DNA of 63,425 nucleotides, filler included, from Octopus bimaculoides (lineage: Eukaryota): assembly GCF_001194135.2 (NCBI RefSeq). It is 4 parts of 4 records of this genome, joined end to end, with 100 filler letters (N's around TTAATTAATTAA, not from the genome) between each part and the next. Parts side by side here need not be neighbours in the genome. Positions count along the whole stretch, not along the records: positions 1 to 18,945 come from NC_068985.1; 3 more parts are not named here. One strand, given 5' to 3'. Shown here one piece after another: positions 1 to 63,425 of the stretch. The notes beneath the pieces were generated by a model. The model did not search any database, was not told where the DNA came from, and saw only the letters and a program-made list of their open reading frames with translations. Every line of letters starts with the position of its first letter. Positions within the stretch are counted from its first letter, which is position 1. A program made the position numbers and the translations under genes.

Positions 1-2109
1 CTATCGCCACCACCAGCGAATGAACTAATTAATTATCATGTGAACTTTGGACATTTATGTCAGCTGATTAGAATATTACTAATGCTTTGGTATCAGGCGA
101 CGAACGAAGTGCAAAACTGTTTGAAATGCACATTTGAAAGGCACTGAAGGACTTACGCATAATTCGTTGTGCAGTATTTTACTTCATGACGAAAACCAAC
201 GTTAACCCAGCGAAGTTTGACCTCAGAAAGTAAAAAGGCGTAAGTACTTCTGAGGTCACTTTTAAATTCGACAATTCATCGTGTGTGCCATCTCTTGCCA
301 TTCAATCAATAAGAGAAACGTGCCCTTACCATCTCACTCTTCGTCTCTCTTCAAGAAGTAGATGCATACGTGATATTCATCAGGTTTATGTTGTATGTTA
401 GTGAGGTTGTTGATAATGTTGTTTAGCTCCAAATTAGACTTGACTGAATAGACCTTAGTCATGCCCATTCTGGATCTCTGTCACATACTGCCCATCGAGA
501 ACTACGTTATCTACTGTGTCCTTCCTTCCTGATGGCGGTAGAGTGCAAGCTATGGCTGCTATTTCTAGTAGGTCTAATGACCGCATAATGGCACCCTCAT
601 TTTGATAAGAGCCACGTGAAGCGGTGATGATCTCAGTCAGCAAGAATAGTTAAACAATTTTGCTTGTTGGTGTCAGTAAGTTTGGGTGCGATCAGAAATG
701 GAACAATCTGATGTTTTAGACTAAGTTATTTCGACGGGATGGTCAGATAATGGCCCGTGGAAGTACATAAGAGCGTGAATATGTTAAATGGTACAGGCAA
801 GAAATAGATGAAGAGGTAATCGCAAGTGAATTAAAGATGTAGAGAGTAAAGTGTGGCAGGGCCAAGAGAATGGTGGGTTTTTTTAATCTTTTAGTCAGGG
901 GAAAAGCAGTGTCCGTGACTTTTTCCAGAGATCTCAAAATTGGTGGGTTGTGTCCTCAAATGAATGATCTAACCCGAATCATTGTATCAGAGTTACGAGC
1001 ATTCAGACATTCTCTAAATCCACATGGGGTCCCGGAAGTTGGCGTTAAAACGTGTGTCAAGATAAATCTACACACCTATGTAGCTTAAAGCAGGATTTGA
1101 ACCCAAAACAAAAAAAACAAAAAAACGCTGGAACAAATGTCACAAAGAATCTGGTTCCACATTGTTAGATCTCCGCCAATTCACCACCCGGAATTGAAAA
1201 ATTTAACGATCTTGAAAGAGTAAAAGGCAAATTTGACCTCGGTGGGATTTGGAGTTAAAACAGAGAATTAGAACAAACACCACAAGGCTTCTTATTCGAC
1301 GAGCTGGCGACTTCTCTCCAATACACCACCGATTGGTGTAAAATACCGAAAGAAGTGCAGAGCTTAGTTAGCGGTGGCTGGTTGGTTTGTGTTGCTGGCA
1401 GATGAGTAGAGCTTGATATGATTTAGTTAAGAAGATAGTTAGTTGGCGTGAGCGATAGTGAAACGAAAACCAAGTGACCGGTTTAGCAGTGTACTGTGAA
1501 TTAATTAGCGATGTGTGGCCTAACATAAATAATATCGCGAGACAAAAGAAATAGCTTAATCATTTGAAATTACACCTAAAAGGAGAAAAAAGTTGAGTTC
1601 GCGTGAATGGAAAGTCTTTTAAAACGGGAAAGAGAGAGTGCTCTGGAATTTAAATTAATTAAAAATTAAATGGAAATAACAAAAAATTCCTCATCAGTTG
1701 CCGACCAAATATCATTATAATTTCAGCACCTTTCAATATTGTTGAGTTTGGTGGTGTCAGCAACAAAAGTTGCTGAGATTTAAATGAGAAGACATGGAAG
1801 GTGAATAAGAAGAGGAAAAACTGAGATGAATAGAATTACAAGAAAAGATGAGGTGGTCTGTAGATTGAACGGTAAAAAAATGGATTATGAGAGCAGGAAA
1901 AATATATAACGAAAAGCAAAGGATTTGAAGGTAGACGTTCCAAACATGAGTATCCAATCTTATTTTCAGGTATAGTGCATCTACGACTACATTGATATGT
2001 TTTAGGGTGTTACATGAGGAAGATTTGCTTCTTATGATTTTCTAGTTGTAGCTGCCTTGTTGACTCGTCGTTGCTTATGTTGTTGTTGTTCATAAACTAA
2101 CCCCCCTCA

Positions 2110-2161
2110 ACCACTGCAACAACAACAACAACAGCAACAACAACTACTACTGCTGCTGCTG

Positions 2162-2206
<45 letters not shown>

Positions 2207-2335
2207 GCGGTAGTAGCAGTAAAATCTTAACTATAATTGTGGCCACCACCATCACTGCTATCACCATTGGCATCGCTACCGCCACCGCCGTCGTCGTCAT
2301 CTTCATCATCATCATCATCATCATCATTATCAGCA
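2110..2335. repeat. Compound trinucleotide microsatellite (CAA, CTA, CTG, CAT)
   Basis: Directly visible. Similar tracts at 23830-24064, 24640-24860, 30815-30920, 32485-32655, 33325-33490, 54900-55400. Di/tetranucleotide tracts (TA, CA, GA, TCTA) border almost every N-gap. Confidence 0.95.
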
Positions 2336-2817
2336 TCAATTGGATTTCAACACTTGATGCTTATTTTCAGATCCTATATTGCCAGTCAGATAAGAGACAG
2401 GACGGTTTCTGGATAGGAGAGCAGATTATCTCTTTGTGATATCTAGCTAAACTGGATTACAGTCGTTTTACAAAAAGTACTCTCTATGACTCAAACACCA
2501 CTTAGTAGGAGCAAATCAGAATCTCCTCCAATGGTACAGGAAGCACGAATTGTAGTCTCTCGACCTACCAAATTCCCTTCAAGAATCTATGTGTCACTTT
2601 TCAAAATGGAAGTCATCATTATTTAGTTTCTAAACCTTAAGACGGCATGCTACTTACAATAATTACAGTATCATCATTGCGGGAATGTTGTATAGTATAA
2701 AAAGTGTTTTGATACAATTCTTTGTTTTAAGGCTTTAGGCACAAAGCTTGCAATTTTATGGAGAGTAGGCTAGTCTTTTACATCGAGCCTAGTGCTCGAC
2801 TGGTTCTTGTTTTATCG

Positions 2818-2850
<33 letters not shown>

Positions 2851-3223
2851 NNNNNNNNNNNNNNNNNNNNNNNNNNNNNNNNNNNNNNNNNNNNNNNNNN
2901 NNNNNNNNNNNNNNNNNNNNNNNNNNNNNNNNNNNNNNNNNNNNNNNNNNNNNNNNNNNNNNNNNNNNNNNNNNNNNNNNNNNNNNNNNNNNNNNNNNNN
3001 NNNNNNNNNNNNNNNNNNNNNNNNNNNNNNNNNNNNNNNNNNNNNNNNNNNNNNNNNNNNNNNNNNNNNNNNNNNNNNNNNNNNNNNNNNNNNNNNNNNN
3101 NNNNNNNNNNNNNNNNNNNNNNNNNNNNNNTTATACCTTAATTATTTTTTTTACAAAAAAAAAGAAGCATGTTTTAATTTTAAAAATGGTGCGAGAATAC
3201 TTTAATAATATTTACAGATCCTA

Positions 3224-3592
3224 AGGCGGCGAGTTGGCAGAAACGCTGGGCGAAATACTTAGTGGTATTTCGACTGCCGCTACGTTCTGAGTTCAAATTC
3301 CGCCACACTCGACTTTGCCTTTCATCCTTTCGGGGTCGATAAATTAAATACCAGTTACGCACTGGGGTCAATTTAATCGACTTAATCCCTTTGTCTGTCC
3401 TTGTTTGTCCCCTCTGTGTGTAGCCCCTTGTGGGCAGTAAAGATATAAGAAACGTTAGCACGCCGGGCGAAATGCTAAGTGGTATTTCGTCTTTACGTTC
3501 TGATTTCAAATTCTGCCGAGATCGACTTTTTCTTTCAGCCTTTCGGAGTCGATCAATTAAATTACGGGCCTTGTGCCTAGAGTAGAAAAGAA
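3224..3592 (+). mobile_element. tRNA-derived SINE, family 1 (GGCGGCGAGCTGGCAGAA head), dimeric copy
   Basis: Head ggcggcgagttggcagaa, B-box-like gagttcaaattccgcc, body tttcatcctttcggggtcgataaattaa; a second head/body repeat starts ~3450. The same sequence recurs many times in the window. Confidence 0.85.
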
Positions 3593-3689
3593 AATTTGCA
3601 GATCCTACTATCATTTTCTGGAACACATCTATATCTAGCCTTATAAGTAACCTATTGATGTCTTTACATAAGTGGTGGTCCGTCATTCT

Positions 3690-4480
3690 AGCTGTATCAT
3701 TTGCATATGAGGTGATAAATACTTTTCGTAACTGTTCAGAACCGCTAAAGCGACTTTTAAAATGCTTAGTTGCATTTGTTTTTGGCTTTTTACATTACAT
3801 TTTATGTTCATATACCGCAGAGATCAACTCCGCCTTTCCTTGATAAAATTTATCCGTAGAGCCTTTTCCTCTGTTACTAAAGTCATTCATTTTGTTTCTT
3901 CCTTTATACTTTTTCCTTCAGTCATAGCCATCTGTCCTTGTCATTCCTTATGTCTTTTGTCTTTTCTGAAAAGCCCAAAGTGAAGCTTCTTTCCTTTAAT
4001 AGCTTGATTTTTTTCTTCGCCATATTTTACTTTTTGAGTTCTCTTTTGAGTTCTGCACATTCTGTACATAGTCCTTCACTTATTAATCCCTTAAGAAGTA
4101 TTTCTTCATGATCTTTTTGATAATAATATAAACTTGTCTTCTCTAGATCTACTACTTCCATCAACATTCATTAAGCGTATTTATCCTACTCTTTCCCAGC
4201 ATGACTGGTCCACATCAGATGGGAGATTCATACGTCAGCACACTTTGAGCTACTGCTTCGTTTTTCTAACGGTATCCTTTAGCTCATCTTTTTTCCATTC
4301 AATAATTCCTCCTCCATACCTTATGACACATACTTCTCTCAGGCTGAGTGTTTGTATGATGTCTTCTGTATCCAATATGGTTTTTATTCTATGAAAATAT
4401 CTTTCTGCCTTCATTTCGATATTTTTGATCTTGTTATATTCTAGTATTTCTAGATATTTATGTGTCTTCTGCTTTCAATG
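3690..4480 (-). pseudogene. Decayed R4/Dong-like non-LTR retrotransposon fragment (RT C-terminal region)
   Basis: Minus strand 4274-4327 reads VIRYGGGIIEWKKDELKD, the post-RT motif typical of R4/Dong-group elements; flanking frames are broken by stops and frameshifts. Confidence 0.65.
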
Positions 4481-4494
4481 ATTTTGTATTCTTA

Positions 4495-4810
4495 GATCAA
4501 GATAAACATCGCATGACCTAGCAGGTGGGACCCAGTCAAAATTTTCTTCAAGTCGAGAAGCCCATCCTGCTCAAAAGGTCCCTGTATAATGGTTATTTAA
4601 GGGTGATGAAAGAAGCACCCATGTTTCCGGAGGTAAATTATTCAAATCCCAAAGAATTCCTCTCAATATATGGCTATGATACTCCACAACTACTCCTGCT
4701 TATGACCAGTGATGCACATATAGTCAGCCACTAAGAGACATGCTCAACTGGTTAAGGTCAAGAATCTGCTAGAAAATCTGGTGTTGAGCAGAATATTTGT
4801 TGTAGCTCTT
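4495..4810 (-). repeat. Partial copy of the ~530-bp interspersed repeat also at 13400-13930
   Basis: Reverse complement matches 13480-13790 (e.g. gaattcctctcaata, catgctcaactggttaaggtcaa, tcaagataaaca..gcatgacc). Confidence 0.75.
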
Positions 4811-4849
4811 CTTTTGGACGCTAATTTAGTTTGCTTGTATTTTATGGCA

Positions 4850-5520
4850 ATGTTTCTTAATATAGTCTTCTTACATTTCAAGAATCTTCCTTGGGATTCC
4901 TGTAGACACAGGAGGGTAATTTTCTGCAGGCTGATTATGCAAATTTCTGTTCCAATTCACCTTTAGTCTTTCATATCGTATTTTGAGTCTTGTGCCAAGT
5001 TCCCCAAATACTAAAGGAATAATTGTTGCTTTTGTAATCCACACTTTCCTCAGCTCTCTGGCGAGAGCCCGATATTTCTCATTTTTTCAATTTCTTTGTT
5101 TTCGACTCTGTTATCATAGGGAATTGTAAGATCTATGATCATACACTGATTGTTTATTTTGTCCTCTGTGATCATATCTGGTCTTCTTGATTCAGTAGTT
5201 TGGTCAGTCTTTATGAGGTATCCCACAAGATCTTCCAATTATCTTTTTCCAGCATAGCCTCTGGTTCATGCTCATACCACTTTTCTGTTGTTTTGAAGCC
5301 ACACACTCGATAAACAACCCAATGCATTCTTTTGCCGACACGATCATGTTTGCAGTTATACTCTTTTTATGCTAGTATACTACACTCACTTTAAAAGGGG
5401 ACTGATATTTCGTCTCCTTTCTTGCAGGTTCTATATCTCCTGTCTGACTGAGTTTTGTCGATCTTTGTATTTATCAAAATTGTTCTAAGGACTTGTTCCT
5501 GAACGGCTGCGTATCTTTCC
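4850..5520 (-). pseudogene. R4/Dong-like LINE 3' fragment: CCHC knuckle region plus restriction-like endonuclease (RLE)
   Basis: Minus strand reads AAVQEQVLRT...HDRVGKRMHW...WYEHEP; ORF 5050-5238 contains RRPDMI...CMIIDLTIPYDNRVENKEIEK (PD-D-K RLE motif). Confidence 0.85.
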
Positions 5521-6010
5521 TGCATTCGTTCTAGGGAGTAGAGTCTTCGCTGAAATTGCTTTGAGTTTCGTCGATAATTTTACACTGTGTGATGACCATA
5601 GTCGGGAGCAGTAATCTAAGCGGCGTAGAACAAATGTCCTCTAGAAGACTACCATGGTTTCCTGTTCTCTCGTTTTGAAAGTTTGAAGGCTCCATCCGGC
5701 CAATCGTCTGCATTTTTTGCCAACTTAGTAATGTGCACCTGGAATGATGCAGCATTATTCATGTCGATGCCCTGGTCGCACACAGATTTTGGTTCAGGGA
5801 TCGCAATCCCTCCTGGGCCAATGTATCCTGTTTGATTTTCATTGAGCTTTTTGTGTTGGAAGAGCAGGGCTTGGAATTTTTCAGCATTAAACTACATGTT
5901 ATTTTCCTCAGACCACCTGTATATTGCACCCAGCTCTCGCTTCAGATGCACAACGTCTTCAGGGTACTGTACTCTCTAAGAGAATTTTGTGTCATTTAGA
6001 CAGCTAGCAA
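5520..6010 (-). pseudogene. CR1/L2-type LINE reverse transcriptase C-terminal fragment
   Basis: Minus strand with stops/frameshifts: NDTK (degenerate YADDTK), AIYRWSEENNM*FNAEKFQAL, YIGPGG, FQVHI, RLAGW..TF, RLDYCSRLWS; this motif order is that of CR1-group RT/thumb. Confidence 0.75.
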
Positions 6011-6029
6011 AGATGCATATACCTTCTAT

Positions 6030-7190
6030 AACAATAAACACATCATTAAGAATCATCTGAAGCCCGATGTAGGTAGTAATATGAACAATAAACCTCATAG
6101 TAATTATAATAAGAATAAAATATGGTTAATAATTCCCTATAGGATGAAGGTTAAAACTAACATTATTAAAGATTTTGAATATAGTTATGAAATTTATTAA
6201 AGACAATGATAAATATAAGGACATATTTTCTAGCAATAAATTTGGAGTTGGTTATTCTACCACTAATAATGTTGGCAATATCATTTCATCCTTTAATAAA
6301 TTTAAATTAAATAAGTTTTACAATAATAAATTAAGTAATACCTCCAATGGAGACCAGAACACGATTGTAATTGCAGAGATAAGACTAAATGTAAATTTAA
6401 TAATAAATGTAATGTTGAGGACGTAGTATATAAATGTATAGTGATTTTGAATGATAATAATAATAGTAATAATGATAACATAAATACTACTTATATAGGA
6501 TCGACTTCCAATAAAATTAAATCATGGGTGGCCCAACATATGAATTCTTTTAAGAACAGAAATTTAATGAATTTTACGGGCCTTTGTAAATACATTTAGG
6601 AACTTAAATCTAAAAGAATAAAATACGATTTAAAATGGGAAATAGTTTGTAAGGCTAAATCGTAGAGAATAGGGAGTAAATTCTGCTTATTATGTACAAA
6701 CGAATTTAAAGAGATATTATTAACTGATAAAAAATTGTTTAACTCCCAAGATGAACATAATGTTAAATGTAGACATAAATTAAATTACTTATATAATAAG
6801 TTTAGATAAAATATTTATTTATTTAAACACATGAAAAGTTACCAATTTATAGTTGGTGACTTTATAGTCTTTTACTTAGCGATTACATTACAGGTTTTGT
6901 TTCTTTATATATATTTTTTTATTCCTTATATTTATTCCTTATCATATTATGCGGTATGTTAAACTTTTAGGTTTTTGGATTTTTGTAGGAATTTGATCTG
7001 AGGAGTGACTGCTTTTAGGAGTAAAATCATTATTCCATTTTAATGAACTTGGATATGGTTTTCTTATATGGTCCTAATATATAATATAATATAATTTTAT
7101 ATGGTCCTAATTCAGCCATGAAACGCGCGTAGTCGATGTACAGGTACTTACGTTTATACACTATATTACTGTATTAATTTTTATTGTTCA
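6030..7190 (+). pseudogene. Penelope-like element (PLE) 3' fragment: linker, GIY-YIG endonuclease and 3' terminal repeat
   Basis: Reads VKTNI, DIFSSNKFGVGYSTTNN, CNCRDKTKC..KCNVEDVVYKC, TYIGST, KWEIV, CLLC, KCRHK with stops and frameshifts; followed by a hammerhead motif at 6991-7138. Confidence 0.85.
6991..7138 (+). ncRNA. Type I hammerhead ribozyme-like motif (PLE-associated, partly degenerate)
   Basis: CTGAGGA 6998-7004; stem II GTGACTG 7005-7011 / CAGCCAT 7113-7119; GAAA 7120-7123; palindromic stem III ACGCGCGT 7123-7130; H17=A 7131; stem I TTGAT / GTCGA. Confidence 0.65.
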
Positions 7191-7293
7191 ATTTATACTT
7201 TATTTGATTTTTAGATTAATATTTTTATGATGAATATTTCTTTGTATGGTATTCGCTGTTATTTTAAAATTATTTGCTCTTATATATTATATG

Positions 7294-7356
<63 letters not shown>

Positions 7357-7362
<6 letters not shown>

Positions 7363-7590
7363 TGCCAGCATCATGATCGTAAGATTGTGGTTTCGATTCC
7401 TGGACCAGGCGACGCGTTGTGTTTTTGAGCAAAACACTTCATTTCACGTTGTTCCAGTCCACTCAGCTGGCGAAAATGAGTAACGCTGCGATGGACTGGC
7501 GTCCCGTCCAGCTGGGGAACACAGCCACCATTGAAACCGGGCCCATGTGCCTGGCTAGGCTTTAAAAGGGCGCATTTATTATTTTTTTTT
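7357..7590 (+). mobile_element. tRNA-derived SINE, family 3 (CORE-like middle), 5'-truncated
   Basis: B-box gtttcgattcc, then gttgtgtttttgagcaaaacacttcatttcac..ccagtccactcagctgg; the head matches minus-strand copies at 10970-11055 and 50845-50915. Confidence 0.75.
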
Positions 7591-7596
7591 ATTTAG

Positions 7597-8630
7597 TTGC
7601 ATACATATAATGTCGGGTTCAAATCCTGTTGATCTCGTCGTCTCTGCTGTACCTCACAGCGGTGTGTTTGTCTGTGAAGTATTAGGGTTTTGCTTTCACT
7701 ATTTTGTTGCATACATATCAATGCCAGGTTCAAATCCCGCTGTTCTCGACGTTTCTGTTCTACATCACGGCGGTACATATATCTGTTAATTATTTGGGAT
7801 TTGTTTGCAGTATTTTCTTGCATGAATATAAATGTCGGGTTCAAAACCCACTCATCCCAGTGTCTCTGTTCAAGCTCCCGGGGTGGGGGTTAATGTAAGA
7901 AGTATTTGGGGTTTGCTTGCAGTATTTTGTAGGGTATGTTTAAACACTGAGTTCCAATCCCGCTGGTCTCAGTGATGTCTTTTACCTCACAGGGGTGTGT
8001 TTGTGTGAGAAGTATTTGTTGCATACATATAAATGTCGGGTTCAAATCCTGCTGGTCTCGACGTCTCCGTTGTACACCCCGGGGTGTGTTTGTCTGCGAA
8101 GAATTGGAGGTTTACTTGCAGTATTTTGTTGCATACATATAAATGCCAGGTTCAAATCCCGCTAGCCCCAGAAACATGTTTCTACCTCACGGGGGTGTGT
8201 TTGTATGAGAAGCATTGGGGGGTTTGCCTGCAGTATTTTTGTTGCATACGTTTAAATGCCAAGTTCAAATCCCGCTGGTTTCGACGTCTCTCTTCTATCT
8301 CCCGGGGATGTGTCTGTCTGTAAAGTACTGGGGATTTGCTTGCAATATTTTGTTGAATACATATAAATGTAGAGTTCAAATCCCACTTATCCCAGTGTCT
8401 CTGTTCTAGTTCCAGTGGGTGTGTTTGTTCTTGAAGAAGGTGGGGGGGATTGCTTTCAGTGTTTTGTTGCATATGCTTAAATGCCAGGTTCAAATCCTGC
8501 TAGTCCTAGTGACTGTGTTCAACTTCTCGGGCGTGTGTTCGTCTGTGAATATGTGTGTCTCTGCTTGTAATATTTCGTTGAATACGTTTAAATGTTGTAT
8601 TCAAGCGCCGCTGGTCTCTACTTTGCTCAT
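7597..8630 (+). repeat. Tandem array of 10 x ~111-bp units, most with a B-box (GTTCAAATCC)
   Basis: B-box-like motif starts at 7617, 7728, 7839, 7951, 8040, 8150, 8263, 8374, 8488 and ~8599 (spacing 110-114 bp, one 89-bp unit). Confidence 0.95.
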
Positions 8631-8924
8631 CAATCTTCTGGCGATGGTTGTATGTGTGTGTTGTATACCGGTTTATAGATTGTGCCCCTCTTGAAATGTG
8701 AGCCATTGTGCTTAACTTAAAATCAATAATTATCAAGAAAGGAATGGATCGAAATGGGCGCCAAAACACAGGGCTAAACACACCAAAACGTTCTCACCTT
8801 GTCATATGAAAAGGATGTGCAATGAGAGTACCATACAAGCGATCTGGCGAATACTGAGGAAAGTATTAGAAAAAACGTCCTGTGTTTCTAATGACACAGA
8901 CTTAATAAGATTTATTGCAGTGAT

Positions 8925-9195
8925 CTATATCATTACGTCAACAGTATTCGAAAATAATTGTTCGTAAACAATTATTCGAAAAACATTTATTCGAATGGAA
9001 AATTGTATGAATGAAAATTATTTAAAAGGAATATTATACGAAATGTTAATTATTCTTAATTTTTTTATTTTACTTAAAGAAAAACGATAAAATGAAAAAC
9101 CAAGTACGCAAGTGATATTTATTTCGAATAACTGCTTTTCGAATAATTGTATTCGAACAATTGTTTTCGAACAATTTTCATGATACGCAGATACT
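8925..9195. mobile_element. MITE-like element with ~60-bp imperfect inverted arms built of ~15-bp TTCGAA subrepeats
   Basis: Left arm cagtattcgaaaataattgttcgtaaacaattattcgaaaaacatttattcgaa (8942-8995) matches the reverse complement of right arm tttcgaataactgcttttcgaataattgtattcgaacaattgttttcgaacaattttc (9122-9179). Confidence 0.7.
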
Positions 9196-9294
9196 ACAAA
9201 AAAAGTCTATAAAAATCGCCTTGTTGTTTCAAAAATGAAAAAAAAAACCCAGAAAGATATAATTTATTAGAAATTATTATTCATTATATTCTTG

Positions 9295-9460
9295 CAGCTT
9301 TTACGTTCTGAGTTCAAATTCCGCCGAGGTAGACGTTGCCTTTCATCCTTTCAGTATCAATAAAATGACGTACCTGTCAAGTACAGAGACCGGATAAACA
9401 GACATGTCTCCTCTCCTTAAAACTGCTGGCCTTGTGCCAAGATTACAAAAAAATTATTAA
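9295..9460 (+). mobile_element. SINE family 1, truncated
   Basis: acgttctgagttcaaattccgccgaggtagacgttgcctttcatcc...ggccttgtgcc. Confidence 0.75.
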
Positions 9461-9960
9461 TTGTAATAATTAAACCTATTATTACTATGAGTATGCTTGA
9501 GGCTCTGTTGCAACAACTCGCTAAAATACCTTTCTACAGTCAGCCAATGGCTTCTTCAAAGTGATGATATTTAATATTGTCCTTGAATATATTGCAAGGG
9601 CAGAAAAGCTATTTATAATTGTTATTTCTCCGACACATTCGTATTAATGATGTATGCTGTCATTATGTTGATTAAGTATTTTTATAATAGCGTTTCGCAT
9701 TGTACAATGGATCGATCTGTCGACATCAGCCATATTGTACAGGACTTTGGGACGGTTTTGTGTAGTATTCTATGAGGGAAAAGGTTGTTAGCACCTGGCT
9801 CACACTCTATCTTTCGTGAATGAAAGGGATACTACGAGTGGATGTCCATAACGACTCTTTCACGGAGAAGAAGAGGAGAGAGAGAGAGAAGTTGTGTGTG
9901 TTTGTGTGTGTGTTTGTGTGTAAGAAAGTGAGAGGCAGAGATAGAGAGAACGTGTGTGCA

Positions 9961-10011
<51 letters not shown>

Positions 10012-10755
10012 AGAGAGAGAGAGAAAGAGAGAGAGAGAGAGTCATTCTCTGTACTAGAATGTAGATGATACCAAATCTGGAAAAGGCAAGTTGACCTCAG
10101 CGTAATTTGAACTCAAAATGCAAGGTGCTGGAGCGACTCTCAGAAGATAGTAGTATGAAGCTCTGATGTAACGAATCTGTCACTCGACTGCCATATTAAT
10201 TACGTGTACAGTAACAATTTTTCTAATTAGAATTTTTTAAATAAACTTCACTAAAATTAGGCATCAAATAATGCATGTCTGATCTGAAGCATTACCTTTG
10301 CTAGTACAGCTGTAGTAAGCTATGATTTGACACAGTTTGTCTGTTTTCCATATGACACACTCCTAAATATATACTGTAACAGGATCTTGTAAATCTAAAC
10401 AATGGCCCCACACATCAGAGTTAACTAACTCTCGTCAGCTAAACGATAGAAACATACTTAATTGCTTCATTGCAAAACAAGACTGATCAATCTTCAATAT
10501 CATTGAGTTTGACCGACCAACAAATGCTGTTTGTCTAGTTGGACAAGTTTAAACTCAATCGAATTGCTGTATTCTCTAACAAACTGCGGTTCTATTTGGC
10601 ATAACACAGATACAAAAGAGCAGAATATTTAACTTTTCCTCACTATTTCCTCAGTCTTAAATCATTTTTCACAGATTCTAGTCAAATATCGTCTTCATCA
10701 TATCTTTCGAAGCCTCTTAAAAGTATACCTGTAAAATCCTCAGAATGTTATTTGC

Positions 10756-10791
<36 letters not shown>

Positions 10792-10969
10792 TTTTTTCCG
10801 CGATCCTTTTTGATCGAAATTATCCCCCCCCTCCTTCCCCCCAAAGAAAAGCTCTACATTGTATTTTGTCCATTTTCTGTATTTAGCCTTGTGTGGCTAT
10901 AATAAAAAGATATCTGTCTATCTATCTATCTACCTACATATCTATCTATCTATTTCTTTTTTTTTCTCT

Positions 10970-11055
10970 TTCACACAACCCCCGGTCTGGGAATCGAAAC
11001 TGCGATCCTCCGACCGCGAGTCCGCTACCCTAACCACTGAGCCATTTCGCTTCCA
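10970..11055 (-). mobile_element. SINE family 3 tRNA-like head
   Basis: Reverse complement has A-box TGGCTCAGTGG and B-box GTTTCGATTCC; no complete tRNA cloverleaf. Confidence 0.75.
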
Positions 11056-11519
11056 CGCGTACATACTTCACCACATCAGAATGTAATGTAATATCAATGT
11101 TCTATGATGGTGATGATGATGATGATGATGCTGTTATTGTTGTTGTGGGTGATGATGATAATGATGATGATTATGATGACTATCCTTGCCCTGAAGGTGT
11201 GGATTCCTATGATAAACTATACTTCACAGTCTCAAAAATAACAAACAGTCGAACAGGAACGCGCAAATTTACCCCGTTTAGTGAAAGAAATTACGAGTAT
11301 ATATATATAAAAATATACATAACTACATATACATACATTTGAGTGTGTGTGTGTGTGTATGTGTGCGTGTGTGCATCGGTGTACATGAGCATACAGAAAA
11401 GTCCAAAAATTCGGTGGAATAAAGTAGCAAAATGATATTTCTGTCAAGAATCTCAAATCTAAGATCATAACTTCTCCCTAAAATCTCTTACTTCCTTAAT
11501 TAGGTATAAATTCAGTCAT

Positions 11520-11690
11520 TTTGAGGGGAAGGGAAGGAGTACAGTCGAAGATTTTGACCTCACTATTTCACTGCTACTTCATTTTATCGACTTCGAAAAA
11601 ATGAGATGTAAAGTTAACCTCGGCGGGATTTCATCGAAAGGTCCGACAAAAAAGCTGCGAAGCCTTTTCACAGACGATCTAATGATCGCC
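11520..11690 (-). mobile_element. SINE family 1, decayed
   Basis: ttttatcgacttcgaaaaaatgagatgtaaagttaacctcggcgggattt resembles the reverse complement of the family 1 body. Confidence 0.6.
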
Positions 11691-12340
11691 GTCATTTTTC
11701 ACTACGAAATCTTAATGCTATATATTTAAAGATGTAGACTTGGTAGAGTATTGTTGGTGCCAGCATTTGGCTGGCACTTATTGCATTGCTGGTAAGCCAA
11801 CTACAGTGCCAGACACTAAAATGTCGGACGCTGGCGAGACACTACACTGCCGGATACACTGGTCAATGCAGTCCTAGAAATATTATCTCTAAGACTACCT
11901 TAAATAAAAAAAAATAATAAAAACAGCTTGAACAGCTACGATCAGAGGTTAGATCAAAGTTGGCATGGAGCTAAATACAACAACCACAGCCACAGCGACA
12001 GTAATCCCAGAAGGATGAATGGTAAGTTGACACAACCAGAATTCGAACGCAAATCCGAAACCCGAATCCGAACGCAAAAACACCATGGTCAAGTACTACG
12101 AGGCATTTCGTCCAACATTAATAATAGAAAAACAAGATAAAGCGATGCATACGATAAATGGTGTGGTGATATACTTGTTAAAAGACCAGCTTTACGATAT
12201 GTCCAATTCGGTGTACTTACTTGGATTGAGGTTTTACAGATGAGAACGAATATATGGAATGAAGTGTTTGTGAGAAGAAGTTTCATAGGCAGCTTGTGAA
12301 GATTCTCTTTTAGGCACATCTGTTGTTTGTCTCTGAAATG

Positions 12341-12412
<72 letters not shown>

Positions 12413-13075
12413 NNNNNNNNNNNNNNNNNNNNNNNNNNNNNNNNNNNNNNNNNNNNNNNNNNNNNNNNNNNNNNNNNNNNNNNNNNNNNNNNNNNNNNNN
12501 NNNNNNNNNNNNNNNNNNNNNNNNNNNNNNNNNNNNNNNNNNNNNNNNNNNNNNNNNNNNNNNNNNNNNNNNNNNNNNNNNNNNNNNNNNNNNNNNNNNN
12601 NNNNNNNNNNNNNNNNNNNNNNNNNNNNNNNNNNNNNNNNNNNNNNNNNNNNNNNNNNNNNNNNNNNNNNNNNNNNNNNNNNNNNNNNNNNNNNNNNNNN
12701 NNNNNNNNNNNNNNNNNNNNNNNNNNNNNNNNNNNNNNNNNNNNNNNNNNNNNNNNNNNNNNNNNNNNNNNNNNNNNNNNNNNNNNNNNNNNNNNNNNNN
12801 NNNNNNNNNNNNNNNNNNNNNNNNNNNNNNNNNNNNNNNNNNNNNNNNNNNNNNNNNNNNNNNNNNNNNNNNNNNNNNNNNNNNNNNNNNNNNNNNNNNN
12901 NNNNNNNNNNNNNNNNNNNNNNNNNNNNNNNNNNNNNNNNNNNNNNNNNNNNNNNNNNNNNNNNNNNNNNNNNNNNNNNNNNNNNNNNNNNNNNNNNNNN
13001 NNNNNNNNNNNNNNNNNNNNNNNNNNNNNNNNNNNNNNNNNNNNNNNNNNNNNNNNNNNNNNNNNNNNNNNNNNN

Positions 13076-13352
13076 GAATGTGGAATCTAAAAACAGAAAC
13101 AATTCCTATCATAGTAGGTGCCTTAGGTATAATAAAAAAATATTCAGACAAATACATAACAAAAATAGCAGGACTTACAAATATATATAACATACAGAAA
13201 ATTGCACTACTGGGTACTGCACACATCCTACGCAAAACACTTTCAATACAGTAAACATAAGAGCACCACAGCAAACCACAGCACATACCCAAGGCGCACA
13301 GAGCTGCGCTCGGTAGTGAAGTGAAAGCACGTTATAAAAATAAAACTACTGA
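13076..13352 (+). mobile_element. R4/Dong-like LINE 3' end, subfamily A (young), (AAT)n tail
   Basis: Reads MWNLKTETIPIIVGALGIIKKY...IQKIALLGTAHILRKTLSIQ*, then a short 3' UTR and (AAT)n; near-identical to 31699-31980 and to 58625-58925 (minus). Confidence 0.9.
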
Positions 13353-13399
13353 ATAATAATAATAATAATAATAATAATGATAATAATAATAATAATGAT

Positions 13400-13930
13400 A
13401 ATAATAATAAATGCCCTGATGCAATACCAGGTACTGGCTCTCAGAGGATCTGATCTTAACTGATTGGAAGTATTATTGTGCTTATGTTTTGTGTTGATAT
13501 AAAATATGGGCTACAGCAAATATTCTTCTCAATAGCACAGATTTGCTTGTCAGTTGTTTGACCTTAACTAGCTAAGCATGTCCCTTGGTGGATGACGATA
13601 TGTGTATCTCTGAGAACGAGAGGAAGTAGAGGGGAGCATCATAGCCATGTATTGAGAGGAATTCTTTGGGGTTTGACAATCCTCATTCAGGGGCCTTTTA
13701 AGTGGGATGGGCTACTCAGCTTGAAGAAACTTGTAAGTGTGCCCCACCTTGAAGGTCATGCGCTGTTTATCTTGATATGATATCACCATGTGGCGCACAT
13801 ATGGTTGTGATGCATGTGCATAGTGCGCCCTTATCAGACGGGTAGTGATGATGGGTATATTTTGGGCTTCGTATATATTACCCCAGAGTAACTTTGCTGG
13901 ATTGCACTGCCCTCTCACTCAGTGATAAGA
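13400..13930 (+). repeat. ~530-bp interspersed repeat starting directly after an (AAT)n tract; possibly a non-autonomous retroelement
   Basis: Begins atgccctgatgca immediately after (AAT)n; second partial copy at 4495-4810; no long ORF. Confidence 0.7.
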
Positions 13931-14002
13931 AAGACATGACCGAGTTGGCCAATATCTACACCTGTTAATATGTTTGTATTATAAAATCAAAACTGCTGAC
14001 AA

Positions 14003-14355
14003 ATGATAGAAGCACCACCCTGTAATTCAGGGAGAGAAAATGTAACGAATTTTTTTGACTTTCCAAAACATACAGACTGGATAATCAAAGCTAACAAACC
14101 TGATATTTTTGTGAAAGACCAAAATAATAAAGTTTGTTTATTGATTGACATGAGCATACTTTGTGATCATAATATCTCAGCAAAAGAATTTGATAAGCTC
14201 AGAAAATATAACGATTTGCTGATTGAAATCGAAAAAATGTGGCATCACCAGACGGTGAGAATACCAATAATTCTAGGAGCACTTGGAAGAAGTGCAAAAG
14301 ACTGTTTTAGCTGGTATGTCACGCGTATTGAGAAGAGCATTGTTGCTGTGAATTT
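14003..14355 (+). pseudogene. R4/Dong-like RLE fragment, subfamily D
   Basis: TDWIIKANKPDIFVKDQNNKVCLLIDMSILCDHNISAKEFDKLRKYNDLLIEIEKMW...IPIILGALG; 3' end gaagagcattgttgctgtgaatttt shared with 32000-32240. Confidence 0.85.
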
Positions 14356-16759
14356 TCCTACCCTTTCTCTCTTTTATTTTATTTTTCTATTTTTCATATT
14401 TTNNNNNNNNNNNNNNNNNNNNNNNNNNNNNNNNNNNNNNNNNNNNNNNNNNNNNNNNNNNNNNNNNNNNNNNNNNNNNNNNNNNNNNNNNNNNNNNNNN
14501 NNNNNNNNNNNNNNNNNNNNNNNNNNNNNNNNNNNNNNNNNNNNNNNNNNNNNNNNNNNNNNNNNNNNNNNNNNNNNNNNNNNNNNNNNNNNNNNNNNNN
14601 NNNNNNNNNNNNNNNNNNNNNNNNNNNNNNNNNNNNNNNNNNNNNNNNNNNNNNNNNNNNNNNNNNNNNNNNNNNNNNNNNNNNNNNNNNNNNNNNNNNN
14701 NNNNNNNNNNNNNNNNNNNNNNNNNNNNNNNNNNNNNNNNNNNNNNNNNNNNNNNNNNNNNNNNNNNNNNNNNNNNNNNNNNNNNNNNNNNNNNNNNNNN
14801 NNNNNNNNNNNNNNNNNNNNNNNNNNNNNNNNNNNNNNNNNNNNNNNNNNNNNNNNNNNNNNNNNNNNNNNNNNNNNNNNNNNNNNNNNNNNNNNNNNNN
14901 NNNNNNNNNNNNNNNNNNNNNNNNNNNNNNNNNNNNNNNNNNNNNNNNNNNNNNNNNNNNNNNNNNNNNNNNNNNNNNNNNNNNNNNNNNNNNNNNNNNN
15001 NNNNNNNNNNNNNNNNNNNNNNNNNNNNNNNNNNNNNNNNNNNNNNNNNNNNNNNNNNNNNNNNNNNNNNNNNNNNNNNNNNNNNNNNNNNNNNNNNNNN
15101 NNNATATATATATATATATATATACATATATATTATATACACAAATCGATGCGATATAGGCATATAATATGCACATATTCGAAGGTTGACAATTCATAGA
15201 CTGTGTACATTATGTTCAATTCGATAGACATCGTCAATTGTTTAAAAAGACAGTAATGCGACCACCAAACTAAAAGGCCTCGCTGCTGGAGATGTCGAAA
15301 AACTTTTTGTTATCTCTGATTCTATCACATTTGTTGGCTTCATAGTTTTGTCTGCTTGAATGTTCATTCAGTCTGGTATCTCTGAATGATTGAAAGAAGT
15401 CCAGAATATTTTTTTTTTTTTTCATTTTAACAAATGATTACGAAACAACATTAAAAAAAAAAATGTTCTGTTATGAATGAATTAACTTATAAGACTGTCG
15501 ACTGCTGTAGCATGCAAGTTAAGAAGAAATTGCCATTTCTAAACTCAACTTTGATTCCTTTTCTTAGAAGAGAAGAAGAGACTGTGAGTGGTTCCACGTG
15601 ACCCTTTCACACTCAGCATAGGAGATGCTGAGAGAGTGAAAGAGAGAGGGATTAAGATATTGCTAATCGGCCGCCTTATATCTCAAATTAGTCACTACAA
15701 ATTCTTTCTACTTTATGGTTGTGGTTGTCTTGTTAGATTCCAACATGCTGAAATAACACTAGCTTATCATTTGTTTCCGGTAGCGTGTACATTTAAAATT
15801 GGTTCCTTGTAGCAGTATTATAGTTTCTATTAAATTTCTTCAGAGTTATATTTAATTATGTTTAGTCACATCTTGTCACTTCATAAGTCTTTTCTGACAA
15901 TCTTATTTAATTTTCTTCAATTTGGTGTGAAGTTGCACCAATTTGGAGTAAAATTTATAAATGAGAATGAAGTTGGCATCAGCTTGTTATACTTGGTTGC
16001 AATCAGTTTCTCATCAATCATATAGGCAAACATTGTTGTCACTAAGACCGCTAATGATGCGTGCGGTTGGTTGGTTTACTTGTGAAAAGTGATAATTAAA
16101 ACAACAAAAAGAAAATATCTCATCCGTTAATTTTATTTTTCTATGTTGACAATATTCTATTTTGAATTGTTGAAATCTACCACTGGTATTGCTGTAGGGA
16201 ACATAATTTTGAATATGATAATAATGCTGTAAGCGTCGAAACCATCACACAAGTTCCACATTACAAGGAAAAACAATTCTGTCCTCATTGTACTTCCTAC
16301 TACTGTAGATGTTATTTTGTCATTCTTTTTACTCTTACTCCTATCAATAGAAATTAAATGCATTCTAGTAGTGTTTACACTTTTAGGTGAGAGACTTGAG
16401 ATGCCACTTACAAGCAATATTTCGTTTATATAACGAAGGAAGAAGAGTGATGGCTTAGCAGAATTCGTAAGGTGGGAGGATAAATTAGCATGTGGTATTA
16501 ATCAGAATACTACTACCGTTCAACCTTCCTGGGTCGATAAAACACAAATCAAATACTGGAGTCGATATGATTGACTGTACTCGCTCCAACCAAACAGTGG
16601 TATATCCTTGTAGCAAAATTATTATAACTGAAAAGCGTATATTCTCGGAGTCGAACGTGTCGGCAACTATGACCACTGGGCAATATGCCAACAATTTTAC
16701 GAGCAAACAAAGTGTTATAAATATATACGAAAAACCTTAGATGGCAACTACTTGGCTAC

Positions 16760-17100
16760 AATAATCTAGAATATGTTTGTCCAGACTGAAAAGGATACCA
16801 ATGCAAACTGTCCAGATATAATTATCAAAACTGGAAACAAAATCTTTCTGATAGACATTACAATTTCATTTGACCCAAATATTGCCCAAAAGGAAATGGA
16901 AACTGTAAAAGTACAGGAATCTTAAAATTGAAATAAATACGATGTGAAGCATGAAAATATAAGCAATACTAGTGACAAATGGAGCCCTAGTTGTGATAAA
17001 AGGAGAAACAACCAGATAATATTGATGCCATTGATTAGAACTTTACACAGAGTCCAAATATAACCCCGTTAGGCACAGGCGTTATCCTAAGCAATAAGCT
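16760..17100 (+). pseudogene. Decayed R4/Dong-like RLE fragment
   Basis: QTEKDTNANCPDIIIKTGNKIFLIDITISFDPNIAQKEME..KYRNLKIEI. Confidence 0.75.
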
Positions 17101-17419
17101 TTCAATTCTGTAGCAGCACAAAATTTACATCCGACCCTAAAGTGCATAACTCCAATCACACGGCATATATAAATCACCTGCACCGTACAACAAAATAACA
17201 CAGCTCATATTGCACATGTACTTCACAACTGTCTAAACATAAAATGATATTAGAGATAAACAAAAGAAATTTCACAACAAACCCAAACCGATATAGTGAG
17301 CAAATACAATTTTACACCCAGAAAAGTAAATGATGCGCACACATTACGAACGCAGAAACGGGTAGTAAAACAAAGTGCCAAATAACCACCCTTTGTATTT
17401 GGCCAGCCTCAGAATGTTC

Positions 17420-18030
17420 ACCGCAGATGAAAAACAACTAGAAACACTGCTACAGACAGTAGACATTCTAGACGAAATGATATAAGAATCGATTTTAAAA
17501 AATGTGCCAAGACAACCTTAAAAGAGTGGAAAATTAATTAAAAGCAATAATATTATGTTAGATAAAGAAATGGAGATAAAAGAATTAGATAAAACACAGA
17601 CATATAAATATCTAGAAGTAGTGAATTAGCTAACGTAAAACGTGCACAAATGAAAGAAAAGATCAGGAAGGAATATTATAGATACAGTCGATTAATACTT
17701 AAAACAGAGCTCAATGCAAAAAAATAAGATAACAGGCCTCAATACTGTAGTTGTCCCAGTGATAAGTTAAAGCTAAATAATAAGTTAGTGCAAAATAAAC
17801 TAGCAGCACTAGAAAGTAAAACAAGAAAAATATTGACCACATTTAGAATATACCACCCAAAATCTGATGCAGGAAGATTATGTTTACTGTGAATACAGTA
17901 TGAAAAGGGGTTCTGCCGTTAGAATACTATTATAAAATATCCAATGCTGGATTACAAAATATCTACCAAACAACGTTGGAAAATTAAAACATGTAGCTGC
18001 AAAATACGAGCAGAAAAAAAATACCAAGGG
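17420..18030 (+). pseudogene. Decayed R4/Dong-like RT C-terminal/thumb fragment
   Basis: Frameshifted reading: QLETLLQTV..KKCAK..TYKYLEV..KEKIRKEYY..LILKTELNAKNKI..LNT..VPVI..ESKTRKILT..HPKSD. Confidence 0.8.
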
Positions 18031-18057
18031 TGCTAACGATTCCGCCAGCTTGGCGCC

Positions 18058-18124
<67 letters not shown>

Positions 18125-18868
18125 GCGGAAACGGAGGGTCTAATCTGTGCTGCCCAAGAGCAAGCACTAAGAACAAAGTATATAAAATACAGAATAGACA
18201 ACACATTAGAAGTGATAAGTGCAGAATGTGTGGACAAAACGGTAAAACAGTATGGCATATTACCAGCCAATGTACGCCACTAGCCCAGAAGAAATATAAG
18301 AGACGCCACGACAATATAGCCACGCTTGTCCATTGGACACTTTGCAACAAGTATGGACTTGAGAGAGCAAAAAATTGGTTCGACCTCAAACATGAAAGCA
18401 TCGACAAAAATGGAAATGCAAAGATCCTATGGGATCTAATGATTCAGTGCGACCATGAGATAGAGAATAGGAAGCCAGACATAGTCTTAATTGAGAAAGA
18501 AAACAAACTATGCTGGATCATAGACATAGCATGCCCAGCTGACGACAAGGTATACGATAAGGAAGAAAGAAAAGTCGTTAGATATTACAGGTTAGCTTGG
18601 GAAGTTAAGCAGTTGTGGTCGATGAAAAAGGTAGCAGTAGTACCAATAATTGTCGGAGCCCTGGAAACAGTGAGCAAAAATCTCGAGAAGTACGTCGAAC
18701 AAATAGGGGCTGCAATAAGGGTGGAGCACTTGCCGAAAACAGCACTGCTTGGAACCGCCCGAATACTCCGGAAGGTGCTCGAAAAATACGAGGTGTTATC
18801 TTAGTTCCCTGGTAGTGAACAGCTGACACCGCAGTACATCTCCAGCGTTAGAAGCTGTGCAAAGGCAA
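18125..18868 (+). mobile_element. 5'-truncated R4/Dong-like LINE, subfamily B: CCHC knuckle plus RLE, flanked by (AAT)n on both sides
   Basis: TEGLICAAQEQALRT then (frameshift) ORF 18226-18804 CRMCGQNGKTVWHITSQC...RRHD...WDLMIQCDHEIENRKPDIV...IDIACP...VPIIVGALE...ALLGTARILRKVLE; (AAT)n at 18061-18124 and 18868-18890. Confidence 0.92.
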
Positions 18869-19045
18869 TAATAATAATAATAATAATAATGAGAAGAAGA
18901 ATCCTTTCTATCATAAGCACAAGGCCTGAAATTTGGTGGGAGGGANNNNNNNNNNNNNNNNNNNNNNNNNNNNNNNNNNNNNNNNNNNNTTAATTAATTA
19001 ANNNNNNNNNNNNNNNNNNNNNNNNNNNNNNNNNNNNNNNNNNNN

Positions 19046-19084
<39 letters not shown>

Positions 19085-20648
19085 ATATATGTGTATATAT
19101 GTATACATATAGCGATTTTATATTGCATAACTTTGGAGGAATACAATAGACAAAAATGTGGTGGGTGTATGTATCGTTATTAGTGAGGCCATTGGGCTGG
19201 AGGTGGAGCTTCGAACGAGTAATGGTTTATATTAAGAAAAACAGTCATTGGGTTGGTTTAGGTGTGTACCTTTGCATAATTGTGCTACTTTAACCGAAAG
19301 GGTGAAGAAGCGGTCTTTGTGTGATAACAATGATATTACTGATGAAGACTTGACGTTCTTGTATCATGTTGGAGACGAACGCGTTGACGGTGACGCTGGT
19401 TCGTCCTATAAATGATTGCTTGCTTGTTTCGGTTGGTGCCGACTGCAATGATGGTATATTTTGACTTTTTTTTCTTCTTTTCTTGTATGACTTTTTGTTA
19501 CTTTATTCAGGTGATGTTCAAAAGTTCTACGACGGTGAATCGAAATATGGGTGGCAACAGGTCGGGTTGTGTGGGCGATGACTGCTTGATGAATTAGCGA
19601 GTTGATAAATGGCGGAGATGCAGAGAATTCAGTGTATTGTTCTTCTAATGCTTCCCCAATTGCCTGCTTCCAATAAATTGCATCTTTTTTCCCGATAATT
19701 GTAATATGTACGTATATATATATATATATATATNNNNNNNNNNNNNNNNNNNNNNNNNNNNNNNNNNNNNNNNNNNNNNNNNNNNNNNNNNNNNNNNNNN
19801 NNNNNNNNNNNNNNNNNNNNNNNNNNNNNNNNNNNNNNNNNNNNNNNNNNNNNNNNNNNNNNNNNNNNNNNNNNNNNNNNNNNNNNNNNNNNNNNNNNNN
19901 NNNNNNNNNNNNNNNNNNNNNNNNNNNNNNNNNNNNNNNNNNNNNNNNNNNNNNNNNNNNNNNNNNNNNNNNNNNNNNNNNNNNNNNNNNNNNNNNNNNN
20001 NNNNNNNNNNNNNNNNNNNNNNNNNNNNNNNNNNNNNNNNNNNNNNNNNNNNNNNNNNNNNNNNNNNNNNNNNNNNNNNNNNNNNNNNNNNNNNNNNNNN
20101 NNNNNNNNNNNNNNNNNNNNNNNNNNNNNNNNNNNNNNNNNNNNNNNNNNNNNNNNNNNNNNNNNNNNNNNNNNNNNNNNNNNNNNNNNNNNNNNNNNNN
20201 NNNNNNNNNNNNNNNNNNNNNNNNNNNNNNNNNNNNNNNNNNNNNNNNNNNNNNNNNNNNNNNNNNNNNNNNNNNNNNNNNNNNNNNNNNNNNNNNNNNN
20301 NNNNNNNNNNNNNNNNNNNNNNNNNNNNNNNNNNNNNNNNNNNNNNNNNNNNNNNNNNNNNNNNNNNNNNNNNNNAATATGTATATATACATATATTTAT
20401 ATGTATATACACAAATATATGTACACACACACACACACCTATATATATATATATGTATGCATACACTCACACACACACACACACACGGATACACATATAT
20501 ACACGCATAGTTTCATAAATACTTCCACGTCTATAGCATTTCATGCGCTACAAATGTTTCATATGAGCCAATGTTTATTCGCTTGTCCCATTGTCTATCA
20601 TCCACTCTCTGAGGAATATCTAGACAGAATATAGATTCTTCTATCTAC

Positions 20649-20728
<80 letters not shown>

Positions 20729-21424
20729 CTATCTATACATTTATCTATCTAACTAACTATTTTATATATACAGTAACAATATTTTGGCAACTCAAAACAC
20801 AGATGCCGTTAAAGAACCACGCCATATATTTATGACGAAATTTTTTGACATTTAATATTATATAATATCACTAGAAAATAAAAACAAAAGAAATATAATG
20901 GTATTCGTTTGCTTTGAATTGCTACCGTAGCAATTACACAATATAGTTATTATATATATATAAATACAAGATCTAACTCGGTATTATAAAGATAGCGTAG
21001 TGGTGGAGTCGTATGAATATATAAGTAGGGATAATATTCAGTATATTTTTGCAGGCATAGAAATGTGGTTAAGAGACTCGTTTTGCAGCCTCAGTCCCAG
21101 CTCGCAATCCTGGGCCAATCAATGCCGTCCGACTGAATTAGGCAAATGGAACTTGTGGAAGCCCGTCCTGTGTGTCTGCACGTATCGTTATGTGTCTATT
21201 GGACCCTCCATTGATGCATGACCACCGGTGGTGTGAGAAGCTATTTGAAACGAGGACGGTGTAGTATGTACTAAGCTTTAAAAGTTGTTTTGAGATGAAT
21301 CTACTCGCAAAAAAAAAAGAAGAAAAACTTGATGACGGTGCTCAAACCTGGCCGTAATCCAAAACATTTATGAAATAAGTCCATGTTTAAACGCATCAAA
21401 TCAAGGTGGTAAATGAGATGGCTG

Positions 21425-21461
<37 letters not shown>

Positions 21462-21471
21462 TATGTATATA

Positions 21472-21800
21472 CAGGAGTTGGACAAAATAATGGAAACACC
21501 TTAAAATTTGAAACAAATTTATTTTAATACGGGTAGGACCGCCTTTGGCAGTAATTACAGCTTGAATTCTACGAGGTATGGGCTCGTACAAAGTTTCAAT
21601 TGTTTCCAAAGGAGTTTTTGTCCATTCTTCACCTAAAACAGTCTCCAGTTCTTGTAGTGATGATGGTGAAAGATTTCGACTCCTTACTTGTTTTTCTAAG
21701 ATGCACCATAAATGTTCAATAATACCGAGGTCTAGGGACTGTGGTGGCCAAATAAGGTGTTCAACTTCACTAGAATGTTCCTCGTACCATTCAATAACAA
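21472..21800 (-). mobile_element. Tc1-like transposon 3' fragment with terminal inverted repeat
   Basis: TA|CAGGAGTTGGACAAAATAATGGAAACACC terminus; minus strand EHLIWPPQSLDLGIIEHLW...PRRIQAVITAKGGPT. Confidence 0.9.
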
Positions 21801-21832
21801 CTATATGTATGCTCGACTATTCTGATACACAC

Positions 21833-21863
<31 letters not shown>

Positions 21864-21864
21864 T

Positions 21865-22025
21865 GTACGAGGGCTTTCAGTTACCGTCAACAAATCCACA
21901 AGGCTTTCATTGGCCCGAGGCTATAGCAGAAGATACTTGCTGAAGGTAGCATATAGTGAGACTGAACTAGGAACCATCTGGTTAGAAAGCAAGCTTCCTA
22001 CCACATAGCCACGCATGCACCTATT
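21865..22025 (-). mobile_element. SINE family 2 (tgtggtaagaagcttgcttcccaaccac head), truncated
   Basis: Reverse complement matches the 5' part of the fuller copy at 44820-45200. Confidence 0.75.
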
Positions 22026-22379
22026 TATAACGTATCTTAAAATAAAATAAAAAAATACAAACCTTATGAAAGAAAGTTTTGGGGTCGAGTAACCGTTTCC
22101 GGAGAAGCTGAAAATAGCTAAAAGTGCTTACACAATACGAAATATTCTTTCCCTATGGATTTTGTCATTCCGTCTTCTTAACGATTTCTTTCAACATCAA
22201 TAAAATTGTTGTTTCAACTTTCTGTTACGCTGAGTTACCGTCAGTCAGTTGTTTTGTTAAGGTTGTATGACTGAGGCGACATGAAATCCATACATGATGG
22301 ACTGACTAGATCCACTGCCATGTCTTAGCATTCTAACATGAACATCTAGAAGCAAGTATTTTGACAAGCTTGCGAATTA

Positions 22380-22800
22380 CAGAGGTGTTTGTGTTAGGGG
22401 AACAAGTATAGCTAACATTAATGTAGTTTCTATCTAATATCTCCAATCGATATTATTAGTTGCATTACTCAGTAATAATAATCTTGACGCTTAAAGGCAA
22501 ATGGGTTCTGTGAACCAGAAATGTTTACGAGGCCTTTTGCTAGACCTTAAAAGCTGTGATTTTGGAGTTGTATCATATTTTCTCGTCAAAGCCGTTGTTA
22601 GGTAAAGCGTTATTATCAAAAGGGCGCTCCTTATCAAATTTATATTCAAAAGACGACATGCTTGATAGTCTTCTATTGATATTTCTAAGTAGACTTTTAA
22701 ACACCGAGCGGTTGGTTAGAATGTATATTAATGTGCATCATTTTATCATCAGGTTTAATAAAGGGTCTATATGAGACAGTTACTAAAGTGTGTATATGTA
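22380..22800 (-). pseudogene. Decayed Penelope-like RT thumb/linker fragment
   Basis: Minus strand: YRPFIKPDDKMMHINIHSNQP / FKSLLRNINRRLSSMSS..NNAL..GF / RPRKHFWF / YINVSYTCSPN, in PLE motif order. Confidence 0.7.
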
Positions 22801-36800: not shown

Positions 36801-37258
36801 GCAACATCGACATCAATAACAAAAGGAAAACAACAACAATTAGGACATTTTNNNNNNNNNNNNNNNNNNNNNNNNNNNNNNNNNNNNNNNNNNNNNNNNN
36901 NNNNNNNNNNNNNNNNNNNNNNNNNNNNNNNNNNNNNNNNNNNNNNNNNNNNNNNNNNNNNNNNNNNNNNNNNNNNNNNNNNNNNNNNNNNNNNNNNNNN
37001 NNNNNNNNNNNNNNNNNNNNNNNNNNNNNNNNNNNNNNNNNNNNNNNNNNNNNNNNNNNNNNNNNNNNNNNNNNGAATCTCGCTCCACTTCTCCAGCCCT
37101 TGAGACCGGCGTAAAAATATTTGTGAAATTCCATAAAGAAATTCACCAGCAAAACCCACCACTACCAACACCACCATTACCACCACCACCATCAATACCA
37201 GCACCACCACCACCACCACCAGCAACACCATCCCTACCGTCATCATCATCAGCCTCAC

Positions 37259-37297
<39 letters not shown>

Positions 37298-37320
37298 TCA
37301 TCATCATCATTATTATCATT

Positions 37321-37358
<38 letters not shown>

Positions 37359-37381
37359 TCATCATCATCATTATTATCACT

Positions 37382-37416
<35 letters not shown>

Positions 37417-37720
37417 TCATCATCATCATTATTATCATTATCATCATCATCATCATCATCATCATCAACCTCATCACCATCGTCGTCGTCATCATCACCA
37501 TCATGATTATCGCCATTATCGTCATCGTCATCGTCGTCGTCGTCATCATCATCATCATCATCATCATCATCACCGCCCGTGCTACCGTCACTTTCACGAC
37601 CACAACCAAATCCATGACGACGACGACGACCTCCACCTTCACCACCGCCACCACCAACATCACCGCTACCAGCATCATCATCATCATCATCATCACCATC
37701 ATCATCATCATCGTTATCTG
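36330..37720. repeat. Compound trinucleotide microsatellite mosaic (CAT, CGT, CAG, CAA, CAC) interrupted by a gap
   Basis: Directly visible; source of the poly-H/S/I/Q/M ORFs. Confidence 0.95.
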
Positions 37721-38768
37721 AATTTTCCCATTCACTCCTGTATTCACATGCTCAAGCGTGAATATAAAATGGATTTATAACGGTCAAACAACTTGTTTGA
37801 AAATAGAAAGAATGAAACAACAAAAAGAAAAAACAGAAAAAAGAACAAAAAAAAATTTACTGGACCTCGTGGGACAAGGTGATGGCAGAGCGTAAATAGC
37901 TTCAAATCCACCTGATCTCTCTGTTCTTGACTGCTATCTTATTTAAATCGGTTGTACTAAAAGAAGNNNNNNNNNNNNNNNNNNNNNNNNNNNNNNNNNN
38001 NNNNNNNNNNNNNNNNNNNNNNNNNNNNNNNNNNNNNNNNNNNNNNNNNNNNNNNNNNNNNNNNNNNNNNNNNNNNNNNNNNNNNNNNNNNNNNNNNNNN
38101 NNNNNNNNNNNNNNNNNNNNNNNNNNNNNNNNNNNNNNNNNNNNNNNNNNNNNNNNNNNNNNNNNNNNNNNNNNNNNNNNNNNNNNNNNNNNNNNNNNNN
38201 NNNNNNNNNNNNNNNNNNNNNNNNNNNNNNNNNNNNNNNNNNNNNNNNNNNNNNNNNNNNNNNNNNNNNNNNNNNNNNNNNNNNNNNNNNNNNNNNNNNN
38301 NNNNNNNNNNNNNNNNNNNNNNNNNNNNNNNNNNNNNNNNNNNNNNNNNNNNNNNNNNNNNNNNNNNNNNNNNNNNNNNNNNNNNNNNNNNNNNNNNNNN
38401 NNNNNNNNNNNNNNNNNNNNNNNNNNNNNNNNNNNNNNNNNNNNNNNNNNNNNNNNNNNNNNNNNNNNNNNNNNNNNNNNNNNNNAAAAGCATAAATAAA
38501 TAAAAGGAGAAAAGAAAATAATGAAAAAATTCATAAAAGGGCCGCAAAATAAATAGACGCTTTTGGCCTGTCTGTGGAATCATGGATTTACATAATCTAG
38601 GTCTGTCATTGCTCGGAGATACAGATTCAAAAGATCCCCTTCCCTCAGCCTTGCTACACCGACATCTAATGGGATGCTGTGGTAGCTTCGCTTCTTTTTC
38701 TTGTTTCTTTGTTTTCCTCAACGAGGTCGCTACACGCATCGTTTCTCTCTCCTCCCCACCTTCACTCT

Positions 38769-38804
<36 letters not shown>

Positions 38805-39694
38805 TTCTCTTCACACATACAAGCACAGGCGCAAATACACATACGTATACAAAAAAAATAATTAATAAATGTAAAACCACGATAATCTCCCTTCTTTACC
38901 CCTCTCCTTCTTTCTTTCTCTCTTCTGTATTTCTATCTTGGACTTCAAAATATATATAAGCTATCGTCGTTATCGTTATTAATACCTAGCCAGGGCTAAC
39001 AACTATGATCAAATATCTTCCAGCTGTGGCCATCCCATCCATATTTTTGTATATCAGACTACACTGTCCAATATAATCTCTCCTTTAGACAGTAGAATTT
39101 ATTTTAAGGAAAGTCTGGGAGCTTTTGCATGCAAGTTAGACAACAAGCAAGAGCTCCCTAGCGGCGTTCTTGTAGCCCTTCAGCACCATATCAGTGTGAT
39201 AACCTTCATATTAATTCAAAGACATTCTGCTGGTGTCCATTCCGTTGTTTCTGTATATTTTACATCATCTCTCTCTCTCCTTCTCCCTCTTCCTCGCCGC
39301 TTTCTGTCTAAGTCCCCAAGTGTGTTTGTCTATCTGCTTGTCTGTCTCTGCTTGTATGTGTGTATGTATGTTGTGTTTTTCTTTGCATATATATATTCGA
39401 AACGCTTAGTTTTAGACTGGTGGCAGCTGATGAAGGAAATGTCCTCTATGTGGCCTGTGTGTTCTCTGTGGTCTGATTATGTTCTGTTTCTCATTTTGTC
39501 CACGTTTTTTTTTGCAACGTCCTGTACCCAGATATGCATCTATATATACATGTAGATATAGGTATGTACATACATGTACGTATATATGTATATACTCACA
39601 TATTTTTTCTATTATATATATATATCCTTCTATGTAAGTCTGTATATGTATATATACATGCACTCTCGTAATATGCCGTACACTCATATATATA

Positions 39695-39904
39695 CGAGGG
39701 GTCGGTGAAAAGTTCCTGGCTTTGGGTAAAAGAAAATCCAGGAGGATCAGTTAATTATGATTTTATTTAACGTATTCCCATCTCAGATTCACACATTTAT
39801 TGCAGCGGTCCTTGAGTTTTTCGAAGCCCTGTAAAAGAACTCTGAATCCTCCAACCTTGCCTTTCGCGATCCCTTGAAGCTAGGAACCATTCAACAACCC
39901 CTCG
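39695..39904. mobile_element. mariner-type MITE / internally deleted element
   Basis: Left TA|CGAGGGGTCGGTGAAAAGTTCCTGG; right ttcaacaacccctcg is the partial reverse complement. Confidence 0.7.
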
Positions 39905-41749
39905 TCTACCCGAGCTCCGAGCTCTGAGCTTCGACTATGGTACGATGTAGCATGTTAACGTTTTCATTCTTCGTTCCTTAACGAAATCTGCCCATCTTTT
40001 CGTTTCTTCCTCTCTGCCTAGTTTTCCTACCACAATTCTGTGAAGAACGATCTTTGCAAGGCCACCAATTTTGTTACATTGTCATGACATCTCCTCATTA
40101 TTTTTCACTTATTTTTGTGGAAAGGCCTTCAAGAAGACTAACGTATTGCTGGATAGTAAAAAAGAGCAACTTTTTATGTTGTTGTCTATGTTGTACGACA
40201 AAGGTGTATTTTACAGATTGACGAATCAATATTCCATAAATCTGATCGCTTAAAATTATGCTACATTTTATGACATACGGATTTTCCAGGCATTTAACCC
40301 CAGGTCGGCCCAGATAGAGCCCTTCAGTTACACCGTTATTTAACAGGTGATTATTTCAGGCCATTGAACATTAGCGTGTTCATTGTCAAAACCTTCAGAA
40401 GCTCCATCATCATATGTAGTACTACAATATCTAGTCTCTTCTTGTTTTTTAAGTCGGTAGAATGTAACTTGAGAGAGTTTTGGTTGGTATTTCTAGCAGA
40501 TGGAGCTTCCACCTAAAGACTACTACGTTGGCTGGTTAACCGACACAAGATACAAGGGATACTAGCAATCGCTATTACTTCTTAGTTTTAGACTTCACGC
40601 ACACATACGCTAAAATGTGATGTAACAAGGATGTCGTTCCCATTTCTAGCATGTCGGGTGACCGTTTAGCTCATATAGTAGTTACGTGTATGGGTTGTAT
40701 TTAGAATTTCCTTCTTTACTGTCCAGTTATTATTTTTTTTCTGTATGTCTGTCTATTTCTGGCATTGTTGTCGCTACTGTTCTTTTTTCGATTTTGTTTG
40801 GAGACCCGGGTCAGCTGAAACCGAGGAAGGTGTCTGCCGTCCAATGACTAAAAGTGACCCACACATTCAGTAAACTCAGGACACAACGTTCTCTTGTCTG
40901 CTTGCTATTATTGCTACTGGCTTACATTAATGCAACAAACTGGCAGAGTCGGTAGCACGACGAGCATATCGTCCGTCTCTGAGTTCAAATTACGTCGAGG
41001 ATGACTTTCTTTGACTTTTGTCCTTTAGAGGCCGAAAAAATTTCGTACCAGTTGCGACCACCATTATTATTTTAAAATTAGCTATTATTTCTAGCAGGTT
41101 GAGTGACTGTTTAAGATTCGTGTAGAGCAGTGTGGCTTTGTTATAATTATATAACAGTTTAGAAGAGAGCGAATGGAGCTGAAATGTGCATTTTGATAGG
41201 TGGAGTACAGGTGACTAAATGACAGGCATCTTTTAGTTTCATATATCTAGTCCAGAGTTCAATTCCTGCTGGTGTCGACTTTTCATTTCGTTAAATAGAC
41301 ACTAGTGAATACTGCTATAAATATTTCTTCTTATATCAAAGTGAGAATGGGTGTTGTACTATTTAGGACTCTGTACCACGTACCTCATCTATGATGCCCT
41401 ACCGCAAGTTCTGGCAGAAATAATTGTTATGTTTCTCCCTTGCAACATAACCTAGGGTCTTACAAAAGAATAAAAAGGAAAGCCATGTCGGATAGTGTGA
41501 TCTTAGGTGCATTAGGCAACCGGGTAAAATATTTTTCATCAAAGGTCTGATCCATCGGAACCGTGTTGGATGTGTCAACAGAGACAACAACGGAATGCAC
41601 CACCACCACCAGTAACAACAAGAACAACAACTTCGACGTCCCTACTGTCTCCGCCGCCGCTGCAACCCCCACAACCATCCCCAATGCTACCACTACCACC
41701 ACCATCACCCCTCCACACACACAGATACATACATGCATATATATATACA

Positions 41750-41905
41750 CGACGGGCTTCTTTCAGTTTTCTTCTATCAAATCCACCCACAAGGTTTTGG
41801 TCACCCCGGGGGGCTCTAGTGGATGTCACATGCCCAAGGTGCCGCACATTGGGATTGAAACCAAGACCACATGTTTGGGAAGCAAGCTTCTTACTACACA
41901 ATCAC
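41750..41905 (-). mobile_element. SINE family 2, truncated
   Basis: gacgggcttctttcagttt...ggaagcaagcttcttactaca. Confidence 0.8.
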
Positions 41906-41909
41906 ATCT

Positions 41910-42600
41910 GTAATGAAATTCATTTCAGTTAGATTAATTTGATTTAAATTATAACGTAACTCTAATTAATTTAACTTATTATGAAGTGTATTTAAGTTTG
42001 AATTATCTTAAAGTTGAGTAATTAAATTCAAATTACTAAATTAGTATAATCAAGTGTCATAGTCTTAATGTAATTATATTTCCGTATGAAGTTTGTGTAA
42101 CTAAAATTATCATAAATTTAGCTTAATTAGTTTTACCTGCTTAAACTTAACACATTATTCAGTTAATACGTTTGAATTACCATTAATATTGAATTGATGA
42201 CATTTTCTTATTAATTTTGTGTAATTAAACGTAACTTCTTACGGAATCAGTCTCGTTAAAGTAAACGTTTAAATTAAGTATCATTAGATTTAACTTCATA
42301 TAAAGCTTGGGAAATAAAATATAAATACTTATAAAGCTTAGTATAACTTAAAGAAGTTAATATTTAACTATGTTTACATTTCACGTTATCCATAGCGAAG
42401 GTTAAAAGCTGTTAAGCTTAACTGATTACGAGTATTATTTTAAATTTTAGTTTAAATTATATAATTATTTTTACGAAATATAATTTAATATTCAGTTAGC
42501 GTATTGAAGTTTGGCATTTGAACATACTGCAACATCATCCTTTTTTTCAAATACATTTAATATGATAAAGCTTAACTTATGAAATTAGTAATAAATTAGT
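41910..42600. repeat. Very AT-rich, palindrome-rich cryptic repeat tract
   Basis: Dense TTAA/AATT/AACTT/AAGTT words; AAGCTT at 42303, 42334, 42414, 42568; no simple microsatellite. Confidence 0.6.
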
Positions 42601-42671
42601 ATAACTCAAAAACACGCACATGTTCACAACTCACACACACACCTGTACATATATGTGTATGTGTGAGTATA

Positions 42672-42741
<70 letters not shown>

Positions 42742-43370
42742 GTATGTATGTATGTATGTATGCATGTATGTATATGCATACATACATACTTTGGCATAAA
42801 TTTGTTACAACATTGATTGAAATAAATTCAGAATCTTGGCCACCCAACCGGCGAACCATCGAACCATCGAAGCATATATTTCGACATGTAATTATCCAAA
42901 ACACCATGTTGTCATATCCAATGACTAGACATAAATCCGAGCACCCGATCTCCACCCGCTTCTCTCGCATCAATCAGATGCTATCTCAAACAGAATTTCA
43001 GTGTGTCCAGCTCTAAGAGCTTATTCCAAGCATCTGTTCCAGTCATATAATAACCATTTATGTTAAATTCTAACAACCTAACATTCCAGGTTTCTATCCA
43101 GATAAAATAAACTACCCTCACACAAAAATGCTCGCAGCTCATCACTCCGTCACCACAAATATATCGTACAAAACCTCCATCCGTCAGTACACCCATCCAC
43201 ACATCCACCCATCCAATTGACCGTTCGCCCGTACATACATCCATCCGTTCGTCCGTCCGTCCGTCTTTGTCCGAAGTATATATTCATTTATATATCTACA
43301 CATCCCTCCCTCTCTCCATCTGTCTGTCTGTCTGTCTGTCTATCTATCCATTTATCTAATCTATCTATCC

Positions 43371-43412
<42 letters not shown>

Positions 43413-43923
43413 TTCTGTCCTTCAATCCATCTGTCTTCCCATCCGTCCATCCGGCCGTATGTATGTCCGTCCTACCATCATCTATTTATTCAAGTATCCA
43501 GTCAGTAAGCTAACCAGCCAGCAAACCATCCGGCACGCCAGACTAATACTCCTTCCCATCTCGCCCACCCCCTCACCCCTACTGCCTACCCAACATCCGT
43601 TTTCTTTCTACATGCATTTCTGCATGGAGTCAATTGGCAGGCCTGTCTGCCATGCAACCCAGCACACCGACAAATTTCACTAAACACGCAGCCGAGCAGA
43701 CAGGCAAAGAGGACCAGCATGGTCAGTGTAATATCTCTGACCGTTTAGGAGAAACAGATAATAATCAATAGAATCTGTGTGAGCGCGCGAGCATGCGTTT
43801 GTGTACATGTGTGTACATGTTTGCATGAGGCTGCGCGAGTACGTGCGCACGTATGAATACACACATATGTGTGTGTGCGTGTGTTTGTGTGTATATATGT
43901 ATATATATATATGTATGTATATA

Positions 43924-43967
<44 letters not shown>

Positions 43968-44159
43968 NNNNNNNNNNNNNNNNNNNNNNNNNNNNNNNNN
44001 NNNNNNNNNNNTTAATTAATTAANNNNNNNNNNNNNNNNNNNNNNNNNNNNNNNNNNNNNNNNNNNNATAAAGCATCGTTTGCAAAACGAATTCAATTTC
44101 ATTCCAAGAATTCCATTCTAAAATCAAAACAATATTTCATGATAAAACCATTATAGAGC

Positions 44160-44218
<59 letters not shown>

Positions 44219-44483
44219 ATTGTTACTACTATGTTAAACTGTCGTATGTCTAAATTTGGCCATATGCATTTTTTAAAAATATTTATCTTTGCTTGCAATA
44301 GCCGGTTTTTTGGGTCAAACTATCGTATCTCCAGCTGCTTCAGATGTCAAGATATCAGATATTGTCAAAGTGTACAACAGATATTGTACAACAGTTTTGC
44401 TATGGAATGGTGAAACTATTTTTTCGTTTTCTGTAAAAAAAAGAGCAATGTTTTGGACTTACGACACTTTTGCATAACAGCGA

Positions 44484-44534
<51 letters not shown>

Positions 44535-44631
44535 TTGGTTTGCCCCAGAATGACTGCAACTTTCAAGCTGAAACAATTTAAAGATATTAAGATTTTAAAG
44601 CGTTATATATATATATATATATATATATATA

Positions 44632-44780
44632 CAACGGGCTTCTTTCAGTTTCTGACTACTAAATCCAGTCACAAAGCTTTGGTCAGCTCGAAGCTATAGA
44701 AGAAAACACTTGCCCAAGACGCTACAAAGTGGGACTGAACCTGGAACCAACTTCTTTTTACACAGCCACGCCTGCCCCTA
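44632..44780 (-). mobile_element. SINE family 2, truncated
   Basis: caacgggcttctttcagtttc...cacttgcccaag...gtgggactgaacctggaacc. Confidence 0.8.
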
Positions 44781-44819
44781 TATGTGCGTGTACATGCAGC
44801 TACGCGCGCTCGCGCGTCT

Positions 44820-45200
44820 GTGTGATAAGAAGCAGGCTTCTTAACCACATGGTTCCGGGTTCAGTACCACTGCGTGACAGCTTGGGCAAGTGTCTTTTAC
44901 TTTAGCTTCAGGCCTTGTGAGTGGATTTGGTAGACGGAAACTGAAAGAAGTCCGTCGTGTATGTATGTGTGTTTGTGTGTCTATGTGTCTGTGTGTTTGT
45001 GTCTGTGTTTATTCCCCACCATCGCTTCACAAGCGATGTTGGTGTGTTTACGTCCCCGTAATCTAGGGGTTTGGTAAAGAGTCCGATAGAATAAGTACTA
45101 GGCTTACAAAGAATAAGTCCTGGGGACGATTTCTTCGACTAAAATACCCTTTAAGGCGGTGCTCCTGCATGGCCGCAGCCAAATGACTGAGATAAATAAG
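44820..45200 (+). mobile_element. SINE family 2, near full length (CORE-like cttgggcaagtgtctt domain)
   Basis: Head tgtgataagaagcaggcttcttaaccacatggttccgggttcagtaccactgcg; tail ccgatagaataagtactaggc...gcatggccgcag. Confidence 0.85.
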
Positions 45201-45719
45201 AGAATAAAAGTATATATATATGTATATATAGAGAGAGAGAGGGGGAGGGAGAGAGGGAGAGAAAGGGGGGAGAGAGGGAGAAAGAGAAGGGAGAGAGAGA
45301 GAGAGAGAGAGAGAAGAGAGATAAATAGATAAAGAGGGACGGAAATTATGTGGGAGAGGTCATAATTGGGTGTAAATTTCGACATCACTTAGTCGTATGT
45401 TTATGTTGGAGAGCAATGGGTGTTGGAAATTGAAAACGATGAGTTTCCAATTCCCACGCTGAACGCCCTTATAGCAACGACCCTCAGGTCCTTTTACATT
45501 TTTAATTAACCTCTGTCAAGTTGAAGATGTGGAGAGGTCAAATTTCAGCTTTACATTTCGTGCCTTTGAAGATCGATAACAATAATTACCATTTCCCTCC
45601 AAAAGTTTTGGTATCGTGGATCGATGTGGAAAGTCAATACAGTCCGGCATTTGGAATATTATTAAGACACCAAATGGTGCCGGGAGGGTTGAGAGTGCGT
45701 CAGTATAACAGAAAGGCAA

Positions 45720-46370
45720 TTAATATTGGTTTCTAATTTTGGCACACAGCCAGGAATTTTAGGGGACTGGTAAGACGATTATATCGATCCTCTGTGCTCA
45801 ACTGGTATTTATTTTATCAAACCCCGGAAGGATGTAAGGCAAGGTCGACCTCGGCGGAATTTGAACTCAGATTATAAAGCGGGTCGAAAGGCAACCCAGC
45901 ATTTTGCTCGGCGTGCTAACAATTTTGCCATTTCGCCACCTTCGAATGGCGGTTACATTCCTTTCTACTCTAGGCACAAAGCCTGAAAGGGAGGGGCGCA
46001 GTCGATTACACCGACTCCAGTGTTTCACTGGCTCTTAATTCATCGACCCCGAAAGGATGAAAGGCAAAGTCGACCTCGACGGAATTTGAACTCAGANNNN
46101 NNNNNNNNNNNNNNNNNNNNNNNNNNNNNNNNNNNNNNNNNNNNNNNNNNNNNNNNNNNNNNNNNNNNNNNNNNNNNNNNNNNNNNNNNNNNNNNNNNNN
46201 NNNNNNNNNNNNNNNNNNNNNNNNNNNNNNNNNNNNNNNNNNNNNNNNNNNNNNNNNNNNNNNNNNNNNNNNNNNNNNNNNNNNNNNNNNNNNNNNNNNN
46301 NNNNNNNNNNNNNNNAATACCGCTAAGCATTTCGCCCGGCGCGCTACCGATTCTGCCAGCTCGCCGCCTG
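45720..46370 (-). mobile_element. Two adjacent SINE family 1 copies, the second split by a gap
   Basis: aaggtcgacctcggcggaatttgaactcag at ~45841 and aaagtcgacctcgacggaatttgaactcag at ~46066; head gccagctcgccgcc ~46356. Confidence 0.8.
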
Positions 46371-46544
46371 TAAGCATGAGTAAGCAAGTATGAAATGTTC
46401 AAGAAAATGCACTTCCCTGGGCTAGAATCGAAATCACGCCCTACCGATCGTGAGCACATCACCCTAACCACAAGACAACGTAAATGTTTATCTCTATAGA
46501 GCAGTGCTCCGCATCCGACAGATGCGGAATACAAATGTGCCATG

Positions 46545-46690
46545 AGACGATGCTAGGTGTGCCGCAGTGTAACCTGAATATAAATATTTTTCCAATACTT
46601 TTAGTTATATTTTGTAGTTCAGGGGTGCCGCCGAATTTTGAAAAGTGTATAAGTGTGCCGCGAGTGAAAAAAGCTTGCAGAGCTGCTATA
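46545..46690. mobile_element. Possible hAT-type non-autonomous element terminus
   Basis: Three GTGCCGC motifs ending aagtgtgccgcgagtgaaaaaagcttgcagagctgct resemble hAT subterminal ends I recall; no second terminus seen. Confidence 0.35.
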
Positions 46691-46729
46691 AATTTCAGAG
46701 CCAGCACTACAAATTTGCTTCCCAACCAC

Positions 46730-47044
46730 TACAAATTTGCTTCCCAACCACATGGTTCCAGGTTCAGTCCCACTGCATGGCACCTTGGGCGAATGTTTTC
46801 AGCTATAGCCTCGGGCCGACCAAAGCCTTTTATTCTTTTACTTGTTTCAGTCATTTGACTGAGACCATACTGGAGCATCGCCTTGATGAATTTTAGTCGA
46901 GCAAATCGACCCCAGGACATATTTATTTTTAAGTCTAGTACTTATTCTATCGGTCGGTTTTTGCCGAACCGCTGTTCGGGACATAAACACACTAACACCT
47001 GTTGCCAAGTGATGATGAGTGCAAGGATAAACAAAAACACAAAG

Positions 47045-47101
<57 letters not shown>

Positions 47102-47410
47102 CACGATGGGCTTCTTTCAGTTTCCTTTTACCAAATCCACACACAAGTCGTATATATGTACATGTGTAAACGTGTGTGTGTGTGTCTGTCTGTGTTCGCG
47201 CGCGTATGTACGTGCTTGCGTTTGTCTCCCATCACCGTTTGACAACCAGTGCTGGCTTCTTTGCGTCTCCGTAACTTAGCAGTTCGCAAAAAAATACCGA
47301 TAGAATAAGTGCCAGGCTTTGAAAAAGTGAACTAGGGTCAATTTGTTCGACTAAAACCTTCAAGGAGTGCTCCAGCATGGCCACAGTCCAATGGTTGAAA
47401 GATGTAAAAG
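46730..47410 (+). mobile_element. Cluster of SINE family 2 fragments in mixed orientation around a (CA)n/(TA)n tract
   Basis: Head ttgcttcccaaccacatggttccaggttcagtccc (~46736), minus-strand tail piece ~46850-47035, plus-strand tail ~47230-47410. Confidence 0.7.
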
Positions 47411-47779
47411 TATAAAAGAATATATATATACACACACACACACAGACACATGAATATATATGTACAAAATTGTACATATGCATATAGACACACATCTATA
47501 TCTGTGTGCGTCTATGTACATAAATATGTGTATATATGTATGTGTGTTTGTGTATACACACACAGGCACACATATAGAAGAAGCGAGAGACGCAAATAGC
47601 TACATATTTAGATCTATATATACTTCAATTAAATATAGTAAGATGAAATGGGGGTGCTATTTCTAGCAGGTCAAGCCTACACCTAGAAGACAGCTTATGG
47701 ACCACGTGGATCAGGGAAGGAAGGAAGAGACAGACAGGAAGGTCTTGCAGACAACAGAGACAGACTAAAGGAGGAAGAT

Positions 47780-47841
<62 letters not shown>

Positions 47842-48339
47842 ACACATATATGTATATATACACACACATATTCATAGAGAGAGAGTGGGGAGAGATGAAG
47901 AAGGGGGAGAGATCTGATATCTACCAATCAGCAACGTTGTCTCAGAGATAGCGATCGATCAGTAATAGCACCGTATGCGTGATTAATTAACATTGTGATA
48001 CATCCAGTGCATTCTGCAGTGCGGGGAATGATTCTATCTGAAAATCTTTTGAAATGAAACGAAATAGATAAATAAATAAATAAATATATTTATAAAGGCT
48101 TCGCTCCTGTCTACACCGCTATCAGCAGTATATTACTATGATTAATATATACATGAATGTTTATATATATATATATGTGTGTGTGGTATGTGTGTGTGCG
48201 CGCGCAGATTTCCATAAATATATGCAGGTTTATTTATATATATATATATTGTATATATGTTTGTATGTATATATATGTTTGTATGTATCTTTCTGTTTCC
48301 CTGTTTCTCTCTCTCTCTCTTTTTCTGTCTCTCTTTCTC

Positions 48340-48391
<52 letters not shown>

Positions 48392-49005
48392 NNNNNNNNN
48401 NNNNNNNNNNNNNNNNNNNNNNNNNNNNNNNNNNNNNNNNNNNNNNNNNNNNNNNNNNNNNNNNNNNNNNNNNNNNNNNNNNNNNNNNNNNNNNNNNNNN
48501 NNNNNNNNNNNNNNNNNNNNNNNNNNNNNNNNNNNNNNNNNNNNNNNNNNNNNNNNNNNNNNNNNNNNNNNNNNNNNNNNNNNNNNNNNNNNNNNNNNNN
48601 NNNNNNNNNNNNNNNNNNNNNNNNNNNNNNNNNNNNNNNNNNNNNNNNNNNNNNNNNNNNNNNNNNNNNNNNNNNNNNNNNNNNNNNNNNNNNNNNNNNN
48701 NNNNNNNNNNNNNNNNNNNNNNNNNNNNNNNNNNNNNNNNNNNNNNNNNNNNNNNNNNNNNNNNNNNNNNNNNNNNNNNNNNNNNNNNNNNNNNNNNNNN
48801 NNNNNNNNNNNNNNNNNNNNNNNNNNNNNNNNNNNNNNNNNNNNNNNNNNNNNNNNNNNNNNNNNNNNNNATAAGGGTGTGCACAGCACCAGACTTCAAT
48901 TTACTAAAATATACTAATATCAAACTTTTATACTCCATGACACTTGACAAAATGTATTAAGATGAAGTATGTGACGGTGGTAGTGGTGGTGGTGGTGGTG
49001 GTGGA

Positions 49006-49041
<36 letters not shown>

Positions 49042-49045
49042 TTTG

Positions 49046-49085
<40 letters not shown>

Positions 49086-49135
49086 TGTGATATTTAGTGG
49101 AGATATGGCTGTGGTAATATGTATCTATACATGTA

Positions 49136-49950
49136 CAGAGTACGGTGAATAAACTGTCATCTAAGCTACGCAAAAATGAAAATAACACTGAAATCTCATT
49201 TTAAGATATATAATGTCGCCATTGGCTTCAACCATGGCCTCCAAACGACTTCAGAATCTCCTGCAACTCTTCTGGACAGTCTCCTTGTTTAAGTTGCTAA
49301 ATGCTGCCATAATCCTTGCCTTCAGTTCATTTTTGGAGTTTCAAGTTTTGTTGGTCTCTCGCTCAATTTCGCCTCACACATAATAATCAAGAGGGGTGCA
49401 GTTTGGGGAGTTAAGTGGCCAGATGTTAGGGGTGATGTGGTCGCAGAAACTGTCTGACAGCCATGACTGGCTTCTCCTGCTCGTGTGGCAATGTGCAGAA
49501 TCCTGTTGCCAGACATAGGTTCTTTCAGCAGCCACCCTCTTGACCCAGGGCAGCCGTACCTCCTCCAGGTACTTGATGTAGGCCTCTGTGTTGTGTCTTA
49601 GGCCGTGTACGAAGATGAATGGAGACAGAACGTCGCCATTACTAGTGATTATTCCAAACACCATGATGTTGACTGGGTGTTTGATTTCTATCACTCTTGG
49701 TACATGTCCTCAGATAGTACTGTCCTGAGATTGACACCCAAACACTCTGAAATGTTCGTATTGGAGCTTCCGGCGCGAATGACAAGCAGTACAACATGTC
49801 GTTTCCAAATTTCTAACAGAGTGAATTGTGTCATGGTGTTGTTTTTCTCACAGACGGTACCCAACTGACCCTACTACACTGTAAAATCAAAAACAAACAA
49901 TGCGCAGGATTAAATATATAAAATTACGACAATTTACTCATTGCACGTTG
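49136..49950 (-). mobile_element. Internally deleted DD37D (maT-type) IS630-Tc1-mariner transposon with both TIRs and TA target duplications
   Basis: TA|CAGAGTACGGTGAATAAACTGTC ... CGACAATTTACTCATTGCACGTTG|TA. ORF 49374-49694 has QQD-(37 aa)-D (counted), WPLNSPNCTPLDYY; N-terminal MTQFTLLEIWKRH at ~49834 joins the catalytic region directly. Confidence 0.9.
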
Positions 49951-50539
49951 TATATATTCATATTTGCATACGTACATACATAGATGTATGCACACATACA
50001 TGTTTTATTGTATGTGTTTGTACACACATACACGCGCGCGCGCATGCACGCACACATACCATACACACTTATACATATGATACATATATATGTAGTGATT
50101 TATTGTAGCTAAAAAGCTTCCTAAACTGTTGGTTTCATCTAAGCGATCATCAGAGTTGAACTTTTGTGAAAATACAATGGTTTATAAATGTTTATAAATG
50201 GTGCAGTGATAACTATTTATCAACACATCCACTAAACATTTAAAGCTCATTGGACATGAGGCTATTACTTTTGAAAATAACAAGAATGTTTTGGATAAAA
50301 ACGACCAGTCGTTGACGAATACTAATATATGATTTTAAAAACATTGTGCTTGGGTGTACTTAAACACAGGGACCTGGTCACCAAGGGGGCCCATCTTCCT
50401 GTCCAAAACTTTTTTACGATGAATTTCCTAAGCATGTATGCCTGACTGTGCAAGCAAGAGGCCTCATAACTTAACTAGCAAAGGGCCTCATTTGTCCTAA
50501 ATCCAGGATTGGATGAGTTAGAAAATTATTATCGAATAT

Positions 50540-50915
50540 GTTGTTGGCACTTCATCGCCTACGACGTCGAGGGTTCCAGTCGATCCGATCAACGGAACAG
50601 CCTGCTCGTGAAATTAACGTGCAAGTGGCTGAGCACTCCACAGACACGTGTACCCTTAACGTAGTTCTCGAGATATTCAGCGTGACACAGTGTGACAAGG
50701 CTGGCCCTTTGAATTACAGGTACAACAGAAACAGGAAGTAAGAGTGAGAGAAAGTTGTGGTGAAAGAATACAGCAGAGTTCGCCACCATCCCCTGCCGGA
50801 GCCTCGTGGAGCTTTAGGTGTTTTCGCTCAATAAACACTCACAACGCCCGGTCTGGGAATCGAAACCGCGATCCTATGACCGCGAGTCCGCTGCCCTAAC
50901 CACTGGGTCATTGCA
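50540..50915 (-). mobile_element. SINE family 3, longer copy
   Basis: tRNA-like head at 50845-50915 (reverse complement has CAGTGGTTAGGG and GTTTCGATTCC) matching 10970-11055, with contiguous body to ~50540. Confidence 0.75.
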
Positions 50916-51336
50916 CCTCCACAATCGAATATATACAGACGTTTATAAACCAGTATATAGCTTCGAAAGTTCACGCCTCTCTGACGCTCGCTTATGTGAA
51001 AATTTGAGTAACGGTTCCTGAAGTTTTTCAGCTACAATGAAACACATTTTACTCTCCTTTTGGTATTTCAGTGCTATTTTCTCCACTTTCTTTTACACTT
51101 GTTTGCTCAATGCCTGTGTGTGAGTGTATGTCTGTGTGTATGTATGTGTGGATGCGTTTGTGTGTGTGTGTGAGTGCGTGCGTGTGTGCGTGCGCGCACG
51201 TGTAATATATAGAATAGCTGAAAAACAAAAATTTCACAGACATTTCATAATTTCATTCTAACTTTTACAGCTGTTTCAACAGTTAAAATGCAAACATCAT
51301 CATCCATATAATTACGTAATTAATATATAAATATAC

Positions 51337-51376
<40 letters not shown>

Positions 51377-51500
51377 ATAAGATATATATATGTATATATA
51401 CGCATATATTTCTCTGTATGTGTGTACATGTATGCATGTATGTACATCTATCTATCTATCTATCTATCGATATATATATATATATATATAAAACAATCAA

Positions 51501-51578
<78 letters not shown>

Positions 51579-51672
51579 TATGTATATACATACGTGCATA
51601 TATATATATATATATATATACATATATATAACATCTGAGTTACATACATTCATGTTTAACTCACACACACAC

Positions 51673-51712
<40 letters not shown>

Positions 51713-52278
51713 AGGCATACAATCATTTTTGCTTAATACATCTGAAAATGTTTGACTCTAACGACCATTAGCATCAATCACTTCAGTGTGGTGTTGTGTG
51801 GTGTGGTGTGTAGGGGGTTGATGTGGTATGGTGTGGTGTATGATGTGATAGGATGTGGTGAGTGGTGGAGGAGGGGAACAGACATTCAATAAATACGGAT
51901 CGATATTTATTTAATAATAATTGACTATTAAAGATAAATATAAATGTGAATGTAATCATCGTTATTATGTCCATCTCCAGCCACTGGTCAATATATACAT
52001 TGACCATACTGACCGCATCCAATGTCAGCGTGGCTTTTACACATGTGATGGATTTGCTAGAAATAGCAGTTACAATGTTCTTCAAACCATACAGTGCTGT
52101 CATTAAATAGTATGGAAGGATCTATTGGATAAATGTAATCCTAGATATATTATGTCAAGCCAGAACAAATGAACTACAAAAGGTGTGATAGTCACGGCTG
52201 GAATGTTTTGGATCAAACGTTTTGGTGGGGGTTGTGGTGTTGGTAGCGGTGGTGGTAGTGGTGGTTGTTGTGTTCTTT

Positions 52279-52610
52279 TCCGGAGTCGATAAAATAAGTA
52301 CCAGTTGAACACTAGGGTCGATGTTATCGACTAAACCCCCTCCCTCCAAATTGCTGACCTTGTGCCAAAATTTGAAACCAATACGTTACAAATAATCCTT
52401 CCTGCTATAGGCACATGACCTGAAATTTTGGAGGAGGGGATAAGTCAATTAGATCGACCCCCAGTACTCTACTGGTACTTAATTTATCGACCCCGAAATT
52501 ATGAAAGGCAAATAAGACCTCGGCGGGATTTGAACTCAGAACGTAGCAGAAGACGAAATACCGCTATGCATTTCGTCCGGCATGCTAACGGTTCTGCCAG
52601 CTCGCCGCCT
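52279..52610. mobile_element. Tail-to-tail pair of SINE family 1 copies (+ 52279-52383; - 52395-52610)
   Basis: gtcgataaaataagtaccagttg (+) versus ctggtacttaatttatcgac (-). Confidence 0.85.
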
Positions 52611-52993
52611 TTGTACGTTACAAATAATAATCTATGGCTTGCCGCAATACCTACTGTGTTCTGTTGTATAAGTTGGTTTTCACTTAATGATGTCTACATC
52701 TATTCTATATTCAGAATGCATCTGGTTCTCCTAGTATATGATATATGCGTCTGGCCTGAGTATTTTTACAGGGTGCTCTATCTGGAAGTTTCACTGATAG
52801 CAAATTACAAAGCAAAAAAAACAACATAGAGTTACATCTCATGTAAAGCTTTAGCAGGGTTTAACAGTTGTATAATTCGTTAATCTGGCGTTGATGATTT
52901 TTATCAGTTCATAACAGTATTTCCATGATCGTTTCTGAAACTACTGCAAACCGCACGAACAGCATGGTAGCACGACGGCATTCTTATCGCCTC

Positions 52994-53038
52994 TTCAGTC
53001 TGATAATGAGGCCGGGAAAGTCTTGAAACGTTAATGAA
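52994..53038 (+). ncRNA. Degenerate PLE-type hammerhead motif
   Basis: TTCAGT-CTGATAAT-GAGGC cgggaaa GTCTT-GAAACGTT-AATGAA: stems I-III recognisable; core G8 mutated to A. Confidence 0.45.
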
Positions 53039-53074
53039 CGAACGGATTTAGAAATGCTATTCTTTCGTATCTAA

Positions 53075-53410
53075 TAATGATTTCAAATTTTGGCACAAGG
53101 CCAGCAATTTCGGGAAAGGAAATAAGTCGATTACATCGATCCCAGTACACAACTGGTACTCAATTTATCGAACCCCGAGGGATGAAGGGCAAAGTCGACC
53201 TCGGCAGAATTTTCTTCTGTATTTGATATTAAGGACATGAGTAAGATGACGAGCTGGTCGGAAATATAACACGCCCAACTCAATGCTTAGAGGCACTTCC
53301 TCCGTGTTCACGTTCTGGATTCAAATTCCGCCGTGGTTGACTTAGCATTTCATCCTTTCGGGGTCGATAAAATAAAGTACCAGTTGAACACTGTGGTTGA
53401 TATAATCGAT
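53075..53410. mobile_element. Head-to-head pair of SINE family 1 copies (- 53075-53215; + 53250-53410)
   Basis: aaagtcgacctcggcagaattt (-) and ttcaaattccgccgtggttgac...tcggggtcgataaaa (+). Confidence 0.8.
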
Positions 53411-53984
53411 TTACCAAAATATGAAATCACTATTAAGGACACGGGTCGCTTAGGTTAACGGTACAGAGCGCTTAAGCGGGGGTTGAAAGGTACGGGTGTT
53501 CGATTCTCTCTAGCACCTGCTGGCCACCTTTTTAAAGGATGATGCTCCAGCATGGCTGCAGTCGCACAGCTGTCATGAAGAAAAGGAATAAAGGAATATA
53601 ATATCTAAATCCTTGGTACAGAAAAATAAACTCGAACAGACGTATTTTTAAAACAAAGTATTTGGAAAGAGAGTTCGTTATTAACAAAGACACATATAAT
53701 GGAAACTTCGAAGTCACTATCAGTCTTTTCTTCGTAAAAAAAAAAAGGTTATTCTGTTGAAAGGTGTTAAGTGATCCTTCAGTTTAATGTTTGAATGTTT
53801 TTTTTTTTATATACGAGAGATACATAAAACAAACATTTATATAACACACTCACATACATACGCCCATTCATGTATAAATTCATGAATATGTGTCTTATAA
53901 GTATGTGAATATATATATATACATTATATAATATGAATATACATACAAGTATGCACACACATACATATATACACAAACATAAGC

Positions 53985-54015
<31 letters not shown>

Positions 54016-54301
54016 TGTATGTGTATATATGTATGTACATCTATACACATACACATATATACACGCACATACATGTATACACATGCATAAGTATATATAT
54101 ATACATTCATATATATATATGTATATATATATGTACTGGTATNNNNNNNNNNNNNNNNNNNNNNNNNNNNNNNNNNNNNNNNNNNNNNNNNNNNNNNNNN
54201 NNNNNNNNNNNNNNNNNNNNNNNNNNNNNNNNNNNNNNNNNNNNNNNNNNNNNNNNNNNNNNNNNNNNNNNNNNNNNNNNNNNNNNNNNNNNNNNNNNNN
54301 N

Positions 54302-54352
<51 letters not shown>

Positions 54353-56279
54353 CACACAACCCTAAACGGTTTCTGTTTCTGCTAATCACTCGCTGGAACG
54401 GTACTGCTACACAACACAATAGCAATACGGTTTCATCTGGTCACATTTGACTACACACATTGGTGCATCATATACTGATAGGGATGCAGCTAGCCACGCG
54501 TCACTGAACACAGACTGATTTGTACACGAACCAATAAAGGAACTTTTACCTGGTCCCTGGCTTGTTAGAAATAGCAGTCAACCTACTTCACATTAATCCC
54601 TATCATTTCAACAAAACAAACTGGAAGCAAGGTAGGCCTTCATGAGTTGTATGTGAAATGTCATTTTGACCGGAGGTACTTTGCTCCCACTGGTATTGAA
54701 CCGAAAACGACGAGGTTACTAGATGGTATTTTTTTTAACCATATGGAATGTTTGACGGACCAGTTCGACAGAAATAGCAGCGATAGATCCTTCGGACCTT
54801 AAATCTACGGCTTAAATATGGAAGGCTCACTCGAGAGATAATGTAGCCCACACGTTTGAGAAGATGGTGATGTGGTTATACGTGTATTGAACCATGGCCT
54901 GCCTCATCGTCGTCATCGCTGTCATCATCATCATCATCATCATTACCATACTGTCATCATCATCGTTGTCATCATTGTAGTTGTCGACGTCGTCGTCGTC
55001 ACCGTCGTCGTCGTCATCATCATCATCATCGTCGCCGTCGTCGTCGTCTTTGTCATCGTCGACGCCGGTACCACCATCGTCGACATTATCGTGGTTATTG
55101 ACATCTCTCCACTACCACCACCACCGACACTACCATCATCATCATCATCATCATCACCATCATGACCATCATCACCATCATCATCATGATCGTCATCACC
55201 TTCACCACCCATCGCAACCACAGCCACCACCATCACCACCACTACCATCATCATCAACCTCATCATCAACCTCATAACCACCACCACAACCACCACCATC
55301 AACACCGCTCTCATCGTCACAACCACCACCACTACCACAACCACAATCACCATATCACTATCCCCATCACCACCACCAACACATCATCGTCACCGCCTTG
55401 TGCTATACAGCTCCACAATACTGAAACGTATCCCTATCTAGTAATTTGTTCATAGCTAACAAATATATTTGTGTCCCATATGACATGATGGCTGTTTTCA
55501 CGGATGTATATACATGCATGTATACATATATACATGTATATATATCTATCCATCTATATATTTATATATAAATGTGTGTGTGTGTGTGTACATATACATA
55601 AGTATATATTTACATATACATATACATATACATATACATACATATATATATGTGTGTGCGTGTGTGTGTGTGTGTGGGGGGTGGGGGTGGTAGCTATAAA
55701 CAAATTGTATATATATATCTAATTCTCTTGGAACTCAATAACTCAACAACAACAACAACATCAATAACCACACCAACAACAACATTAGTAACCAATGTAC
55801 CATGAACAACCAATGAAATTCAGTTATTCTGATAACACATTTGTATCGATTGAAAATCATATTGTTGTTGATGCTGTTGTTGCTGTTGTTGTGCAACCCC
55901 AGGTCAATTCTGATCAAAAAGACCTGTGTGTTTATTGTAAAGCAATCCCCTTGCTTTGTATTGTTATGTTTTTGGGGTGTTTTTTGTGGGGAGGGGTTCA
56001 TCTCTATTGTGAAACAAATTATTATATTTTATTTTTTCAATTTGTTTCCAATCATAATGTTAAAAAAAATCATGAAAATATATAAAAAACAAGCTTCTTG
56101 TAATTCGTATTCATAATGTCATAATGTCTCCCTCACCCAAACACATCCCCTAATATTTGCTGCCTTTGTTGTAATAAAGAAATCGAACTGGGACGAATTT
56201 TGATGACGGATAAGATCGAAGAGAATAATGGAAATTGATAAGGGAATGATTAGTCGAAGAGAAAAAAGGAGAAATTGTT

Positions 56280-56620
56280 GAATGATTGGTTGAGAAGCAA
56301 GTTATTGTTCCCTTGTTCTCAATGGCGGGGCCAAAGTTTGTAACGCCGGGGGCCGCCCTTGAGTTTGCTTTCATTTCCACCCCCTATCCCCGCTTCCAAT
56401 ACGGGATCATACTGCAGACTCGAAAGTGCCACTGCTATAACAGCGGCGCCGAGACGAACCGCCCCTATGTCTTACCACCACCAGCTACGCTTCTGTTCGT
56501 TCTTTCGCACTTCATCAAATATCATTCACCACAAGGAAGAAATCAACCCCCGTTTCCCAGCCAAAGCAATGCAGGTGTGGTGGAGCGAGATCTTCACGAT
56601 GGATTTAATTGATAGTTAGA
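56280..56620 (+). promoter_or_regulatory. CpG-rich promoter-like patch
   Basis: ATTGG 56285, GGCGGGGCC 56324, CCGCCC 56353 and 56459, about 12 CpG in 56321-56470; not recognisably repeat-derived. Confidence 0.35.
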
Positions 56621-57194
56621 TCCATCCTGCACACAACAACAGGGTGGCTAATCTTACCCAGAAATAGGTTGAAGGGGAAATTTTCCTGAAGTTCAATCAA
56701 AGATGGTCAATACTTCCATCTGCCTGACCGTCATATAATGGTATGACTACAGAGTTATGTTGTTTCACATTTTTATGGTAGGGTCACGTTTTACTTGGCA
56801 GGAGGTCTACGTACTGTTAAAAATGATACTTGTGCGGAGGGTTCGTTATACTGTGGCCAAAAATGTTCAATCATTATCTGAGACAGCGCCATCTGGAAAC
56901 GTTCTTTGATGCTTGGTAAATGCAGTGATCGTTTACCAGGAATGCTTTTTTATCCCCTGTAGCCCGTTTCTTTAACAATGCGATAAACGAAGATCGAAAT
57001 TGGGCACCTAGCATCTGGAATATTGTCAGACTCTCACTGGTTTCTGCCACTGAAACTTAATTTCAGTAAGCGGTGTAGAAACAACTTCCAAAAACGTTTG
57101 GAAATACTTTCGTTTCTTTAAAATTCTATTTCTATTATTATGTAGGGCGATGGATTGGCAGAAATATCAGAGCGTCGGAAAGAATTTCATGTAA

Positions 57195-57385
57195 TATTGA
57201 TTTCAAATTTTGGCACAAGGCCAGCAATTTCGGTGAGAGTGTGTTCGATTACATCGACCCCAGTACTCAACTGGTACTTATTTTTATCGACCCCGAAAGG
57301 ATGAAAAGCAAAGCCGACCTCGGCGGAATTTGAACATAGAACGCTAAGCATTTCACGCGGCGTGCTAACGATTCTGCCATCTTCT
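57195..57385 (-). mobile_element. SINE family 1
   Basis: tttggcacaaggccagcaatttc...aaagccgacctcggcggaatttgaac...gctaacgattctgcca. Confidence 0.85.
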
Positions 57386-58109
57386 CGCCTTGGAATGTTT
57401 TGTAAAACTGCTCCTCCCCCCGAAAAAAAAGAAAAATGGACTGATGTGCTAGAATTGTTTAGCGCCATTTCGCCNNNNNNNNNNNNNNNNNNNNNNNNNN
57501 NNNNNNNNNNNNNNNNNNNNNNNNNNNNNNNNNNNNNNNNNNNNNNNNNNNNNNNNNNNNNNNNNNNNNNNNNNNNNNNNNNNNNNNNNNNNNNNNNNNN
57601 NNNNNNNNNNNNNNNNNNNNNNNNNNNNNNNNNNNNNNNNNNNNNNNNNNNNNNNNNNNNNNNNNNNNNNNNNNNNNNNNNNNNNNNNNNNNNNNNNNNN
57701 NNNNNNNNNNNNNNNNNNNNNNNNNNNNNNNNNNNNNNNNNNNNNNNNNNNNNNNNNNNNNNNNNNNNNNNNNNNNNNNNNNNNNNNNNNNNNNNNNNNN
57801 NNNNNNTTTTTTTTACATTCTGACTTCAGATTCCGCCTTTCGTCTTCCTGGGCTCAATAAAATGAAGTCCCGGTCAAATACTATTTCAATAGGATCGACG
57901 ACTCATTCTCCTTTCAAAACTGCAGGCCTTGTGCCTAAATTAGAAACCATTGATATTGTTGTTGTTGTTATTACCACCACCATCACCATCGAACTCACAA
58001 CCTCCTGATAGTGATCCCAACGCTCTAACCACTGTGCCATATGCCTTCACTTACCATTTACCATTTACTACCATCACAACCACCACCACCACCATCATCA
58101 TCATCGTTA

Positions 58110-58320
58110 TTGGCGGCGAGCTGGCAGAAACGTTAGCACGCCGGGCAAAATGCTTAGCGTCATTTCGTCCGTCTTTACGTTGTGAGTTCAAATTCCGTCG
58201 AGGTCGACTTTGCCTTTCATCCTATCGGGGTCGATAAAATAAGTACTAGTTGAGCACTAGGGTCAGCGTAATCGACCTGGCCCCTGCATCAAAACTGCTG
58301 GCCTTGTGACAAAATTTGAA
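58110..58320 (+). mobile_element. SINE family 1, full length with (ATT)n tail
   Basis: ggcggcgagctggcagaaacgttagcacgccgggc...gagttcaaattccgtcgaggtcgac...ggccttgtgacaaaatttgaa. Confidence 0.9.
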
Positions 58321-58351
<31 letters not shown>

Positions 58352-58353
<2 letters not shown>

Positions 58354-58610
58354 GATATACGCAAAACGGATTAGACAATTGAAAAAGAAAAATTACTAAC
58401 ATCAGGCTACAACAAGTAACCTTAGATGCCAAGAACCCTCCTAAGTATCCTAGCTGTCCCTAACAACACTGTTTTCTGGAACTGTACTAAACTGGGTTTT
58501 ATGCCTATTTCCTCTATCCACCTGTTCAAATCTTTAGAGACACTTCCTATTGCACCTATAACTACTGGGATACATTTTACCTGCTCTTTCCATAGTCTCT
58601 GTAATTCAAT
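58352..58610 (-). mobile_element. R4/Dong-like 3' fragment, subfamily C, between two (ATT)n tracts
   Basis: Minus strand ELQRLWKEQVKCIPVVIGAIGSVSKDLNRWIEEIG...FQKTVLLGTARILRRVLGI*. Confidence 0.88.
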
Positions 58611-58624
58611 TATTATTATTATTA

Positions 58625-58960
58625 TTATTCAGTAGTTTTATTTTTATAACGTGCTTTCACTTCACTACCGAGCGCAGCTCTGTGCGCCTTGGGTATGTGC
58701 TGTGGTTTGCTGTGGTGCTCTTATGTTTACTGTATTGAAAGTGTTTTGCGTAGAATGTGTGCAGTACCCAGTAGTGCAATTTTCTGTATGTTATATATAT
58801 TTGTAAGTCCTGGTGTTTTTGTTATGTATTTGTCTGAATATTTTTTTTATTATACCTAAGGCACCTACTATGATAGGAATTGTTTCTGTTTTTAGATTCC
58901 ACATTCGAGTTATCTCTATTTCCAGGTCTTTGTATTTTGAAAGTTTTCCATTTCTTTTTG
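58625..58960 (-). mobile_element. R4/Dong-like LINE 3' end, subfamily A
   Basis: Reverse complement near-identical to 13076-13352 and 31655-31980. Confidence 0.9.
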
Positions 58961-59129
58961 AGAAACGTTGTCATCTGCTGGTATTGATNNNNNNNNNNNN
59001 NNNNNNNNNNNNNNNNNNNNNNNNNNNNNNNNTTAATTAATTAANNNNNNNNNNNNNNNNNNNNNNNNNNNNNNNNNNNNNNNNNNNNTATATATACATA
59101 TATGTATATATATATACATACATATATTT

Positions 59130-59340
59130 GTGTCCTTCCCCTATCACTTCTTGGCAACTGGTTTGGTGTGTTTACAACTGGTGAACTAGCAGTTCGGCTA
59201 AAGAGATCGATAGAGAACTACTTGACTTAGAAAAAAAAAAAAGAAGAAAAGAAAGTCCTGGGGTCGATTTGTTTGACTAAAACCCTTCAAAGTGCTGCTC
59301 CAGCATAGCTGCGGTCGAATGACTGAAACAAGTTAAAGTA
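59130..59340 (+). mobile_element. SINE family 2 3' fragment
   Basis: gtcctggggtcgatttgtttgactaaaacccttcaaagtgctgctccagcatagctgcggtcgaatgactgaaacaag. Confidence 0.7.
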
Positions 59341-59685
59341 TACACACATACACACGCATATATATATGCACACATACACACACACACACACACATATATA
59401 CATGTATATTTGTGTGTGTGTGTGTATGCATATTTATTTCTATGTATGTGTATAGTCTTTGTATATATACGTAAAGGATACTTACACACACACACACATG
59501 CTTACACACACACACACACACACACACACTGATACTCAGGCTCTCACAAACACACAGACATGGACAGTCTGAGAGACACACAGACAGCTATTGTATAAAA
59601 ATGACTCACACCAAATCTACATGTTCACAGCTAAACTAGACAATGACATGGCTGTGACACACATGTGGCACAGTTTGTTAGGACA

Positions 59686-60095
59686 GTATTATGATTGTAT
59701 TAATACTGTGTTAGGACTATGTTAATGACTGTATTATGACCGTCATATGACTGTTACGATGTGTTACCACTGAGTTACGAGAATTTTATGACTGTTATAT
59801 GACTGTATTATGACTATGTTATGGCTGTTTTACAACTGTATTATGACTGTGATATGACTCTATTATATATTATGACTATGTTATGGCTATTTTACGACTT
59901 TTTATCGCTGTGTTATGACTGTATAATAACTATGTTATGATGATGTTATAACTCTGATGTCACTGGATTACAGCTGTTTTATGATTGTGCTATGAATGTA
60001 TCATGACTGTTTTATGACTGTATTATGACTTTATGACTGTGTTATGGCTGCATTATGACTATATTATGACAGTATTATGACTGTGTTATAACGTT
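59686..60095. repeat. Degenerate ~11-bp minisatellite (TATGACTGT[GA]T-like)
   Basis: Recurrent tatgactgt / ttatgactat words with ~11-bp period. Confidence 0.85.
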
Positions 60096-61017
60096 ACTTT
60101 CTGACATCCGTCTACTGTGACAGATGTCAGAGTCTACTGTAACAGTCTGACAGAGAGAGNNNNNNNNNNNNNNNNNNNNNNNNNNNNNNNNNNNNNNNNN
60201 NNNNNNNNNNNNNNNNNNNNNNNNNNNNNNNNNNNNNNNNNNNNNNNNNNNNNNNNNNNNNNNNNNNNNNNNNNNNNNNNNNNNNNNNNNNNNNNNNNNN
60301 NNNNNNNNNNNNNNNNNNNNNNNNNNNNNNNNNNNNNNNNNNNNNNNNNNNNNNNNNNNNNNNNNNNNNNNNNNNNNNNNNNNNNNNNNNNNNNNNNNNN
60401 NNNNNNNNNNNNNNNNNNNNNNNNNNNNNNNNNNNNNNNNNNNNNNNNNNNNNNNNNNNNNNNNNNNNNNNNNNNNNNNNNNNNNNNNNNNNNNNNNNNN
60501 NNNNNNNNNNNNNNNNNNNNNNNNNNNNNNNNNNNNNNNNNNNNNNNNNNNNNNNNNNNNNNNNNNNNNNNNNNNNNNNNNNNNNNNNNNNNNNNNNNNN
60601 NNNNNNNNNNNNNNNNNNNNNNNNNNNNNNNNNNNNNNNNNNNNNNNNNNNNNNNNNNNNNNNNNNNNNNNNNNNNNNNNNNNNNNNNNNNNNNNNNNNN
60701 NNNNNNNNNNNNNNNNNNNNNNNNNNNNNNNNNNNNNNNNNNNNNNNNNNNNNNNNNNNNNNNNNNNNNNNNNNNNNNNNNNNNNNNNNNNNNNNNNNNN
60801 NNNNNNNNNNNNNNNNNNNNNNNNNNNNNNNNNNNNNNNNNNNNNNNNNNNNNNNNNNNNNNNNNNNNNNNNNNNNNNNNNNNNNNNNNNNNNNNNNNNN
60901 NNNNNNNNNNNNNNNNNNNNNNNNNNNNNNNNNNNNNNNNNNNNNNNNNNNNNNNNNNNNNNNNNNNNNNNNNNNNNNNNNNNNNNNNNNNNNNNNNNNN
61001 NNNNNNNNNNNNNNNNN

Positions 61018-61620
61018 ATCCCCCACTACAAAATTCATGTTTTTTCCGTCCAAATGATTTTAAAGACTGTGGAATAAATGATAATCAGATGGGGCAATGT
61101 CCAGCAAATATGATGGGTGGGTCAATGTTTCCCATTCAAATTGGTCCAGCCTTGAGGAAGTCATCCTCCGTGTTTGTGGCCAAGCATTATCCTGATGGAT
61201 GACTACCTTTCGTCTTCAAACCAAAGATGGTCATTTTTCTTCTAGTGCTGACTCGAATGACCAAATCCCAGCTTCTCTGCTAGATCCTCAACAGTTATCA
61301 TGGGATTTTGTTCCACCAAGGTTTGCAAGACATTCTCATCGAGGTCTACAGTTCTTCCAGGACAAGGCTTGTCTTCTAGGTCATAGTTTCCACTTCTGAA
61401 TTTCTGGGACCACCATTGACACTGACTTGCACTTATTGTCCAATCCCCATTTACTGCATTCATATTCCTGACACTTTCCATTACATTGTTGCCTTTATTT
61501 AACTCATAAAGCAAAATATGCCCAATATGCTCCTTTGTCACCTCCATTATTGCTTCGAAAAAAATAACTGTTAAAAACGAAACTGCCCTCTTCAAAACTT
61601 GCCCTAACAAGTTGATGCTT
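61018..61620 (-). pseudogene. Internally deleted mariner transposase relic
   Basis: ORF 61242-61610: HIGHILLYELNKGNN..FRSGNYDLEDKPCPGR..LVEQNP..VEDLAEKLG (paired/HTH region); further 3' HPSYLLDIAPSDYHLFHSL*NHLDGK (YSPDLAPxD-like). Confidence 0.88.
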
Positions 61621-61958
61621 TTCTAACAGGTTGATGCAGGTAGTTTATCTTGTCCCCCCTCCATCTTTTAAATCATGCAATTGAAAAAAAACTGCATTAT
61701 TTATGGGATGATTCAATATTTTTTGTCTGTAGTGGTGGAGAAGTAAAGTATTGCACACCTCACCAATTAATATTCGTTTTATTGTATCTGGCTTTAAGTA
61801 GGTGCAAAGAAAACCGTTTGTTATCAAGCCACAAGAGAAAGTAATGGACTGAGGACTTAAATGCGTGAGCAAAGCAAACATAAAGCTGGGAGTTACTTGA
61901 CCAATGGCACACAAACAGAACTTCAGTAATGGATGACAATGGCTATGAGCTGAGAGCT

Positions 61959-62312
61959 CAGTCCATTTAGCTGTAAGTAGGCACTGCTTGTTATCTTGTT
62001 TACTGTGCTGTGTCCTTAACCAACACATGCTTAAATATGAACAGTACAGTCTACCTAGCTGTATGTAGGGACCACAGTGTGGGATAGATCACTGTTCTCT
62101 GTCAGTGACTGATGCACTTGTCGACAGCCCAGTCTACCTAGCTGTAAATAGGGACCACAATGTGGTATAGTTCACTGTAATGTGTCCACGACCAACACAC
62201 TTATTTGTCAACAGCTCAGTCTACCTAGCTGTAAATAGGGACCACAATGTAGTATAAATCACTGTTTTGTGTCAATGACTGATGCACTTGTCATCATCCC
62301 AGTCTACGTAGC
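61959..62312 (+). repeat. Tandem array of ~83-88-bp units with alternating A/B variants
   Basis: CAGTCTACCTAGCTGT-like core at 61959 (diverged), 62047, 62130, 62217, 62300. Confidence 0.9.
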
Positions 62313-62374
62313 TTTTCGTCCAGTGTGCTAACGACTCAACCATGATGATGATGATGGTAATAATAATAATAATA

Positions 62375-62411
<37 letters not shown>

Positions 62412-62504
62412 TCTTTCTACTGAGGCCATGCTAGAGCATCACATTTAGTCGAACAAATATTGGCAAATATTATTTTGTACTTTAGGCACAAGACTCGAAA
62501 TTTT

Positions 62505-63120
62505 TGTGATTTCAATTTGCAGATCTTTATAGTGAGAAAGCTTTTCGTATTCCTTTCTTGAGACATTTTGATCTTGTGGGACAGACATATCTATTAACAG
62601 ACAAGTTCCTCTGTTGTAGTCCTCGATCACAATGTCTGGTCAACTGGAGTCATTTTTCTGTCTGTTTGAACTGGGAAGATCCAAAGGATGGTGACGCCCT
62701 TGCCATTTACGACATTCTCTGGATGGTGCCTGTACCACTTATGATGGGATTTAACTTTTTTAGTATTTACAAGCATTCCAGTGGATGTACTGCCCTAGTT
62801 TGTCATGTCTTATGAGGTACTCCTTTTCAGCGAGGACTGGGCAGTCAGAAACAACACGATCAACTGTCTCTGTGAATTTTCCACAAATTCTGCACGAGGG
62901 GTCAGAACCCTCTTTGAGGACATTTGCATGGTAGTTTCTGGTAGGTAAGCTCTGATCTTGCGCTGCAATAACAAAACTTTCTGTATCCCCTTTCAGACCT
63001 GTCCCTTGTAGCCATTGATGTGTTAGATTCTGATCAATACCTGGCTTGGATAGGTGGTTAGGGTATTTCTCACACAGGAATTTACCTTTCCAGTTGTCTT
63101 CTGTATTATTCATGCAAGCC
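62505..63120 (-). pseudogene. R4/Dong-like LINE fragment: CCHC knuckle plus RLE
   Basis: ORF 62760-63113 WLQGTGLKGDTESFVIAAQDQSLPTRNY..CRICGKFTETVDRVVSDCPVLAEKEYLIRHD..HW; downstream CLLIDMSVPQDQNVSRKEYEKLSHYKDLQIEI. Confidence 0.92.
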
Positions 63121-63154
63121 TACTTTGCTTTTTGTTTGATGTTTTTTTTTTGCA

Positions 63155-63425
63155 CCAATGAAGCAAGTGAAATCGAATTCGAGTTAAATTCGACGCCTGG
63201 CACCCATGCCAACATCGTCTCCTTCATTGGAGACGAAACTCAGCTTGCGAAGACTTATTGGGGCAAGTGAAAGCGAAATCGTGATGGCACCTGTGCCCAG
63301 CATCGCCTTTCTGGCACTTGTGCTCGCGACATGTGTAAGGACTTTCGAGCAAGATCGTTGCCAGTGCCCCTGGACTGGCTCTTGTGCGGGTGGCACGTCA
63401 AATACACCATTCTGAGTGTGGGGCC
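63155..63425 (+). repeat. GC-richer interspersed repeat with internal ~100-bp duplication, cut by the window end
   Basis: GCAAGTGAAA[TG]CGAA at 63163 and 63263; repeated ggcac/gtgcc words. Resembles an abundant octopus repeat from memory; family not assigned. Confidence 0.55.

What the first reader, a model, noticed from the sequence alone, without database searches (positions are those of the whole stretch)
7597..8630. Ten-unit ~111-bp array of regularly spaced Pol III B-boxes
Seen: 10 diverged units; 8 match the B-box consensus GWTCRANNC, and most are preceded ~10 bp upstream by TATAAA/TTTAAA. I see no canonical A-box. By eye the B-box block is better conserved than the rest of the unit. 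The unit loosely parallels the SINE family 1 body (gctt..gtattt..gttcaaat.ccgc..tcgac..cggggt..aagta), and the array starts right after a SINE tail. Established: B-boxes bind TFIIIC, and B-box sites without Pol III can act as chromatin boundaries in yeast and mammals. Inference: a SINE-derived satellite that could be a multivalent TFIIIC platform or a source of tandem small RNAs.
Basis: partly seen in the sequence, partly recalled or inferred. Interest (0 to 1): 0.72.

Follow-up and report, generated by a model that had tools for sequence, protein, structure and literature searches.

The report
Decayed SINE-derived tandem repeat in octopus
A 1.1-kb run of ten diverged 111-bp copies of part of an octopus SINE, each still carrying the SINE's Pol III "B-box", is most likely an ordinary old SINE-derived tandem repeat, not a demonstrated regulatory platform.

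Summary
Window 7592-8684 is a head-to-tail array of ten ~111-bp units. Eight carry GWTCRANNC in phase, seven carry TATAAA/TTTAAA 12 bp upstream of it, and none has an A-box.

A profile built only from 36 dispersed copies of the abundant "family 1" SINE aligns to about 78 of the 111 nt of the unit (SINE positions 26-100; E=3e-5 for the best unit). I showed this SINE to be an Octopus element. The kind is already described: snake sSat3 units are exactly "box B plus part of the body" (PMC10702118).

The functional reading gains nothing.
- The B-box block is better conserved than the rest (0.93 v 0.77, p~3e-4), but a second block, TTTGTTGCATA, is equally conserved.
- The same T-loop block is also the best-conserved block among dispersed SINE copies.
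- The T-stem pairing is not kept, and unit RNAs fold no better than shuffles.
- A T4-5 run sits 26 bp upstream of most B-boxes.
- Units are old, with 68% mean pairwise identity.

Verdict: a new member of a known kind, of low-to-moderate interest.

The parts
7592..8684 (+). Tandem array of ten ~111-bp units. Unit ranges: u1 7592-7702, u2 7703-7813, u3 7814-7925, u4 7926-8014 (89 bp), u5 8015-8124, u6 8125-8237, u7 8238-8348, u8 8349-8462, u9 8463-8573, u10 8574-8684.
   Evidence: TRF, MAFFT alignments, unit HMM E 5e-31 to 7e-18. Mean pairwise identity is 68%, maximum 83%.
7617..8496 (+). Eight phased B-box matches (GTTCAAATC, or GTTCAAAAC in u3) at 7617, 7728, 7839, 8040, 8150, 8263, 8374 and 8488. 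Degenerate copies lie at 7951 (GTTCCAATC) and 8599 (ATTCAAGCG). Start-to-start spacing is 111, 111, 112, 89, 110, 113, 111, 114, 111.
7827..8592 (+). TATAAA/TTTAAA hexamers starting 12 bp upstream of the B-box in u3-u8 and u10 (starts 7827, 7939, 8028, 8138, 8251, 8362, 8587). Relative to SINE1 they fall in a unit-specific 6-nt insertion (TAAATG).
7702..8465 (+). T4-T5 runs at unit junctions (7702, 7813, 7925, 8124, 8236, 8348, 8462), 26 bp upstream of each B-box, on the + strand only. Together with the following GTTGCATA they form the second conserved block, TTTTGTTGCATA.
8230..8307 (+). Best-scoring stretch of SINE1 homology (end of u6 plus u7). It aligns to SINE1 profile positions 27-100 at E=3e-5. 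The same register is found in u2, u5, u10, u4, u1, u8, u6 and u9.
7360..7591 (+). 5'-truncated copy of a second dispersed SINE family with a T-rich end, directly abutting unit 1. It is preceded by (TA)39 at 7281-7358.
   Evidence: Positions 7371-7541 are 80% identical to O. bimaculoides L009 40952-41122.

Best explanation
This is an old, locally amplified, SINE-derived tandem repeat, a short satellite or minisatellite locus.

Origin (inferred). A ~111-bp segment was duplicated head to tail at the DNA level by unequal crossing-over or replication slippage. It was not copied by retrotransposition.

Composition of the unit. About 78 nt come from an Octopus tRNA-derived SINE related to the abundant "family 1". 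This covers the 3' part of the tRNA-like head, including the B-box / T-loop, and the first ~35 nt of the body (SINE positions ~26-100). The remaining ~33 nt have no assignable origin.

Growth and decay. The array probably grew partly by two- and three-unit steps. The units have since decayed to about 70% identity.

The regularly spaced B-boxes are inherited from the SINE promoter. Their good preservation parallels what is seen in dispersed copies of the SINE, so it needs no array-specific function. The units are not complete Pol III genes.

Shown: the array, its phase, the motif counts, the SINE homology, the lack of an A-box, and the lack of RNA-structure conservation. Inferred: the DNA-level amplification mechanism and neutrality.
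For: - Array and unit boundaries.
- A SINE1 profile made of 9 and then 36 dispersed copies, never including array sequence, hits the units in one register. Best values are u7 at E=2.4e-4 then 3e-5, u2 at 4e-3, u5 at 0.02-0.03, u10 and u4 at ~0.05, and the rotated unit consensus at 5e-4 over profile 26-100.
- SINE1 is an Octopus SINE. A spurious ORF through two copies matches O. bimaculoides LOC106868243. There are 21 copies in 62 kb of O. bimaculoides DNA.
- The units are old: mean identity 68%, K2P among u1-u9 0.37.
- Slippage is visible. u4 lacks exactly the 22 nt between two AGTATTT(T)G repeats.
- TRF also reports 224- and 311-bp periods.
- The units sort into variant types: CTCGACGTCTC in u1, u2, u5 and u7; CCCAGTGTCTC in u3 and u8.
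- There is no tRNA or Rfam hit, no A-box, and the T-stem is paired in 60% of cells against 58% in shuffles. Fold z-scores run from -1.1 to +0.8.
- Among 36 dispersed SINE1 copies the same T-loop block is also the best conserved: 0.903 v 0.768, rank 4 of 181, p=7e-4, or 3e-3 when class-matched.
- Precedent: the squamate sSat3 unit is the 3' head including box B plus part of the body (PMC10702118).
Against: - Under uniform decay at the observed 0.207 differences per site, only ~23% of units should keep the motif. The chance of >=8 of 10 is 2.5e-4. Something slows change at the B-box, and equally at TTTGTTGCATA.
- AT/GC/CpG class does not explain this.
- The dispersed-copy control is not a clean neutral control, because source-gene selection also keeps promoters uniform.
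- The array B-box (GGTTCAAATCC) is more canonical than that of SINE1 (GAGTTCAAATTCC; only 3 of 30 copies match GWTCRANNC). The founder was therefore a variant or a sister family that I could not find.
- 33 nt of the unit are unassigned.
- No SINE terminus flanks the array, unlike most squamate sSats.
Confidence: 0.7

Rival explanations
1. The array is the internal tandem-repeat region of a larger non-autonomous mobile element, such as the MITE- or Helitron-like carriers of satellites described in bivalves. On this view it spreads with that element and is not a one-off local amplification.
For: TE-borne tandem repeats are common in molluscs (discussion in PMC11121367). The array sits in TE-dense DNA between a SINE fragment and a 56-nt inverted-repeat structure at 8940-9178.
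Against: No second copy of the unit or of the right flank 8685-9290 was found in the 19-kb window or in 62 kb of O. bimaculoides DNA. That sample is far too small to exclude the idea. No terminal hallmarks were identified.
Confidence: 0.12
2. The array is a multivalent TFIIIC-binding site without Pol III (ETC/COC-like) that acts as a chromatin boundary or looping anchor. It would be kept by selection on the B-boxes.
For: - Eight canonical GGTTCAAATCC-type B-boxes lie at ~111-bp spacing.
- B-box columns are conserved beyond composition-matched expectation, and 8 of 10 are intact against ~2.3 expected.
- Conservation is of the sequence, not of RNA pairing, as expected for a DNA-binding site.
- There is no A-box, as at ETC sites.
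- From my own knowledge, S. pombe IR boundary elements contain B-box clusters that bind TFIIIC.
Against: - An unrelated block, TTTGTTGCATA, is just as conserved.
- Dispersed SINE copies show the same B-box excess.
- Units have drifted to 68% identity, two B-boxes are lost, and CpG sites have decayed.
- Cephalopod domain boundaries are reported to be enriched in CTCF motifs (PMC13652810).
- There are no occupancy, accessibility or orthology data.
Confidence: 0.08
3. The array is a set of Pol III-transcribed small-RNA genes, like the tRNA-related tandem families of amphibians (newt PolIII/TAN, Xenopus OAX, Rana/polIII).
For: Each unit has a B-box. A TATA-like hexamer lies 12 bp upstream in 7 of 10 units. 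One T4-5 run per unit could end unit-length transcripts.
Against: - There is no A-box.
- The T-run lies between the A-box position and the B-box, so a tRNA-type start would terminate after ~30 nt (inference).
- There is no Rfam or tRNA match.
- Folding z-scores are -1.1 to +0.8 and the predicted structures differ between units.
- The T-stem is not maintained.
Confidence: 0.05
4. The array is a cluster of decayed tRNA genes or pseudogenes duplicated directly, with no SINE intermediate.
For: The block AAATGYCRGGTTCAAATCCYGCT matches real bacterial or phage tRNA variable-loop plus T-arm sequences exactly.
Against: ARAGORN finds no tRNA and Rfam gives no tRNA hit even at E<=10. Similarity to SINE1 continues ~30 nt past the end of the tRNA-like part into the SINE body (...TTC..CCT..CGGGG).
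Confidence: 0.03

Closest known systems
SINE-derived satellites (sSat) of squamate reptiles, especially snake sSat3 (Vassetzky et al. 2023, PMC10702118)
   Same: The tandem unit is cut out of a tRNA-derived SINE and covers the 3' part of the head, including promoter box B, plus the start of the body. Loci are short and heterogeneous, with di- or trimeric growth patterns. Some variants include stretches of unknown origin.
   Different: The unit is 111 nt rather than 67 nt. The phylum and the SINE family differ. No longer terminal unit runs to a SINE terminus. Only one locus was seen, so family-level abundance is unknown. The units are much more diverged (68% v 83-92%).
PcH-sat of the limpet Patella caerulea, derived from Nin-SINE (PMC11121367)
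   Same: It is a mollusc tandem repeat whose monomer contains a large SINE segment.
   Different: PcH-sat has a 179-bp unit, 92-99.8% identity between monomers, makes up ~10% of the genome and is pericentromeric. It lacks both box A and box B. The present array is tiny, old, and keeps box B.
tRNA-related, Pol III-transcribed tandem families of amphibians (newt PolIII/TAN, Xenopus OAX/satellite I, Rana/polIII), as listed in PMC10702118
   Same: They are tandem units carrying tRNA-like promoter sequence.
   Different: Their units are 200-750 nt with a fuller tRNA-like segment, and in vitro transcription has been shown for some. Here there is no A-box, no tRNA model hit and no transcript evidence.
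TFIIIC-only sites: yeast ETC sites, and the S. pombe COC sites and IR boundary elements with clustered B-boxes
   Same: Several B-boxes without A-boxes lie in a ~1-kb non-genic stretch. This is what the functional reading would work like.
   Different: Those are defined by measured TFIIIC occupancy and boundary assays. Nothing of that kind exists for this locus.

Membership tests
SINE-derived satellite / tandem repeat | Head-to-tail repeats of one unit (at least 4 middle monomers) | tested here: met
   Ten units; TRF and HMM.
SINE-derived satellite / tandem repeat | The unit is homologous to part of a SINE present as dispersed copies in the same genome, beyond the tRNA-like part | tested here: met
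   The profile of 36 dispersed copies aligns at positions 26-100 to ~78 of the 111 nt. E=3e-5 for u7 and 5e-4 for the unit consensus, with all units in one register. Identity is low, and the exact source subfamily was not found.
SINE-derived satellite / tandem repeat | A terminal unit extends to a SINE terminus (common in squamate sSats, but not universal) | tested here: not met
   Neither the leading nor the trailing flank shows SINE1 similarity.
SINE-derived satellite / tandem repeat | Multiple loci in the genome, i.e. a family rather than a single duplication | not testable with these tools
   No cephalopod genome collection was available. There were 0 further units in the window plus 62 kb of O. 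bimaculoides. ORF-based look-ups found nothing.
Pol III type 2 gene (tRNA-like / active SINE) | A-box TRGCNNAGTGG 30-60 bp upstream of the B-box | tested here: not met
   No phased match at <=2 mismatches. The homologous position reads TTGCTTGCAGTA.
Pol III type 2 gene (tRNA-like / active SINE) | B-box GGTTCRANNCC | tested here: met
   Five units have exact GGTTCAAATCC, three more are within one mismatch, and two are degenerate.
Pol III type 2 gene (tRNA-like / active SINE) | No T4+ terminator between the transcription start and the B-box; terminator downstream | tested here: not met
   A T4-5 run lies 26 bp upstream of the B-box at 7 unit junctions.
tRNA gene | Cloverleaf recognised by tRNA models | tested here: not met
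   ARAGORN finds 0 genes. Rfam gives no tRNA hit at E<=10 on the array alone. T-stem pairing equals shuffles.
TFIIIC-only boundary site (ETC/COC-like) | B-box present without A-box and without a Pol III gene | tested here: met
TFIIIC-only boundary site (ETC/COC-like) | Measured TFIIIC occupancy without Pol III, and boundary or looping activity | not testable with these tools
No ChIP, ATAC or Hi-C access.
TFIIIC-only boundary site (ETC/COC-like) | B-box conserved specifically, relative to the rest of the element and to non-functional copies | tested here: inconclusive
   The B-box is conserved (p~3e-4), but so is TTTGTTGCATA (p~6e-4), and so is the same block in dispersed SINE copies.

The most novel reading that the evidence does not exclude
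The array is a domesticated cluster of SINE-born B-boxes that recruits TFIIIC without Pol III and acts as a chromatin boundary or looping anchor in an octopus genome. It would be an animal counterpart of the fission-yeast B-box boundary elements, and the equally conserved TTTTGTTGCATA block would be a second factor's site.
Probability: 0.06. Interest if true: 0.7.

Novelty: new member of a known kind. Interest (0 to 1): 0.27.

Why it matters
The array adds a cephalopod example to the short list of tandem repeats demonstrably born from a SINE. The unit has the same cut as in snakes: box B plus the start of the body. This hints that this part of tRNA-SINEs is prone to tandemisation. My literature searches found no description of octopus satellites or SINE-derived arrays.

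If the B-boxes were shown to be occupied, the locus would be a compact natural test of TFIIIC-based genome organisation in a lineage whose genome is dominated by SINEs. Nothing here yet argues for that over neutral persistence.

Tried and rejected
2. DNA pattern scans. Scans of metagenome, viral and GTDB contigs with the conserved 23-mer returned only single bacterial or phage tRNA T-arms, not arrays.
3. Array ORF as bait. Using the array's 103-aa spurious ORF to find related arrays gave no exact contig and no homologue.
4. TE protein as bait. The TE protein at 18226-18804 returned ENA contigs (L007, L008) that share only the TE at 72-74% nt identity and no octopus SINEs. They were useless as a cephalopod sample.
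5. Octopus DNA. P0121 gave 76 kb of O. bimaculoides (L009), which was useful for the SINE profile but contains no array unit. P0123 is not on record.
6. Simple pairwise alignment of the unit to single SINE copies was not significant, with z of 0.4-2.8. Only profiles resolved the homology.
7. By-eye resemblances were not supported by nhmmer and are dropped. These were between the trailing flank 8642-8800 and the SINE1 3' body, and between unit positions ~93-105 and the SINE1 A-box region.
8. Higher-order repeat. Identity by lag differs only slightly (0.71-0.74), so I describe multi-unit duplication as probable, not as a clean higher-order repeat.
9. Literature string searches for the unit or the SINE sequence found nothing.

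Full report
**What is there**

Window 7592-8684 is a head-to-tail array of ten units. Tandem Repeats Finder reports period 111 over 7590-7856 and 8011-8594, plus 224- and 311-bp multiples. A profile built from the ten units recovers each of them at E from 5e-31 to 7e-18, and no further full unit anywhere in the 18.9-kb piece.

Unit starts are 7592, 7703, 7814, 7926, 8015, 8125, 8238, 8349, 8463 and 8574. Lengths are 111, 111, 112, 89, 110, 113, 111, 114, 111 and 111.

The units are strongly diverged.
- Mean pairwise identity is 68%, or 72% without the degenerate last unit. The best pair, u1-u5, reaches 83%.
- Mean K2P distance among u1-u9 is 0.37.

Because the copies are this different, the array is unlikely to be an assembly collapse artefact. 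That is an inference.

- Eight of ten units match GWTCRANNC, all on the + strand and in phase. Start-to-start spacing is 111, 111, 112, 89, 110, 113, 111, 114, 111.
- The 9-mer alone is weak evidence: 7.0+-2.5 matches are expected per window and 14 were found.
- The fuller T-loop motif GGTTCRANYCC at <=1 mismatch gives 13 matches against 1.7 expected, and no shuffle of 200 reaches 13.
- TATAAA or TTTAAA is exact in 7 of 10 units, starting 12 bp before the B-box.
- There is no phased match to the A-box consensus TRGCNNAGTGG at up to two mismatches.
- The array abuts a 5'-truncated copy of a second dispersed repeat at 7360-7591. Positions 7371-7541 are 80% identical to a copy in O. bimaculoides.

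**Is the B-box better conserved?**

Yes, but not uniquely.
- The nine B-box columns have a mean majority fraction of 0.933 against 0.774 elsewhere. They rank 2 of 111 circular windows. The column-permutation p is 7e-4, or 2.5e-4 when the columns drawn are matched for AT, GC or CpG-capable class.
- Under uniform decay at the observed 0.207 differences per site, about 23% of units should keep the motif. Eight or more of ten then has probability 2.5e-4.
- However, the block TTTGTTGCATA, 24 nt upstream, is just as conserved: 0.918, class-matched p 5.5e-4. It has no Pol III meaning.
- Among 36 dispersed copies of the related SINE, the same T-loop block is again the best conserved stretch: 0.903 v 0.768, rank 4 of 181, p=7e-4, class-matched 3e-3.

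The pattern is therefore a property of the repeat family, not of the array. That control is imperfect, because selection on source genes also keeps promoters uniform among dispersed copies. Even so, it removes the argument that the array's B-boxes are special.

**Origin**

A spurious ORF running through two copies matches annotated proteins of Octopus bimaculoides. A 76-kb O. bimaculoides locus fetched through one of them (L009, 62 kb of it not N) contains 21 more copies. This identifies the family as an Octopus SINE and makes an Octopus origin of the window very likely.

Single-copy pairwise alignments to the unit were not significant. Profiles resolved the relationship.
- A profile of nine dispersed copies, with no array sequence in it, hits u7 at E=2.4e-4 and nearly all other units more weakly, always in the same register.
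- A profile of 36 copies, built with the array masked, aligns positions 27-100 to 8230-8307 at E=3e-5. It aligns positions 26-100 to 78 nt of the rotated unit consensus at E=5e-4.
- The match runs about 30 nt past the tRNA-like part into the SINE body (...TTC..CCT..CGGGG). The link is therefore to a SINE, not merely to a tRNA.

About 33 nt of the unit (GTGTGTTTGTCTGTGAAGTATTGGGGGTTTGCT) remain unassigned. The TATA-like hexamer falls in a 6-nt insertion (TAAATG) relative to the SINE.

The founder was not the mainstream SINE1. The dispersed copies read GAGTTCAAATTCC, and only 3 of 30 match GWTCRANNC. The array reads the canonical GGTTCAAATCC.

Neither flank continues into the rest of a SINE.

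**How it grew**

The evidence points to DNA-level duplication and slippage (inference).
- u4 lacks exactly the 22 nt lying between two AGTATTT(T)G repeats. This is a microhomology deletion.
- The units fall into variant types. CTCGACGTCTC occurs in u1, u2, u5 and u7. CCCAGTGTCTC occurs in u3 and u8. A third type occurs in u4 and u9.
- TRF sees 224- and 311-bp periods, which suggests two- and three-unit steps.
- Identity by lag varies only from 0.71 to 0.74, so this is not a clean higher-order repeat.

**Tests of an RNA or Pol III role**

- ARAGORN finds no tRNA.
- Rfam gives nothing relevant, even at E<=10 on the array alone.
- The T-stem is paired in 60% of cells against 58% in shuffles, with no covariation.
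- Seven units folded as RNA give z-scores from -1.1 to +0.8, and their predicted structures differ.
- A T4-5 run sits 26 bp upstream of the B-box at seven junctions, and only on the + strand. With tRNA-type geometry, a start ~55-65 bp upstream of the B-box would meet this run after ~30 nt. That is an inference from established Pol III biology.
- CpG observed/expected is 0.69 in the array against 0.74 in the rest of the window. The array is not a protected CpG-rich island.

None of this excludes TFIIIC binding to the DNA motif. It argues against the units being small-RNA genes.

**Comparison with known things**

- SINE-derived satellites are described in squamates. [quoted passage not shown] Other variants contain stretches of unknown origin, and di- or trimeric growth is noted (PMC10702118).
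- A mollusc case exists: limpet PcH-sat, derived from Nin-SINE, but without boxes A and B (PMC11121367).
- Older tRNA-like tandem families of amphibians are listed in the same review.
- For cephalopods, a recent 3D-genome paper reports CTCF motifs at domain boundaries and treats SINE-related signal at octopus loop anchors as repeat background (PMC13652810).
- I found no paper on octopus satellites or on this sequence.

The array is therefore a new member of a known kind.

**What could not be done**

- No cephalopod genome collection is searchable here. The public contig scans found only bacterial tRNA T-arms. ORF-based look-ups of the array found nothing.
The first is not met in the strict sense, but is undercut by the two controls above. 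The other two remain open.

**Verdict**

The SINE-derived satellite reading is supported. The TFIIIC-platform and small-RNA readings are unsupported and partly contradicted. My confidence in the neutral SINE-derived tandem repeat is about 0.7. Interest is low to moderate.

Noticed in passing
window 3228-3448(+), 3450-3600(+), 9277-9458(+), 11657-11528(-), 1307-1176(-), 2823-2735(-), 12118-12004(-), 247-174(-), 10123-10082(-), 16514-16582(+), 3760-3849(+): There are at least eleven copies or fragments of one tRNA-derived SINE in 19 kb. Two lie in direct tandem at 3228-3600. The family's T-loop reads GAGTTCAAATTCC, so only 3 of 30 copies match the usual B-box pattern, yet it is the dominant repeat here and in O. 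bimaculoides (21 copies in 62 kb of L009).
   Followed up: partly
window 11050-10975 (-): A tRNA-like head with a perfect A-box (TGGCTCAGTGG, 11044-11034) and GTTTCGATTCC (11000-10990), followed by an A-rich stretch and (GATA)n. It belongs to the same head family as the SINE fragment next to the array. ARAGORN does not call it a tRNA.
   Followed up: partly
window 8940-8995 and 9123-9178: A 56-nt inverted repeat, 86% complementary with 127 nt between the arms, built from tandem 14-mers TATTCGAAAACAAT. It looks like a small foldback or MITE-like element just downstream of the array. No other copy was found in the window or in L009.
   Followed up: partly
window 4871-5238(-), 13078-13254(+), 14003-14400(+), 18226-18804(+): Four fragments of the same retroelement C-terminal domain (...KPDI..IDv..P.D....KY..L..E...W....vIPIvvGALG...). 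Relatives at 45-69% identity are widespread in invertebrate assemblies and sit next to RVT_1 reverse-transcriptase ORFs (L007, L008).
   Followed up: partly
window 1104-1089 (-): A lone GGGTTCAAATCCTGCT, identical to the array's B-box block, inside a diverged SINE head next to another SINE1 copy. It could be a relic of the subfamily that founded the array.
   Followed up: no
window 7926-8014 (unit 4): Unit 4 is 22 nt short. The missing piece lies exactly between two AGTATTT(T)G repeats, which points to a microhomology or slippage deletion.
   Followed up: yes
window about 2851-3130, 12413-13000, 14405-15100: Runs of N (assembly gaps) flanked by (TA)n or (AAT)n microsatellites. The 305-nt "inverted repeats" between 2826-3130 and 14824-15128 reported by the repeat finder are N-run artefacts.
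   Followed up: no
L001, L003 (metagenome contigs): The array's 23-nt conserved block is identical to the variable loop plus T-arm of real bacterial or phage tRNA genes. This shows how tRNA-like that part of the unit still is.
   Followed up: partly
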